DNA from: an uncultured virus (IMG/VR IMGVR_UViG_3300017752_000005)
Taxonomy: Duplodnaviria; Heunggongvirae; Uroviricota; Caudoviricetes
Direction: 5' to 3' (one strand)
IMG/VR virus record: IMGVR_UViG_3300017752_000005
DNA length: 64,000 nucleotides
The notes beneath the pieces were generated by a model. That model searched no databases. It had not been told where the DNA came from and saw only the letters and a list, made by a program, of their open reading frames with translations. Below, in pieces: positions 1-64,000 of the stretch. The number at the start of each line of letters is the position of its first letter. Position 1 is the stretch's first letter. Both the position numbers and the translations under genes were made by a program.

Positions 1-92
1 AGATCAGAAAGCAAATCTGGTTCTAACTGAATTGTAGGAAGCTCAAGACCAGCGGGTTCACAATCATCGTATATTTTAAAATCGTCAAACAT
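1..92 (-). CDS. N-terminus of an ORF truncated by the window edge (MFDDFKIYDDCEPAGLELPTIQLEPDLLSD...), probably the catalytic part of a split DnaE-type DNA polymerase
   Basis: ATG at 92, 4 nt after the exonuclease stop; frame open to the edge. Function inferred only from position after the PHP and exonuclease genes. Confidence 0.45.
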   Translation of the reverse strand, partial: MFDDFKIYDDCEPAGLELPTIQLEPDLLSD

Positions 93-96
93 GTAT

Positions 97-717
97 TTAT
101 AATTCTAAAGCTTTTCTTAGGCATTTAAATAACTCCCAACATTTTTCGCTATCATAAAGTCCATCGTGAAGCTTGGTAGCATCGTGTTCGATACCAAAAT
201 ATTTCAACATAACGCCTTGGCTAACTTTAGCCTTTAGAGTCCGGTCATTTCTTAACTTATATTGCCAACTAAGCAACTCTCCATTTCTAGGTTTCTCCAA
301 ACCTTCTTTGTGAGCAGTGGAAAGACAACGAGTGTCAAGCAGTCTATCCATAAATGAAAAATCAGTAATGGGTTCACCACATAGTTCAGAAAGAATAGCT
401 GTAATATATACATCGAATCCAATAATGTTTTGGCCTACGATCATATACTTAGGGTTATATAGATACTTTTTTACTATTTCAAATGCTTGTTTAGGTGATA
501 CTTTTTCTCTGTCGTATTTACCTTGATCGAAACCAGTGAGTTTTTTAATCTTACTAGATAACTCCAAGTCAGGCCAATCAATATAAATCTGTTTTTTCTC
601 GACTATGTAATTACCTTTGCCGATAACAAAAGATACCTCCCAAGGTCGTGAAGACTTGTGATTTAATCCTTCAGTTTCAGTATCAAAAAGGAAATACAGT
701 TGATCAAATTTTAGCAT
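97..717 (-). CDS. DEDDh 3'-5' exonuclease (DnaQ/epsilon-like proofreading)
   Basis: ExoI FDTETEG, ExoII GQNIIGFD, ExoIII HDGLYD. Confidence 0.9.
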   Translation of the reverse strand: MLKFDQLYFLFDTETEGLNHKSSRPWEVSFVIGKGNYIVEKKQIYIDWPDLELSSKIKKLTGFDQGKYDREKVSPKQAFEIVKKYLYNPKYMIVGQNIIGFDVYITAILSELCGEPITDFSFMDRLLDTRCLSTAHKEGLEKPRNGELLSWQYKLRNDRTLKAKVSQGVMLKYFGIEHDATKLHDGLYDSEKCWELFKCLRKALEL

Positions 718-1388
718 ATCTTATTTTGTTTTTGGTAGCTTTCCCAACAAAATTCATCGCTACAAAAATCTTCTAGATTAGGATTATGAAATTCTGGAGA
801 CTTACCTTGTCTTCTGTTGCACACAGACTTATACCATTGAAAAGAAGGAAAGTCTTCCTTGTTTTGGTAGAAAATAGATTTGACTGACACAGCTTTATCT
901 GTCCATTTTTTTATAGCCCTTGAAATTTGATAGTCGAAGGGGTGTCTATTGCTTTCTTCAAAGAATACTGCATCATCAGGCAGGTTGATACTGAAGTCTC
1001 CAAAATTATGTAGACTTCTATGTATAAAGGAATCATAAAATGGAACAGCTACCTGCACACCGTTTAACTCAACCTCTCCAATCTTAAAAGCTTTATCTTC
1101 TCCAGTAAAAGCGTTTGTATAAATTCTTCTTAAAGTATCAATTCCTTGATTGTCTTTTGCAAAGAAAATAAGCTTACTAGAATCGCCACAGAGCTTTGTC
1201 TCGACTCTAAGACCAAAACGTAATGGCTTTTCTAATTCAAAAGACTTTTGTTTGGCTTTTCTAAAGCCAGCCATAGAATCCTCCACAAGAACGATCTCGT
1301 CTAAATCTTTGCCAATCTCAAAAATTTTTTCGAAAGAAAGGCTTGAACGCCCGTCCATTGAAAAATGCGATTTAAATAATGGAATCAT
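711..1388 (-). CDS. Stand-alone PHP domain of DNA polymerase III alpha (DnaE N-terminus)
   Basis: MIPLFKSHFS...EDSMAGF...PLRFGLRV...LIFFAKDNQGIDTL follows the DnaE PHP pattern. Start moved to ATG at 1388 to remove the overlap with the upstream gene. Confidence 0.75.
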   Translation of the reverse strand: MIPLFKSHFSMDGRSSLSFEKIFEIGKDLDEIVLVEDSMAGFRKAKQKSFELEKPLRFGLRVETKLCGDSSKLIFFAKDNQGIDTLRRIYTNAFTGEDKAFKIGEVELNGVQVAVPFYDSFIHRSLHNFGDFSINLPDDAVFFEESNRHPFDYQISRAIKKWTDKAVSVKSIFYQNKEDFPSFQWYKSVCNRRQGKSPEFHNPNLEDFCSDEFCWESYQKQNKIC

Positions 1389-1398
1389 TATAATGATG

Positions 1399-2604
1399 TT
1401 ACCATAGGTCTTCGCTAAAGTCAATATCCTTTAGTTGTTTTTTTTCTGATAGTCCTTTGTCGGCAGCTTTTTTCGCTATATCTTTATTATAATCAAGGAA
1501 CTGATACTTAGGACAGCCTTCATAAAATTTTCTTTCTATTTTCTGTCCCTTTGTCGGCTTAGGAAGCTCCTTTTTTAAATCAGAAGTTTTGATAACAGAA
1601 CCGTCTTCATCACAAATCGCCCAATAGAATTTAGCAAACTTATATTGACAACCCCACATGATAGAGCCGTCTTTTTTCTTGTGTGTTGGAGAGTCTGCTC
1701 GACCACAAATTAATTGACCCGAAAAGCCATAATATTTATCAGGATAGCCTTTGTCTTTTGCAAAGTTGTCTCTTGCTAGGTCTTCGTTAAAGTTATCAAT
1801 AACTTTTTGAACATCTGTTAAATAATACTCAAACCCTTTTAATTCTGCTGCTGTTACATCAGGTGTAATAATAACACCTGCATCACTGTAATCAATGTTA
1901 AGAGAGCTACCTTTTTCTTTTAGTCTCCTTTTCTCTTCTTGCTCTGTTCTTCCATATTCTTCACCCGAACAGTCGTATTGCATAAAAACAAACTCCATTC
2001 TCTTAACTAAATATTCTGGATATAAATGCCACTGAGCAAGCCTATACATTAAATCTTGAACATTATCAATAAACTCCTTGCCTTCAAATTTTCTTTTAGA
2101 GCTTTTAAAGTCACGGATAATTGACTCTTTCTTCTCTTTAAACAAGAATAATTTATCAATAAAGCCTCTGATTCGATAAGAGATATCTCCTTCTACTTTT
2201 TCAATATTGAAATCTATTTCAGAAAAAGACTCGCTTGGCTTTGCGTTTAACTTTTGCTCTCCGAAAAAATCATAGTTAATTCCTTCAATTAACATCTTGT
2301 CCAAGATCGAACCAAACTCTTCTAATGTTAAACCTCTATTTGTAATGTAAGAAGAAAGGTATCTATGCACAACAGGGCATGATTCCATACATTGCCCTTT
2401 GACTAGCTGATTATATAACTTTTTGTGTCTAGGGTTGCCTAAACACTCATAAACATTATGCAATGCGCTTCCCATGATCGAACCGCTGTTCTGCTGATCG
2501 GGAAGGTTTAAATGATAATTGCACCAATAAATCCAACTGCAAGAGTCTAGTGTTTTTATTCTACTCGCAGATAAGGCTTTGATGGGTCTTGTTGTATCAG
2601 CCAT
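1399..2604 (-). CDS. PD-(D/E)XK exonuclease, RecB/AddB/Cas4-like
   Basis: LSASRIKTLDSC, GSALHNVYE, RGFIDKL, IRDFKSS, QDLMY; Cys residues at both ends suggest an Fe-S or Zn staple. Confidence 0.85.
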   Translation of the reverse strand: MADTTRPIKALSASRIKTLDSCSWIYWCNYHLNLPDQQNSGSIMGSALHNVYECLGNPRHKKLYNQLVKGQCMESCPVVHRYLSSYITNRGLTLEEFGSILDKMLIEGINYDFFGEQKLNAKPSESFSEIDFNIEKVEGDISYRIRGFIDKLFLFKEKKESIIRDFKSSKRKFEGKEFIDNVQDLMYRLAQWHLYPEYLVKRMEFVFMQYDCSGEEYGRTEQEEKRRLKEKGSSLNIDYSDAGVIITPDVTAAELKGFEYYLTDVQKVIDNFNEDLARDNFAKDKGYPDKYYGFSGQLICGRADSPTHKKKDGSIMWGCQYKFAKFYWAICDEDGSVIKTSDLKKELPKPTKGQKIERKFYEGCPKYQFLDYNKDIAKKAADKGLSEKKQLKDIDFSEDLW

Positions 2605-3631
2605 ATAAAAATGCCCATTCTTTTTTAAGCTTGCTAACTTTTGTCCGTAATCCTTTCGGTATCTTAGCGTTAGGTGCGTAGTCTATCAACCTCTTTATAC
2701 AGTCTTTATGAAAATCTGAATTTAAATTTAAGTTTTGTTGGTATTCTTTTAAATTACCTCCATTTTTAATTATTTCTCCAAAATCCTCTGCTGGAGGTGG
2801 GTAAAACCAAATTTTTTCTAGATCGACTTGATCCATAAGCTTCAAGCAAGAAGACAACGCACCGTCAAAACCCCTGTTCTGCCCTTCATCATTGTTAAAC
2901 GCTAATATAATATTAGTATTTAAAGTAGCTAGGCGAGATACTTGTCTTGTGTTTAAGACGTTTGTAAAAGCAACCATATGATTCCTCATGCCCTGTTGGG
3001 TCATAGCCAAAGAATCACCAATGCTTTCAATAACAAAAATTGAATTTTCTTTAATTATTTGATCGGCAACACCTTCTAAAGAAAAGAATGGGTAAAACCA
3101 GTCTGCGCTTTTACCGTAGTGCAACCACTTCGGTCTAGCGTCATCGTTTGCTGGTTCATAGCCCAATCGACCAGAGAAGCCATGAATGCGCCCATCTTCT
3201 CTGTGAATAGGAAAAACGACCCTCTGGTAAAACTTTCCGCTACTTGCAAGACCTGATTTATACTCTTTTAGAACTTCGGTAGAAATGCCCCTGTTTATGT
3301 AAAAAGAATAATCTGGCAATAGTTTTTGCAGACTTGAGTTTGGGAATGTCTTTTCTTCTTTCAAAAATTCCTTTTTGTTATTTGTTGAAAATGAGGTAGT
3401 GCCACTTAGATATTTAGAAACATCGTTGGTATTTAAAGTTTTTTTTAGCAGTATTTCAAATGGCAAAGGCTTGTTACCTTCCACAAAATCGCTCCATACT
3501 CCAGAGTCTTTATAAATTCTAAGAGCGGTTTTATTGTCTCCATCTCGAAAGATAGCACTTGTCTGCCAATAGGTTCCTCTATCCTCAAGATTGTATCCTA
3601 TTTCTCTTAAAATAGACGCTCTATCAATCAT
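2597..3631 (-). CDS. DNA primase (DnaG-like, TOPRIM)
   Basis: RVVFPIH..DGRIHGFSGR, PKWLH, VIESIGD, AFNND; adjacent to helicase. Confidence 0.85.
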   Translation of the reverse strand: MIDRASILREIGYNLEDRGTYWQTSAIFRDGDNKTALRIYKDSGVWSDFVEGNKPLPFEILLKKTLNTNDVSKYLSGTTSFSTNNKKEFLKEEKTFPNSSLQKLLPDYSFYINRGISTEVLKEYKSGLASSGKFYQRVVFPIHREDGRIHGFSGRLGYEPANDDARPKWLHYGKSADWFYPFFSLEGVADQIIKENSIFVIESIGDSLAMTQQGMRNHMVAFTNVLNTRQVSRLATLNTNIILAFNNDEGQNRGFDGALSSCLKLMDQVDLEKIWFYPPPAEDFGEIIKNGGNLKEYQQNLNLNSDFHKDCIKRLIDYAPNAKIPKGLRTKVSKLKKEWAFLYG

Positions 3632-3643
3632 AAATTAAAACTT

Positions 3644-5182
3644 CTAATTAAAACCTGCTGGCAATCCAGAGTCTTGCGCTTCATCGTTAACAAAAATATC
3701 TTCTCCCCTTGAGTTTCTGACGATATCTCTTAGGTCACCCCTGTCTTCTACATTGAAATTGGAAAAATGTAAGTTTACAAAGTTATTTCTATTATTTCCC
3801 TCTACATCCTCTACAGGCTCTAAATGTCCGAAAGCATCTTCTCCCAAGTGTCTTGCGGCCAAACAAATTAGTTTGTGAGTGCCAAAATGATCTCCCTCTG
3901 TAACCCTTTCATCTATTGTTTTCTTCCTAAGAAGGAAAAGATGCGAGACAAACTGAATAATATTATCTGACAACCCAATGACAGATTCATCTTCCACAAT
4001 GGAGTCAGAGTCCCTGTTATTTGTAATACCTAATCTATTTGTTTGAACAGAAGTCACCATAGCAACACATGGATTGCCGTCGAATTTTAATTCTCTACTA
4101 ATAAGCTGTTTGAAATCGTGCAGAGTCTTACCTACAAAGGCCCAACCCGCTCCTTTATCAAGATTTCCAAAATCTGTTTTCAAGTAATCAAAAGAAAAGA
4201 TTAGAGGATTGCCTCTACCTACATCGCTGTAATAATATCTCTTCAGAAGCGAACACATTTCATCAGAACTCATACCGGCAACATTGTGGTAAAGAATCTT
4301 AATCTTCTTCATTTTATCCCAAACATTACGGACCCGCTCTACGACCTCTTGCGCTGTCCAATCTTTATATGCAGTGTGTCTCCACTTACCGCTTTCAAGC
4401 AAGTGAACAGGGATTCCAGACGCTCCAGAAACCATTCGGAACACAAGTTCTTCTTCGCTCATTTCTCCATTATCAAAATGTAGAATTGGAACACCATGTT
4501 CGTATGAGATTTTTAACAACATATCTATCAATAGAGATGTTTTTCCGACCTTTGCTCTCGCCGCTACACAAGTAATGTTTCCCGCTCTAACTAGAGAGCC
4601 GTAAATTTTATTTAGGGTCTGATATGGACCCATAAGCCCAACTTCCTCTGGAGGGTTATCTCCCCTATCTTCGACAATCTGTTCTGCAATGTCGGCTAAG
4701 TTGACAAGTTTTTCATCACCCATTTCAAAAGCAGATACTCCATCATTGTAAATTTTATCCATACCGTCAACCAATTGATTATATGGCATTGATGGGTCTG
4801 CCTTCTTGACATACCTTTGAAGCTTTTCAGAGATATTGAAACCTTCTCTCCTGATAGACACTTTCTTTAGTTCTCTAACAGAGGATAAAAAGTTATCGGC
4901 TGTTACCTTCATAAAGGTAAGGTTTTGAATATAATCAGTTATGTCAATTGAATCAGGGAATGTCATCCCTAACTGTTTAACCCGATAAATTAAAATTGTT
5001 TCGTCAATAGACTCTGCATTGTCTAATGCAGATTTAAGCATTCTAAAGATCGTTACGTTTACTTTTGAGTCCTCAAAGTAAAAGTCTTCATCTGTTAAGA
5101 TGTTAGAAACCTGACCCCAAGCCTCTTGATGTTGTAATATACCAGATATTACTTTTTTTTCTAATTCAAAACTTTTTATCAT
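3644..5182 (-). CDS. dnaB: Replicative DNA helicase, DnaB-like
   Basis: Walker A ARAKVGKTS, GEMS, FDYLK, VQTNR, plus a DnaB-like N-terminal domain. Confidence 0.9.
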   Translation of the reverse strand: MIKSFELEKKVISGILQHQEAWGQVSNILTDEDFYFEDSKVNVTIFRMLKSALDNAESIDETILIYRVKQLGMTFPDSIDITDYIQNLTFMKVTADNFLSSVRELKKVSIRREGFNISEKLQRYVKKADPSMPYNQLVDGMDKIYNDGVSAFEMGDEKLVNLADIAEQIVEDRGDNPPEEVGLMGPYQTLNKIYGSLVRAGNITCVAARAKVGKTSLLIDMLLKISYEHGVPILHFDNGEMSEEELVFRMVSGASGIPVHLLESGKWRHTAYKDWTAQEVVERVRNVWDKMKKIKILYHNVAGMSSDEMCSLLKRYYYSDVGRGNPLIFSFDYLKTDFGNLDKGAGWAFVGKTLHDFKQLISRELKFDGNPCVAMVTSVQTNRLGITNNRDSDSIVEDESVIGLSDNIIQFVSHLFLLRKKTIDERVTEGDHFGTHKLICLAARHLGEDAFGHLEPVEDVEGNNRNNFVNLHFSNFNVEDRGDLRDIVRNSRGEDIFVNDEAQDSGLPAGFN

Positions 5183-5466
5183 TTGTTTGAATCTCCTTCT
5201 TCGTCAATGTCAATTCCAATACTACCCATCCACTCTGATTGCTCCATAGATAATTTAAACATATCAATAGATTTTTCCAAGGCAAATCTTACAGCATTAT
5301 TTTCAAACTTCATAACCGCAAATGGATTACCCTGTTCATTGATATAGAAAAGAACAAAGCCTTTATTACCTCCGTAAGTGCTTCCTGTTCTGTCGAACAA
5401 TTTAGTAAGCTGCACTTCTGGAATTGTGTTTGCATCATTCTTGATGTTATCAATATCATCTTTCAT
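5179..5466 (-). CDS. Hypothetical protein
   Basis: 95-aa ORF with 4-nt overlaps to both neighbours. Confidence 0.75.
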   Translation of the reverse strand: MKDDIDNIKNDANTIPEVQLTKLFDRTGSTYGGNKGFVLFYINEQGNPFAVMKFENNAVRFALEKSIDMFKLSMEQSEWMGSIGIDIDEEGDSNK

Positions 5467-5864
5467 AAATCTAATTCAGACAAAATGTGTTTATAATCTT
5501 CTCCCTCTCTTACCCTATGTAGTTTGATCCCATTAAGGTCACAAAATTTTTCTTTATCGTTATCTCGTTTGAGTTGCTGTAAAAAATTGAACCTGTTTTG
5601 CCCATGAAAAAATTTGTTATATCTGTAATGCTGATGCCCATCAACTTCTAATACAATATTTTTTGTAGCATTGTAAAAATCAAAATTCAATCTTGTTCCA
5701 GCTACAGGAAACTCTTCATAAACTATATCAGCTTCCCAATATTTTGCAAGCTCTTTCTTTACAGACCTCTGTAGTTTGGAAAGAGAATTACCTTGCCAGT
5801 CTATTTTATAGACATAACTTTTTTTGACTTTAACTTCTCGACCAGCCAAGCTTTTAAAGGTCAT
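5463..5864 (-). CDS. DUF559/Vsr-like endonuclease
   Basis: YEEFPV...FDFY...LEVDGHQH...RDNDKEKFCDLNGIKLHRV. Confidence 0.8.
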   Translation of the reverse strand: MTFKSLAGREVKVKKSYVYKIDWQGNSLSKLQRSVKKELAKYWEADIVYEEFPVAGTRLNFDFYNATKNIVLEVDGHQHYRYNKFFHGQNRFNFLQQLKRDNDKEKFCDLNGIKLHRVREGEDYKHILSELDL

Positions 5865-6991
5865 ACATTTAAAATGTTCTTATCGCAAAAGTCATTAAGC
5901 TTATCTGTTAGCTCTGAATCTTTCTCTAAGAGATCATAAATAGATTCAATGCCTTGAAGCTTTATCGGTTCATCTAGTTTTAGACTATCAGTTAGCTCTT
6001 CGCTAGAAGAAAACCAAGATCCTTTCTTTTCAAAGAAGCCCCACTGAAGAAGAAGGTCTACGATTTCCCTCTCTACCCACACTGAAGACTTTCCTACTCT
6101 TCCGAACTTAACTGGATACTGGATAACAATCATGGAAGTTTCATTTGTTGACTTCCAGATTTTTACTTTTGCCAATTGACCTATAGGTTTTTTTGCAAGA
6201 GTCAACTCGCCTTCTCCCGCGCCTTTGGGTAGAATTTTTTCTGTAGGTCTTGGTCGCTGAAATTCAAAAACCCAATCTGGATAATGGACGGCAGCATTGC
6301 CGCCAGAAGCTCCTCCTAATTTATTTTTGTCTTTAGCTTCGTATTGCCCTTTAATCTCAGCACGAACTTGGCCCATCATAATGCACAAATGTCCACGTTT
6401 AGCCATGTAGCCATTTGTTCTTCTAAGAAAGTCGCCCGTCATAACTGCACCAGCAGCGATCTTAGCTGCATCTGAAGTTGACTTTTTCAAAGCCGCTTCT
6501 GGTAGAAGCCCATCCATGCTGTCAATGATAACACAATAACGAGTTTTATCAGAGTGTTTCGTAACTAACTCACGCAACCAATCAAAAACTGTCTCATAAA
6601 TATTGCACTCAAAAACCAAAACTGTTCCATCCACCCAATCTTTTGGATGATAAACAAATGTTGATCGACATCTTTCTTTCATCTTATCTGAAAGCCGCCC
6701 TTCTGCCAAGACAAATATACCTTTGGAGTTTTCCAAAGTTTCAAGGTAGTTAGCTTGAATCTCAAGAGCCTCAGAGGTTTTACCGCCTTCTGTTGGGCCT
6801 ACAAAACGAACCAATCCAGATTGCAAACCACCATCAACAGCTAGATCAAAAATCTTAGAGCCTGTTGAAATTTTATAGTTGCCCCTAAACTCTTCAAAAT
6901 TTGTATGCAATTCTTTGTTAGAATTAAAATACTTTTCTGTAAACTCCTGATCTTTAGACAGGCTAACTTCTGCTTCCTTTACCTTACTCAT
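5861..6991 (-). CDS. recA: RecA/UvsX-like recombinase
   Basis: ISTGS..D..GGL, Walker A GPTEGGKTS, IIDSMDGL, GQVR, SGGNA, C-terminal KKGSWF. Confidence 0.88.
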   Translation of the reverse strand: MSKVKEAEVSLSKDQEFTEKYFNSNKELHTNFEEFRGNYKISTGSKIFDLAVDGGLQSGLVRFVGPTEGGKTSEALEIQANYLETLENSKGIFVLAEGRLSDKMKERCRSTFVYHPKDWVDGTVLVFECNIYETVFDWLRELVTKHSDKTRYCVIIDSMDGLLPEAALKKSTSDAAKIAAGAVMTGDFLRRTNGYMAKRGHLCIMMGQVRAEIKGQYEAKDKNKLGGASGGNAAVHYPDWVFEFQRPRPTEKILPKGAGEGELTLAKKPIGQLAKVKIWKSTNETSMIVIQYPVKFGRVGKSSVWVEREIVDLLLQWGFFEKKGSWFSSSEELTDSLKLDEPIKLQGIESIYDLLEKDSELTDKLNDFCDKNILNV

Positions 6992-7319
6992 TTAAAAACT
7001 CTCTAAATCCTTTCTTTCTTTTACCGTTCCAGTCTTCACCGACCTTATCCTTCTGCTCTATTATAAGATGTTTTTCTGGCTTGTAAAGCCAAATCTTCTC
7101 TTGTAATGAAAGATATTTCTTACCGTCCTGACTTATTAAGTAAGCCAAAGAATTAAGCTCAAAAGGTGGCGATACCACTTTGAGAAAATCAATATTGTAA
7201 GAAGAAAAGATTTCTTTAGTAAACTTCATCTCCCTAGCGTATGCACCCTTGGGTTGCTCCGCAAGCATACGGGCAATGAAATCTCTCCTCTCTTGAAAAT
7301 ATGTAGGTTCTTTAGCCAC
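6984..7319 (-). CDS. Hypothetical protein
   Basis: 111-aa ORF overlapping both neighbours by 8 nt. Confidence 0.75.
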   Translation of the reverse strand: MAKEPTYFQERRDFIARMLAEQPKGAYAREMKFTKEIFSSYNIDFLKVVSPPFELNSLAYLISQDGKKYLSLQEKIWLYKPEKHLIIEQKDKVGEDWNGKRKKGFREFLNE

Positions 7320-8370
7320 TTAGATCGCTTTCTACCATTTTACGAACTAAATTTTTAAAGTTTGTTTTTGGTTCCCAACCTAATTCTTTTCTTGCTGGCG
7401 TAGAATCTCCAAGTAGTAATTCTACCTCTGCTGGTCTATAAAATTTTGGATTGATACTTACCACAACCATTTCCTCGCCATCGTCTTTAATATGACAATA
7501 AGTTTCCTCAATACCTTTTCCGCGCCAAGCGCAATATTTCAGACCCGAAGACCAAAAAGCTTCTTCTACAAAAGATCGAATACTATTTGTTTTTCCAGAA
7601 GCTAAAACATAATCTTTTGGTAAGCCTTCTGTTTGGTTTTGATTTAACATTTTCCAAACACCTTCCATGAAATCCTCTGCATCAGACCAATCACGTTTTG
7701 CATCGAGATTTCCAGGCTCCAATCTTTTGATTGGATATCCTTTTTGTAAAGCTTTAGACATCTCTGCTACGGCTTTGGATATTTTACGTGTTACAAACTC
7801 TTCTCCACGACGAACTCCTTCGTGATTAAAAAGAATGCCTTGAACAGCATAAAGGTTATAACTTTCCCTCCAGACTTTTATCAAATGATGAGCCGCGCAT
7901 TTAGAAACCCCATATGGAGAACGTGGTTTGAATGGATGCTCTATATCTTGAGGCGAGTAATCTACATCACCAAATTGCTCACTAGATCCAGCATTGTAAT
8001 ATCTACAATGAGGAACATATTTTCTAATTGCATCTAACTGATATAATACAGCCATAGCGTTAGTCATCATATGATTAACTGGCATATCCCAACTATTACC
8101 TACAAAAGAATTTGCAGCGAAGTTAATAAAATAATCAGGCTTTTCTTCTTGTATAACGTTTTCTACGTTAATTTGATCTGCTACATCGAGGTCAATAAGT
8201 TTGAATCTATCATTATCTGCAAGATGTTCAATATTCTTATGATTCTTAACGCTCAAGCGTCGAATGCCGCCAACAACTATATTATCAGTATTATTCAAAA
8301 GATAGTCTGCCATCAACGAACCATCTTGACCTGTCACACCTGTTATTAAAACTTTTTTCCTATCTTCCAT
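7312..8370 (-). CDS. gmd: GDP-mannose 4,6-dehydratase
   Basis: ITGVTGQDGS, SPYGVSK (YxxxK), GILFNHEGVRRGEEFVTRKI, GNLDAKRDW, RPAEVELLLGD. Confidence 0.95.
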   Translation of the reverse strand: MEDRKKVLITGVTGQDGSLMADYLLNNTDNIVVGGIRRLSVKNHKNIEHLADNDRFKLIDLDVADQINVENVIQEEKPDYFINFAANSFVGNSWDMPVNHMMTNAMAVLYQLDAIRKYVPHCRYYNAGSSEQFGDVDYSPQDIEHPFKPRSPYGVSKCAAHHLIKVWRESYNLYAVQGILFNHEGVRRGEEFVTRKISKAVAEMSKALQKGYPIKRLEPGNLDAKRDWSDAEDFMEGVWKMLNQNQTEGLPKDYVLASGKTNSIRSFVEEAFWSSGLKYCAWRGKGIEETYCHIKDDGEEMVVVSINPKFYRPAEVELLLGDSTPARKELGWEPKTNFKNLVRKMVESDLSG

Positions 8371-8848
8371 GATTTTGATGAAATTTATATTTGGCTTCTG
8401 CCTCTTTCCTCGCCTTTACCGCATCTTCTTTTTCTTTAAAAGACCCCAAGTAAATCTTTTTTCCGTTGGATTCTATGTTTGCACACCACTTTTTCTGTCC
8501 CTTATACCAATGAACCCCTACGTGACCAGAAGTATTATTGCGAGGGCGGCTTCGATTTTTTACATTTTCTTGATGAGATACTTCTCTTAAATTTTTTATT
8601 CTATTATCACCACGGTTGTGGTTAATATGGTCGATCTCATTTTCGGGCCACCTTCCATAATACCATAACCAAGCCAGCCTATGCCCTTTATAACCTTTTT
8701 TATCAATTCCAATAACCCTATACCCATAGGAGTCAATCCATCCCGCTTCTGATCCAGATTTAACATAATTCTTGTTATTTACCCTCCAAATAAACTTTCC
8801 GGTTTCGGGATTATAATCCAATAAAGATTTAAGATATTCTTGAGTCAT
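8360..8848 (-). mobile_element. Free-standing HNH homing endonuclease with C-terminal AP2 domain
   Basis: HRLAW, IDHINHNRGDNRIKNLR, NTSGHVGV..W.A.I...YLGSF...A..AR; likely start is ATG at 8848 (MTQEYLK). Confidence 0.9.
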
Positions 8849-8880
8849 TTCCACCAATCTAATATGTAATCTTTTCGACC

Positions 8881-8909
8881 ATTATAGTTGGGTTCATCTA
8901 ATCTGTCAA
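8881..8909 (-). promoter_or_regulatory. Perfect consensus sigma70 promoter TTGACA-N17-TATAAT
   Basis: Minus strand TTGACA gattagatgaacccaac TATAAT, upstream of the HNH gene. Confidence 0.85.
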
Positions 8910-8929
8910 TAGGATAATTTGAAGAAATA

Positions 8930-9709
8930 TCATCTTGTTTGTTCGTATGCTGGAAAATCTGGTTCGCATTTTTCTATTTCAAGAAGTTCTGGAGGTTCTT
9001 CTTTAATCATTTCGTAATAAGATTGATTAAATTGTAATTTATCGTCTTCCCATTTGTAAGAACATATTCCTCCATATCTCTTTTTCTGATATTCAATCTT
9101 TGCTTTTAAATACTCTTCGGTTCCGCACCAACTATAATGGATAGGATTGCATATATCTTTTGATATATTTTTTTCAGAAAAGGACTTGTAAGTAATTAAT
9201 TCCTTACGAACAACGTCTACATAATTTATATCGTTTTCGTAATAAAATTCGTGCATCAAGTATCTTTCACTTGGCTTGGTTCTAAATATTCTTGGTGGGT
9301 TAAAACCTTCTATATAATGATTTTTATCACCAACACAATTTTTAAATTCTATTCTGAATACAACATTATCTTTTGAATTATTAACAAGTTGTATGGTATC
9401 TTCAATTTCTTTTGCTGAATAAAACTCATCTTGATCTAGTATCCAAATTAGATCAACATTTCTTTCTTTTAAATATCTTAATGGGGCATTTCTAGAAAAA
9501 GAATCGTTTGCTTGATCTCCATAAGCTAAAAAATTTACTGGTATTTCCAACAATTGTTTTGATGTTTCAGTATCATTTTTATCCCAAAGCTCTGGATATT
9601 TAAAGGAAGAGGCAGCTATTACAACATCCTCCCTGTGTAGCCAAGGTTCCAATACTTGATGAGTATATTCTGGAAACCCGTAAAAATTACATAATAAGCC
9701 TATTTTCAT
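8930..9709 (-). CDS. Glycosyltransferase (GT-A/GT2-like)
   Basis: RNAPL..L, DLIWILDQDEFY (DxD), PRIFR, HYSW. Confidence 0.8.
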   Translation of the reverse strand: MKIGLLCNFYGFPEYTHQVLEPWLHREDVVIAASSFKYPELWDKNDTETSKQLLEIPVNFLAYGDQANDSFSRNAPLRYLKERNVDLIWILDQDEFYSAKEIEDTIQLVNNSKDNVVFRIEFKNCVGDKNHYIEGFNPPRIFRTKPSERYLMHEFYYENDINYVDVVRKELITYKSFSEKNISKDICNPIHYSWCGTEEYLKAKIEYQKKRYGGICSYKWEDDKLQFNQSYYEMIKEEPPELLEIEKCEPDFPAYEQTR

Positions 9710-9725
9710 TTTTTAATTAAAGTTG

Positions 9726-10493
9726 TTAAATTTTCTTTTGTTTATTTAACCAACTTTCTTCTCCTATATGTTCTGCATGAACTTTATTTGGATTAAAAAA
9801 TAAGAATGGACACAAATCGTCAGTAAAGTTCTTTAAAGTTTTTCCAGATACAATTTCGCAATGTTGAGAGTCTAGTATTTCTGAATTATTGTTTATTAAT
9901 CTAACAGAATGATACCATTCTTTAGTTCTAACAATGGTAGGTTGAAAAGTATATGTCGGTCCCCAAGGAGTATAGCCTAAATTTTGCATATATATATCTT
10001 CATCTTTAACGCTACTAGCTTCATCAAGACAGGTATCTTTTTTATTATTAATTCTAATACAAAGCTTATCAAAATTTTGATCTAGAAGATCCACACCTTT
10101 TCTACACCAATGTTCTCCTGACTGATTAGGAAAAGAAAGAAGCCAATCATCCTCAATACACATGACATACGGAAATTCATGTAATTTTTTATCAGATAAA
10201 GCAGTGAGCATATCTTTGTAATATTCCTTAGCATGAGAATTATTATTACAGTCGTGCTTCCAGTTTCCTTGAGTTTTTAAAACATTAAAACCATGAACCT
10301 TTAAATATGATTCCATCTCATCAGCCAAATCTTCTTCGCCTTCTGAAACTTTTATGTGAGCGATTTTGTAAAAGAAGGAAAACAAGCTGAACTGTTCTTG
10401 CAATCTAGCTACTGTATGCTTATAGCAATCTTTATAATCAAAGTGTCCTTTCGTTGAGGTGTATAAAACTATAGCAAGTTTTTTATCAATCAT
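9726..10493 (-). CDS. Putative glycosyltransferase (GT-A fold)
   Basis: YVMCIEDDW, TFQPTIVR, HIG; cluster context. Confidence 0.7.
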   Translation of the reverse strand: MIDKKLAIVLYTSTKGHFDYKDCYKHTVARLQEQFSLFSFFYKIAHIKVSEGEEDLADEMESYLKVHGFNVLKTQGNWKHDCNNNSHAKEYYKDMLTALSDKKLHEFPYVMCIEDDWLLSFPNQSGEHWCRKGVDLLDQNFDKLCIRINNKKDTCLDEASSVKDEDIYMQNLGYTPWGPTYTFQPTIVRTKEWYHSVRLINNNSEILDSQHCEIVSGKTLKNFTDDLCPFLFFNPNKVHAEHIGEESWLNKQKKI

Positions 10494-10508
10494 AATTTTT
10501 AGATGTAT

Positions 10509-11303
10509 TTATTGTTTCTTCCAAAGTTCTAAATTGTGCTTTATTCTACCTCTACTTTGCAATTCATCTTCACTTAATGAATGATCATTTGAATCGCCTC
10601 CAGTAGCTTCCTCCCAAAAATTTTTCCAAAACTTATTTCTAGTCACCCGTTCTTTTAAATCAATATACCCCAAGTGATATACAAAAGGATAACCGCTTCT
10701 ACAATATTTAAGAGCTTCTGCAACATTTTGTGTGCTACATAGTGGGTATGTCTCAAGAAGATTTCCAGAATCGTCTATAAGCTCGTCTGTGCTTGTTTTA
10801 TTGTAATCAGGGCGACCATCTTCTTTGATACCGAAATTTACTGGACCTCTATTTAATCCTGTTTTATGGATATACCATTTTGAACCAAAGTCAATAAAGT
10901 GATCATAATCTCCATAAAGATTAATCACTGGAACAAAGAAAGATGCGAATTTCTCGTTTTCAATCAACTGTTTTCCTAAAGTTTTGATTACCTCTTTGTC
11001 ACCCCCTAATCTTTCGTCTAAATTTTGTTGAATCAACAAATCTCCAGAGCAAGCTTGCAATGCTGAGTTTTCTGTTTTTCCATAACAAAAAGGGTCTTCA
11101 TAAGAAATATCTACAGGAATAACTTTTAAGTTGTATCCTTTTTCTTCTCCATATTTTCTTATCTCAGCTTCTGTATTGTCTACACTCTTATTGACTGCAA
11201 TACAAACTTCATCTGCGTAATAAAACCAGTTGTCTAGTGCATCTTTATGATTAAACCCTTTATCTAAAATATTAAATGCTGTTGAATATATACTAATTTT
11301 CAT
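10509..11303 (-). CDS. Glycosyltransferase (GT2-like)
   Basis: ADEVCIAV..SVDNT, NSALQACSGD..QQNLDE, VYHLG. Confidence 0.8.
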   Translation of the reverse strand: MKISIYSTAFNILDKGFNHKDALDNWFYYADEVCIAVNKSVDNTEAEIRKYGEEKGYNLKVIPVDISYEDPFCYGKTENSALQACSGDLLIQQNLDERLGGDKEVIKTLGKQLIENEKFASFFVPVINLYGDYDHFIDFGSKWYIHKTGLNRGPVNFGIKEDGRPDYNKTSTDELIDDSGNLLETYPLCSTQNVAEALKYCRSGYPFVYHLGYIDLKERVTRNKFWKNFWEEATGGDSNDHSLSEDELQSRGRIKHNLELWKKQ

Positions 11304-11312
11304 TTTTAAAAT

Positions 11313-12200
11313 TTATTCGTATCTCCAAGATTTTTCTGTATTTTCTATTTCTTCAAATGTCGCACTTTTATCTACTCTGTAACGATAAAAGTTTTTCCAA
11401 ACTCTATGACTATTGATCCATGCTTTAAAATTATCTAAATCATTTTCTTGAAACCATAGCATAAAATCTTTCAGAGAATGTAACGTATACTCAAATCCTT
11501 TGATTAGTGCAATGTCGCGAACATGAAGTCGTATCAATTCTGCTCTTTTATACTCTTCTATACTATCTTCAAGCCCTAAAAGCAAATGATTTGATCTACC
11601 ATATACCCAAGCATATTTAACTTCGTGATCTATTTTATTGTCAATGGGTCTTCCCCCGTCTTCTCCATCTTTTATTCTCCATGTATGCTCTTTTTCATCT
11701 GCGTCATACAAATTTTGTAAATTAAGAGAGTTCATTTGCGCGCCCTGTAAGCCCCAATGAGGCGATCCTTGAAAAAGCATAGAATCATTCCATTGAAAGG
11801 CAAAACCCTTACTATAATCGAATACAGAGCGAATACCTTGCATTTCAAAAGCGCGTAAGGTTTTAGGAAGTTCTTTAGCCCATTCTGCATTAAATCTTTC
11901 CATAGAATCCCTTAGAATAAACCAATCTCCAGATTTCAATGGTCCTTCGCGAAGAAACACATTCATTTGAAGGTCGTGATCATTTGTCCAAGGACGAGTA
12001 ATAATAGCACCATCTCCTTTTCTTTCTTCAAGTAAATTAAAGCACTCGTCTTTTTTGTGACCAGCCAACAAGGAAGCCTGTTCATTAGAATCATATCCAA
12101 ATATCAAACCATCAACATGCTCCCAAATAGGATCAGTTAACTCTTTAATATTATCATATTCGTTTGAGTTTGTTATTCCGCAAAGGTAAATCTTGCTCAT
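11313..12200 (-). CDS. Putative glycosyltransferase-like protein (divergent GT-A)
   Basis: GDWFILRDSMER resembles the W.l.lD.DE motif; SPHW; cluster context. Confidence 0.55.
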   Translation of the reverse strand: MSKIYLCGITNSNEYDNIKELTDPIWEHVDGLIFGYDSNEQASLLAGHKKDECFNLLEERKGDGAIITRPWTNDHDLQMNVFLREGPLKSGDWFILRDSMERFNAEWAKELPKTLRAFEMQGIRSVFDYSKGFAFQWNDSMLFQGSPHWGLQGAQMNSLNLQNLYDADEKEHTWRIKDGEDGGRPIDNKIDHEVKYAWVYGRSNHLLLGLEDSIEEYKRAELIRLHVRDIALIKGFEYTLHSLKDFMLWFQENDLDNFKAWINSHRVWKNFYRYRVDKSATFEEIENTEKSWRYE

Positions 12201-12304
12201 GCTTCCTCCTTTATAAGGTTTAAAATATCTTGAGCGATTAGCATAGACTCTTCTTCTTCTATCTCATAATAATCCATGAGCATTTGTGCTATTTTAAATT
12301 TCAT
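12197..12304 (-). CDS. Small hypothetical protein (35 aa, MKFKIAQML...)
   Basis: Fills the gap between two GT genes, ATGA-coupled to the next gene; start re-assigned to ATG 12304. Confidence 0.45.
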   Translation of the reverse strand: MKFKIAQMLMDYYEIEEEESMLIAQDILNLIKEEA

Positions 12305-13049
12305 TCCAATGTTGAAACGATAAATCTTTTTCGTTTTCTGGTATTTTTCCATAAGTAGGCCAATCCCCTGCAATAGCTTCTTTCCATTCTTCATCGGTCA
12401 AGTTTGGATAAACAAATTTTTCTTTTGGAGTTTCTAAACAGAACAATACTTTCGTGTCAGGATGATGTTTCCAAAGAGAACCGTCTGGATTCTCTCTTAC
12501 GCTGTCCCACCCACAATCCTTAAACATGTAGTAAGATTTAAAAAACGACATTTCTTTGTTCATATACTCTTGAAGCGATTGTTCTGTCCACCTTTGATCG
12601 GCTAGAGGGCCGGGACCACCAAAATCTTTTTGTGCGATTAAGTAATCTGACCTTCTAATAAATTGCGCTCTCTCTGAATATTGACCATGACCTTGATCTC
12701 CCGCTAAATCTACATAAAAATTACCTTCTATAAGAATATCATTTTTAAATGTTTCAATCATATTCTCTGTAATAACAGTTTCTAGTGAATGATCTACTTG
12801 TATGTAAAAAGCGAAGTCGCTTTGGCATTGAGAAAAAAGTTGAACAGTTCCCGCTCCACATCCAATATTAATAGCGTTATGTATAACTCTATCGCACATT
12901 CCAGACTCAAGGAACTGATCTGCATATTTCTCTCCACCATTATTTAAAACAACTACTTTCTTATCAAATCTAGCATTCTTTTTGATAGACAAAAGAAGTG
13001 CCAGCAACTCTTGCGGTCTATTGTAATCTAAGATTAAAATCTCTGTCAT
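12294..13049 (-). CDS. Glycosyltransferase (GT2-like)
   Basis: ILILDYNRP..L..LL.SI, VVVLNNG, NIGCGAG, FYIQVD. Confidence 0.8.
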   Translation of the reverse strand: MTEILILDYNRPQELLALLLSIKKNARFDKKVVVLNNGGEKYADQFLESGMCDRVIHNAINIGCGAGTVQLFSQCQSDFAFYIQVDHSLETVITENMIETFKNDILIEGNFYVDLAGDQGHGQYSERAQFIRRSDYLIAQKDFGGPGPLADQRWTEQSLQEYMNKEMSFFKSYYMFKDCGWDSVRENPDGSLWKHHPDTKVLFCLETPKEKFVYPNLTDEEWKEAIAGDWPTYGKIPENEKDLSFQHWNEI

Positions 13050-13054
13050 TTTGT

Positions 13055-14221
13055 TTATCCTATTCCTGTTAGTTTTTTGTTTTCGAATTGCTTAGGTAAA
13101 TAAATTCTAAAGTGAGGAGCATCTAACCAAAATTTTAAGTCATTATGATCCTTGCCTAAAGTCATACAAATCTGATCTCCAACCAGATAATATTTTCCAG
13201 AATTAACCTTGGCCTTTTCTTGTAAAACCTTTAGCTCCTCTTCTTTTAATTTCTCGGCTTCTTCTTCTGGATTTAGATATACTATATCGTAGTTAAAGAA
13301 TTTATTTCTTTGTTCTGAAAGTTTTTCTTCACAAAGACAATTCAGTTCAAATTCTATACCTGAGACTCTAAGGTAATCTAAGAAAGACTCGGAAAACTCT
13401 TCGGCAAAATAAACTACTTTCGAGATTTTTGATTTAAAAAATTCAAGTGCTTGTGTATTTATTGGTTTAGTAGTAATTATCTCACAAGGTCTAGCCGATA
13501 ATTTTAAAAGGGTAGACATATTTTGTTCGTTGTGAGTTATGTCCATTCTAATTCTAACCTCCGCATCATTGATAACAGGTTTCGTTGGAATGGAAGAAGG
13601 AACGATGTCAATAATTTTCTGAGTATATTCTTTGCCAACAAAAACAGTCTCTTGGGTTTGATAAGTATTATACTTTAATCTTTTGAAGCACTCGTTGGCA
13701 ATTTGCTCTGGCTGAATAAGATCAATCATCTTAGGATCTTCGTGATTTGAAAAAGAAGGCTTCCTACCGCCCCTATCAGATTCGATTATCGAAGCTTTTT
13801 TTTCATTCCACAAGGGTCTGCAAGACGCTGCATAAGTATGAGCGTATATGCTTACAGTAGGAATGTCTAACGCAGAAGCAATGTGAACGGGTCCAGAGTC
13901 AATACCTACATGACACATAGCATTTTGAATTATGTAACAACTCTGCTTAAAGGTCGTGTTGTTAAAAAACGCATCGACTCCTTCTATAACTGGATCTTCT
14001 TTTGTTCCTATTTGAAAGATTTTAACGCCCCTTTTATCGAATTCTACTTTTAGAATTTTTACTACATCATTCCAGTAAGAATAATTTTTTGTTGGAACTT
14101 TATTACTGTTATGAATAGTAATATATTTTTCATCTCCTATTGGAAAAAAATGAGGTCTAAGCACAGGCTTATTAGCCTCTACATTTAAATCTCTCCTATA
14201 TACTTCTGCTAAATGTGCCAT
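13055..14221 (-). CDS. GT9 (heptosyltransferase-like) C-terminal nucleotide-sugar-binding domain with extension
   Basis: KNYSYW, QIG, HVGIDSGPVHIASALDIPTVSIY. Confidence 0.8.
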   Translation of the reverse strand: MAHLAEVYRRDLNVEANKPVLRPHFFPIGDEKYITIHNSNKVPTKNYSYWNDVVKILKVEFDKRGVKIFQIGTKEDPVIEGVDAFFNNTTFKQSCYIIQNAMCHVGIDSGPVHIASALDIPTVSIYAHTYAASCRPLWNEKKASIIESDRGGRKPSFSNHEDPKMIDLIQPEQIANECFKRLKYNTYQTQETVFVGKEYTQKIIDIVPSSIPTKPVINDAEVRIRMDITHNEQNMSTLLKLSARPCEIITTKPINTQALEFFKSKISKVVYFAEEFSESFLDYLRVSGIEFELNCLCEEKLSEQRNKFFNYDIVYLNPEEEAEKLKEEELKVLQEKAKVNSGKYYLVGDQICMTLGKDHNDLKFWLDAPHFRIYLPKQFENKKLTGIG

Positions 14222-14223
14222 GT

Positions 14224-16113
14224 TTACCTATCAAGACCGTTGTGCATATAATTAAGATACTTTTGCGTTCCCACAAATGGCAGAAAGGCAATATCAAAAT
14301 ATCCTTTATGATCTCCTTGTCCTTCTAAAAGAAGAAGATTCTCCATCTCTCTTTTGAACGGCAGCAACTTATGGACATAAGGGCTGTCTTCTATCATGGG
14401 AAAGAATACTGGATTTGTAACAAAATAAATATTATACTCTGGATACTTCTCTTTCAATCCTTGCATCAATGAATTCATCATCAATACGTCACCCGCGCTT
14501 TCTGGCATCACGACCACAATTCTTTTCTCGTCTTCTCCCTCAAAATATTCTGTAATATCCTTTGGTTTTTGATGTATCTTTTGATTTTTTTCTAAAGCGT
14601 GTCTTCTAAGATATTCGTAAACAAAACCTCTACCCTTGTCTTTGATAATTTGAACACCTTTTACAATCTCTATAGATAGATCGTTCAACTTTTTGTCAAA
14701 CATTCTATCATAGATATCAATAAGCCACTCTTTTGAACCAACACCGTCATTGGTATCAAAAGAAACTTCGATATCAGTATTTGCCAGCTTTTGTTCAAAA
14801 TTAAAATCCCAATTTGTCTTTGGAAAACTTTGTATAATCTCTTTAAGTCTAGCTACTGTTTTATCAGCATCAAATCTATCTTTAATGCACTTTTGAGCTT
14901 TGCTAACCAATGAATCCTTTTCGTCTTGTGGCATATCCTTTACCCTGATAAGATTTTCACAAATAGATTCTGGAAGAGTTGTCGCCTTGATAAATCTTGT
15001 CATAGGCTCTCTGTATTCAACCCACTTCAAAGGTATGCCGCCATCCTTTTCATAACAAGAGTCTAAACCGCAAGAATATTCCGTGACAAGCGTGATCAGA
15101 CCCGCAGCTTTAGCTTCTTGAATTGGAAGCTCTTGACCTCCGCTAGTAAACGGGTGACAATAGACATCCATAATATTATAGATGCTGTTTAACTGCTCTT
15201 CTGTAACCCCGAATGCGTTGCTCTTTGTTACCATAGAATCTTTTGTTCCACAGTGATCGCAAGTTTGATTCTCGCCGTCATAAGGTCTTATAGAAAAATT
15301 TTTGCATTTAGGGCAAATGTAGGTGGCGAGAATATCGTTCTTGTCGATACCTTTTTCTTCAACATATTTTACAATATCCCAAGTATTTTGGTCTACCTTC
15401 CAATCTGTATGTAAAAGCAGTTTTGGATTATCTTCTGGAGAACACTTTTCTTTGAACTGTTTAAAACCTTCAAGTAAATTAGGCACAGACTTTCTAAGTT
15501 GATTTTTAAAAACAAATCCAGTAACAAAAGAATTTTCTAAACCATGATCTGCTCTTAATTTTTGCCTCTCTTCATCTGGCAACCTATAAAAAGAAGAATA
15601 GTCAACTGCTCCATGTAGAGTTTCTACATCAAAGCCCTTTTTGTTCATCTCTTCCTCTGCGAAAGATGCCCAAACTAAAAACTTATCAACTAATGGAGCT
15701 ACGGTATAAGCTTGATCTAGAATAGGCAAACTGTCCAAAGTGGTCCAAATGACACTACCTATCTTGCCAATCCAAGGCTTTTTTGCCCAATCAAAAGCCC
15801 AAATATCTTCAATACCTACTACTACATCTGGTTTTTCTTTTTCGATGATTTCATCAATAGTATAGTTCCCATATTCAGCTAATCTCTTTTTATACGGGTC
15901 TGAATTGATCTCTTGAAGTGCAGATGGCTTGATTGGAAATGTCCCGTAGGATGTCCAAGGTGTTCTTAGGTCTGCTCCAAAACGAACGCCGTTAGCCGCT
16001 TCGACAACTTCAATATCAGGATCTTCATGGAGGCGGCGAAGAACATTTTTCATATTCTTTCCGAATCCAGTAACCGCTTTTGAAAAATTAGATATGAATA
16101 AAACCTTGTGCAT
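14224..16113 (-). CDS. GT4-like glycosyltransferase with CxxC...CxxC insertion and a C-terminal GT9 N-domain
   Basis: TGFG, KNQLRKSVP, YNIMDVYCHPFTSGGQELPIQEAKAAG; CPKC/CDHC; C-terminal PESAGDVLMMNSL..LKEKYP. Confidence 0.85.
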   Translation of the reverse strand: MHKVLFISNFSKAVTGFGKNMKNVLRRLHEDPDIEVVEAANGVRFGADLRTPWTSYGTFPIKPSALQEINSDPYKKRLAEYGNYTIDEIIEKEKPDVVVGIEDIWAFDWAKKPWIGKIGSVIWTTLDSLPILDQAYTVAPLVDKFLVWASFAEEEMNKKGFDVETLHGAVDYSSFYRLPDEERQKLRADHGLENSFVTGFVFKNQLRKSVPNLLEGFKQFKEKCSPEDNPKLLLHTDWKVDQNTWDIVKYVEEKGIDKNDILATYICPKCKNFSIRPYDGENQTCDHCGTKDSMVTKSNAFGVTEEQLNSIYNIMDVYCHPFTSGGQELPIQEAKAAGLITLVTEYSCGLDSCYEKDGGIPLKWVEYREPMTRFIKATTLPESICENLIRVKDMPQDEKDSLVSKAQKCIKDRFDADKTVARLKEIIQSFPKTNWDFNFEQKLANTDIEVSFDTNDGVGSKEWLIDIYDRMFDKKLNDLSIEIVKGVQIIKDKGRGFVYEYLRRHALEKNQKIHQKPKDITEYFEGEDEKRIVVVMPESAGDVLMMNSLMQGLKEKYPEYNIYFVTNPVFFPMIEDSPYVHKLLPFKREMENLLLLEGQGDHKGYFDIAFLPFVGTQKYLNYMHNGLDR

Positions 16114-16136
16114 AGAATCAAAATTTTAAAATAGAT

Positions 16137-16988
16137 TTAATTAACGTAAGCATCTATATTTTGATTTACATATTGCTCTACGGTCTGCCAATCATAATCG
16201 CCTATCACTTCTTGTAGTTTGGAATTATCTGCTTTTGTAAATTTTTGATATTGACCTTTTAGTTCTATTGGCATTGGGATCTCAGTAATGACTGAATTAG
16301 ACTTTAATTTTACAATTTCTGCGACATCCCTAAATGAAGTTGTCTGCCCTGTGCCTACGTTAAAGACACCAGAATCATCATAATCTAACATTCTGTAATG
16401 TATTCGACAAACATCATCAATAGAAACAAAATCTCTTTTATATTTTTCACTGTTCTCAAATATTTTTATTTCGCCATTTCTTTGAGCTTGTTTGATAAAC
16501 TTAGATACAGGACTAGCTTGTTCGCCTTTTTTATCTTCTCCTAACCCATATACATTAAAATATCTAAACCCTTGATATGGATATTCTTGATTCATTAACC
16601 AACAATCAAACATATATTTGCTAAAAGCATAAGGACTCAAAGGCTTACAAAATTCATCTTCTTTAAAAGTTTCAGAAGAGCCATAAACAGATGCACTACT
16701 CGCATATTGAAACTTGATTCCAGAATCACGGCAAACTTCATATAGTCTTTTCGAAAACTCAAAATTTTGTTTTAATATTTTTTTTAAATTCTTCTCTGTA
16801 GTTGAAGAATTGGCTCCCAAATGTATCACCGCATCTTGATTTAAAATATCTGATAATTTATCAAATTCATCTTGATGAGATTTACTTATATCGAAACGAC
16901 TAACCTGATATCCAAGATGCTCTAAATATGAGCATAAATTACTCCCTATAAATCCAGCAGCGCCTGTTACTAATACTTTGTTATTCAA
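16137..16988 (-). CDS. hldD: ADP-L-glycero-D-manno-heptose 6-epimerase-like SDR
   Basis: VTGAAGFIGSNL, HLGANSSTTE, YASSASVYG, YAFSK, FRYFNVYG, RDFV, YQKFTKAD; TTG start. Confidence 0.85.
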   Translation of the reverse strand: MNNKVLVTGAAGFIGSNLCSYLEHLGYQVSRFDISKSHQDEFDKLSDILNQDAVIHLGANSSTTEKNLKKILKQNFEFSKRLYEVCRDSGIKFQYASSASVYGSSETFKEDEFCKPLSPYAFSKYMFDCWLMNQEYPYQGFRYFNVYGLGEDKKGEQASPVSKFIKQAQRNGEIKIFENSEKYKRDFVSIDDVCRIHYRMLDYDDSGVFNVGTGQTTSFRDVAEIVKLKSNSVITEIPMPIELKGQYQKFTKADNSKLQEVIGDYDWQTVEQYVNQNIDAYVN

Positions 16989-17031
16989 AACAGTCGTAAA
17001 GAAGTTATTTGATTTTGTCTATATCAGAATA

Positions 17032-17640
17032 CTAAAATGGGATACCAGAGTCTTCTTCCTCTAGCTCTGCTTCGGGTTTAGATTTAGCGGGTTTAGATTC
17101 GGGTTCTTCCTCCTTATTTTTCTGATCTTGCTTGAATTTTTTAGCCAACTCAGCACCTTCTAGACCCATTGCGCCCTTAATATAGTTTTCTAGAAAAACT
17201 CTTAAACAATAAGCTTCAGCAGGGTTCAAAGCCACACCCACATAAAACTTAGGGTTAGGACAGGAAACAGAAAAAGCAAATCTAGCAATCGTGTGAGTCT
17301 CCTCTTGTCCGTCTCTACCACGAAATTTTCTGCTTCCAGCAAATGAACCAGCTTTGATCCAAGTTCCGCTTTCTCCGTTTTTGTGATAAGACTCGAAAGG
17401 AATCTTAGTATCAAGAGTATGTAAAATATCTCCCGCTTCCGAAGGAGAGATCATAATACATTTTTTATTAGCTGGATTATATCCAGTTTTCTGTGGACTG
17501 CCAGCCCATTCTTTTTGCGGGACAACTTCTACAAAAAGCCTTTCTTCCCACATATCCTTCTTATTTTTCTGCTTGGATACACGAAAACTAGCTAGTCCTC
17601 CCGAATTTTTCTTATTTGGTGAAAAAATAGTGTAATTCAT
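17032..17640 (-). CDS. Putative single-stranded DNA-binding protein
   Basis: Aromatic/basic beta-rich core, low-complexity linker, acidic C-terminus EEEDSGIPF like bacterial SSB tails. Confidence 0.55.
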   Translation of the reverse strand: MNYTIFSPNKKNSGGLASFRVSKQKNKKDMWEERLFVEVVPQKEWAGSPQKTGYNPANKKCIMISPSEAGDILHTLDTKIPFESYHKNGESGTWIKAGSFAGSRKFRGRDGQEETHTIARFAFSVSCPNPKFYVGVALNPAEAYCLRVFLENYIKGAMGLEGAELAKKFKQDQKNKEEEPESKPAKSKPEAELEEEDSGIPF

Positions 17641-17661
17641 AACTGATAATATCTCTAAAAG

Positions 17662-17689
17662 AGTATAAGGAATTTTTTAGAAAATACAA
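17662..17689 (-). promoter_or_regulatory. sigma70-like promoter TTGTAT-N16-TATACT
   Basis: In the divergent gap upstream of the SSB-like gene. Confidence 0.45.
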
Positions 17690-18741
17690 TGATAAATAAA
17701 CTAGATCCTCGTCAATACAACCCGTATGCGTTAAATACTCCTAGCGGCAACCTGTCTTTTGAAGAGGGCGTTGACTTTTTTAACTGTAACTTGCTTGAAA
17801 ATTTAACTGGAGATTTTAATATTACTGGATCTTTACAGGTTAATAATGGTAAAGTTATTTTTTCTGATTCTTCTAATCTAATCCAAGATAATAACAATTC
17901 AGTTATAAATTCTATAAGTGCATCTGTTAGCGGTTCAAATAATACATTGATTAATTCTAATCAATCTGTTTTGTTGGGCAACAATAATACAATATTAGGT
18001 GGAGAACAGAACCGCATAACAGATTCTGATGATTCAGCTATAATATTTGGATCTAATGTTTTAAATCAAAATACCGGCTCTGCAATTATAGCAGATGGAA
18101 ATTCAGTCAGACCCAAAGAATCTGTTAGAGATAATGCTCTTACTATTGATTTTTCCAGCGGAGCTTTTGTCTTAAATGATCTTTTCGTAGACGGATCAGT
18201 TTATCTAAGTGGTAATACCGAGGTTTCAGATGGTTCTTTTACAGTAAAAGAAGGTCATTCTGGTATTTTTGAAGGAGGTATTTGTGTGTCAGGAGAGTCT
18301 TACTTAAAAGGCCCATCATATCTTTCTGGTTCTCCAATTCAAAATTTACAAACCCTACTTGAAGCAAGTGGACAACTAAATCATACAGCCACAGGTATCA
18401 GCGGTTCATATTTTGAACCTCTGGAAGCTACTGGCGCGCTTTTTGAATTAAATTTAAGATCAACTGGAGCAATCCTTGGTTCTCTAATAGAATCTACAGG
18501 TGTTTCTCTTAGTTCTATAATTGAATCTACAGGCGTTTCTTCAACAAATCATACAAACAATCTTAGCGGTATATTATCTGATGAATTTTATGTCGATAAA
18601 TTAATATTAGACACTGGAAGAACTATTCCAACTAATTTTGACTCTGCTGGTATTAGCGGAGAATTATCTTTCGATCATCAATATTTCTACATTTGCACTG
18701 GAGATAGCGCATGGGCTAGAATATTACTTGGATGGAGTTAA
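17689..18741 (+). CDS. Putative virion fibre/appendage protein, Ser/Thr-Gly rich
   Basis: Asn/Gly beta-helix-like stretch (ILGGEQNRI), 11-residue TG repeats, C-terminal GISGELSFDHQYFYICTGDSAWARI motif typical of phage fibres. Confidence 0.65.
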   Translation: MINKLDPRQYNPYALNTPSGNLSFEEGVDFFNCNLLENLTGDFNITGSLQVNNGKVIFSDSSNLIQDNNNSVINSISASVSGSNNTLINSNQSVLLGNNNTILGGEQNRITDSDDSAIIFGSNVLNQNTGSAIIADGNSVRPKESVRDNALTIDFSSGAFVLNDLFVDGSVYLSGNTEVSDGSFTVKEGHSGIFEGGICVSGESYLKGPSYLSGSPIQNLQTLLEASGQLNHTATGISGSYFEPLEATGALFELNLRSTGAILGSLIESTGVSLSSIIESTGVSSTNHTNNLSGILSDEFYVDKLILDTGRTIPTNFDSAGISGELSFDHQYFYICTGDSAWARILLGWS

Positions 18742-18744
18742 GAA

Positions 18745-18972
18745 CTAAGATGATTTAATCTTATTATATTCTTCTCTACTTTGTCCAAAGTGTATTTCTG
18801 CACAACCTAAACAAAAATATACTCCACAGTAGAAGCACCTATACATATCTTGGATCGGAAATGTCTTTTCGCATCGACATGTTATTTCCTTTCCCCCGTT
18901 TAGTTCTAGACTTTGTTTTTTTAAATCTTTTAAAATTAATGGATTTTTGGTTCTTTTTAAATAATAATCCAT
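18745..18972 (-). CDS. Small Cys-rich zinc-finger protein
   Basis: CRC...CFYC...CLGC..IH. Confidence 0.65.
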   Translation of the reverse strand: MDYYLKRTKNPLILKDLKKQSLELNGGKEITCRCEKTFPIQDMYRCFYCGVYFCLGCAEIHFGQSREEYNKIKSS

Positions 18973-18984
18973 TAGTAAAGAATT

Positions 18985-19428
18985 TTAATCCTTAGTGCTA
19001 CCGTCCTTGTCTAGCTTTACATTTGGAGTAGAAGCATTGTAATCTACAGAAGCTATACCACCAACCCTTCTTACGGATTGTTTGTCATAAAAGTGTTTTA
19101 CTCCACGATTTTTTTCGTATTCTTTGAATACTTTGCGCTTGTGCGGGTCTTCGTGACCTAATTTATCTTCTCTTTTTTGAGAGAGGTCTTTAGATATATC
19201 CCAAAGATCGCCTATGCTTCCTTTAAACCCCGCAGTTTTTTGAGTAGCTTCCTTAATGTCAAAAGGATTTATGTTTGAAAAAGAATCTACACTAGCATTA
19301 GGAACAGTAAAAACCCTTTTGCATTCAACTCCCGTCTCTGGATCGAAGAAAACATGATCGTCTGTCATCTTTTGGATAACTTCATAGAAACCACCTGTTT
19401 CTTCATTTTTGTAAACGTAAATTGGCAT
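18985..19428 (-). CDS. FmdB-like protein (degenerate zinc ribbon)
   Basis: MPIYVY....G..YEVIQKM.D....CKRVF; most Cys ligands absent. Confidence 0.65.
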   Translation of the reverse strand: MPIYVYKNEETGGFYEVIQKMTDDHVFFDPETGVECKRVFTVPNASVDSFSNINPFDIKEATQKTAGFKGSIGDLWDISKDLSQKREDKLGHEDPHKRKVFKEYEKNRGVKHFYDKQSVRRVGGIASVDYNASTPNVKLDKDGSTKD

Positions 19429-19429
19429 A

Positions 19430-20518
19430 TTAAGATTCTTCTATTTTTTGTAGAATCCCACTTACAGTTTTTTCGTAAGTAAAATCTTCTCTAAGGTTCT
19501 CTCCAATTATATTATTTTCCCCTACTTTTTTCAACGCTCTTTCGATACCGTCAATTATCGCTTCGTCAGAGATTTTGTAATAACTTCCTTGATTGAAGGG
19601 ATGACCTTTCTTGAAAAACACTTCGTCGTAACATTCTTGTTTTCCTTCGGGTTCTACCAAAATAGAGTTCTCTTGTGTGGCCCAATCTTTATGAGAAGAA
19701 CAATTAGAAACTACACTCCACTTTCCTAAAGCGGTGGAGTTGAATGCTGGTAAGCCCCATCCCTCGCCATTTGACAGACCGCTCAGATCAATATCAATAA
19801 AATTCATCAAATCATTTACTTGAGAGTTTTTTGACAAGTGAGGCAGAAAATTAATATTGTTCCAATTTTTACCTCCAAGAATATTACCTATCAAATTTTG
19901 ATATGTTTCTTTTTGGAAAAAGGGATTATTAACTAGGCAGTTGAGTTGATAATCTGGATTGTTACCAAACCTTTCAAGCCACAGTTTTATGATTCGCTCT
20001 GTATTTTTTCTTTTTTCAAACTTACCAATCAATCCAAATTGGATCGGCTTTCCATCAACATTTTCTACATCTTTTTTGTAGAAGTCTGGATCGAAACCAA
20101 GAGGCAAGTAAGAACAGTTTTCTAGACCTATTTTTTTAAAAGAATCGGCAGCCTCTGAAGAAGAGAAGAAAGTCCAAGTCTGATTTTTTAAAATGTTATA
20201 CTCCTCTACTGTAGGTGAATCTACCTCATAAAAAGTATATAGATATTGATCGTTTGTAAGCTTCTTTTCAGAACCATTAATATGCCAGCACTTGATTGTT
20301 GGTAACTTGTGGTCAAAAAATTTAAAACGCCCATGTGAAAGTGATGTTATCTGCCCCCTTACCAATTCATCTAAGGAATCGAAAGATTCAAAATCCCCCT
20401 TTTCTCCAACCGGAAAAATAGCTGAAACTGCGTCTTTTTTTAATAGCTCTCTAAGAAAATTTACAGAAACGTTCCCTAAAGATAAATTGTTGATTGGACC
20501 ATCAAATAACACTTTCAT
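19430..20518 (-). CDS. Glycosyltransferase (GT4-like, GT-B)
   Basis: LPLGFDPDFY, IGKFEKRKN, GEGWGLPAFNSTALGK. Confidence 0.85.
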   Translation of the reverse strand: MKVLFDGPINNLSLGNVSVNFLRELLKKDAVSAIFPVGEKGDFESFDSLDELVRGQITSLSHGRFKFFDHKLPTIKCWHINGSEKKLTNDQYLYTFYEVDSPTVEEYNILKNQTWTFFSSSEAADSFKKIGLENCSYLPLGFDPDFYKKDVENVDGKPIQFGLIGKFEKRKNTERIIKLWLERFGNNPDYQLNCLVNNPFFQKETYQNLIGNILGGKNWNNINFLPHLSKNSQVNDLMNFIDIDLSGLSNGEGWGLPAFNSTALGKWSVVSNCSSHKDWATQENSILVEPEGKQECYDEVFFKKGHPFNQGSYYKISDEAIIDGIERALKKVGENNIIGENLREDFTYEKTVSGILQKIEES

Positions 20519-21089
20519 TTAAAATAGCTTTCTTTATTACTTTTAACGTTTTGGCATGACTAGCTTGAACCGCTTGAGGACTAATCTCCATTTCTTTTGC
20601 AATTTCAGTAAAGGATAAACCCGCCCTGTTATCGCCACCAAAATATTTTTTCTCAAAAATCTCAAGTGCTTTTGGTGTGCATCTTTTAGAAGCCAAAAAC
20701 AAAATTCTCTCTACCTCTTCTTTTTTTGAGAGATAGGCATCTGGAGAAAGATGCGTTTCTCCACCAAATCCCTCATCAAACTCACAAAAATCTGGTTCGT
20801 CTCTTAATTTAGACCTTTGACTTAGACAAAGATACTTAGTTTTGTTTGCCAGCCAAGTGTGAAACTTTATATTCCTATCTGGATCAAACGTTTCAATAGC
20901 CTCGTAAAACAAATGTTCTTTTCTTTGGACTAATTCTTCAACATCCCAAGAATTTTTTGAAAACGGCAAGTTTTTTGAAATTATTTTATAGAAAAGACCT
21001 GAGTGCCTTTCGACAAGCTCAAGCAAAGCGTCTTCACTTTTCGCCTCCTTTACCTCTCTCACCAATTGTAAATCTTCTATTTTGATCAT
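20502..21089 (-). CDS. RNA polymerase sigma factor (sigma70 family, regions 2 and 4)
   Basis: ALLELVERHSGL, AIETFDPDRNIKFHTW, HTH LSFTEIAKEMEISPQAV. Confidence 0.85.
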   Translation of the reverse strand: MIKIEDLQLVREVKEAKSEDALLELVERHSGLFYKIISKNLPFSKNSWDVEELVQRKEHLFYEAIETFDPDRNIKFHTWLANKTKYLCLSQRSKLRDEPDFCEFDEGFGGETHLSPDAYLSKKEEVERILFLASKRCTPKALEIFEKKYFGGDNRAGLSFTEIAKEMEISPQAVQASHAKTLKVIKKAILNESVI

Positions 21090-21715
21090 AAAAATAAATT
21101 AATATTTTCTTTAAGGATTTGAGAGGATTTTTCTCTTACTACATTTTTAAATTGACCCAAATCATCTTCCCAAGGTAGATTAATAACTAAATCTGCTGCA
21201 TCCTCTAGTTTCTCTTCATTCGCAGCCTCGTCTTCGTTGGGTGCTTTTATTTTTTGAAGTTTTCCATCTGAATCTTTTTTATATCTACAAATATGAATAT
21301 GAAGATTCTTTCGTTTACTATGAAACCAAGATAGTTCATCTTGATCAAACTGAGCGAATCTTAAATCAGATATGAGAACAACATTAAGCGAAGAATATAA
21401 ATTATCTAAAGCATCTATTCTTTTTTGAAGCTTTTTTACAAAGTAGAGATTATCCTTAGTTCTCTTTGACATTCCATAACCTCGTAAAAAATGTCTGATG
21501 ATTTCTTTTTCAGAGTCCTCTTCCGTCCAAGCTGATATCCCAAATTCCTCTTGCACAAATGCTCCAACCTCTTGGCGTATGCGGTCGGCAAAAGACAAGA
21601 TACTTACTGTTAAGTTAGGAGAAAAATCTTCTACTTGTCTCTGAAACTCAAAACAAAAAGAATCCTTTCCAGAACGAGCGAATCCAGTAAAAGCTACGTA
21701 AATTTTATCATCCAT
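21086..21715 (-). CDS. Deoxynucleoside monophosphate kinase
   Basis: P-loop TGFARSGKDS, SFAD, ISDLRF; start re-assigned to ATG 21715. Confidence 0.8.
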   Translation of the reverse strand: MDDKIYVAFTGFARSGKDSFCFEFQRQVEDFSPNLTVSILSFADRIRQEVGAFVQEEFGISAWTEEDSEKEIIRHFLRGYGMSKRTKDNLYFVKKLQKRIDALDNLYSSLNVVLISDLRFAQFDQDELSWFHSKRKNLHIHICRYKKDSDGKLQKIKAPNEDEAANEEKLEDAADLVINLPWEDDLGQFKNVVREKSSQILKENINLFL

Positions 21716-21717
21716 AA

Positions 21718-22185
21718 TTATTCTCCTGTAGAGCCGAACCCACCTTCGCCTCTTTGTGATTCTTTGCAATCACTAAATTTGTCAACCTCAACGTAGTTGC
21801 TAAGTATTTGCTCTGGAAACCAAACTAATTGACCGATCTTATCTCCTTTTTTGTAAATCTTATCAAATTTAACTTTAGAATATCCTTCTATCGTCTCATG
21901 CATCGGCCAAAGATAGCGAAACCTTAGCTTTACTTCTCCCCTATATGAAGAATCTATAACCCCAACTCCGTTGGCAAGAGTCAACCATTTATTAGAAATG
22001 CTTGAACGAGGAAAAATCAACCCGTGAATTGTATCCGCAAACGGTGCTAACCTGACTCCCGTAGAGTATTCTATAAATTGATTTTCGTAATCAAAAACTG
22101 GATCAGACGAAGCTACAAGATCATAACCTAGATCACCATTATTCTTAGGCAGAATATTCTGTTGATTAGTAACTTCTACGAACAT
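21718..22185 (-). CDS. dut: dUTPase (trimeric)
   Basis: GYDL, PRSS, GVIDSSYRGE, GDKIGQL, RGEGGFGSTG. Confidence 0.95.
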   Translation of the reverse strand: MFVEVTNQQNILPKNNGDLGYDLVASSDPVFDYENQFIEYSTGVRLAPFADTIHGLIFPRSSISNKWLTLANGVGVIDSSYRGEVKLRFRYLWPMHETIEGYSKVKFDKIYKKGDKIGQLVWFPEQILSNYVEVDKFSDCKESQRGEGGFGSTGE

Positions 22186-22192
22186 ACCACTG

Positions 22193-22220
22193 AGTATAAG
22201 TCAAAGATTCAAAAAATCAA
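22193..22220 (-). promoter_or_regulatory. sigma70-like promoter TTGATT-N16-TATACT, 7 nt before the dut ATG
   Basis: Read directly from the minus strand. Confidence 0.55.
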
Positions 22221-22257
22221 CTAAAAAATCACTATTTTAACTTTTTTCACTTTTTGG

Positions 22258-22286
22258 TTGTTTTTGGGTTGATGGATTTTTATAAT
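22258..22286 (+). promoter_or_regulatory. sigma70-like promoter TTGTTT-N17-TATAAT upstream of the structured RNA candidate
   Basis: Perfect -10 at 22281-22286 with 17-nt spacing. Confidence 0.55.
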
Positions 22287-22292
22287 AAAAAC

Positions 22293-22500
22293 GGAATGAG
22301 CCGCGAGGCTTATCTCTGAACCTTACAGAGCGGCGGCACTAAGAGCCTAAATCGGAAACCAAACTCAGCGGATAGGCTCTGGAATAAAGAAGAAAGTTAA
22401 TAGATTAACCTTATAGGATGCGTAACGAAGTTAATAAATCCTATAGTGATCATATAACCTATGTTGCCGAATTAGATACAGTCCGGTAGCTAGGTTAGTC
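22293..22500 (+). ncRNA. Candidate structured non-coding RNA of unknown family
   Basis: Six consecutive stems, a GCGA (GNRA) tetraloop and G-U pairs valid only on the + strand; no ORF; own promoter. Confidence 0.6.
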
Positions 22501-22558
22501 TAACCAAACCAAAGAAAGCGTGGATAGAGTTTTTAATGTTCTTTTCTTTCTTTTTGAC

Positions 22559-22587
22559 TTGACTTATTTAGATTATCGGTGTAAGAT
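22559..22587 (+). promoter_or_regulatory. sigma70-like promoter TTGACT-N17-TAAGAT overlapping a GTGTAA motif
   Basis: -10 ends 8 nt before ATG 22596. Confidence 0.6.
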
Positions 22588-22595
22588 TCTACTAC

Positions 22596-23075
22596 ATGAT
22601 TCAAGTAGAGATTACTGACGATATGCTCTGTGCCGCCAGAAAAAAGGCGGTTGAAATGGGCAAGCTTTATAAAAGCATAACAAGAGGTCAGGGAAATCTT
22701 GCTGGTTTCATTGGAGAATTTATCGCCCAAAAGGTTATGGGTGGAAAAGTCGAAAACACTTATGACTACGATCTTGTGTTGGATGATGGAACAAAAGTTG
22801 ATGCTAAGACAAAACGCACCTCTGTAAAACCATTGGAAGAATACGATTGTTCTATATCTACAAGCACAAGAATTCAAGATTGTGATGTATATGCTTTCGT
22901 TCGTGTTAAGAATGACTACTCTGTAGGCTGGTTTCTTGGAGTGAAATCTAAAAAGAATTTCTTTTCAGAAGCAACCGAATACAAGAAAGGCGATAAAGAT
23001 GAGAGTAATAACTTTACTTTCAGAAGTGATTGTTTTAATATTAAAATTGCCGAATTAGATAAATCTTATGAGTAG
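22596..23075 (+). CDS. Hypothetical protein, possible PD-(D/E)XK nuclease fold
   Basis: GFIGE...YDYDLV....VDAKTK resembles the E...D...(D/E)xK pattern. Confidence 0.6.
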   Translation: MIQVEITDDMLCAARKKAVEMGKLYKSITRGQGNLAGFIGEFIAQKVMGGKVENTYDYDLVLDDGTKVDAKTKRTSVKPLEEYDCSISTSTRIQDCDVYAFVRVKNDYSVGWFLGVKSKKNFFSEATEYKKGDKDESNNFTFRSDCFNIKIAELDKSYE

Positions 23076-24054
23076 AGACATTTTCGCTCCAAGGGAGCAT
23101 TTTAAGCCGTTTGAATACAAAGAGTGTGAAGAATATACAGATGCCATTAACCGTTCCTTTTGGGTCCATACGGAGTGGAGTAAAGCTTTAGAGAAAGACG
23201 TTCAAGAGTATCATACCGAACTAACAAAAGAGCAGAAGGAGGTTATTAAAAAATGCCTACTTTTAATCTCTCAAATTGAAGTAAGTGTAAAGACTTTTTG
23301 GGGTAATATCCATACACACTTACCCAAGCCAGAAGTGCAGATGGTTGGTGCTACCTTTGCTGAGTCAGAGGTTAGGCACGAAAGAGCTTACTCTCACCTA
23401 CTGGAAGTTATGGGACTCAATAATGAGTTCGAAAAGATTTATGATATTCCAGTTATTATAGATAGACATAACTATCTTAAAAAATATAAGGATTTTGCTC
23501 AGGCTAGAATGGAGAAAAACTTTGTAAAATCAATCGTTCTCTTTTCTTTGTTTATTGAGAATGTATCTTTGTTTTCTCAGTTCTTTATCATAATGTCTTT
23601 CAATAAGCACCGCAAGAAGCTTAAAGCTGTTAATAATATTGTTGCGGCAACTTCTAAAGAAGAAGCTCTGCATGGTTCTTTCGGAACTTATATCATTAGA
23701 CAAATCAGAGAAGAGCATCCAGAATATTTTAACGACGAGTTCAAATCGTTAATTTATAACTACTGTAGAAAAGCTCTTGATGCAGAGAACAAGGTTTTGG
23801 ATTGGATTTTAGAAGAGGGGGATACTGACTTTATTAAAAAAGAGCAGGTCCAAGAGTTTGTAAAGGATAGGCTCAACACAAGCCTTTCTGGAATTGGCCT
23901 AGACCCGATTTTCGAAACGAATGAAGACCAACTTATAAAGACTAAATGGTTCAATGAAGAACTTTTAAGTGATGTTCATGTTGACTTCTTTGATCAAAGA
24001 CCTACTGCTTACAACAAATTTGATCAGTCTTTCGATGAAGACTCTATTTTCTAA
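23068..24054 (+). CDS. nrdB: Class I ribonucleotide reductase beta subunit (class Id-like)
   Basis: SQIEVSVKTFWG, ESEVRHERAY, IENVSLFSQF, KEEALHG, DFFDQRPTAY. Confidence 0.95.
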   Translation: MSRDIFAPREHFKPFEYKECEEYTDAINRSFWVHTEWSKALEKDVQEYHTELTKEQKEVIKKCLLLISQIEVSVKTFWGNIHTHLPKPEVQMVGATFAESEVRHERAYSHLLEVMGLNNEFEKIYDIPVIIDRHNYLKKYKDFAQARMEKNFVKSIVLFSLFIENVSLFSQFFIIMSFNKHRKKLKAVNNIVAATSKEEALHGSFGTYIIRQIREEHPEYFNDEFKSLIYNYCRKALDAENKVLDWILEEGDTDFIKKEQVQEFVKDRLNTSLSGIGLDPIFETNEDQLIKTKWFNEELLSDVHVDFFDQRPTAYNKFDQSFDEDSIF

Positions 24055-24056
24055 AA

Positions 24057-25700
24057 ATGAATTGGCTAAATAAAAAATCACAAATCTTTCTTAATAACGG
24101 CTACTTGTCAGAAGGCGAGGACGCGATTGAAAGAATTAAAAGCATTGCTTCGGCAGCAGAGAACTACCTTGGTAAAGAAGGTTTTGCAGATCGCTTTTAT
24201 TATCACATGGAGAAAGGTCATTTTCTTCTCTCTTCTCCAGTGTGGGCTAACTTTGGCAAAAAGAGGGGGTTCCCTATTGCGTGTTTTAACAGTCACGTAG
24301 AAGACACTATGGACTCAATCCTCTACAATACAGCCGAAGTGGGGATGATGACTAAAATGGGAGGTGGAACTTCTGGCTACTTTGGTGAAATCAGACAGCG
24401 AGGTGCAGCTATTTCTACGGGAGGCATATCGGATGGTGCTGTAACTTTTATGCAGCTATTTGATTCAGTATCCCACGTATGCAAGCAAGCAGACGTTCGT
24501 AGAGGAAAGATGGCAGCATATCTGCCTATTGACCACGGGGATATTGAAGACTTCTTGAATATTAGAAAAGAAGGTCATCCTATTCAAGACCTGTTAACTG
24601 GTGTTGTTGTAAAAGATGATTGGCTTAAAGAGATGAAGAGCGGAGATAAGGAGAAGCGTAAAGTTTGGGCAAAGGTTCTTGAGAGTCGCGCACAAACTGG
24701 ACTTCCTTATATTTATTTTTACGACAACGCAAATAACGCTGCGCCACAAGTTTACAAAGATAATAACAGAGATATTAAAAGCTCAAACCTATGTTCTGAA
24801 ATTATGCTATCGTCTGATAAAGACGAATCTTTTGTTTGTTGTTTGGGATCAATGAATCTGCTTCATTATGATGATTGGAAGGACACTGACGCTGTAGAGA
24901 TTATGTCCTTTTTTCTTGATTCGGTTTTGACTGAATTTATCCAAAAGTCAGAGGGTGTTTCATTTATGCAAAGACCAAGAAACTTTGCTATAAATCAAAG
25001 AGCGATTGGAATTGGAGCTACAGGTTATCATTCTGTTCTGCAAAGTAAAATGATACCATTTGAGTCTCTTGAGGCTCAGATGTTGAATACAGAAATGTTT
25101 GAAACAATTAAAAATCAAAGCCTTGAAGCATCCAAGAAAGCAGCTAAAGAAATGGGCGAGCCTCCAATGCTAGAAGGTCGAGGGGAGCGATGGGTTACTC
25201 GCATGGCTGTGGCTCCAAATACTTCGTCTGCTTTTATTCTTGGTCAAGTATCACAAAGCATTGAACCTTTCAAAAGTAATTACTATGTAAAGGACATTGC
25301 CAAGTTCAAAGGCACTATTAAAAATAAGTATCTTGAAAAGCTGCTTAAAGAAAAAGATAAAAACACTAGCGATGTTTGGGATTCTATCTTGAGAAATAAT
25401 GGCTCTGTTCAGCAACTGGATTTTTTAACTGAAAAAGAAAAGGCTGTATTCAAGACATTTGCTGAGATTTCTCAAAAAGAGATTATTACACAAGCAGCGC
25501 AACGTCAGAAGCATATTGATCAAGGTCAAAGCCTTAATATTATGATTCCATCGGGTGTTTCTGCTAAAGAAATGAATCAACTAACACTTTACGCTTGGGA
25601 ATCTGGAGTAAAAAGCCTTTACTATCAACATAGCAGTAATGCAGCACAGGAGCTTTTCAGAAAGTTTAACGAAGATAATTGTTCTGCGTGTGAAGGTTAA
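24057..25700 (+). CDS. nrdA: Class I ribonucleotide reductase alpha subunit, no ATP cone
   Basis: SSPVWANFG, ACF, SNLCSEI, CCLGS, APNTSS, IDQGQSLN, KSLYY, C-terminal CSAC. Confidence 0.95.
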   Translation: MNWLNKKSQIFLNNGYLSEGEDAIERIKSIASAAENYLGKEGFADRFYYHMEKGHFLLSSPVWANFGKKRGFPIACFNSHVEDTMDSILYNTAEVGMMTKMGGGTSGYFGEIRQRGAAISTGGISDGAVTFMQLFDSVSHVCKQADVRRGKMAAYLPIDHGDIEDFLNIRKEGHPIQDLLTGVVVKDDWLKEMKSGDKEKRKVWAKVLESRAQTGLPYIYFYDNANNAAPQVYKDNNRDIKSSNLCSEIMLSSDKDESFVCCLGSMNLLHYDDWKDTDAVEIMSFFLDSVLTEFIQKSEGVSFMQRPRNFAINQRAIGIGATGYHSVLQSKMIPFESLEAQMLNTEMFETIKNQSLEASKKAAKEMGEPPMLEGRGERWVTRMAVAPNTSSAFILGQVSQSIEPFKSNYYVKDIAKFKGTIKNKYLEKLLKEKDKNTSDVWDSILRNNGSVQQLDFLTEKEKAVFKTFAEISQKEIITQAAQRQKHIDQGQSLNIMIPSGVSAKEMNQLTLYAWESGVKSLYYQHSSNAAQELFRKFNEDNCSACEG

Positions 25701-25707
25701 AAAAAGG

Positions 25708-25736
25708 TTGACTATATTTGACTAATGATCTATACT
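25708..25736 (+). promoter_or_regulatory. sigma70-like promoter TTGACT-N17-TATACT
   Basis: Ends 11 nt before ATG 25748. Confidence 0.7.
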
Positions 25737-25747
25737 TGTAGTAGATT

Positions 25748-26509
25748 ATGAGTAAAGCAAAAAAAATAGACAACTCAATCGGACCAAAAAAAGTTTCAAG
25801 AGATGAAAATGGTCTGCTAGAAAATATTCAATATATGTTCAATGAAGATGGTTTTGTCGATTGGCGAGCCATGATCAATGATGAACACCTTTACCCCAAC
25901 AAAGGTTGGTTTGAGAAGTTCGACAAAGAAGTTCCAGATTCAGTCAAGGGTTTAAAAGATCATCAACTTTTGATCAAGCTATCTGGTATCAAGGAGCTTC
26001 TGAAACTTAGAGGTTATAAGAGCGTAAATTTTACAGTTATAGAAGCATCTTACGATAGAGCGGTTGTTAAATGTGAAGTTAAATTTACTCCTAATTATGA
26101 AACAAATCACAAATCTATTGACTTTACAGAAGTAGCAAATGCCACTTCAAATAACTGCGATGGCTTCTCTGTTAAATTTTTAGAATCAATTGCAGCTAAT
26201 AGAGCTTTCGTCCGTTGTGTAAGAAACTTCTTGAACGTTCATATTGTTGGTGCAGATGAAATTGATAAGTCTACTCCAAAGAAAGAAGAAGACCAATCTG
26301 ATGTATTGGAAACTAAAACGGTATCTTCCGCTTCATTCAGCCCACAAGAAACTCTGTCTAGTAAATTTGAAGACTTAAAAGACTTCAAAGAAACTTTGCG
26401 AAAGCTTTGGAAAAAGGAACTTTACAGAAATGAAGATGCTGCACTTTGGGATTCTTTTTCAGATATACCAGCAAAAGAAGCTAGAATTATTTTAGGTTTG
26501 TTGGATTAA
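25748..26509 (+). CDS. Hypothetical protein, possible Rad52/Sak-like single-strand annealing protein
   Basis: AVVKCEVKF...IAANRAFVRCVRNFLNVHIVGADEI resembles the SSAP helix motif. Confidence 0.5.
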   Translation: MSKAKKIDNSIGPKKVSRDENGLLENIQYMFNEDGFVDWRAMINDEHLYPNKGWFEKFDKEVPDSVKGLKDHQLLIKLSGIKELLKLRGYKSVNFTVIEASYDRAVVKCEVKFTPNYETNHKSIDFTEVANATSNNCDGFSVKFLESIAANRAFVRCVRNFLNVHIVGADEIDKSTPKKEEDQSDVLETKTVSSASFSPQETLSSKFEDLKDFKETLRKLWKKELYRNEDAALWDSFSDIPAKEARIILGLLD

Positions 26510-28998
26510 CTTCCAATTCTATTTTTAACAAAAGCATTTTGAGAAAATCTCTTAACTTGATCAGTTGTTGATGAACCTAAAAATTCTCTAGATAAAGATG
26601 TATCTATTTGAGCGAACTTAATTGAAGAATATCTAATAGATGTAGAAATACCTTGAGCGCCCATTGAAACAGAAATAGAGCTAACACCTTTATCCATATC
26701 AAAATCGGCTCTTTCTGGAGGTCTAAAATATTTTATATCAGTTGTAATAAATGGTCCTTCAAATTCTGGATTAATCGTATTTATATTTTTAATAAAATGG
26801 TTCGCTTCTTCGTATTCAGAAGAAAATACGCTGAATTGCCGTGACGCAAATTGTTTTACATTAGACAAATCAGTTCTAAGAAAATTAATTTCTGGTGAGC
26901 TAGTATCTTGCTGGTCACCAGAGCTTTTATCATTTCCAACCACCATATACTTTACAATTAATTTTTCCTTTACTCCATCTAATACTCCAGTATCATCAAA
27001 TGCTTGCTCGCATCTTTTTGCTATATCTTCAGCTTTACTAGTGCTTTTATTATCTTGCTTTACAAGAAAACGACCCTGTGTGCTTGTAAATAAGTAAAAG
27101 TTTTTGTGAATTCTTTCAGAAAACCCTTCACCTTCATCTTCAGATATCCCGTTGTCATTAAAATATTTCATATCTCTAACTGCAATTACATGGAATCTAG
27201 ACCCAAGAGGATTACCTTCATCATCCTCATCATCAGATGTATTATCCTCTTCTTCATCATCCCCTTGTAATATTTTTAGTCTTGCAGCTAAATCCTTTAC
27301 TCTAATATTTTTAATCTTACCTCCCGTTTTATTCGCTGCTTTTATTCGTAATTTCTGCAAGAAACTAAGTTCGGGAACGTTATCTATGAATTCGTTTGCA
27401 TCTGCTATAGCTATAACATATTCTCCTGATTTTAACTCTGTGTCAAGATATTGCCTACGATCTAATCTTCTCTTTGAAATAGGGCTGCTAATATAAACGC
27501 CTCCCAACAGAGTCATATAACTGTCGATAAAAGCAAGATAATTGGCTTCGCTTACAGAAATGGCATTTTTTCCATTTATTAATAATCGTATAGCATCTGT
27601 AGAGATACTAGGATCGAAGTCAAAGAAATTATATCTATCATCAGAATTTATAACGCTAAACCAGTTCCCTCTGTTTTTATCTAACAGATTCACGTCCGAA
27701 TAACGATATTCATCTGGTCCATAATAAGTGCCATTAAGCTCAAACGGCCTAGTTTCCCCTAAAGCAAAAACAAGTTTATCTGTAGCTTCTGTATCTTGTG
27801 TTCTATTGTAGAAAGGTGCGACTATTTTGGCAAATTTTATGTCTGCCTCTTTTAGATCCAACTCTTTAAAGAGTTCCTCTCCACTTAACTTGTATAAGAC
27901 ATGTTTTTTTGCTTTCGGTGCAACAGACGTGGAAGAAGAATTCTCTCCTACAAATTTAGTAGCCTGTCCTTTTATAAAATGATGAGTTGCTTCTACATTT
28001 TTTATACTTTTAGTTAATGTAAGTTGCTCTGCGGATTCTGTATTTTCAAAATTCAAATACATATTGTTTAAATTTGTATTAATAGATGCTATTTCACCAT
28101 TTGTAACAATATGTATTTTCTGAGTAAATGGATCTACATAAAAAGACCTACCTATTTTTGATAATACACTTGATAAAACTTTTCTAAAACTTCCAGAATC
28201 GGAAAACATTATATTTTCATCTGATAAAAAACGCTCATCATTAGATTCAAATGAAATACCTTTTGAAAGAAATAGTTTGAATAAGTCTGATGCAGTATAA
28301 CCAAACTTTAACTCAGCTTGTTCTGGATCATAACCAAGCGAGATTAAAGGAAGGTGATTTGCTAATAACATTGTTTTGTCGGTAGTTAATGTTCTATTTA
28401 ACTCGAATGCATCAATAACCACCCTTTTTTCTTCTACAAAAGTATTACCATCAATTAATTGCTCTGCGGAGGGGTCAATGGTTATTGTGCGAGAAGCTTC
28501 TTCTCTCAGGGTAATCCTTCCAAATCCAATAACATTCACTCCATTACCAAAATTTTTGTTAAAATTTCTAGATGTTGTAGGACGAGCTAGATTACGTGAA
28601 AACCTAGTGTTTTTTGGATAATCTAATGGAGAGAGAAAAAGTGTTTTATCAATTAAATATCCATTAGAAGATAAATTTCCTCTCATGTCAGTATGAGTTC
28701 CCCATATAAAGACCATTTCTCTGTCTAAAATCTCTGACATCGAATCAATCAACTCTACTTGTAAAGTAGTAAATTTACTATCTTGTCTTAGAGAAGTCTC
28801 TAAGACTATCATCTCAAGACCAAACGGAGGTATGTGAACTTTTTCATTCATCTTTGGCACATTATATTCATTATTCTCACTAATAATTGTTAGAGTGCAA
28901 GTTGATGCTTCTGAACCAGATTGGAAATTATAGTTGATAGACATAATTTCTCCCCCAAATAAAGAGCCTAAATTTTTTCTAGAATGTTCTGTAGCCAT
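26506..28998 (-). CDS. Putative tail-tip/baseplate hub protein
   Basis: Large ORF at the distal end of the tail operon; hub-like LSSVLSKIGRSFYVD; start re-assigned to ATG 28998 (MATEHS). Confidence 0.55.
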   Translation of the reverse strand: MATEHSRKNLGSLFGGEIMSINYNFQSGSEASTCTLTIISENNEYNVPKMNEKVHIPPFGLEMIVLETSLRQDSKFTTLQVELIDSMSEILDREMVFIWGTHTDMRGNLSSNGYLIDKTLFLSPLDYPKNTRFSRNLARPTTSRNFNKNFGNGVNVIGFGRITLREEASRTITIDPSAEQLIDGNTFVEEKRVVIDAFELNRTLTTDKTMLLANHLPLISLGYDPEQAELKFGYTASDLFKLFLSKGISFESNDERFLSDENIMFSDSGSFRKVLSSVLSKIGRSFYVDPFTQKIHIVTNGEIASINTNLNNMYLNFENTESAEQLTLTKSIKNVEATHHFIKGQATKFVGENSSSTSVAPKAKKHVLYKLSGEELFKELDLKEADIKFAKIVAPFYNRTQDTEATDKLVFALGETRPFELNGTYYGPDEYRYSDVNLLDKNRGNWFSVINSDDRYNFFDFDPSISTDAIRLLINGKNAISVSEANYLAFIDSYMTLLGGVYISSPISKRRLDRRQYLDTELKSGEYVIAIADANEFIDNVPELSFLQKLRIKAANKTGGKIKNIRVKDLAARLKILQGDDEEEDNTSDDEDDEGNPLGSRFHVIAVRDMKYFNDNGISEDEGEGFSERIHKNFYLFTSTQGRFLVKQDNKSTSKAEDIAKRCEQAFDDTGVLDGVKEKLIVKYMVVGNDKSSGDQQDTSSPEINFLRTDLSNVKQFASRQFSVFSSEYEEANHFIKNINTINPEFEGPFITTDIKYFRPPERADFDMDKGVSSISVSMGAQGISTSIRYSSIKFAQIDTSLSREFLGSSTTDQVKRFSQNAFVKNRIGS

Positions 28999-28999
28999 A

Positions 29000-29710
29000 T
29001 TAAAAGACAATATATTTTGGTTCTGTAGAAATTTTGAATTCAAAAGTGTTATTTAATCCCGTCTCAATTATATCTAGAAGTAATGACGAAGTTTCTAAAA
29101 GCTCATCATCATCAACCCTCATTCCGTTTAAATAACCAACAGTAGTGTCTTTATTAAAAAAGACTCCTGTTAAATCAAAAAGCCCACTTGTAAAAACGTC
29201 CTCCTTAATTGGCATTCTAAAAAGAAAGCCTGTCTCGGTGGTGTCTCCTATATAATCAAAATTCCCATTTGAATTTTCTACATAATCTTGACCACTTACA
29301 AGTTTTGCGCCATTGAGAAAAATTAAGTCACCTGATAAATCATTAGCAACCCCACTAAAACCTATGATCAGTTCATTATGAACTGATGAAGAGAAAAATG
29401 GGTGTTGTCCGCTTTGTATAAAATCATGTTTCAAATTATTTGTCTCAAAAAGAAAGAGATCAGTAACCCCTGTTGATGATCTAAGTAAAGAACCAGATAA
29501 AAAGAAGTCTCCAGTATGAGAAATAATTTCTCGTTGACCAATAACTTCAACATCTGCCTCTGTTTCTAGTAAAGTTTGACCATTTAGATAAACATCATTA
29601 ATTAAAGGGTTTCTACTATTTATAGAGCCAATCCCGTTAGAAACTTGACCTACATTGTAGTAATCCTCTTTTCTTGAAAGAAGTCCAGTATTTTGAATAT
29701 ATTCAATCAT
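29000..29710 (-). CDS. Putative virion (tail tip) protein, S/T-G rich
   Basis: Repeated (Y/F)LNG motifs; tail operon position. Confidence 0.6.
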   Translation of the reverse strand: MIEYIQNTGLLSRKEDYYNVGQVSNGIGSINSRNPLINDVYLNGQTLLETEADVEVIGQREIISHTGDFFLSGSLLRSSTGVTDLFLFETNNLKHDFIQSGQHPFFSSSVHNELIIGFSGVANDLSGDLIFLNGAKLVSGQDYVENSNGNFDYIGDTTETGFLFRMPIKEDVFTSGLFDLTGVFFNKDTTVGYLNGMRVDDDELLETSSLLLDIIETGLNNTFEFKISTEPKYIVF

Positions 29711-31098
29711 ATTCTATGAGAAAGGTAGTGTAGGTAATCATATTTGTATTGTTCTGCGTAGCCTTCTCTAAAAATTAGGTTTTCAACCACTGTTCCAGTT
29801 CTATTGAAGTCTTTACTTAAAAATGTTTTCAAATATCCAGTTGGCTCATTTATCAAAATTCCAGTAATTCCACTTATATCATATAGAGGAATAATCCCTG
29901 TCGTTTTTACGGTTTTACTAGATTGTAAACTAAAATCCGTAACTACATTAGATATATCAATTAATCCCAAAGTTGCGTGTGCGTCATCTCCGGTATCCGT
30001 ATAATTATTTTCTGGAATTAGAAAAGAAGTCTCCTCTGTAAACACGCCAGAGTTATTTGGCAAAGTGTATCCAGTGATAAACCTTTCACCATCTTTTAAG
30101 GTTGAAGGAGTAAATTCGTTTCGTATTAAAGTGAATTCAATTAATTCACTATCTAACAAATCTTCTTGAAAGCCAGTTATAACAGCTTGATACCCTGTAA
30201 TTCCAACCGGATGAACAAGACTTATATCAGCCCCTGTAATAACATTATCTATGTATGATGCTCCAGAAACAGCAGAGCCAGTTGCCACAAAACCGGATGC
30301 AATTGATTTTAAATCAGATGGACCATGAACACCTGTGATCATCATAAACTGATCTAAGTATCCACTAAAAGTATTGTTGTCTTGTCTTATATAATGGTCT
30401 GATTTTCCTATGTAGAAATTGCCAGTGTATTCAAGATTTTCTAATTTGCTATCAGTTCTTAGCGAGGTGGTTTCAAAATTGTCATCTGCTAAATTATAAA
30501 CTGAAAAAGATACTCGATATGGTGAAACTGTAGCAGAACAAATGTTTTTGTTAGCTAATTCTAAATCATCAGCCACAAGCACGTATTCTCCCACCTCTGA
30601 ATCTATTCCTTGAAAGAAAAGTTTGTTTCTATCGTTTATGCCTATGTTAAATCCTTTACCATAACTAAAAGATACTTCACCGTTGTCAAAAGTTTCTTTA
30701 TTTAAATTACCGAAAAGCACACCATTTTTCCTTTTTATTTTTTCAAAAGAAAACAGAAAGGATGTTTCAGTTTCAAAATCATCTGGAGACATGAAGCCTT
30801 CATCTAAGAATGCATCAAATTTTATACTTGAAAAGCTAAGATCAACACCACTCTTTTCATTCAAGAAAAAAGTCTCTAATCGCGAGCCAGCTTCTGCTTC
30901 TGTAGCCCCTGTAGCGTCTATGACAAGCCCTGTGTGTCCGACAGTAGAAGACGGCGAAACATTCATCACAACACCTGTAAACTCTCCTCCAGAGCCTACA
31001 ACGCCAGTTGTTTCATCCTCCATAGAATAATACAGCATGATAGCACCAGTGCCATTATTTAAATAAGCGTTGGCTAATGTTGAAAGAGTATTATTCAT
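29707..31098 (-). CDS. Putative virion protein with LamG-like domain, S/T-G rich
   Basis: LYYSM, FYIG...FSGYLDQF; about 24 SG/TG dipeptides. Confidence 0.6.
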   Translation of the reverse strand: MNNTLSTLANAYLNNGTGAIMLYYSMEDETTGVVGSGGEFTGVVMNVSPSSTVGHTGLVIDATGATEAEAGSRLETFFLNEKSGVDLSFSSIKFDAFLDEGFMSPDDFETETSFLFSFEKIKRKNGVLFGNLNKETFDNGEVSFSYGKGFNIGINDRNKLFFQGIDSEVGEYVLVADDLELANKNICSATVSPYRVSFSVYNLADDNFETTSLRTDSKLENLEYTGNFYIGKSDHYIRQDNNTFSGYLDQFMMITGVHGPSDLKSIASGFVATGSAVSGASYIDNVITGADISLVHPVGITGYQAVITGFQEDLLDSELIEFTLIRNEFTPSTLKDGERFITGYTLPNNSGVFTEETSFLIPENNYTDTGDDAHATLGLIDISNVVTDFSLQSSKTVKTTGIIPLYDISGITGILINEPTGYLKTFLSKDFNRTGTVVENLIFREGYAEQYKYDYLHYLSHRI

Positions 31099-32665
31099 TT
31101 ATGAAACTTCTTGATATGGATATAGTATTATTTCCAGTTCGAATTGTATCTGAGGCCATAGAAGAAGAACTTCCAGAGTGTTGTGATATATAATTATAAA
31201 TAAAAGAAGTGGCAGAACCAACGCTAATTCCTGTATTTAATGTTCCATTCACAGTTACGGATTTTTTTTCTAAAGTATCATAAAGGTTTTGAATGCTAAA
31301 AGACCCATCAATGGTTGACTTTATTCCATATGCAGCAATGGGATGCTGAGTATCTATTGTTACTTCAGCATTTTTGATCATTCCAGAAAATAAATCTGGT
31401 ATATTAGAAAAAGAATATGAATAATTAATTTCAGAAGAATGAGGATTTTTATCTATACTAAAATCTTGAATTGTAGTGTTTAAAGGTGATGAGTTATAAT
31501 TTAAACTAAAGCCAGTAAAATGTTCAAAATGAGATTGTGCAATAGGGTATGGATCGAAACCGCTAAAAACAGCCTCGACTTTTTGATATCTTTGTTCTTG
31601 CTCTGGAGCGTCTGTTAAAAATATATCTTTGGTCCCGTCATAATAAAATTTGCCATTTAAGGATACTATAATTCCACCTTGATCTTTCGATGCTTCAAGT
31701 GAAGAAGAAAAGTCATTTAGAACTTCGCCTGTTCTAAAATCAGTGGGATCGTTAAAAGAAAAGCTGAAAGAAATACTATTCGCTCCAGTGTCTATATCAT
31801 AATTGTATGATTCAGGTTCACGGAAAATATCACCATACAATGAATTTTCGTAATCAATTTTAGTTCTTTTAACAGCATTTTTCGCAAATTCTGTTGCATC
31901 TTCAGGAGTAAAATATCCCGTATCTGCGCTACCGCTTATCCCTCCTACAATAGTTCCATTTACCGTTAAAGAAAGCGAAGAATCTGCATTAAAAGATATT
32001 TGGCATTCTGGTCTAATTATTGAATCAGGCCGATCTCTACCATCAATAGATTCGCTAAGTTCATAAGTCTCGGTAACGCCATAAGAGTTATCTACCCTAT
32101 TTACTGTTTCATTTTTTGATTTTAAAATAGAAGTATTTCCCGTAAAGAAAATAGACATATTATCAAATCCATTTAAACGAGATTCTACGAATTCTTTTGC
32201 GACAGTTAAAGTATCTGCGCCTGAAGTTTTTCTTGCGCTGGCGCTAACAGTGTGAACTACATTGACAGTATTGTTGTCTTCGTTTTCTTCATATTCCCAA
32301 GTGTCAACAGGGTTTTGAATACCATAAAATTTAGAAAAGTCTTTTTCGTGAAATACTTCAAACGATACATTGTATGGTAATATTCTAGTTAAATCAGAAT
32401 CTTGAAAACTTATGCTAATCGGCTTTGCAAAGTCAAATCCAGTATTTCCAACAGTCAACTGTTGAAAGCCACTAGATAAACCAATAACCATTTCTTCTTT
32501 TTGAGCTTTTAATGAAGGCAAATCACATCCGGTTAATTGCCCTATAAGTTCTATAGAAATTATAGAATGGTCTACTCTACCACTCAAAAAAACAGGCGCT
32601 TCATCTTGGCCTACAAATGGAAGTGGTTGTGGAAAAGAATATCCTCCGTAAGAAATATCAATCAT
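31091..32665 (-). CDS. Putative tail protein
   Basis: Beta-rich Ser/Thr-rich ORF downstream of the tape measure gene. Confidence 0.55.
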   Translation of the reverse strand: MIDISYGGYSFPQPLPFVGQDEAPVFLSGRVDHSIISIELIGQLTGCDLPSLKAQKEEMVIGLSSGFQQLTVGNTGFDFAKPISISFQDSDLTRILPYNVSFEVFHEKDFSKFYGIQNPVDTWEYEENEDNNTVNVVHTVSASARKTSGADTLTVAKEFVESRLNGFDNMSIFFTGNTSILKSKNETVNRVDNSYGVTETYELSESIDGRDRPDSIIRPECQISFNADSSLSLTVNGTIVGGISGSADTGYFTPEDATEFAKNAVKRTKIDYENSLYGDIFREPESYNYDIDTGANSISFSFSFNDPTDFRTGEVLNDFSSSLEASKDQGGIIVSLNGKFYYDGTKDIFLTDAPEQEQRYQKVEAVFSGFDPYPIAQSHFEHFTGFSLNYNSSPLNTTIQDFSIDKNPHSSEINYSYSFSNIPDLFSGMIKNAEVTIDTQHPIAAYGIKSTIDGSFSIQNLYDTLEKKSVTVNGTLNTGISVGSATSFIYNYISQHSGSSSSMASDTIRTGNNTISISRSFINE

Positions 32666-34197
32666 TAATCAAAAAAAGTAAATTCCAAAGTAGATGAAAC
32701 GGTTTTTTGCAAAGGTCTTTCGCTTGTCCTTTTGGATGTTATATATTTGTATTCAGAGTCTGGTTCATTTTGAGAAGCAAGTGTTAGAGAATCTTCTACA
32801 AAAGATTCATCATTTGAAACCATATTTACAGATACAGTTCTTTTTCCTTCAGTTTTATTTTCATTTCTTGTTATAATTTCTTTATTACCAAGAATAGGGG
32901 TTACAGAATCTCTGTTGACTTGATTAGTATCAGATATAGAAACCGTTCTTTTTAACACTCCGTCTGCTTCGTCTAGATAATCTGGATTAGTTGTTAAATT
33001 AATTCTTTGAGAAGCGCTCCTTTGAATCGGATTAAACGAAACAGACCTAGAAACTTCATTTAAAGTGATATCAGCAGTTTCTGGAAACAAAATTGCTATT
33101 TTATCTACTGCTATGTTAGGATTATTCTTCAAATATAAAACAGATTGATTGAACGCATCATTTTTATTTGAGGCTTTTGTAACTACATTTAAAGAAAAAG
33201 AATAATCTTCAAAAGCTGCATTTTTTTTGGACGCGCTGTAATTTACGTTCGTTGAAGAATTTTGTCTTGGGTCATTAGTGAAAGATACAGACAGAGAACC
33301 TAATCCTCCATCTCCTTTTAAGCTTTTTTCTATAGAAGATGGTATTCCAAACTCTGAAGAGTTCTCCAAAATCAACTCATCTAGAGTTATCTGCATACCA
33401 GAATTCAAATTAACTTCTATAGGTTTTTGAAGAGCCTTTATCTCAATGTCGAATTTTTTTTCAGTATAACCATCATTGTTTAAAGATTCGCTGTGAGTAG
33501 ATTTTTTAGAAAAAGTTATTCCGTTTTTTGTTTCTATGCGATTAGAAGAAAATGATTCTGAAAAACTGATTTCTTTATTTAAAATATCATATGTTTCAGA
33601 AATAGAAGGTTTTAAGCCAAGGTTGAATCTTGCATTTTCTGAAATACCATCTTCTTGAAAACCATAAGAGGGTCTATTATTAAAATACGCTCCTTTAATA
33701 AAAAGATAAGCTTTGTTGAAAAAATCATTAGAAGTATCTTGTCTGTATTTTAAATTTAAATTTCTCTGATAAGAATAAGAATTTTCGTCTCTGGAAAATG
33801 AGAAATCTTCAGAGAAAGATTCAACGTCTTGAGGAGATGGAGTATTTTGAGTTATGTCATATAAAGCTCCATCATCTGAATTCAACTTAACCCTTTCGCT
33901 TATCGAGATGCTGGCAGTCGTTATTCCCGCTCTATTGGACTCAGGTAAGCTTAATGAAGTGATCTCTCCATTCCTAAATTCATCTATGCCTATTTTAGCC
34001 GCAATGTTTGGCCTCATGTAAGCATTTTGCAAAGCTTCGATACCTTCTAGCAAAGTATCACCATCTTCCATTCTAGCATCGTGAATAGAAAATTCATAAT
34101 TTGCAGTAAAAATTAAACCCCAAACGTGTTCACTATTTAAATAGTTGAACTCCGTAGTTGAGCTTGCGTTTGTTATTTTTGTAACTATTAAAGACAT
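32665..34197 (-). CDS. Putative tail protein
   Basis: Immediately downstream of the tape measure gene; beta-rich. Confidence 0.55.
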   Translation of the reverse strand: MSLIVTKITNASSTTEFNYLNSEHVWGLIFTANYEFSIHDARMEDGDTLLEGIEALQNAYMRPNIAAKIGIDEFRNGEITSLSLPESNRAGITTASISISERVKLNSDDGALYDITQNTPSPQDVESFSEDFSFSRDENSYSYQRNLNLKYRQDTSNDFFNKAYLFIKGAYFNNRPSYGFQEDGISENARFNLGLKPSISETYDILNKEISFSESFSSNRIETKNGITFSKKSTHSESLNNDGYTEKKFDIEIKALQKPIEVNLNSGMQITLDELILENSSEFGIPSSIEKSLKGDGGLGSLSVSFTNDPRQNSSTNVNYSASKKNAAFEDYSFSLNVVTKASNKNDAFNQSVLYLKNNPNIAVDKIAILFPETADITLNEVSRSVSFNPIQRSASQRINLTTNPDYLDEADGVLKRTVSISDTNQVNRDSVTPILGNKEIITRNENKTEGKRTVSVNMVSNDESFVEDSLTLASQNEPDSEYKYITSKRTSERPLQKTVSSTLEFTFFD

Positions 34198-34198
34198 T

Positions 34199-37100
34199 TT
34201 ATTTTGGTTTGATCCTGTCTATGCCTTCTAGCTTATCTTTTTCCGCTATGATAGTTTCTGTTAAAGCTGACATTGCCTCTTGTAAAGCTGCTTGAGCTTG
34301 GGTTAAAGGATTTTCTTGTCCATCCTCTCCCCCCCCAAGTTCGCTAAGAGCGTTAGCGGCAGTCTGACCAGCCTCTCCTAATGTTTTAAGATCGTTTGCT
34401 ACAGTTCCTATTTCCTCTCCTATAACATCAATACCAAGAGCATTTGCTTCATCATTAATTTTTTTTGCAAATGCTTTTATTTCTAAGGCTGCTCCTTGTA
34501 ATACATCTCCAACTTTTAGACCCTCCCCTAATCCCTCTTTAGGTGTTGTGTCAAATTGCAATCGCTGTGAACTAACGTCACTTGCTTTTTCACCGGCTCT
34601 TAGTGGTTCTTGCTTTTCTGCATCAGCACTTGCTTTAAGAAATGCGTTATCTAGCTCCTGTGCTTCTGTTAGATTTGTGGCTAAGGCAGTGGAAGAAGCG
34701 TCTTCTAAGCCTTCTTGTTTCACAAACAATCTTGTTATTCCTGCAACAACCGCGCCAACTAGTCCTTCATTACCCTCTGAATCAATCGCACCTAGAGAGT
34801 CAAAAGCTGTATCAAATAGTTCCTGCACGTTTACTAAACTTTCTTTATCAGTTATATTGTCTAATGCAGTATCTAATTTAGCTACGTCGCCTAAAGCAGT
34901 TTGTATAATTCCCCTTGCTGGATCACTAATCCCACTATCCTCATCGGTAGCAAAATCGCTAAGTTTTTTAAATTCATCTAGAGAAAAGTTTTCCCCAACA
35001 AGTCCAAGTTGCTTTTGTTGATTAGCAGTAAAAGTCTTATCAACACCTAAACTAAGTAAATCTATTTGTTTGTCCAATTCAGTTCCGCTTCCCTGTTTAA
35101 TTGACGCTGCAAATTGATCTATTGTATCCCCACCAATTAAGGCTATAGCCTCTTCAGCTTTTCGGTCTTCTAGACCACGATCTTTTAAAAATTTGAAGAA
35201 ATCAGAACTAAAAGCTTTAATTTCACGACCTTCAAATTCGCCAAGACCTCCTTTTTCAAGAACAAAGTCTTCGGTGTTTTTTAAGTTTTCTCCGAAATTA
35301 GTTTGTATCGTTTTTATTAATTCATCGTTTAAGTTTTTTCGTGTTTTAAGTTCGTCAATGGTAATTTTTTTATTTTCAATTATAGCAGCCGTATTAGCTG
35401 TGTCAACTTTACCAAAAAAGCTTGCGATATCAGAATCAAATTCTTGTAAAGTGTCTTCAGTTAGAGCGCCAAAATCAAACAATACATCTTTGGCACTTAA
35501 AAACGCCTCCATATCTTCTGATGTTAATTTTCCTGACTCTTGTTTTTCTACAATTTTAAGCATTGTGTCTACAGCATTATTAGCTTCTTTATTACTATCA
35601 ACTATTGCCTGTGTTTCTTCTCCTCCAATTTTTTTCAATGCATCTACGGCTGAATCTATAAAGAAGCTTATCCCTCCGTTGTCTACGTTTTTTGTTGGCG
35701 CAAACCCTCCTATGCTTTCCTTGCTAAAAGTATTAATTAACTCTTTTCTTATAAAATCGGGACTCAGTAGATTCGCGGGAATTTTAGTGTCACCAAAAAA
35801 CTCGTTCCCGCTTAAAGTGTCCGCGAACCCTTCAATAATATCTCTTACTTTAAACAATTCTGGAGTTGTGCCATCATTAATACTTGTTCCCTCCATCGCA
35901 TCTGCTACTTTTTCGCTACTTGCAACCGTCGCTACAAGAGAGTTTAAAATATTTTGTATATCTTTTCTAGGATCTAAATTTAATGTGTCAAAACTTGATG
36001 ATAAACCAGCCGATGCCGCTTGTTTATCTGAAACTGACTGAATTGATCCTCTTACATCCAGAAATGTTTTATCCAAATCTTTAGTAGCTACATTTATATT
36101 TGCTGTTCTTTGATCTTCAATTGATGCTCTTTTTTTAGAGGCTGATGGGTCGTCTCCTAAAGTTGTATCTAACTTAGATGCCTTTTGTGCTAATTGAATT
36201 TGTGAATCTATTCCCCCAAAAACGTTGTCATCAAAAAATCTTTTGCCTTCACTTACGCTCTGAAAGGCAGAAACAAAAACTCCACCAGCAGATTCTACAT
36301 TTCCGCTAAGTTCTTGTATTCTAGATGAAAGAAGTTTAAACCGATTATTTAATCCTACAACATCAGCAAATGCACCAGTTCCACCGAGTTCCTCTCTTTG
36401 TATAGAGTCTATTCTTTCGTTTAATTCCTTACTTGCTTGAAGGAACGGATCGTTGTTCGTTTTAGCTTCGTTTGCAATAATTATTTCAGTTGGATCAATA
36501 AGGCGAATTGCAGCGAGTATTTTATCCAAGACACTAGAATTATCACTAACTAAAAGATTTTTATTAAATTCTCTAATTACTTGCAAATCGTTAGAACTTT
36601 CTGGACCTATTTTACCTTGTTTTTCAAGAAACGCCGCCCTCTGATCTCGATTTAATTTTTGAGCCAACAAAAGACTGGCAACTACAGCCGCTATTCCTAA
36701 TGACGCTAATTTAAATTTATGTGGTAAAAGTGCTATAACAGTAGCAAAAGCAGATACACTGTTTACTCCAAGTATAAGTTGATTATTAAAATCTTGAGCA
36801 GCTTTAGAAGCAATCTGTTGACTCTTTTTTAATTTTTCTATTTTTTCAGTTAATTTTTCAATTTTAACTTTTTCAGTTTCGTTATCTAACTTTGATAATA
36901 CTTGTTCTAATTTTTCTATTTCCTTAGATAATTGCTTAGAGGTGATTGCAGCTTCAGTATTCGCGCCTATTAATTCTGTCAGAACAGGAGATAAAAAAGA
37001 AAGGCCAAGACCTAACGCTGCTCCTACTGATGCATTGCTCCCTGATCCTTGAGGTTTGGGAGCAAAATTTGGAACAAAACCAGAAGCAAAAACATCTTTT

Positions 37101-39913
37101 AAACCATTTGGTTCATCTCTTGTGTTTGTAACAGCAAGTCCCGAAGGATTGGACTTATTGACAAGTCTTTTGTCATTTGAAATACGAACTTGACTTTTTG
37201 AAATGCCAGTTCCAGAAGTCTCTCTTGAGATGGCTTCTCCCAATGGATTAGCAAAATTTGGTATAAATCCTGCGGCTTTGGCAGCAATAGGGAAATTTTT
37301 CCTACCCTTCAGATCAAAACTTTTACCTGTGGTTTCCTTAACAATTTTTCTTGCAAAACTATTTAAGTTTGTAGGGGAAGCAGAAGACTTAAATTCACCC
37401 AAAGCAAATGGTTTAATACCAAACAAAGCAAAAATATCAGGATTAAGACCTTCACTGTCAGTAGACCTTAAATCAAAATCGCCTTGCTCTTTAGTGATAT
37501 CTATTTCCTTTACTCCTAACGCTGTAGCTACACCAGCTTCAAAAGCCGCGCCTACAGCCCCTCCAATAGCGCCAAGTCCACCCTTTTGTTCCTCAAGTCT
37601 TTTTTTAACGCTCTCTTTTGATGGTTTAGTGGATGGTCCTTTTAGAACTTTAGCAAATTTTGTTGCTTTTTCTACCATACTACCTTTGATAGCTTCTTCC
37701 AAATCAGCCGCTTCTGGATCTTGAACTTTACCTACATTCCTTGGCAAAATTGGTCCTCGCACATTAACGCCCTTCATGTCAAAGAAGATTTTTCCTGTAG
37801 GAGTGGTAAAATGACCCCTTTTTGGAGGTGACTGCTTCGCGCCTATCTTTGGAATTAAAAATCCAAATTGAGAAGCGTTAATATTTATTCTATTGCTTTC
37901 AGAACCTAATGGAGTTTTTCCAGCTTTTTTTCTTTCGAGGGCTTTTTTTGCGTTTGGAAAATTTGATGATAAAGCTTTTAATCGTGTGTCTGAAAGCTTC
38001 TCAAGTTCTTCAACTGTAGTAGATTCATCAACCCTTGGTTGATTGGATGGCGCGCCTCTTCTCTTAAAATTAGGCACAAATCCCTTTGCATAATTAGGAA
38101 TAACAGCAGAATCCCCGTTTCTACCAAAATTGGGAATCTCAGTTTCCTGAGAGTTCATAACAAATTTCCGACCACCAATAGTGCCTTGAGAAAGCTTTGG
38201 CCTAACAGCGCCTCTCGCTCCAAGAGAACGTGCTTCGGCAACTTCCATAGCTCCTTCAATCGGCATAAAGCCCGAAGCCCTGCCCCTACCCCCTTTGCCA
38301 GAAAAACCCTTTCCAGCACCGAAGCCAGTTATACCGGCTCTAGCCGCTCCTGACGCTAATTGAGCAATAATAGCCTGTTGCTGTCTAAGTAAAGCGTTTT
38401 CCTTTTCAATAGCCTGAATAATAAGCCGTTCTTTTTGAGCTTGAGTAACAGTTGTGCTGGCAATTTTATTTCTAAGTGCTTCATCTTGACCAAGAAGTTG
38501 AACAATTCCAGCTTCAATATTTTTAACTCTTTCTTGTCCAGAACCAAGTCTAAGAAGGTCTTGAAATCCTTCTTTAGCAAATCTAGCCACAATCTTAAAT
38601 ATGTTCAAAAACGCTGTTGTAACTAAGATAACACCCGGACCTGATATAAAACTAGATATACCTTGAAAGAAGCCTTTTATAAATTTATTGCCAGAATCTT
38701 CGTCCAAAGAACTACTTAAAAAATCAGTAAATTTTGTGGCTAAACTTGTTAAATCAGTTAAAATAGGAGATAATGTAATCTGTCCAATTTTCTCAGCAAG
38801 ATTTGTAGCGCCGACTACTAATGCATTAATTTGAGCAGAAAGACTTTTATTCAGAGATTCATTTTTACTAAAAGCTTCATTAGAAGCTGCGGCTGATTTT
38901 GAGGCAGCATCGGCAAATATGGAAGTCTCACTAGATAAGTCTTTTAGGGCAGCAGAAACAACGTTAATCTGAAAAACGCCACCAGCCAATTCTTTAATTT
39001 TACTAGCAACATTTGGATCACCAACTTTTTCTAAAGCTAATGAGAGGGCTTGAAGCTTTTGAACTCCAGATTGAGAAGCGTCAATTTCAACTCCAAGTTG
39101 TTGTAGTTCTGAGATAGTGGTTCCTCTGCTAAGTCTAGTAAAAATAGATTTGAAGGCGTTACCAATAACAGCACCGCCACGCGCAGTTTTCTGTTGAACA
39201 GCAGTTATCAATCCAAGAAGCTCATCAAAAGAAACGCCAGCATCTTCAGCGGTAGAACCAGCACGTTGGAATCCTTCGGCGAGGTCTTTTGCTGAAACCG
39301 CAAACGCTGTATCAACCGCAATAATTTTATTAACTACTGATTCTGCGGTTAATCCCGCAGAAGTGAAACCGTTAAGTGCAGCAGTTAAAGAGTTAACAGA
39401 AGAAACAGCATCAAGACCAGAAACCCTTGTAAGGATCAGAGAGGCGTTTAGACGCTTCGCCGTCTCTTCTGCACTAAGACCCTGACGAGCAAGTTCAGCC
39501 GCACCATCAGCCACTACAGCGAAAGACTGACCAGTATTCTTGGCTACTTCAAAAATTGATTTTCTAAAAGAAGCGAATTGCTTTTCGGTAGCTCCAAAAA
39601 TAGAGTTAATTTCAATTAATCTCTTTTCTACGTCAATTGTGCTTGCTACTAAAGCTTTAAATGATTGGCTTATACCATTAATGACTGCTGCTGTAGCTCC
39701 AAACGCAAAAACACGCGCAGTAGCAGCATCCATTGATTTTCTAAATTCACTAGCTTGACCAGTAATTCGACCCAAAGAATTGCTAAATTGCGATACATTC
39801 TTAGAATTTAAATTAATATTATTAAAGGCTGATTGAACAGTCCTTTGAGCCGATTTGACACTCGGCTGATTAATCTTCAGATTGGCATTGATTGTTGTGG
39901 AGGCGCTTGCCAT
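34199..39913 (-). CDS. Tail tape measure protein (TP901-like core) with internal cassette domains
   Basis: 1904 aa; AAELARQG, TARGGAVIGNAFKSIFTRL core; hydrophobic segments; Ala/Gly/Leu-rich helical C-terminal half. Confidence 0.9.
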   Translation of the reverse strand: MASASTTINANLKINQPSVKSAQRTVQSAFNNINLNSKNVSQFSNSLGRITGQASEFRKSMDAATARVFAFGATAAVINGISQSFKALVASTIDVEKRLIEINSIFGATEKQFASFRKSIFEVAKNTGQSFAVVADGAAELARQGLSAEETAKRLNASLILTRVSGLDAVSSVNSLTAALNGFTSAGLTAESVVNKIIAVDTAFAVSAKDLAEGFQRAGSTAEDAGVSFDELLGLITAVQQKTARGGAVIGNAFKSIFTRLSRGTTISELQQLGVEIDASQSGVQKLQALSLALEKVGDPNVASKIKELAGGVFQINVVSAALKDLSSETSIFADAASKSAAASNEAFSKNESLNKSLSAQINALVVGATNLAEKIGQITLSPILTDLTSLATKFTDFLSSSLDEDSGNKFIKGFFQGISSFISGPGVILVTTAFLNIFKIVARFAKEGFQDLLRLGSGQERVKNIEAGIVQLLGQDEALRNKIASTTVTQAQKERLIIQAIEKENALLRQQQAIIAQLASGAARAGITGFGAGKGFSGKGGRGRASGFMPIEGAMEVAEARSLGARGAVRPKLSQGTIGGRKFVMNSQETEIPNFGRNGDSAVIPNYAKGFVPNFKRRGAPSNQPRVDESTTVEELEKLSDTRLKALSSNFPNAKKALERKKAGKTPLGSESNRININASQFGFLIPKIGAKQSPPKRGHFTTPTGKIFFDMKGVNVRGPILPRNVGKVQDPEAADLEEAIKGSMVEKATKFAKVLKGPSTKPSKESVKKRLEEQKGGLGAIGGAVGAAFEAGVATALGVKEIDITKEQGDFDLRSTDSEGLNPDIFALFGIKPFALGEFKSSASPTNLNSFARKIVKETTGKSFDLKGRKNFPIAAKAAGFIPNFANPLGEAISRETSGTGISKSQVRISNDKRLVNKSNPSGLAVTNTRDEPNGLKDVFASGFVPNFAPKPQGSGSNASVGAALGLGLSFLSPVLTELIGANTEAAITSKQLSKEIEKLEQVLSKLDNETEKVKIEKLTEKIEKLKKSQQIASKAAQDFNNQLILGVNSVSAFATVIALLPHKFKLASLGIAAVVASLLLAQKLNRDQRAAFLEKQGKIGPESSNDLQVIREFNKNLLVSDNSSVLDKILAAIRLIDPTEIIIANEAKTNNDPFLQASKELNERIDSIQREELGGTGAFADVVGLNNRFKLLSSRIQELSGNVESAGGVFVSAFQSVSEGKRFFDDNVFGGIDSQIQLAQKASKLDTTLGDDPSASKKRASIEDQRTANINVATKDLDKTFLDVRGSIQSVSDKQAASAGLSSSFDTLNLDPRKDIQNILNSLVATVASSEKVADAMEGTSINDGTTPELFKVRDIIEGFADTLSGNEFFGDTKIPANLLSPDFIRKELINTFSKESIGGFAPTKNVDNGGISFFIDSAVDALKKIGGEETQAIVDSNKEANNAVDTMLKIVEKQESGKLTSEDMEAFLSAKDVLFDFGALTEDTLQEFDSDIASFFGKVDTANTAAIIENKKITIDELKTRKNLNDELIKTIQTNFGENLKNTEDFVLEKGGLGEFEGREIKAFSSDFFKFLKDRGLEDRKAEEAIALIGGDTIDQFAASIKQGSGTELDKQIDLLSLGVDKTFTANQQKQLGLVGENFSLDEFKKLSDFATDEDSGISDPARGIIQTALGDVAKLDTALDNITDKESLVNVQELFDTAFDSLGAIDSEGNEGLVGAVVAGITRLFVKQEGLEDASSTALATNLTEAQELDNAFLKASADAEKQEPLRAGEKASDVSSQRLQFDTTPKEGLGEGLKVGDVLQGAALEIKAFAKKINDEANALGIDVIGEEIGTVANDLKTLGEAGQTAANALSELGGGEDGQENPLTQAQAALQEAMSALTETIIAEKDKLEGIDRIKPK

Positions 39914-39921
39914 ACACCTAA

Positions 39922-39927
39922 TTACAC
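39922..39927 (-). promoter_or_regulatory. GTGTAA motif (putative late promoter), 8 nt before the tape measure ATG
   Basis: One of 12 gene-proximal copies. Confidence 0.65.
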
Positions 39928-39936
39928 ATAATTACC

Positions 39937-40785
39937 TCATAATTTGTCTTCTGGTTTCATTTTTTCTAATCCACCTTTACTTTGAACAAAATTCCTAGTT
40001 TTAAAATCTTTCTTTTCCTTGGACTTATCTTCTGGTTTAAAATAATAAAGAGCTAAAGGATCTTTAACAATCGACTCTGGAATCTCCAGATTTTTAAGTT
40101 TAGAAGAAAGTATATTTGCATAAAATAATAAATCTTTTTGAAAAATAGTAATATTTTTCAAGGGATCTGGAAATATCTCCAGAGGGGATTCAGACATATA
40201 GACCAAATCAAAAAAGTAAGAGGTATATGATGCTTTTATTAAGCTTTCTTTATTAGAAAGTTTTGAGTAGCAATGAATATAATCCCATAAAATTTGTTTT
40301 GAAAAACCTCCAGTGAGGTTTTTTTTCTTGCCCTTTTTTATATAATAACAATCTCTCTGGCAGAATATTACATGGGATCTTGATAGAGAATAATTTTCTA
40401 ATGATGTATTTATTATTTTTGAGCGACCTTTATTAAGGTGATTCAATTCTTGCTTATATCCATCTAGAGTTTTTTCATTATGTTTAATCAGATTTGGATC
40501 TGATAGTTTTAATATAGAGGTTTCGCTCTTTTCTATTAGCCATTTTAGGTCTTTGATTTTATCTTCATTTTCTTCAGACCAAGAATGAGATCGAATGGCA
40601 GTTTGTATCAATTGTTCTTCGGATTTGATTCCTTTTTTTGCACCATCTTTTTTGCAGTCCTCTATTATTTGAAAGTCTTTTAACTTTTCTTTTACAGTTG
40701 GGTGCTTAAAAAAAATGGTTTCGCCACTATATTCAAGTGGCGAAACCCCTTCTAAAATTTCAGAAATTATATTTTCTTGACTCAC
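39937..40785 (-). CDS. Putative tail assembly chaperone
   Basis: Between tail tube and tape measure genes; GTG start overlaps the upstream stop. Confidence 0.5.
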   Translation of the reverse strand: MSQENIISEILEGVSPLEYSGETIFFKHPTVKEKLKDFQIIEDCKKDGAKKGIKSEEQLIQTAIRSHSWSEENEDKIKDLKWLIEKSETSILKLSDPNLIKHNEKTLDGYKQELNHLNKGRSKIINTSLENYSLSRSHVIFCQRDCYYIKKGKKKNLTGGFSKQILWDYIHCYSKLSNKESLIKASYTSYFFDLVYMSESPLEIFPDPLKNITIFQKDLLFYANILSSKLKNLEIPESIVKDPLALYYFKPEDKSKEKKDFKTRNFVQSKGGLEKMKPEDKL

Positions 40786-41639
40786 TTCTCTGAAGTGGTT
40801 TTCTTCTTAGATGTCTTCTTCTTGCTTGCCTTCTTTTTTTTTGGCTCCTCATCTTTATCTAAATCTATATCTTCTTTAGCTTCTTCGCTAGATAACTCGC
40901 CATCTAATTCTTGCTCTGGAAAGTATTCTTTTAAAGCTTTTTCTATTGTCTTTTGATCTGTAGCTAACTGCTTATACCAAAGACTTAAAACCTTATTTAT
41001 TGTAGGTAGAGCTTCTACTATAAGTTTTTTTCGATCAGTCAATTCTTCATCATCTTGTTCGTCAATCTCTTCCAAGAACAAGTTAAATTGTCTATGCCTC
41101 TCGTCAAAATTAGAACCTTCGAAAAGCTCAAATTTTTGTTCTATGATCTTATTTGCTTCCTTTGAAAAAACTTTTTCATGGTAAAAAGAGCATTCTAATG
41201 TAAACCATTTCATTAAATGCTGCTCTGATTTGGCATCAGCACTTTGATTATACATTTGTTCTAAATTATAATCTTTTTCTAGAATTTGTTTTTGAAGAGA
41301 CAAATAATCTTCTTCTGCGATGCGAAGCTGTTCTTTCTGCTCTTCATCTAAATCTTCATCTTCAGCGCCTTTGTAAAACTGAATAGTTTTGCCAACCTCC
41401 ATTAGTCTTTTGACTGAATCGGATATTTCATTGGTTCTTTTTTCCGAAAACAATCCACCAATGTCATTGAACTTTTTGTCCATCATGGCTCTGCTCATAA
41501 AACCATCTTGGATCAATTTATTAAAATGCTGCCCATAAATAAATTCAGCAGCTTCTACTTGAGCGTATGTAGGTTTAGATACAGCGACCTTTTTTTGTTT
41601 TTCGCCCTCTCCTACATTAAAAGTGTAAAGTGGTTTCAT
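40782..41639 (-). CDS. Putative tail assembly chaperone
   Basis: Helical acidic ORF with Lys-rich tail, in the canonical chaperone position. Confidence 0.5.
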   Translation of the reverse strand: MKPLYTFNVGEGEKQKKVAVSKPTYAQVEAAEFIYGQHFNKLIQDGFMSRAMMDKKFNDIGGLFSEKRTNEISDSVKRLMEVGKTIQFYKGAEDEDLDEEQKEQLRIAEEDYLSLQKQILEKDYNLEQMYNQSADAKSEQHLMKWFTLECSFYHEKVFSKEANKIIEQKFELFEGSNFDERHRQFNLFLEEIDEQDDEELTDRKKLIVEALPTINKVLSLWYKQLATDQKTIEKALKEYFPEQELDGELSSEEAKEDIDLDKDEEPKKKKASKKKTSKKKTTSEK

Positions 41640-41645
41640 CGTATA

Positions 41646-41674
41646 ATTATAATTGATTTTTTAAGAAAAATCAA
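41646..41674 (-). promoter_or_regulatory. sigma70-like promoter TTGATT-N17-TATAAT, 6 nt before ATG 41639, overlapped by a 10-bp inverted repeat
   Basis: Read directly; ATTGATTTTT-taag-AAAAATCAAT at 41652-41675. Confidence 0.65.
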
Positions 41675-42168
41675 TCTAAATACCCTAGATAATGACCTTC
41701 AGAAGAAGCAAGGTAGGTAGAGCCGCTATCTCTTATGACATTAGAAGAACCAGTCTCTTTTACTATTTCAAAGAAAAGATTATTCTGATTATCGTGATCT
41801 TCAAAACGAATCGTTTGAAGAAATCCAGTTTGACCATTAATATTATTAGAAATTAGATTGCCATTTAGAAAATAAGAGAACCTAGCTTCGCCTGTATGGT
41901 CCATTAGCAAATTACCAGAGGTGCTTTGATCCCCATAAAAATAATTACCAGAAATATTAAAAAGCTGGTTTTGTCTATATCCACCAACGAATTCACCTTC
42001 TTGATCGAATATAAAACCTTCTGATCCAGAGAAGGATATAGCTGGATAAAAGTCGGGATCTCCTGATCTTCCTATCTGAAACAGAAAGCCACTTTCGGGG
42101 GCGCTTACTTGAATATCAGCAGAAAAAACTAAACTTCTATTATGATAACCTATAGATTTGGTTTTCAT
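41671..42168 (-). CDS. Putative virion protein, S/T-G rich
   Basis: About 9 SG/TG in 165 aa; GTGTAA at 42179-42184. Confidence 0.6.
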   Translation of the reverse strand: MKTKSIGYHNRSLVFSADIQVSAPESGFLFQIGRSGDPDFYPAISFSGSEGFIFDQEGEFVGGYRQNQLFNISGNYFYGDQSTSGNLLMDHTGEARFSYFLNGNLISNNINGQTGFLQTIRFEDHDNQNNLFFEIVKETGSSNVIRDSGSTYLASSEGHYLGYLD

Positions 42169-42184
42169 GTATTATATATTACAC

Positions 42185-42211
42185 AAAAAAGGCGGGGAAA
42201 CCCCCGCCTTT
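42185..42211 (-). terminator. Intrinsic terminator after the major tail gene
   Basis: Minus strand AAAGGCGGGGGTTTCCCCGCCTTTTTT: GC stem plus U tract, followed directly by GTGTAA. Confidence 0.85.
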
Positions 42212-42241
42212 GATGCTATGAACAATACTAAGGTATAAATC

Positions 42242-43438
42242 TTATCCAGCAAGACCACTAACCAGAGTTGGGTTGATTGGGCTTCCACCAGCCAAGTCGT
42301 AGCTTCCTGTCATAAAGAAACCATCAGTAGTGGTGGTCGCTCCACCAATCTGAGCGGAAAATTGAAGGTCAACAGTCTCGTTACCTTCAAGGTCTTGACT
42401 AAAGCTTTGACTGTCAAGCACTGCCTGTTTAAGTTGATATCCCAAACGAAGAGTTGTGCCATCACAACGGTCGAAGAGCTTAACATTAATGTTTCTTTTC
42501 TCTTGACCACCACAACCAGTAAGAAGCGTAGCAAGCTCACCATCTTTAAGGTCTGCTGCAATAGCGTTAACGGAAAGTGTCACATCAATTGGGAAACCCA
42601 AAGGACGAGAGTAAGCTCTTTCGTTACCAAGTCTTTCCAGAGTTTCGCGAGCCAATGGGACAGAGATAGAAACGCTCTGAGGGTGAAATTCAGCCAAGTC
42701 AGCACCACCCATACCAAGAGGAGTTTCATCTTGAAGGCTAAGTTGAATTTGACCATGACGAAGAACGTCAACAAAGCTTTCACCAGTTGTAGGAATAGGG
42801 AGAGCGGCTTGACCAGAATCGGCTCTTGTAGCGTCAGTTAGACCAATCGAAGGATTAGCAAGACCAGAGCTTGCTCCTGTGTAAAAAACGAGGTTATTAG
42901 CTTCAAAACTAACGTCTGCTCTTGGAATATCACCAACACTAAGTTCGACTGCGTAATCAGAGATGAATGCATTACCAAGACCGACAACATCATGTTCTGA
43001 ACGATCTGACCAAGACTCAGAAGCAAAAGCATCTTTACCTTCTCCGACTGTGCAGATAAAAACATTTCGCTCTTTGTGATCGTCTGATTCGGTCAAGAAA
43101 CCAGAAATTCCTTGAACGTTACCAGCAAAAGCTCCTTGAAGAGATTCTTTGATTTCAAAACCAAGGTGATGCTCATTTTCTCCATCGGTCAAGAGATAAC
43201 CAACGGAAGCAGTAGCATTAAGATCAGAATCAACAAGTGTTCCAATTCGTGCAAGCTTACCGAATTCACGGATATCTTGTCTTGAACCAGCAATATCCAC
43301 TTCAAATGAAAGGTTGTCAATTCTGTGTAGTTGAGTTGCTTCTACGCCAGAAGGTTTAGCACCATCAGATGATGCAAGAAGACCAGTTTTGGTGACGTAA
43401 ACAGCTTTACTTTGTGAAAGAACGCGAGATCGTGCCAT
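42242..43438 (-). CDS. Major tail (tube) protein
   Basis: 398 aa, beta-rich, LERLG..R..FP.DVTLSV; biased codon usage; own upstream motif and terminator. Confidence 0.7.
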   Translation of the reverse strand: MARSRVLSQSKAVYVTKTGLLASSDGAKPSGVEATQLHRIDNLSFEVDIAGSRQDIREFGKLARIGTLVDSDLNATASVGYLLTDGENEHHLGFEIKESLQGAFAGNVQGISGFLTESDDHKERNVFICTVGEGKDAFASESWSDRSEHDVVGLGNAFISDYAVELSVGDIPRADVSFEANNLVFYTGASSGLANPSIGLTDATRADSGQAALPIPTTGESFVDVLRHGQIQLSLQDETPLGMGGADLAEFHPQSVSISVPLARETLERLGNERAYSRPLGFPIDVTLSVNAIAADLKDGELATLLTGCGGQEKRNINVKLFDRCDGTTLRLGYQLKQAVLDSQSFSQDLEGNETVDLQFSAQIGGATTTTDGFFMTGSYDLAGGSPINPTLVSGLAG

Positions 43439-43477
43439 AATATTTTAAAATTAGTTCTACCGACAATTACACGAATT

Positions 43478-44341
43478 TTAGACTCTAGGGTATCGGTAAG
43501 TGGACAAATCAAAGTCCAAAAAGCCAATATAAATATTTTTTTCTATTTTTTCTGAATTAAAGGAGTTCTTTGTTTTGGAAGACTTTACTTCTTTAACATA
43601 TGTTTTACCAGAAAGGCTTGAAACGTGGTCTTCATAACAGTAAGGGTAATCCTTAATTGAATAGAAGTGACCAAATGGTGAGTTTTCAAAAGGCACATGA
43701 GTAATACATCTTTCGTTTGTATCAGAGAATAATCCCACGATACCATCTAGTAAGTAATTATCTGTAGCTAATATAGTTACTCTAATTCTTGTAATTGATT
43801 CATCCTGTCCACCAAAAGTAAAGTCTTCATTTTCATTATTAACCAAACGAATAAAACAAGCTGGTAAAATATAAGTTTTTTCGTCTAGCTTACTGTCTTT
43901 AGAGAAAAGGTATGTTTCAGTTAAATCAGATGCATCTACAAAATCACTAGCAACAAGTAATTGCTCTTCGTCATCACTAGACACATAAGTGTTAACTTCT
44001 TTAATAGTATTGTTTGCTGTAATATTAAGACCAGTTCCACTAGCAGCGGGAACAATAACCCTTCCTCCGTTGTAATCTATGTAAACGTCAGAGCTATCTC
44101 CCGATACAAAAGATCCGTCAATAAATATTCCAGAGTTAGGTTGATCTACACAATGATCAGCAACAAGCTGTCTAAACTGACCCTGATAGCCTAAATGAGA
44201 ATTAGGAACATCTGGAAAGTCCACATACTTAAAGGTATTACTTTGATTTGTTTTATAAGCCTTAGACTTATCGCCAAGAAGCTCCCTTTCAAACCAAAGA
44301 TAGAAAGAATTAAGTAAGTTATGGGCAAATTGAGTTTTCAT
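43478..44341 (-). CDS. Putative tail completion/terminator protein
   Basis: LPACFI and C-terminal GFLDFDL..R; between neck and tail tube genes. Confidence 0.55.
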   Translation of the reverse strand: MKTQFAHNLLNSFYLWFERELLGDKSKAYKTNQSNTFKYVDFPDVPNSHLGYQGQFRQLVADHCVDQPNSGIFIDGSFVSGDSSDVYIDYNGGRVIVPAASGTGLNITANNTIKEVNTYVSSDDEEQLLVASDFVDASDLTETYLFSKDSKLDEKTYILPACFIRLVNNENEDFTFGGQDESITRIRVTILATDNYLLDGIVGLFSDTNERCITHVPFENSPFGHFYSIKDYPYCYEDHVSSLSGKTYVKEVKSSKTKNSFNSEKIEKNIYIGFLDFDLSTYRYPRV

Positions 44342-44934
44342 TTTGAAAGTCGCTTGTAGAAATTATTTAACATTTTAGAAATATAACTTGTATTTTGAAA
44401 TCTGCCGCCTTTTGAATTAGTTACTTGAATAGCCGTTCCCGAACGAGAAGATTTTAGATTAGACCCTTTAAATATATATCTGCCTAAACCAGATATGCCC
44501 TTTTCTATACCATCAAGCCAACTCCTTCCAACGCTCCACGGTATAGGTGTGCTTTCTTCAAGTTCTTGTTTAGTAGCCGCATCAACTTCTACTTTGAAAC
44601 GACCAAAACTACCTTTTGAAACTTTAGATTTTATTGGCTTCGCCAGTCTTGCTTTTACAACAGCAGTTGGATTATCACCTCTATTAAAACCGATAAAAGA
44701 AAAAAGATTTCCTTTCCCGCCCAAAGTCCCAGATGAGTTGGTTGCATTAGGACCATTATCAATCTCTTGTGTTATAGGGTGATTTTCATACTCTCTTACA
44801 AGATCATCCTGAGATTTTTTAATCTTTTTGTCTACTTCTGTTTTTACAATATTCGACGTAACCTTTAGATTTCTACCCGCACTAAGTTCTCCTAAAAGTT
44901 TTCTTTGATCAATATGGACAGTTGTTTTAGCCAT
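44338..44934 (-). CDS. Putative neck/tail-completion protein (basic)
   Basis: Position in head-tail block; GNLFSFIGF, SWLDGIEKGISGLG. Confidence 0.5.
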   Translation of the reverse strand: MAKTTVHIDQRKLLGELSAGRNLKVTSNIVKTEVDKKIKKSQDDLVREYENHPITQEIDNGPNATNSSGTLGGKGNLFSFIGFNRGDNPTAVVKARLAKPIKSKVSKGSFGRFKVEVDAATKQELEESTPIPWSVGRSWLDGIEKGISGLGRYIFKGSNLKSSRSGTAIQVTNSKGGRFQNTSYISKMLNNFYKRLSK

Positions 44935-45367
44935 CACGTTTTAAATAAATCTTCCAATATGGATTATTGAAAGGCCCAATAACTTCTGCGTCTGATACTA
45001 GAGAGTATCTTTCATCATCTACTTCTATTACTGAAGCATTCTTGATTAATTCTTTTGCGTCGTAATTTACTTTAATACGAACTACATTTTCCGAAGAACC
45101 AGCGCCGATGTCCTCAATAAATTCATTGTCTTTTTGACTATCATAAAATACCCTAGCTTCTACCGTATGCTTAGTCAGCTTTTTATCTTTAGCTGTCTTT
45201 GCTTGATTGAAAGACCTACCATAAATAGGATTGAATTGAGTATCTGAAAAATCAACAGAAGTAACTTCTTCTACATAAACAAATATATTTTTTTTAAAAG
45301 TGTCGTGAACATCGTCCAAGATACTTTCAATCGCGCTTTTTTCGCTATCGTTAAATATTGATGCCAT
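44927..45367 (-). CDS. Putative head closure (stopper) protein
   Basis: 146-aa beta-barrel-like ORF (IEVDDERY, YWKIYLKR) after the adaptor gene. Confidence 0.55.
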   Translation of the reverse strand: MASIFNDSEKSAIESILDDVHDTFKKNIFVYVEEVTSVDFSDTQFNPIYGRSFNQAKTAKDKKLTKHTVEARVFYDSQKDNEFIEDIGAGSSENVVRIKVNYDAKELIKNASVIEVDDERYSLVSDAEVIGPFNNPYWKIYLKRDG

Positions 45368-45867
45368 TAGTGATCGTGATTAAAACAGTTATATTCGGTA
45401 TCTGCAAGTCCTTCGGCACTGTCAACTCCAATTGGCGAAGACTTCTGCATATTGTATTGAAACAAAAGATCCTCAAGATTACCGCGAGCAGCAGCAGCGA
45501 ATTCTGAAAAGGTTCTAGAAATTTGGTGCTTACTTACCTTTTGAATTGTAGTGTCACCCTCCTTTACCATAGTAACGCTATCTGCATTACCCTCACCCCA
45601 TATAATGCCCCTCAGAGCCTCTCTAGCTGCTCTTTCGTAGTATTCTTCTTCGTATAAGGATTTAAAGATATCCTTTTCTACTGGCATTAGACCGCTTGGC
45701 CCAATACCTCCAGTTTCATTAATGAAGAAATCTTCGTGAGTTAAACCGTTAAGTTCACCAATGTGCGTTTCTAGCCAACCCGAAACAAAAGAAACGGGAA
45801 ACCTTCCCGTATCGTCTGGAAAAGAGTATGTAACGATGTCTTCTGCAAGAGACTGTAAATCATTCAT
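45367..45867 (-). CDS. Putative head-tail adaptor protein
   Basis: Helical ORF with VKEGDTTIQK hairpin; GTGTAA at 45879-45884. Confidence 0.55.
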   Translation of the reverse strand: MNDLQSLAEDIVTYSFPDDTGRFPVSFVSGWLETHIGELNGLTHEDFFINETGGIGPSGLMPVEKDIFKSLYEEEYYERAAREALRGIIWGEGNADSVTMVKEGDTTIQKVSKHQISRTFSEFAAAARGNLEDLLFQYNMQKSSPIGVDSAEGLADTEYNCFNHDH

Positions 45868-45896
45868 ATCTCTTACAGTTACACTTTTTAAGTAGT

Positions 45897-46253
45897 TCAG
45901 AGAAGGTGTTTAATTTTTTTATACTCTTCACTGCTAGGGTCAATATCGTTACTGGTAGCACCTTGAATCATTCTAGACTTAGAGATGAAATCATCAAAAT
46001 TATCAACAAGACGTTCTGTTAGCTGTGTATTGTTATTGACAGGAGTAATCCCAACTCTAATAGCCAGTTTATGCTTCTCGTCCAAGTCCATTTCTTCCAA
46101 TCTTTCAATGAATGTAGCTTTGCTCAAAGTCTGGTAAGGATTCATCTTACCCATATCAAGCAACTGCTCCAATTCTGCCTGACTTCTTTCTTTAGGCTGA
46201 TTGGTTTCGCGATCTTTACCATCTGAAAAGTCAAATTCCTCTTGTTTTTCCAT
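45897..46253 (-). CDS. Hypothetical protein
   Basis: 118-aa ORF; TATAAT 5 nt before ATG. Confidence 0.7.
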   Translation of the reverse strand: MEKQEEFDFSDGKDRETNQPKERSQAELEQLLDMGKMNPYQTLSKATFIERLEEMDLDEKHKLAIRVGITPVNNNTQLTERLVDNFDDFISKSRMIQGATSNDIDPSSEEYKKIKHLL

Positions 46254-46289
46254 ACCCTATTATATTATTTTTAATGATTAATTTAAAGC

Positions 46290-46327
46290 AAAAAAGCACG
46301 ACCCGATTAACGAGTCGTGCTTTTTTT
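46290..46327. terminator. Intrinsic (bidirectional) terminator after the major capsid gene
   Basis: A6-GCACGACCCG-attaa-CGAGTCGTGC-T7. Confidence 0.85.
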
Positions 46328-46344
46328 AATTCAACAAGTCCTTA

Positions 46345-47460
46345 TTAAGCACCTGTGAGGACGATACCCGAAAGCCTACGGTCTTCGGTAACGATGCGAC
46401 CTTCTTCGATCTTACCATACCATCCTGTCTTGTTCTGACGAACTGCGAACTGGTCATCCACTTCAACAGTAACCTCAGTGGACGAACCCTCTTCCGTAAT
46501 GGTTGGGCGAATAAGTCCAGTGTTTCCACGATCAACACCGATGATGATTTCATCTTTGGTGTTATCAAAAGTAACAGGAGATCCAGCAGCGGTATTAACA
46601 GCATCGAAGATTTCGTTGTAACGCTGGTTAACACCAAGCTCAAGAATTTCGATGATTCCGATACCGAAAAGAGAAGGAAGACCACCTTGGCCCATGAGCG
46701 CCTCACGCATTGCGTCAGTAGCGTCAGTTCCGTGACTCTGAGTTTCGCTGACAGGATTGTAAGCGATGCTTCGGATGCTCTCAACTGCCTCTGGAGACAT
46801 GATGAGGTCAGAAACGCCAACCATAGAACCACCAACAGGAGTTCCGCTGGAGTAATTGCTCCAGATACGCTTAGAGCGAGTAACGAGAGCGTTGAAGTCA
46901 GCAAGCTGAAGACGATCATCAGCAAGAGTGCTGATAACGTGATTTCCAGCAGCAGCACTACCAGCAACTTTAGTGTCAGCAGCAACAAGTGCGCCGAGAA
47001 GCTGGTTTACAGAAGTCTTCTCTTGCTTGAGAAGGAATTCCTGTGCCATGCGAGTGAAGACAGCGGAAACAACGTCAACGCGAGCCTTACGAGCATACTT
47101 CTTGTCGAAACTCCAAGCGGAATCAAGAGAGTAGGTTTTGAATTTAAGTTCGTCTTGTGCAGGGAACATCTCGTTAGAGCTAAGTCCTCCAGCAACAGTT
47201 TGAGAGTGAACACGGATGTAGTCTTGGTCAGTTACGTCGTGCAATAGATCAAGAGGCATTGAAAGGTTGTCATCTTCGCTGAAGCTTGCAGTCGTGTAAA
47301 GCGACGAAATGCTAGGAGCGTTATTGATCACTTCGCTGATAACAGGACCAACGAGTTCTGCAACAGTAGCCTTCGCCTCGTAAGCAACGTCTCTATCCTT
47401 AGAGGCGACAGCTTTGATAAGTGCGATTTGATCTTCGGTTTTATCTAGTTTAATTTGCAT
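46345..47460 (-). CDS. Major capsid protein
   Basis: 371 aa; follows portal-protease/scaffold-decoration; strong codon bias and terminator; GWYGKIEEG C-terminus is HK97-like. Confidence 0.8.
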   Translation of the reverse strand: MQIKLDKTEDQIALIKAVASKDRDVAYEAKATVAELVGPVISEVINNAPSISSLYTTASFSEDDNLSMPLDLLHDVTDQDYIRVHSQTVAGGLSSNEMFPAQDELKFKTYSLDSAWSFDKKYARKARVDVVSAVFTRMAQEFLLKQEKTSVNQLLGALVAADTKVAGSAAAGNHVISTLADDRLQLADFNALVTRSKRIWSNYSSGTPVGGSMVGVSDLIMSPEAVESIRSIAYNPVSETQSHGTDATDAMREALMGQGGLPSLFGIGIIEILELGVNQRYNEIFDAVNTAAGSPVTFDNTKDEIIIGVDRGNTGLIRPTITEEGSSTEVTVEVDDQFAVRQNKTGWYGKIEEGRIVTEDRRLSGIVLTGA

Positions 47461-47494
47461 TTTTAAAGTCTTTCTTGAGGTTTATTGGTTTAAG

Positions 47495-48109
47495 TTATAC
47501 AGAGAATTTAAGCATTGCATATGGACCTGCAAGAGAGTCTGTTGATTGTTGAGATACACGAAGACCAGTCCCAAGGATAGTTCCAACCGTGTCGGCTTTC
47601 TGTTGAGCAGAAGCGGAAGCTGCGCTCACACCAGTGATTTGACCATTAGCTGCAAGAACAGCGAGATCACCAACGTTAGGAGTAGCTCCACCAGCAAGAC
47701 CCCTGACGTTAACTTCAACGGTTCCGCGAGAAACGATAGGGTTAGCTTCTCCAGAAACAACGCACTGAAGCTCCTCTTTTTTCTGAGGATAGAAGTGAAG
47801 GCTTTCGCCGTTTTCGTCAATTTCGCGAACGTCGCGAGTGATCATGCCGATAACAACTCCACCGTCTCCAGTTCCAGCAGCAGTTACTTTACGAGTAACT
47901 TCTGGATACTGAGAAGTGGCATTGCCAAGGCTGTTTGCGAAAGCGTCGGGTCGATTAACGTAAGCAACAGGATCGTCCGAGAGGTTAGCAGCGGAGACTT
48001 TAACAAAAGTTCCAGCTTCTCCAGATGCAGCATCCAGAGCGAACATGTTGACTTCGCTTTTCGGGTCGAAGTTTCGGTTAGGAAGTAGTCGAGTAATTAC
48101 TTGTGCCAT
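47495..48109 (-). CDS. Putative capsid decoration/cement protein
   Basis: 204-aa Ala/Gly-rich ORF between scaffold and capsid genes, same codon bias. Confidence 0.6.
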   Translation of the reverse strand: MAQVITRLLPNRNFDPKSEVNMFALDAASGEAGTFVKVSAANLSDDPVAYVNRPDAFANSLGNATSQYPEVTRKVTAAGTGDGGVVIGMITRDVREIDENGESLHFYPQKKEELQCVVSGEANPIVSRGTVEVNVRGLAGGATPNVGDLAVLAANGQITGVSAASASAQQKADTVGTILGTGLRVSQQSTDSLAGPYAMLKFSV

Positions 48110-48142
48110 GATGTTTTAGTTTATTTTTAAATCTTTGGGTTA

Positions 48143-49681
48143 TTAGTTTTCAAGTTGAAGTCCAGCCTTTTTGAGCCTGTCGAAAAGATTTTCTTCAGTT
48201 GAATCGTCACCGTTGTTGTTTGTTACACAGGAATCGGAACTTTCGGAGGTTTCAATTTCGTCCCCACCTTCTTTTTCTTCTTCGCCTTCAGCTTCTTCAG
48301 CTTCGCCTTCAGCTTCTTCAGCTTCGCCTTCTTGCTCAGAAGCTTTGGACTCTTCAATTTCGTCGTGCTTCTTTTCAGCTTCTTCTGCTGCTTCAACTGC
48401 TGCAACGGCTTCCTTTGTTTTGTCAGCAAAAAGAATTTTTGCTTCGGTTAAATAAGATTCAAAATCTTCGTCAGTCTCAATATCTTTAATTTGCTTGGCT
48501 ACGATTGCCTCAACTTCTTCATTAAGTTCAAACACGCTTGCCATAGCTTCCATGCGACCATTGTATTTTTCAGCGGCTTTACGCATCTCCAAGTCCGACT
48601 TCAGAGCAACCAAAGATTCGGTCGCAGAAGAAAGTTGCTTTTTAAGCTCTTCCATTTCTTTCTTATAGTCTTCCTCCCTCTCTTTGGCAGCTTCGCTAGA
48701 AGATTTCCAATCTTTAGCAGCGTCCTCAAGAACGGTGGCAAATTTTTCGCCTACAGTAGAGGCGGTTGATTCGTTAATATCGAAAGCACCAATTTGGTCT
48801 TCGATATGTTTTTTCAATTCGTTAAATTGCTCTTCGGTCATAATATCACTATTATCGTTTTTATCGTTTACAGGAGTTTCTTGGTTTTCGGAACTTTTTT
48901 TATTACTATTGGATGTTTTTTCTTGGTCTTCTTTGTTAATTAAATCTACTAAGGAATATACTCCTTTTACTTGAGCGGCTGGATTTTCTGTTAAAGCTGC
49001 TCCTACTGGAATTATCTTTCCATCAAATAATCTGCTAACAGGTCCATCTTTTTTACCGCCTTTGCCACCGCTTGATTTTAATTCCTTATCATATTTTTCA
49101 TATTCAGCGGAACCCTCTTCATAAATTTTACATTCTGATAACAACTCGCTACCAACACATACTTTGTATTTTGAAAAGGCAATCTCCCAAGAAGAAGAAT
49201 AAGCCTGATAAGACGGGTCTTCTGGATTAGAAGCCTTCATAATAGCTTTAGATAAATCTGGATATACATGTTTGTATATTACAGCAGCTACTGAAATGAA
49301 GAATGGATCATCTCTATCTAGAAAATCTTCTACTGAGTTCTCTAAGTAATCTGGCTCTTTATCTGAAAAGCTCGCATTTACAATATGCCCAACAATATCG
49401 GGCTTGTAATGTTCAATATTTAAAGGCTTATGTATAAACTTTTTAATTATCTGTGCTGCGCGAACAGTATCAATCCCGTCTCCATTTGCGTTGAACTTAT
49501 TTACAACGCCTAAATTAAAAACAACTGGAAGCAAATCAAATGATTCACTTACACCTACTTCTTTAGGAAAAAGACTACTAGCCTGAGATATAAAAGCTGC
49601 TTTGGATACTCCCATCTTTTCATAATCAGAAGAATCAATAGCGCGAACGATGCCTGTTAACTTAAATTTATTACTTGACAT
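48143..49681 (-). CDS. Prohead protease fused to acidic coiled-coil scaffold
   Basis: NANGDG, LNIEH, SSSWEI, AALTENPAAQV; C-terminal Glu/Ala-rich coiled coil. Confidence 0.75.
   Translation of the reverse strand: MSSNKFKLTGIVRAIDSSDYEKMGVSKAAFISQASSLFPKEVGVSESFDLLPVVFNLGVVNKFNANGDGIDTVRAAQIIKKFIHKPLNIEHYKPDIVGHIVNASFSDKEPDYLENSVEDFLDRDDPFFISVAAVIYKHVYPDLSKAIMKASNPEDPSYQAYSSSWEIAFSKYKVCVGSELLSECKIYEEGSAEYEKYDKELKSSGGKGGKKDGPVSRLFDGKIIPVGAALTENPAAQVKGVYSLVDLINKEDQEKTSNSNKKSSENQETPVNDKNDNSDIMTEEQFNELKKHIEDQIGAFDINESTASTVGEKFATVLEDAAKDWKSSSEAAKEREEDYKKEMEELKKQLSSATESLVALKSDLEMRKAAEKYNGRMEAMASVFELNEEVEAIVAKQIKDIETDEDFESYLTEAKILFADKTKEAVAAVEAAEEAEKKHDEIEESKASEQEGEAEEAEGEAEEAEGEEEKEGGDEIETSESSDSCVTNNNGDDSTEENLFDRLKKAGLQLEN
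48281..48331. repeat. 21-nt tandem repeat (about 2.4 copies) encoding EGEAEEA in the scaffold
   Basis: ttcgccttcagcttcttcagc x2 plus ttcgccttc. Confidence 0.85.
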
Positions 49682-51719
49682 TATCTATTTTTGTGGAATG
49701 GTAAAGAAGAGCAGCGGCGTAGTCATCGAGTTGATGCTCTGCTGCAAGACTTAATACACTAGGATGAGTGCTTAAAGTTAAAAGTTTTGAGTTATTTAAA
49801 ACTACTTCTTCTAAATCCCGCTCCCAATTCGTAGCATCAGAATTGATAATAACTGCGCTACAAAGATCAGTTATAAGCTTTTTCTTTTCTTTATTGAAAC
49901 GCTTAATTCCCAGTTCCTTCTTATAGATTTGTTTAGCTAGAGATTCAAGACCTTTAGCTGATTCTACCACTTCCATCAAAGCTGAGTTGGAATAAGAAAC
50001 TGCGCCCATCGGTCTGCCACCAGAAGGAGCGGATACAGTTGCAGATTTCTTTTGATCCCTACCAGTTGTTCTTTTTTTCTTATCAGAGATTTTATTAATT
50101 GAAAGAGCTTCAACATCTTCTGTGTCTTCTCCCTCATCTTCTTTTATCAATGCCTGACCACCAACGACAGGAACATAATAACCCTTTTCTCTGGCTTTAA
50201 GATATTTTCTTTGAGAAGCTTCCATCTCTTCGGCTTTAGGAAAGTGACCTTTGTTAATGGTTTCCATTCCCTGCTCTGGAGTTAAAACGCCAAGCTCCAT
50301 CATACGAGCAATAAGCCTTTGAGAACTTTCTTTTGCTATCGTTTCTTTTTTGTTAAAGACAGCTTTGGGAACTTCTCTAAAACCCATTTTTCTACAAACC
50401 CTATTAATCTCAGGTTGTAAAAAGTCTTTCAAAAACCTTGATCTTGATTCTTCAAGTCTGTCAAAGAATATTTGAACTTTTAACTCAGTATCAGAATACT
50501 TGGATTCTCCAAGAAGAATGTTGCCCAAGCCCTCTTGAATATCTTTGTTGAGAACTTCATATTTTTCCTTACCCATGACCTTTTTAAGATCAGGCTGTAA
50601 GAACTCGCCTTTGGTCGTGTAATCGGAAACAATTGCTCTCCCAACACTATTGCTTTCAAGAAGCTCGCGCATAGCTGCAACGTTTTTGTGGTTAATGCCG
50701 CCTTTATCTGGCTCTGCACCCATAGTGATTAATAGTATCACATTTTCAATAGAGCGAGCCATAGCTTGATCTATCTTTTTAAGTTCTGCCTTTTTGTTTA
50801 GATCATCAAGAACAGAAAAGCCCATCGGCACTGCCAATGGTTCGTAATCTTGTTTTTTATAAAATACAGGGTGAAAAAGCTCTACGTCTAAGTCTAATAG
50901 AATCTCTTGATTCAAGGTGTTGACGGCATTGTAAGATTCAATTTGTTTTTTTACCCTCTCAGGAAGCCCATTGTAAATGTTCTGAGCCTCTGGATGATCT
51001 TCTCTATTCTTTAGTCTAGCAATTTCAAAAGGCGTAAGTGTTTTAGTGTAAGCAAAGCTTCCAAAAGCCAATTGATCTGCCACCTTAATATCAGAAGGAT
51101 TTAAAAGAATATATTTTACTGGAACTTTTTCTTTGGCTGCGTGAGAAGTCAGACTAAAGTTAGTTATTGTTTTGGGCATCACGTTTGCTTCTAATTGATA
51201 TAGATATACATTGCCAGAACGATAATACTCTCTAAAAAATTGTTCCTTCAGATCGTGAATTCTAATAAGATTTAACCAAGAATTAATAAACTTACGACTA
51301 GATGAGTTTCCACCTTTTAAATGAAGCTCTGCATCTGCAAATTCTGATAGAAGATCAATAGTGCTTCTAAAGACTGCAATGTTAAAGTAAGCTTTTTGAC
51401 AAAGAAGAACAGCGTCAGAAACGCCAACACAATCACGACTATATTGAAAAGGAAGCAAACCTTCGTCAATATTAGCGTATTGATCTCTTATGCCGCCCGT
51501 AGCAGCCATGTTTCTGCTCTTGCTTTTTCTTCTTCCGCTTGGATTACTTAATCTACTAGCGGTTGATTCTAAATCTAGAAGTGGATCTCCAAATGTAAAC
51601 GGCTCAAAATCTGTATTAACGTTCTCTACAGGTTGCGTCGGTGGAGGGTTCTGGAGTCTTCCTTCTGATAAATTGTTCCAGTATTCTATATTACGTTTTT
51701 TATAGGGACGCTTTGCCAT
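49671..51719 (-). CDS. Portal protein
   Basis: FRSTIDLLSEF, FFREYYRSGNV, LLNP, FLQPEI, SGGRP; start re-assigned to ATG 51719 (MAKRPY) with GTGTAA 8 nt upstream. Confidence 0.8.
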   Translation of the reverse strand: MAKRPYKKRNIEYWNNLSEGRLQNPPPTQPVENVNTDFEPFTFGDPLLDLESTASRLSNPSGRRKSKSRNMAATGGIRDQYANIDEGLLPFQYSRDCVGVSDAVLLCQKAYFNIAVFRSTIDLLSEFADAELHLKGGNSSSRKFINSWLNLIRIHDLKEQFFREYYRSGNVYLYQLEANVMPKTITNFSLTSHAAKEKVPVKYILLNPSDIKVADQLAFGSFAYTKTLTPFEIARLKNREDHPEAQNIYNGLPERVKKQIESYNAVNTLNQEILLDLDVELFHPVFYKKQDYEPLAVPMGFSVLDDLNKKAELKKIDQAMARSIENVILLITMGAEPDKGGINHKNVAAMRELLESNSVGRAIVSDYTTKGEFLQPDLKKVMGKEKYEVLNKDIQEGLGNILLGESKYSDTELKVQIFFDRLEESRSRFLKDFLQPEINRVCRKMGFREVPKAVFNKKETIAKESSQRLIARMMELGVLTPEQGMETINKGHFPKAEEMEASQRKYLKAREKGYYVPVVGGQALIKEDEGEDTEDVEALSINKISDKKKRTTGRDQKKSATVSAPSGGRPMGAVSYSNSALMEVVESAKGLESLAKQIYKKELGIKRFNKEKKKLITDLCSAVIINSDATNWERDLEEVVLNNSKLLTLSTHPSVLSLAAEHQLDDYAAALLYHSTKIDNVK

Positions 51720-51881
51720 GTCTATTCTTACACAAAAAGTCATCAAAGTTAAAAAATTGTTGACTTTTATATCTTTCTTATTTGTATTTTAATGAAATTA
51801 AAAAGAAAAAACAATTTAAAAGAATAATCTTATAACTTACATGGAGCGAAGATCGAGCGTTGACTTGTGTAATAGTTATAA

Positions 51882-52505
51882 ATGAAAAACATTAGAATTC
51901 ATAAAGATATTGTTTTTGAAAAAGATTTCCAACCCTTCCTTGAATATGCTCAAGACTACATTATAAAAAATAACGGACGATTAATTATTAAAAATGTAAA
52001 ATACCTGTCAGACGGTGGAAGGCATAGCGGCTCTTGCGACGGAAAAGAAATAATTATAGCTGGTAAATCCACTAAGTTCATGGAAGTGTTCGTCCATGAA
52101 TTCGCTCATTTTACTCAAGCTGTAGATAAAATACCTTTATGGGTAGAGGGTTCTGATGTAACCCGCTTTTGGGATTGGCTCGCAAAAGAAGAAAGTAACG
52201 ATGGCATAAGACTTTGGGATGATCTTATTGATGTCATACTTGTCGAAAGGGACTGCGAGCTAAGGTCTTTAAAACTTATAAAAAAGTTTGATATCCCAAT
52301 TTGCGTAAAGGATTATACTAAGTCGGCTAACTTGTATTTATATTACTACCATTTTTGTTTCTTAAAAAGAAAATGGATGAACAATTATACAGAAGTTTAC
52401 GGATCAGAACTTATTTCTAAAATGCCCGAAAAAATCATATCAAAGTCAAAAATAAGTAACATTGACATGAATATGATGAAACTCTTTGAGAAAGTCTTGG
52501 GTTAG
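51882..52505 (+). CDS. Putative zinc metallopeptidase-like protein (HExxH)
   Basis: VFVHEFAHFTQ and downstream ERDCE. Confidence 0.7.
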   Translation: MKNIRIHKDIVFEKDFQPFLEYAQDYIIKNNGRLIIKNVKYLSDGGRHSGSCDGKEIIIAGKSTKFMEVFVHEFAHFTQAVDKIPLWVEGSDVTRFWDWLAKEESNDGIRLWDDLIDVILVERDCELRSLKLIKKFDIPICVKDYTKSANLYLYYYHFCFLKRKWMNNYTEVYGSELISKMPEKIISKSKISNIDMNMMKLFEKVLG

Positions 52506-52508
52506 ACT

Positions 52509-53219
52509 CTATCCTATAAAGTAATCTACAATACCTTTGGTATAAATTTCTTCCAAGATATTCTTGTCTCTATAGTAAGTAGTCTCTTCCTGATTAGAAC
52601 CAAAATAAGGCTCTGTAATAACAGAAGGGCAATGAGTCTTTGAAAGGAAGCCAGAACCTCTATCACTAGAAGTTTTAGATTTGATGCCCCTATTTTTCAT
52701 TTGCGGGGTCTTTTCTTCTTGAGCTTTTAGCAAAGAGTCCGCTAAAGCTTTGGACGAGCTACTTGAGTGCCAGTAAAGATATTCATAACCAGCCGCGCTT
52801 GGAGAGGCACTATTAAAATGTAGTTCAATAGCTATGTCAGCATCATACTTTTTAACCTGATCCCCTATCCAAGACATAGCTGATCCATAACCGCTGCCTT
52901 CGTAATAATCAAAAACTTTACTTTCAATACCGTGAGATGATAATTTTTGGCTAAGATTGTGAGCGATTTGACCATTGTATGTGTGTTCTGAAACTCCGTC
53001 AGTATTAACCGCTCCGTTATCGCCACTTCTACTGTGACCGACACATATGGCTACCTTTTTTCCAGTAGGCTCAACTGGAACCTCAATAGGCTCAGTAGGC
53101 TGCTCGTCTTCTTGTTCTTTCATTTCTTTTAACAATGAGTCTAATTTAACGCCCTCCCATTCCAATGCTTTTTGAATATCCAAAAGCTGTTTATACTGTT
53201 TATCGGAAACTCTCATCAT
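52509..53219 (-). CDS. N-acetylmuramoyl-L-alanine amidase (Amidase_3), likely endolysin
   Basis: VAICVGH, E, IELHFNS, VITEPYFGSN. Confidence 0.9.
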   Translation of the reverse strand: MMRVSDKQYKQLLDIQKALEWEGVKLDSLLKEMKEQEDEQPTEPIEVPVEPTGKKVAICVGHSRSGDNGAVNTDGVSEHTYNGQIAHNLSQKLSSHGIESKVFDYYEGSGYGSAMSWIGDQVKKYDADIAIELHFNSASPSAAGYEYLYWHSSSSSKALADSLLKAQEEKTPQMKNRGIKSKTSSDRGSGFLSKTHCPSVITEPYFGSNQEETTYYRDKNILEEIYTKGIVDYFIG

Positions 53220-53265
53220 AATAAATTACACATTAAACGATTCAATATATGTGTAATTAGTTTAA

Positions 53266-53775
53266 ATGACAAGATTTTTATTTCTGCTATACCCAATTGT
53301 AATATTATTTCTTTCTAGTTGCGGAGGCGTAAGAGAAAGAACTCCAGAGAACCCAATTACAAAGGAAGAATCAGTGTCTGTTCAAAAGATAGTTTTTAAA
53401 AACATTTACAGAGATGTTCCTAAATGGGAAGAAGATGCCAAGGCTGGTGTGATCGAAGGCTTCAACAAATCAAAAGGCGCTCATAGATATAAGACATTTT
53501 TTGAAGAGTCTGATAATCAAGTAGGTTTAAAAATCAGTTATTTCCCAAGAAGGTATGGTTCACGGTGGTCGCCTCATTACAAGGGTGAAACTTATGGATA
53601 CTTCCAGAAGGGCGGGGGCATCATACCCCCATCAGTAGGTATTACGGATAGGTTTCAAAATGACCCTAAATCCTTATCATACATCGCCTCACATGAAGCT
53701 GATCATTTTTTTGGTAGAGAACACACTAAAGATAAAATAGGCTGGAAACCTTGGCCTACTGAAGCCGTAAAGTAA
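53266..53775 (+). CDS. Predicted lipoprotein with metzincin-type zinc motif
   Basis: Signal peptide with lipobox LSSC; HEADHFFGREH (HExxHxxGxxH). Confidence 0.7.
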   Translation: MTRFLFLLYPIVILFLSSCGGVRERTPENPITKEESVSVQKIVFKNIYRDVPKWEEDAKAGVIEGFNKSKGAHRYKTFFEESDNQVGLKISYFPRRYGSRWSPHYKGETYGYFQKGGGIIPPSVGITDRFQNDPKSLSYIASHEADHFFGREHTKDKIGWKPWPTEAVK

Positions 53776-55668
53776 TCAAGCACCAAAAGGCGTAAAGGTG
53801 TCAAAGGTCTTGACTTCTTCTGTTGTATTCATTGCGTCAAAATAAGTTTTGATAGCCCAATTACCCAATACAAGCGCAGAATAATTATCTTTTCTTGGTT
53901 TGTTCGGTCCAGTTTGACGAGACATATGTGGCGGCAATCTAAAGGTTTGAGAACCTTGAGGATTTGTCACCACTTCTACGTTAGCACATTGCTGTTTTGT
54001 TTGTTCTATTTTAGAAACCTGATGATCTAAGAAATCAATTTTAGCAGCACCAGAAGACTGTTTTTTAACCCTTGTGTCCCATTTTAAATCGTCAATAGGA
54101 ATATTTTTCTTTCTTTGTTTATTAAAATTTTCATCATGCGCTGGAGCAGCAAATAATATTCTTTTATGGTCGATGTTAGCTTGGAGCAATTCGTTAGCTT
54201 GTCTGATCCAATTAGAAGAAGGTTTTCTTAAAATACAATACTTATGCTGAGTTGGAGCAAGCTCTCTTTTGAAGGTATTTAAATCTTTAAGGTATGTCTC
54301 AGGCTTATCAAACTCGCCTTCTGTTTCTATGCCACTAAGATGGATTTTGCTTTCTTTAAATAGCTCACTCTCGTTGCAAGCAGAAACAAACTGAACGCCG
54401 CCAGCATAATCCAATACGACACACTGCACATTGAAATTTGTTATTAAGTAATGAAAATATTGAATATGTTTTTTAAGTCCTGTTCCAGCAAGACCGTAAG
54501 CATGGACCAGACAGCCCTTCTGAGAGCTTTCATCTAATTCGAATACTTCCATAGCAAAATCATCAGACCCGCTATCCTCAGACCAAGAGGGGTCAATTGC
54601 GACCACATACTTACGGTCAGGGTTTCCCGCTATCTGAACAAAAGGTGCATCTCCGTCTGGAACTGTGCAAGCCGCCATTTTAGAAAGCTTAAAATATGAA
54701 TCTGATTCTGATACAAATTGACCGCCATACTCTTTATTGAATACAGCCTCAGACATAGTTTGCTTTGCTACTTGAAGTTGATTTTTGTCATAAAGAGCCT
54801 TTGGCGCACAATCGTAACTCAACTGAAAGATAATCCTGTAAGCATCTGCATCAAACTCTTCATCTACATCGGTCCTAATATCAACACCTAATATAGCATC
54901 TCTGTATTGACAATAAAGTTCATACATATACTCGAAAGTATAAGAAGGAGAAGAAAGCATGATCAGTTTGTTGTTGATCCATTTATACCTATCCTCTTCT
55001 TTCATTTTTCCATTGGCAATCAATTCATCTTCTAGTAATGCCAAGTCCTCTCGCTCTGTCGGGTTGTCGATAACCCCAAGAAAAGGTAGAATAACTTCTT
55101 GAAAAATATTTTTTGGGATATTTAAAAACTCATCCAATAGTAGAACAGAAAAACGAAAACCCCTGAGTCGAGAACCGTCTGCTAGAGGTAGCGCCATAGC
55201 TTTGCTCATTCCACAACTCAAAGTCCATTGATCTGTTCCTTTCTGTAAAGTAAACATAGGAGATGCCATAGCAGCGGCGGGTTTTTTGAGTATGTCTTCG
55301 CATTTTTGCAATATAAATTTAGCTTGTCTAAAACCACTAGAAAGAACTCCAATATTTATGCCTTGTCTGAATATTAATTGAAGCATCACATAAATCGCAG
55401 CAGACCACGTTTTAGACATACCGCGAGATAGCACGAACATTGAGAAGTCGCCAATCATCATTGCCTTAATAAGCATTGCTTGAAAAGGAAACAGCTTCAT
55501 CCCAATAATCATCTCTGATGCTAATGAAATATTATTCCTTAAAAATTTACATAAGAGAACCTTAGCTTCACCCTCTTGGATAAAACCCTCTTTCTCTAAC
55601 ACCTCTTCGTTTACAGCCCTCGCAGAATATTCCATGCGGCGACCTTGAATTCCTTTACTCCAAGCCAT
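53776..55668 (-). CDS. terL: Terminase large subunit
   Basis: LFPFQ, Walker A-like SRGMSKT, Walker B LLLDE, LSSP, EYGGQF, nuclease AIDPS, KDNYSAL. Confidence 0.9.
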   Translation of the reverse strand: MAWSKGIQGRRMEYSARAVNEEVLEKEGFIQEGEAKVLLCKFLRNNISLASEMIIGMKLFPFQAMLIKAMMIGDFSMFVLSRGMSKTWSAAIYVMLQLIFRQGINIGVLSSGFRQAKFILQKCEDILKKPAAAMASPMFTLQKGTDQWTLSCGMSKAMALPLADGSRLRGFRFSVLLLDEFLNIPKNIFQEVILPFLGVIDNPTEREDLALLEDELIANGKMKEEDRYKWINNKLIMLSSPSYTFEYMYELYCQYRDAILGVDIRTDVDEEFDADAYRIIFQLSYDCAPKALYDKNQLQVAKQTMSEAVFNKEYGGQFVSESDSYFKLSKMAACTVPDGDAPFVQIAGNPDRKYVVAIDPSWSEDSGSDDFAMEVFELDESSQKGCLVHAYGLAGTGLKKHIQYFHYLITNFNVQCVVLDYAGGVQFVSACNESELFKESKIHLSGIETEGEFDKPETYLKDLNTFKRELAPTQHKYCILRKPSSNWIRQANELLQANIDHKRILFAAPAHDENFNKQRKKNIPIDDLKWDTRVKKQSSGAAKIDFLDHQVSKIEQTKQQCANVEVVTNPQGSQTFRLPPHMSRQTGPNKPRKDNYSALVLGNWAIKTYFDAMNTTEEVKTFDTFTPFGA

Positions 55669-56581
55669 GTCTTTTATCTAAAAAATATTGAAAATCGCAG
55701 TCCCATAAAATAGGACCATTAAATAATATACGTTTTGTTATATCATTAGCTTCTCCTCTACTATCGCAGAATACAATTTGACTATTATCTGGATAAGAAA
55801 GAAGAAAGTCTCTTACATTATGAAAAATATAATTTAACCTAGAAGGATGTTTCGAAATCTCGTTTTCTTGTTCTATTTGCTTTATGCTGGCTTCAACAAC
55901 TACAAAAAGATAAGAATCAAACTGCTTCGCCCTTTCCGCTTCTTGTTTGAACCTTTGATAACCTTTTCCAAATGTTCCTTTAAAATCCTCCAAGCTCTTT
56001 CTGTCTACGTAAGTTTTATTAAAAAAATTTCCAGAAGCAACGTAGTCGCCAAAATCTAATTTATTGATAATGCTATTTTTAAATTCAAAAGGCTTTTGCT
56101 CTCTAGTGTCTACAAAGACCGTCATTTCATCTAGCCCCTTGTCTCTATCCCAAAAGCTCTTAGGCAATTTTTCTGTATATATTTGCCTCAAATCAGATTG
56201 ATCAGCAAAACAAGCACAAGATTCAAATAATTTTTTGATAACCTTAACACCAGAGAGCTTACTAAATTTAAAGTAATTATCGCAAGGAATGAAGTCTATA
56301 TTTTTATATTTAGCGTGAGTTAAAAATTCTTCTAAATATACTTTACGAGATTCTGAAGCTGGAGTAGAGGAGTAATAAGCCTCTCTGTTTTCTGATGAAT
56401 TAAAAAATGTAGAGAAGTATCTATCTTTGTTCTTGAACTTTATTAGAGATCCATCGTATAAATCCAAGCGAGGATAGTGGGTATGATAATACACCTCTTG
56501 ACCCCCATGAACCTTAACGTGAGAGTGAAGACCACGTAATGTTTTAAATGTAGCGCCACATTGCTTACAAGTAACACTCAT
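55655..56581 (-). CDS. C2H2 zinc finger plus ERCC4/XPF-type nuclease
   Basis: CKQC...H...H; VDTREQKP, LDFGDY, DRKSLEDF, VVE. Confidence 0.85.
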   Translation of the reverse strand: MSVTCKQCGATFKTLRGLHSHVKVHGGQEVYYHTHYPRLDLYDGSLIKFKNKDRYFSTFFNSSENREAYYSSTPASESRKVYLEEFLTHAKYKNIDFIPCDNYFKFSKLSGVKVIKKLFESCACFADQSDLRQIYTEKLPKSFWDRDKGLDEMTVFVDTREQKPFEFKNSIINKLDFGDYVASGNFFNKTYVDRKSLEDFKGTFGKGYQRFKQEAERAKQFDSYLFVVVEASIKQIEQENEISKHPSRLNYIFHNVRDFLLSYPDNSQIVFCDSRGEANDITKRILFNGPILWDCDFQYFLDKRHGLE

Positions 56582-57642
56582 AAGAGTTCCTCTTTGCTTG
56601 TTCCAAATATACGAGCTTTGTATTCGTCTAAAGATTCTAGTCTATCTGCCTCTTTTTCAACGAGTGACAGTCTTTGTTCTGCCATCATTACTAGCCTTTG
56701 CCTTTCTTCCTCATCTTGAAAGGCTTCTACTAAAGAAAGAATGTTTTGAGTGTTTTCACCCTTCTTTTCTAGTTTTTTGGCTCTATCACCATTTAGTTTT
56801 TGAGTTAAGCTTTCGATCCTTTTTTCACAAGCATTCAACTCATCGTTGGTAGCCTTAATATGTTCTGTAAGGCGCATATTGATGTCTTGGCTCTCAAGCT
56901 CCTCGTTTTCGAGCATATCAGTAAAGATATCCATTCTGTTTTGAATGTGCTTGGCCCTGACAAAATTAGAACAAATCATCATATAAAGATTGAGTTCGTC
57001 AGTCGTTAAGTCTGGTTTGTCCCATGTTGCTCTTACAAATTCCGATTCAAACAAATCCCTGTCGGCATCTGTTCGATAAGCGTTAACTGTAGTAATTAAT
57101 TTATGAATGTTTAAATATTCAAGTAGCCTCTCTGTGTTCTTCCTTTGCTTCGCAGGGAGTTCGTCAGGATTCTCCTTCAAGCTTGTAGCGCACCATTTGT
57201 TGCACCTTCTAATAGCCATAGAATGAGACTTAGGAGAATGCCATTTTCCGTCTGCGGCTTTGGCACTTGAGTCAATCACATCTGGTCTAAATTTTTCTAA
57301 AAATTCAATAACTGATCTATGACTTGCATCTAACGATTTAACGTCAGGTGTTTGAAATACCACCCTTGCAATCTCAAGAGCGGTCATTGAAGATGAAACT
57401 TGATTAGACATAAGGACAGACTTTTGACTATCCGTTAACTCTACGTTAGTTTTTTTTGTGCTTTTGGTTGTATTATATTTCATTCCCTCTGAAACAAGGA
57501 AATCTCTAACTGCACGACCCTCTTGCGATCTACCATCAAGGTCTTCGTTTTTGAAAACGTTTTTGGTAATCTCGATTAAGTCTTGGGTGACTTTAAAAGT
57601 ATTTCTAATAGACTCCCTTTGCTCTGCTGTTAGCTCAACCAT
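56578..57642 (-). CDS. Hypothetical coiled-coil protein, candidate terminase small subunit
   Basis: Helical ORF two genes upstream of terL; function is a positional guess. Confidence 0.4.
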   Translation of the reverse strand: MVELTAEQRESIRNTFKVTQDLIEITKNVFKNEDLDGRSQEGRAVRDFLVSEGMKYNTTKSTKKTNVELTDSQKSVLMSNQVSSSMTALEIARVVFQTPDVKSLDASHRSVIEFLEKFRPDVIDSSAKAADGKWHSPKSHSMAIRRCNKWCATSLKENPDELPAKQRKNTERLLEYLNIHKLITTVNAYRTDADRDLFESEFVRATWDKPDLTTDELNLYMMICSNFVRAKHIQNRMDIFTDMLENEELESQDINMRLTEHIKATNDELNACEKRIESLTQKLNGDRAKKLEKKGENTQNILSLVEAFQDEEERQRLVMMAEQRLSLVEKEADRLESLDEYKARIFGTSKEELL

Positions 57643-58322
57643 TATTCAATAATATCCTCCGAATCAAGTATTTCACGGGCTAGTTCAGCGAATCTCTTTT
57701 TTAAATTGTCTAATTGCTTATACCTTTTTTTCTTTTTCGCGCTCTCAGGTTTAAATCCCATTTTAAAAGCGACCTCTTCATCAGACTTATTTTCAAGAAA
57801 CAACATTGTATAAACTTCTTTATGTCTTTCGTTGTTTAACTCTCTTAGAACTATAGCATGTAATTTATCTGCGCTTTTTTCGTAATCAAATTGATCATAT
57901 AAATCTGTAGAAGCTGTTATAACCCTACCTTCTAAGGGAAGAGGAAGCTTAACGTCATAAACCTTTTTCTTCTTTTTCAGCCACTTAGCATAATCTGGAC
58001 AGGAATCGTCTTGCTGTTTTGATCTTGTAAACGCGCATCCGTCTTCAGAAACATAATGCTTACATCTCAAACATGGTTTAGAAAAAGTAAGGTAATGATT
58101 CCTTATTAAATTTCTAATTTGATTCTGAACGACCTGTCTACACCAAGGCTTGAACGGTCTTTCTTGTATCCATAAATCCCATTTCTCATTGATGTGAATA
58201 CGGATTATCTGTTTTACATCATCGTAATCGAACCATTGAATAGCATCTAATTGCCATTTACTCCTATTTATGTCGAGAAGCTGATCAATCTCTTCGATTT
58301 TATCTTCGAAGCTTTCTCGCAT
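57642..58322 (-). CDS. Sigma-factor-like protein with Cys-rich insertion
   Basis: DDVKQII..., PFKPWCRQVVQNQIRNLIR (region 2); CLRC..C..C; KSDEEVAFKMGF (HTH). Confidence 0.65.
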   Translation of the reverse strand: MRESFEDKIEEIDQLLDINRSKWQLDAIQWFDYDDVKQIIRIHINEKWDLWIQERPFKPWCRQVVQNQIRNLIRNHYLTFSKPCLRCKHYVSEDGCAFTRSKQQDDSCPDYAKWLKKKKKVYDVKLPLPLEGRVITASTDLYDQFDYEKSADKLHAIVLRELNNERHKEVYTMLFLENKSDEEVAFKMGFKPESAKKKKRYKQLDNLKKRFAELAREILDSEDIIE

Positions 58323-58326
58323 GTTA

Positions 58327-58692
58327 TCACTTGCCGAGTTCCCTGCTTTTAGTCACCCTACCAAATTCTTTCATGGTAGATTTAACTACATCTTTCCCCT
58401 TGAAACCTTTGGGGCGATGATGCCGCGCGGGAGGTGCATCTGATCCAGCAATGGACCCGAATGTAGGAAAGCCAGAGTTGTCTACTTGAGTAGACCAGCC
58501 TTGAGATAATTTATCTTTGTTTAATTGAGGCATTTGCTCAGATTGCTCTAAAACCTCTTCTTCAGAAGAATTAGCTCTAGAGACGATAGCACCGCCTACG
58601 TTAAAAGGTTGCCCACATCCAGCGCAGAATTTAGGCTTAACGCTCTCAAATAAGTTTTTATGTCCACACTGGACGCAAAATTCGTGCATCAT
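58327..58692 (-). CDS. Zinc-ribbon protein
   Basis: FCVQCG...KPKFCAGCG. Confidence 0.75.
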   Translation of the reverse strand: MMHEFCVQCGHKNLFESVKPKFCAGCGQPFNVGGAIVSRANSSEEEVLEQSEQMPQLNKDKLSQGWSTQVDNSGFPTFGSIAGSDAPPARHHRPKGFKGKDVVKSTMKEFGRVTKSRELGK

Positions 58693-58743
58693 TACAAAAT
58701 TTTGGTTACACGTAATTATAAATGTTTGGAAAGATTATTACAA

Positions 58744-59421
58744 TTAAATAATTTCTTCTATTTGATCTAATAGAAAAGAAATAACTTCATCTCTTTGAAT
58801 ATCTCCTTTGTCGAAAGCTAAATGGTAAACACCGTTTTCCTTAGATTCCTCGCTATCGAAAAGCTTACATAACTGAGAAAAACCAGAATTTTTTATATCG
58901 CTTTGAAAAGCGTCTCCACAAATAAAAAGCCTTGTCCCTTTATTCATTCTGGTAAGAACCGTAATTAATTCTTTCATCGTTGCGTTCTGCATTTCATCAG
59001 CTATTACAACGCGCTGTTTCCAATCCTGACCCCTGATAAAGTTGACAGGAGAGCCAAGCAAAGCATTACTTCTTTTAAGTCTTTGTTTATCTGGTGCTTG
59101 TAGCATCTCATCGACTTTTTCTTCTAAAGGAGCTAGATAAGGACTGAATTTCTCATCCTCGCCGCCTTTGAGGTATCCCAAACTTCGTTCGGCAGATTCT
59201 ACGACAGTTCTTAAATAAAGAATGTCAGAGCAATCTCCATCCGACCATAAAGATAAAGCTGTATAGATTGAAAGAAAAGATTTAGAAGAACCCGCTGGAC
59301 CCGAAAGGAATACCACTTTTGTTTTTGGGTCTGACATGATTTTAAAAAATTCATGCTGCTTTTTGGTGAGTTCTATGTGCCTCATGTTGAGGCCCGACCT
59401 AGAGGTTGATTTCTGAGGCAT
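58744..59421 (-). CDS. phoH: PhoH-like ATPase
   Basis: GPAGSSKS, LGYLKG, FIRG, ADEMQN, LTR, GDAFQSD, DIQR. Confidence 0.9.
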   Translation of the reverse strand: MPQKSTSRSGLNMRHIELTKKQHEFFKIMSDPKTKVVFLSGPAGSSKSFLSIYTALSLWSDGDCSDILYLRTVVESAERSLGYLKGGEDEKFSPYLAPLEEKVDEMLQAPDKQRLKRSNALLGSPVNFIRGQDWKQRVVIADEMQNATMKELITVLTRMNKGTRLFICGDAFQSDIKNSGFSQLCKLFDSEESKENGVYHLAFDKGDIQRDEVISFLLDQIEEII

Positions 59422-59444
59422 ATATAATAAATTACACTTTTTAA

Positions 59445-59473
59445 TTGACTTCTAGATAAAACTAATGTATCAT
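59445..59473 (+). promoter_or_regulatory. sigma70-like promoter TTGACT-N17-TATCAT, 6 nt before ATG 59480
   Basis: Read directly. Confidence 0.65.
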
Positions 59474-59479
59474 TTTAAT

Positions 59480-59752
59480 ATGATTTCTTTTTGTAGAACA
59501 AAGGAGGAAAAGATTACCTTGACGGAACGAGAGTGCCGCGATGTAACCTCTATTTTCCTACGTCAAAAATTCTTTCCAGAACTTACAATGTGTGACGTTT
59601 GGACAGAGGTTTACATCGAAAATGATAAGATATGCGAAGCGAGCATACACCCTCATAAAGAAGAGCGTATTCGCGCAAAAACAAAAAGGGTTCTTACAGA
59701 AAAAGATAAACTTATCTGGAGTCTTATTGAGGAGCTAGAAGCACCCTTTTAA
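59480..59752 (+). CDS. Hypothetical protein
   Basis: Lone plus-strand ORF with its own promoter; start re-assigned to 59480. Confidence 0.65.
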   Translation: MISFCRTKEEKITLTERECRDVTSIFLRQKFFPELTMCDVWTEVYIENDKICEASIHPHKEERIRAKTKRVLTEKDKLIWSLIEELEAPF

Positions 59753-59755
59753 CAA

Positions 59756-60199
59756 TTACTCTCCGTCAGTAAACTCTCTCATACTAAGCTCTTTAGCAGA
59801 AAGGGGTCTAGCGTCTTCGTCCAAAGTGATAGATCCATCTTCTTGGACAGTGTAAGGGAACATGAGGTCTAGGTAATTAGTAATATCTCTACTAGAAGTA
59901 ACTCCTTCTTTTTGCGACTCCAGAAACTGCAAAAGCTCATTAGATTTAGCGAAAAGCTCAGAAGCGTCTGTTCCAATCTTGTTAAGAATCTTCTTTGTAT
60001 CATCCCATCTTTTTCTAGGGAAAGTTCCTTCCATTCCCCAAAGAGATGTCATCGTAAGTTGCCAATTTATCAAATTAGATTGGAAGATGTCAGATGGAGC
60101 TTCAAGTAACTGAACCGCTCTTTTTGAGGTTTCTGCTTGTGTTTTCTGCTGATTCTTGGATTTCTTCAAATCTTTGTCGTTATCGTCTAATAAACTCAT
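59756..60199 (-). CDS. Hypothetical protein
   Basis: 147-aa ORF; GTGTAA at 60215-60220. Confidence 0.7.
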   Translation of the reverse strand: MSLLDDNDKDLKKSKNQQKTQAETSKRAVQLLEAPSDIFQSNLINWQLTMTSLWGMEGTFPRKRWDDTKKILNKIGTDASELFAKSNELLQFLESQKEGVTSSRDITNYLDLMFPYTVQEDGSITLDEDARPLSAKELSMREFTDGE

Positions 60200-60253
60200 A
60201 ATATTTTTATATTCTTACACTATGTTAATCTTGATTGGGTGATTTTTAATACA

Positions 60254-61486
60254 TTAAGATTTAACACAAGTAACGTCTACCGTTGCTACCCACTTGATTG
60301 TTTTACTTGTCTCACCTGTAACCTTGGCTACCAAAGCATCATTTGTATCATCTGCCTCTAAGGTAAAATCCCAAGTATTAGCGCCTGTAGTCTTTTTGTG
60401 GAAGTTCTCAGTTACAGTCTGTATCAAAGCTGTTGTAGCACCATTTCGATGTATGCCACCTTGTATTTCGAAAACGCAAGAATCTGTGCCATCCCTACCT
60501 GCAAGTGTAGCTACGAAAATCCAAGTTTCTCCAGCATTTAAAGTCATTCTTTGCGTTGCACTAGAACCATCCAGAAACAATTCTGTCTGAGTATTATTTG
60601 AAGTGGTGTTAGCAATAACAAATTTTGCAAATTGAGCCTCTCCAAGTCCAAAGCCTCCTTTAAGACCACCTCCAAAAGCATATTGACCAAATTTGTCTGC
60701 ATTGCCTTTATAGCCACCAGCTATAGCAGAGTAATGTGCAGAAGCAGTATTTTCTCTTCCTCCACCCACGGCAGAATACTGACTGCTAACAGTATTGTCA
60801 TAACCTCCTACGATAGAAGAGTAAGTTTGGGTAATGTTATTAGTATTTCCACCACCTATAATCGTGTAAGGACCGCTTGAAGTATTGTTGTCGCCGCCTC
60901 CTACAAAGATGTGGTTAGAAGTAGCCTGATTCCTTTCTCCACCAACAACACTTGAATGTTCTTCGGTGACTTTGTTGTTTCTTCCAGCGCCAATAAAGTC
61001 ATAATCTCTAGATGTTGCATTGGACCTTCCACCTACAATAACAGAATTTCTTGATGATGCGTTTACAGAGTTAGAACCGCCTCCACCAATAAAAGAATAA
61101 AATGCACCAGTGGCAACACTGTTTGTTAGTCCACCTGCAATAACGCTGTGGTTTGCGCCACCAATAATACTATTGTTCTCTCCTCCTAAAATAGAAGAAT
61201 TTGTCGCAGCAGCAACCTGATTTGAGGCAGCGCGGAGTGTTTGGAGGTCTACAGAAGATTCTCCTCGCGCACTACCAAGACCACCACCAGATACATTTGG
61301 ATCTCTTGATCTAATATTATGATCGTTTGAATCAGTCCCTTGAACCGTTCCCGCTACACCAGAAACAGGTATAGCGTTCATTGGAACACGGATTTCTTCA
61401 TTGCTCGATGCTGAATATCCTACCACAAAATCTCCTGTGGCTGGAGTTAAACTTTGTGCGAAATCTGTAAATTTTTTATCTGCCAT
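60254..61486 (-). CDS. Tail fibre/adhesin-like protein with Gly-rich beta-helix repeats
   Basis: About 12 repeats of 14-16 aa, S.(I/V)(G/V)GG..N; globular C-terminal domain. Confidence 0.75.
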   Translation of the reverse strand: MADKKFTDFAQSLTPATGDFVVGYSASSNEEIRVPMNAIPVSGVAGTVQGTDSNDHNIRSRDPNVSGGGLGSARGESSVDLQTLRAASNQVAAATNSSILGGENNSIIGGANHSVIAGGLTNSVATGAFYSFIGGGGSNSVNASSRNSVIVGGRSNATSRDYDFIGAGRNNKVTEEHSSVVGGERNQATSNHIFVGGGDNNTSSGPYTIIGGGNTNNITQTYSSIVGGYDNTVSSQYSAVGGGRENTASAHYSAIAGGYKGNADKFGQYAFGGGLKGGFGLGEAQFAKFVIANTTSNNTQTELFLDGSSATQRMTLNAGETWIFVATLAGRDGTDSCVFEIQGGIHRNGATTALIQTVTENFHKKTTGANTWDFTLEADDTNDALVAKVTGETSKTIKWVATVDVTCVKS

Positions 61487-61489
61487 TTA

Positions 61490-61786
61490 TTAAATTCTAG
61501 AAATTTTTTCAGAGTTTTCTACCACTTCAATAAACTTACCATCAATGGTTCGTAAATAATCAAGTGGTTGAGGTTGAGTAGGTCTACCTCCCGCGCCATG
61601 CGGGGTTTTAAGTAGCTCTTCTCTCTGTAATACTATACACCGTTTATTGAATTCTCGCCACACATGATGTGCAGCCCAATTGTCTTCAATATAACCGCTT
61701 TCGTAATCTCTTATTATTCTAGATTTTACATCAGGAAGTTCAGACGCTAAAGCAATATGGATTTCTGCAACTGTTATAACAGCCAT
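61490..61786 (-). CDS. Hypothetical protein
   Basis: 98-aa ORF in the fibre operon. Confidence 0.65.
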   Translation of the reverse strand: MAVITVAEIHIALASELPDVKSRIIRDYESGYIEDNWAAHHVWREFNKRCIVLQREELLKTPHGAGGRPTQPQPLDYLRTIDGKFIEVVENSEKISRI

Positions 61787-61816
61787 TGTTATCCTTTTTC
61801 TATATTAGTTTTAAAA

Positions 61817-62281
61817 TTAAATTATTTGTGAGGCTTCGATAAAAATTGTGTCAACTTGCTCATCAGAAAGATTAAAGTCGTTCTTGAGTTCAATGACTAG
61901 AGGGTGATCGACAGGGATAAAATCTGCGTGATCCCACCTTACTTTAGCCTCAGTTCCCTTGGATGAGATCGCTGCATCTAAATCTTCTAGATTTAAAATA
62001 TCGCTATTTATAATGGCGAGCCTCAACTGTAATCGGCTAACTTCTTGAAAAACTAAGTTTTGCGAAGAATCAACGATCTCCCAAGTGTCGCTTTCTTTGG
62101 TTAGATTTCTTATGACTTCTTTGCCATCAGGAACCTCTGGTTTCTCCATTATTGGAACGTAAGTATATCCATCAGGAGAACTAAACTCTTGACCTTTTGC
62201 GAGTTGGCGAATAGGAGGAAAGCCGCCAATGGGACTAGATGCCCTCTCCAGTGGGTTGATTTTAATTAGTTGATGTTTCAT
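61817..62281 (-). CDS. Putative tail fibre assembly/chaperone-like protein
   Basis: VSRLQLRLA...W..A..I..DHPLV...LSDEQVDTIF.EA pattern seen beside phage fibre genes. Confidence 0.6.
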   Translation of the reverse strand: MKHQLIKINPLERASSPIGGFPPIRQLAKGQEFSSPDGYTYVPIMEKPEVPDGKEVIRNLTKESDTWEIVDSSQNLVFQEVSRLQLRLAIINSDILNLEDLDAAISSKGTEAKVRWDHADFIPVDHPLVIELKNDFNLSDEQVDTIFIEASQII

Positions 62282-62286
62282 AAATT

Positions 62287-63012
62287 TTATAGGCCGAAAC
62301 GTCCTTTAAGTGCATTGTAGTTTTGTGTAACTTCTACTGCTGATAGTGCTTTGTTATAAACTAAAGTTTGTGCTATTTTACCCTCAAAAAACACCAGTGA
62401 TCCATTATTCACTGATCCTATATTAAAATTCATTTGTTGCTTTGAAGCAGTTCCAACATTATGATTTTTTATGAAAACACTATTCAAATATGATTTTGCT
62501 GTAGTTCCGTCCCAAGTTACAACAATATTATGCCATACATTGCTGGAAATATCACCAATACGATTATCAGTAGATCCTCCTCTCAGTTTTACAAAAAGAC
62601 CACTTCCAGCTTGATAAAGAAGATAGTTTCCAAAAGATCCCGCCCCGCCACCTTTTCCAATGATAGAGCTAATACCTCTGTTTAATCTATCACAATTAAA
62701 CCAAGAACTTGTTGACCAGATATTTCCGCTATCTGCAAATAATCCGTAAGCGTCTGGATCTAATTGATTACTTGTAGTTACAAAATCATCAGTGCCATCA
62801 AATACTAAAGTCCCACCATTCGCGCTACTATACCCAACACCATTCATAAGAGTGCCATCATTCCCGTTGCCGCTCAAGTCCGTCCAAATGGTTCCGCTTC
62901 CAGAATATGAGCTTGTATTACCAGCATCTAAGTGCAAGACAAGACCTGACGTAACAATTCGTTCACCAGCCCCGCCGCGAAGCATACCGGCTTGTGTTGC
63001 TATGCCGCTCAT
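62287..63012 (-). CDS. LamG/concanavalin-like domain virion protein
   Basis: GLVLHLDAGNTSSYSGSGTIWTDLSGNGN, FDGTDD, WHNIVVTWDG, YNKALSAVEVTQNYNA. Confidence 0.85.
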   Translation of the reverse strand: MSGIATQAGMLRGGAGERIVTSGLVLHLDAGNTSSYSGSGTIWTDLSGNGNDGTLMNGVGYSSANGGTLVFDGTDDFVTTSNQLDPDAYGLFADSGNIWSTSSWFNCDRLNRGISSIIGKGGGAGSFGNYLLYQAGSGLFVKLRGGSTDNRIGDISSNVWHNIVVTWDGTTAKSYLNSVFIKNHNVGTASKQQMNFNIGSVNNGSLVFFEGKIAQTLVYNKALSAVEVTQNYNALKGRFGL

Positions 63013-63470
63013 TATGCGGAGATCGTTATCCAGAATTTGCAGTTAGTGGAATCCGTCTTGCGCCAAGCGATTTCGCACTCTTCATTTGCTCCCATGCCAG
63101 CGATGTCAGAAAGAGTTCCAAGCACATCAATCTGAGAAGCATCTAACGTCAAAGCACGACCGCCTGTAGCATCCTGTATGACAGTGAGGCTTCCGCTTTT
63201 CCCTTCTGCGGCATTAGTGATGGCAGCGAGCGTTCTGTCGCCGCCCAGTGTCACCTTCGCGTTCACACCGTTACTCGCATCGTAAGCGATTGTGGCTCCG
63301 TCAGTGAGCGTCTGCGGGGTAAAATAAGACTCGTCTAAAACTTCGTTAGCAGACAAGATTTGATTAATGGTAGTTTTGATTTCTCCTGTTCCAGCAGCGT
63401 TGTGTCCTACCAGAACAACGTTGCCACTAGGAGACGCATCACTTGTAAAATCAGTAAAGTTAGTAGCCAT
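63012..63470 (-). CDS. Putative fibre-associated virion protein
   Basis: LTDGATIAYD...VTLGGDRTL...QDATGGRAL; N-terminus similar to that of 60254..61486. Confidence 0.65.
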   Translation of the reverse strand: MATNFTDFTSDASPSGNVVLVGHNAAGTGEIKTTINQILSANEVLDESYFTPQTLTDGATIAYDASNGVNAKVTLGGDRTLAAITNAAEGKSGSLTVIQDATGGRALTLDASQIDVLGTLSDIAGMGANEECEIAWRKTDSTNCKFWITISA

Positions 63471-63574
63471 TTATACCACCATTTACACCATGATATAAGT
63501 AAATTTATAGAAAAATCAGTAATTATAAAGGGGGTGGGACAGCTAATACACCCATGCTCTGAGTAAAGTATTTT

Positions 63575-64000
63575 TTAAACGAATGGACCGTCATTCGCAA
63601 TAAAAGTTTCCCCACTAGAGGTCATGGGTATTTTACCAATTTTATCCTCTATATCTTGATCGTCGGTTGCTATCCAATGAATCAAACCATTCTCTATCAA
63701 TTGACCACCATAAATATCTGCAATTTCAGAATCAGACAAAGCTCTGTTGTATACTCTACAATCAGCATACCTTCCTTCTCCATCTGTATCACTTGGAATA
63801 CTTAAATGGTTTAGTCCAAGCATAAGAAAACCATCAGAGATTGTATCGTTAGCACTAGCGGTTGATTGAAAAGCTCCATTAAGAAAACATCTAGCTCTTT
63901 CTGAAGTGGCTTTGCTTGTATCAATAGTGATCGCTAAATGATTCCAAGCTGTAGATGTATTGGCTATAAGATCGCTGTAAAAATATGGATTGCCGTTCCT
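63575..64000 (-). CDS. LamG-domain protein, 5' end outside the window
   Basis: Frame open to the edge: ...WNHLAITID...CFLNG...DCRVYNRALSDSEI. Confidence 0.8.
   Translation of the reverse strand, partial: RNGNPYFYSDLIANTSTAWNHLAITIDTSKATSERARCFLNGAFQSTASANDTISDGFLMLGLNHLSIPSDTDGEGRYADCRVYNRALSDSEIADIYGGQLIENGLIHWIATDDQDIEDKIGKIPMTSSGETFIANDGPFV

Follow-up and report, generated by a model that had tools for sequence, protein, structure and literature searches.

The longest internal non-coding gap of a 64,000-nt stretch of phage DNA (the window) raised the question of whether it encodes a structured RNA or acts as DNA. A preliminary description had taken 22293-22500 within this gap as a putative novel structured ncRNA of six consecutive + strand stems, with a DNA-level replication origin named among the refuting alternatives.

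Genomic setting

The gap had the length given in that description, 410 nt (22186-22595); the last 530 nt of the window also contained no ORF of at least 90 aa, but that stretch runs off the window end. The window comes from a large phage: the region was identical to a 103-kb IMG/VR contig. Sequencing runs containing the region were marine or viral metagenomes, and the nearest virus record (G001) lacked the gap region. A search for relatives with the 159-aa protein encoded next to the gap returned four distinct relatives that were 96-97% identical, and the range between 66% and 96% was empty. The clade comprised the window and two further gene-free sequences (L177 and L178) and two cargo-bearing ones (L002/L176 and L179).

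The gap is a strand switch between a leftward operon (dut, encoding dUTPase, dNMP kinase, a sigma factor and glycosyltransferases, with a DnaB-like helicase, a primase and exonucleases at the far left) and a rightward nrd operon in the order 159-aa unknown gene, nrdB, nrdA, so ordered that the 159-aa gene separates the gap from nrdB. The flanking features were:

2597-3631, leftward operon: primase gene
3644-5182, leftward operon: DnaB-like helicase gene
22193..22220, - strand: sigma70-like promoter TTGATT-16-TATACT, called by the promoter scanner, serving the leftward operon
22559..22587, + strand: promoter TTGACT-17-TAAGAT, called by the scanner, serving the predicted leaderless operon of the 159-aa gene, nrdB and nrdA

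The next gene therefore had its own promoter, as had been claimed, in the scanner call at 22559-22587. The scan returned 4 promoter-like matches against 4.1 expected, so that the scan alone proves nothing, and a terminator scan of the gap called none. Both outward promoters stopped a few bases short of a start codon (22186-22220 and 22559-22596), which suggests leaderless mRNAs throughout the phage family.

Stems and predicted fold

All six stems of the preliminary description paired without mismatch in the window, and three G-U pairs were found on the + strand (one in stem 1, two in inner stem 6), as that description had indicated. Its upstream sigma70-like promoter had a perfect -10 box, but the -35 box matched at only 3/6 positions and the scanner did not call the site; both boxes were unchanged in 5/5 clade members. 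The parts of the element were:

22258..22286, + strand: inward promoter candidate, TTGTTT-17-TATAAT, predicted start at ~22293
22296..22313, + strand: hairpin 1, with the loop c-GCGA-g (of GNRA type in RNA, a GNNA mini-hairpin in DNA), unchanged in 5/5, with no covariation information
22296-22319, + strand: 7-aa ORF overlapping hairpin 1
22314..22330, + strand: hairpin 2, C-G to U.G in 3/5, one pair broken in 1/5, loop variable
22331..22338, + strand: 5' strand of a predicted long-range helix with 22462-22469 (8 pairs, 2 G-U)
22342..22380, + strand: hairpin 3, with G22345-C22377 replaced by U-A in L179, a compensatory change and the sole double change
22396..22409, + strand: stem 4 of the preliminary description, not conserved, broken by T22397G
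22403..22463, + strand: variable slot, here holding a hairpin (22412-22445) with a c-GAA-g cap and a family 16-mer at 22410-22425
22418..22489, + strand: doubtful 23-codon ORF, start buried in the hairpin
22464..22487, + strand: 24-mer kept in all three allele types (24/24, 24/24, 24/24 and 23/24 identical)
22455..22497, + strand: stem 6 of the preliminary description, outer part not conserved
22498..22556, + strand: variable 3' flank and T-rich tract (22488-22537 identical at 26-44/50)

The RNA fold of 22285-22520 reached -59.4 kcal/mol on the + strand (z -2.65; 2/200 shuffles as good), and z was -1.72 on the - strand. The + strand fold was moderate, not extreme: z was ≤ -2.5 in 5/80 sampled 208-nt tiles of the window (+ strand; 12 shuffles each). 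By part, the three 5' hairpins were not significant (z -1.0), and z was -4.0 for the middle hairpin and -4.5 for stem 6. The 24-mer is predicted to form either the core of stem 6, or the 3' strand of the long-range helix plus a 12-nt junction.

The transcript 3' end likely lies in 22498-22556; a contig from an RNA run stopped at 22554, and no significant terminator hairpin was found in this segment. The T-rich tract reported after the element was present (22530-22556) and need not be a terminator, because T tracts precede the -35 box in most gaps of the phage family. In relatives, the small last hairpin with the T tract could be a terminator.

Constraint among close relatives

Within 22293-22487, the two gene-free relatives differed at 3 and 5 of 195 sites, where the 4-fold rate would give ~57, and loops were conserved as well; the 5' module plus the 24-mer differed at 6 and 7 of 114 sites in the cargo alleles. 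Between window and relatives, 12-16/55 of the 4-fold sites of the right-hand gene differed (22-29%), as did 7-15 of 52-60 in dut. The element, gene-free middle included, is under strong constraint, because only 3-7 sites differ in it compared with 22-29% at the 4-fold sites of the next gene. The gene-free middle was identical at 59-60/61 positions across strains differing at 16/55 4-fold sites. The left flank with its two promoters was equally conserved (103-105/107), and for this reason part of the identity may reflect DNA-level constraint or recombination.

The stems held unequally. T22397G, which breaks stem 4, occurred in L177, L178 and contigs of runs X19 and X20. The inner core of stem 6 kept its pairs through two wobble-type changes, and the energy of the stem was -17.7 kcal/mol in the window against -6.3 to -9.7 in the four relatives (about -8 in the two gene-free ones). 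The probability of the long-range helix (22331-38/22462-69) was 0.94-0.99 in L177 and L178 and 0.05 in the window; in full-length cargo alleles it was not predicted (P 0.0). Local and long-range folds lay within ~4 kcal/mol of each other in all three gene-free alleles and compete. Covariation of the element over the five sequences was not significant (129/500 shuffles as high). The six-stem picture thus belongs to a single allele and is not the conserved fold, since stem 4 is broken, the outer part of stem 6 is weakened and the fold switches in relatives.

Two near-isoenergetic states are also predicted under a leader or attenuator of nrdBA, in which alternative pairing (22331-38/22462-69 or 22462-69/22484-90) would set read-through into the nrd operon, perhaps coupled to translation of the 23-codon ORF. 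The single change in that ORF, in L177 and L178, was synonymous, and L177 carried an 11-pair hairpin just before the T tract. However, the 3' hairpin was no better than shuffles in 5/5 alleles (z +0.4 to -1.4), no terminator was called, the nrd operon had its own promoter, the ORF start was missing in the cargo alleles and no riboswitch family matched. Attenuation was considered highly improbable.

Variable slot and cargo genes

In 2/4 close relatives, 22403-22463 was replaced by a protein gene, which was a 334-aa glycosyltransferase-like gene in L002/L176 (PF13692, E 9e-4, below cut-off) and a 215-aa methyltransferase gene in L179 (Methyltransf_24, E 1e-21). The two unlike genes began at one point after an A-rich linker, and cargo was AT-rich (33-34% GC). 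Homologs of the methyltransferase, 60-69% identical, occurred in other family loci downstream of nrdA. Contigs of a DNA run broke at 22402-22492.

These observations would suit an accessory-gene cassette as the primary role, in which a promoter, a folded 5' leader and a 3' hairpin flank an exchangeable gene, the window being its empty form: the common start point, the methyltransferase homologs elsewhere in the family and the contig breaks all favour it. The gene-free middle, however, looked ancestral and selected and not like a relic (59-60/61 identical, with the family 16-mer), 3/5 clade sequences and the RNA contig were gene-free, and no cargo lay inside the core among the listed gaps outside the clade. 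The closest known counterpart would be the PeSL cassettes of the T4-type phages RB49/phi1, which in the cited excerpts likewise combine a sigma70-like promoter and stem-loops beside a swappable accessory gene (PMC2839356). PeSLs number ~50 per genome according to the same excerpts (PMC2839356), whereas the present element was single-copy in the 64 kb, and family cores were single-copy in 4/4 long contigs of relatives. It also differs from PeSLs, as these are described there, in having five or six helices downstream of the start and not one stem-loop at the promoter, and in its conserved gene-free state (PMC2839356). The cassette as the main role was judged rather unlikely on balance. The gene-free allele is likely ancestral, because the middle of the window carries the family 16-mer, and cargo genes would then have replaced the core. 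A 9-mer of the family was absent from the cargo alleles, in which the core is therefore dispensable.

Transcription

RNA run X20 (share 0.07) contained one 243-nt contig at 22311-22554, 96% identical and with L177-type changes. Over 20 kb, the same run gave three further contigs (238-266 nt, depth 2-4) inside genes. The X20 library was oligo-dT and may contain DNA, and its missing cover on flanking genes was not counted as evidence. The contig fits, weakly, with transcription of the region, and is no proof of a discrete RNA, of its strand or of its level.

A free-standing, trans-acting structured RNA of ~250 nt (22293 to ~22550), specific to the clade, would fold as a four-way junction. CGGA/UCCG and the helix 22331-38/22462-69 would close this junction, and its large variable loop would leave room for an inserted gene. 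Peripheral loops of group I introns tolerate inserted genes. Only 3 and 5 of 195 positions differed, loops included, and wobble-type changes (C-G to U.G, U-A to U.G, U.G to U-A) and one double change kept + strand pairs; the retention of precisely the 24-mer in cargo alleles would follow from the long-range fold, and the X20 contig lay at the element with nothing on the flanking genes. Against this, the three similar contigs inside genes deprive the X20 contig of value as evidence for a discrete abundant RNA, covariation was not significant, the covariance model of the 5' module matched nothing beyond its training sequences, full-length cargo alleles were not predicted to form the long-range helix, and DNA-level constraint or recombination also explains the identity, the left flank being as conserved. 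Such an RNA was considered unlikely, if not to be dismissed lightly.

Searches for known families and homologs

The claim that the element is not a tRNA, tmRNA, RNase P or intron agreed with the searches. Rfam covariance models (tRNA, tmRNA, RNase P, SRP, riboswitches, introns) gave 0 matches at gathering score in the 64 kb, with a best E of 3.5 in 22100-22650 and 0 matches in 5 relative loci; ARAGORN found 0 in the window. GenBank phages contained no match to the element, and the literature search found no paper on it. In 840 kb of family loci, the covariance model of the 5' module found only its 5 training sequences (next best E 1.1). The 5' module and the 24-mer had no detectable homolog outside the clade, pattern matches in the viral and GTDB collections included; exact-pattern scans returned two clade contigs plus chance matches only (clade share 2/2, 2/4, 2/6 and 0/4). 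A nhmmer search with the family alignment gave no match to the window gap.

Some candidates were tried and rejected. A group I intron would need a 5' partner for the AGAUACAGUCC segment in a P7 helix and, ahead of it, a P8 helix; the gap had no GACUG partner and no room for P8, it is not inside a gene, and G22481 was A in L179. Likenesses compared by eye (group I J8/7-P7, RNase P P4, SAM-I, tmRNA tag, attC) had partners missing or broken in L179. The similarity of the window + strand to the - strand of the L003 gap was not significant (E 3.7).

The gap across the phage family

Queries with the neighbouring sigma factor and glycosyltransferase returned 87 loci, and the gap was extracted from 86 (70 distinct). 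Two cargo loci were dropped and the rest dereplicated to 42 representatives; the promoter count used 43 gaps, namely these 42 plus three added, minus two initiator-bearing ones. A divergent gap between the replication operon and nrdBA is present at a conserved position in the phage family. Besides the two outward promoters, a near-consensus inward sigma70 site was found in 29/43 gaps, 22 on the + and 7 on the - strand (2 set by hand; assignments in L112 and L145 doubtful). The family core (70-300 nt, palindromic) lies under the inward promoter. The recurrence of this divergent gap at 86 family loci, as a rule with one more promoter that points toward a palindromic core, is a new result.

The cores could not be aligned across the family, but had a common signature. 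Hairpins with c-GNA-g triloops numbered 23 on the - strand, in 16/42 representatives, against 1.4 ± 1.2 in shuffles (maximum 5), although many of the 16 belonged to one subclade and are not independent, so that the counts overstate independence. Two were found on the + strand, and many triloops had tandem G.A pairs. Mini-hairpins on the template strand numbered 21 in 14 gaps against 6 in 5 gaps. RNA tetraloops were not enriched in the cores (GNRA 7 and 8 against 5-6 expected; cUUCGg 1 and 1), and the transcript strand folded no better than its complement (14 vs. 14). A - strand hairpin of one subclade covaried, with double changes in 4/18 pairs and 0/500 shuffles reaching the score, in a set of 10 sequences chosen by the author, one of them mis-cut.

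Direct repeats occurred in the gaps of L133, L146, L161 and L111, the cores of L133/L180 having 6-7 tandem 14-mers; none occurred in the window. At the gap of L134 (3950-4213, - strand), an 87-aa winged-HTH ORF matched the replication-initiator PHROGs 428 (E 1e-7), 8102 and 186, with repeated GxTCAAAAAAGAT sites adjoining it, and L137 had a 79% identical homolog. L134 and L137 were the sole family loci, among those examined, with an initiator-like ORF, and one of 5 records had it as well; the window had none. The L134-type winged-HTH protein could be a regulator.

Does the window belong to the family

Scored with a weight matrix from 18 family cores, 22410 (+ strand) came out on top among 127,970 positions, at 15.3 vs. 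9.7 bits and with 0.002 such matches expected in the gap, and it remained first when the two closest sequences were removed (11.7 vs. 10.5), the matrix columns having been chosen after the match was seen. A wider 86-nt alignment to the family was not significant (156/2964 tiles as good). The 9-mer at the centre of 22410-22425 was present in 15/42 cores; the 64 kb contain it once, and its density outside gaps was 0.026 per kb. The position of the window gap and its inward promoter matched the family pattern.

The window was an exception to the family in having wobble pairs and both mini-hairpins on the transcript strand; its one c-GNA-g triloop was not significant alone (8 in 64 kb). Cargo alleles contained three stacked G-U pairs, which suit RNA better than DNA, and the stem 6 core as DNA reached only -1.0 kcal/mol in L176. 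A pure DNA model offers no ready explanation for the transcript-strand hairpins and RNA-like wobbles of the window.

A candidate replication origin

T4 oriF/oriG, in the excerpts cited, combine a promoter with an element downstream of it at which an R-loop arises from the transcript (PMC3016281; PMC4412123); the more active T4 origins lie at strand switches, and the downstream unwinding element can be replaced by heterologous DNA (PMC3016281). The gap lies at such a switch of transcription direction, and shares with oriF/oriG and the oriE iterons, as described there, a promoter (here a predicted one) followed by a non-coding element whose downstream part is replaceable (PMC3016281; PMC4412123). 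Direct repeats in some lineages and the phage's own helicase and primase are further likenesses to T4 origins in these sources (PMC3016281; PMC4412123). In contrast to T4 as these excerpts describe it, the promoter here is of sigma70 type where T4 has a MotA middle promoter, a palindromic core takes the place of a plain AT-rich unwinding element, there is no skew shift, and both the R-loop and the origin activity are putative.

As DNA, GCGNAGC/GCGNNAGC mini-hairpins greatly exceed their RNA counterparts in stability, and they are found where priming starts in phages and plasmids, for example at the G4/St-1 origins and RSF1010 ssiA, according to excerpts of PMC13037366. The family cores resembled the G4/St-1/alpha3 origins, ssiA and the N4 hairpin promoters of that source in their one-strand c-GNA-g/c-GNNA-g hairpins, enriched above chance at family level, and differed from the G4/St-1/ssiA/N4 cases described there in belonging to a large dsDNA phage and in lying under a dedicated promoter (PMC13037366). 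A search for T7/N4-type RNA polymerase in 5 partial records gave no match, but the control search was also empty. The 4-fold GC or AT skew, which should flip at a bidirectional origin, did not flip at the gap in the window or the 4 relatives, and same-strand genes kept their sign on both sides.

The stretch is tentatively read as the region of a replication origin that transcription activates and that offers a slot for cargo. The gap is the divergent control region, present in one copy, of a marine phage family. The predicted inward promoter would fire and give a ~250-nt non-coding transcript across the palindromic core, and transcription would open the core for the phage's own helicase and primase. 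As with T4 oriF/oriG, the RNA may persist in an R-loop or serve as primer, and hairpins may form in the single-stranded DNA and be read by replication proteins. The clade's folded 5' module, together with its 24-mer, would shape the transcript, and the two may double as promoter and leader when cargo occupies the slot. An origin would account for a dedicated promoter without a gene, the DNA-type hairpins, the repeats and initiator-like gene of sister lineages and the tolerance of AT-rich cargo. Evidence against it comes from the unflipped skew, the loss of the 9-mer in cargo alleles, the restriction of the initiator-like ORF to few loci, and the window's transcript-strand hairpins and RNA-like wobble pairs.

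Of the proposed ncRNA, a constrained, + strand-folding and probably transcribed element of ~250 nt without a known family was retained. A dedicated ncRNA with these six stems was not, as stem 4 is broken, stem 6 is weakened, 2/4 relatives carry a cargo gene, no homolog was found outside the clade and the family-wide element at this position has hairpins of DNA and not of RNA type; the DNA-level origin is slightly preferred to it. The hairpin-rich locus is likely to be a transcribed region where replication starts, and not an independent RNA gene. That the origin transcript is itself a new ~250-nt phage RNA, with a four-way junction whose halves, the 5' module and the 24-mer, pair across a 0.65-1 kb cargo-gene loop and which licenses replication, was thought very doubtful; if true, one RNA scaffold would both license replication and host a swappable modification gene. 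Replication origins have hardly ever been identified in uncultured large phages, and this conserved promoter-plus-palindrome locus, with its DNA-hairpin signature across the family, is a concrete, testable candidate; in this clade it also serves as an entry site for modification genes.

Fremin et al. (2023) list the candidate structured RNAs DNAVirus_4291/4292 from marine Caudoviricetes, within ≤ 25 bp upstream of nrdB, with 28 sequences and with structures given for both strands (excerpts of PMC10690425). These motifs are 75 and 56 nt long in that source, and the window differs in having the 159-aa gene between gap and nrdB (PMC10690425). They are possibly the short family core, compared by their published description only, and the novelty of the short core is uncertain to that extent (PMC10690425). 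Covarying hairpins upstream of phage nrdB may be DNA structures and not RNAs.

Other observations

The 159-aa protein (22596-23075) was widespread in aquatic phages, where its look-alikes were unnamed viral proteins; it matched no Pfam or PHROG family, and weak look-alikes and neighbours were restriction-endonuclease-like. The nrd block (22596-26509) was among few + strand islands of the window, most genes in the 4 relatives run in the nrd direction, and the gap may border a large inversion. In the L273 contig, the nrdB frame (1757-2811) was interrupted. Hairpins between A and T runs at 46272-46344 and 42169-42241 of the window resembled ordinary intrinsic terminators.

The L090 gap (4526-4959, - strand; 430 nt) had a long nested fold, more RNA-like by eye and free of GNA triloops, and may be a different element. 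The gaps L259:979-1695 (716 nt) and L258:559-794 were rich in GAGCGAAGCGA / GAGCGCAGCGA mini-hairpins on the + strand. An outgroup trio (L180:2630-2905, L200:470-640 and L003:5725-5920) had a common multi-hairpin core with visibly covarying stems, and is a better covariation set than the clade of the window.
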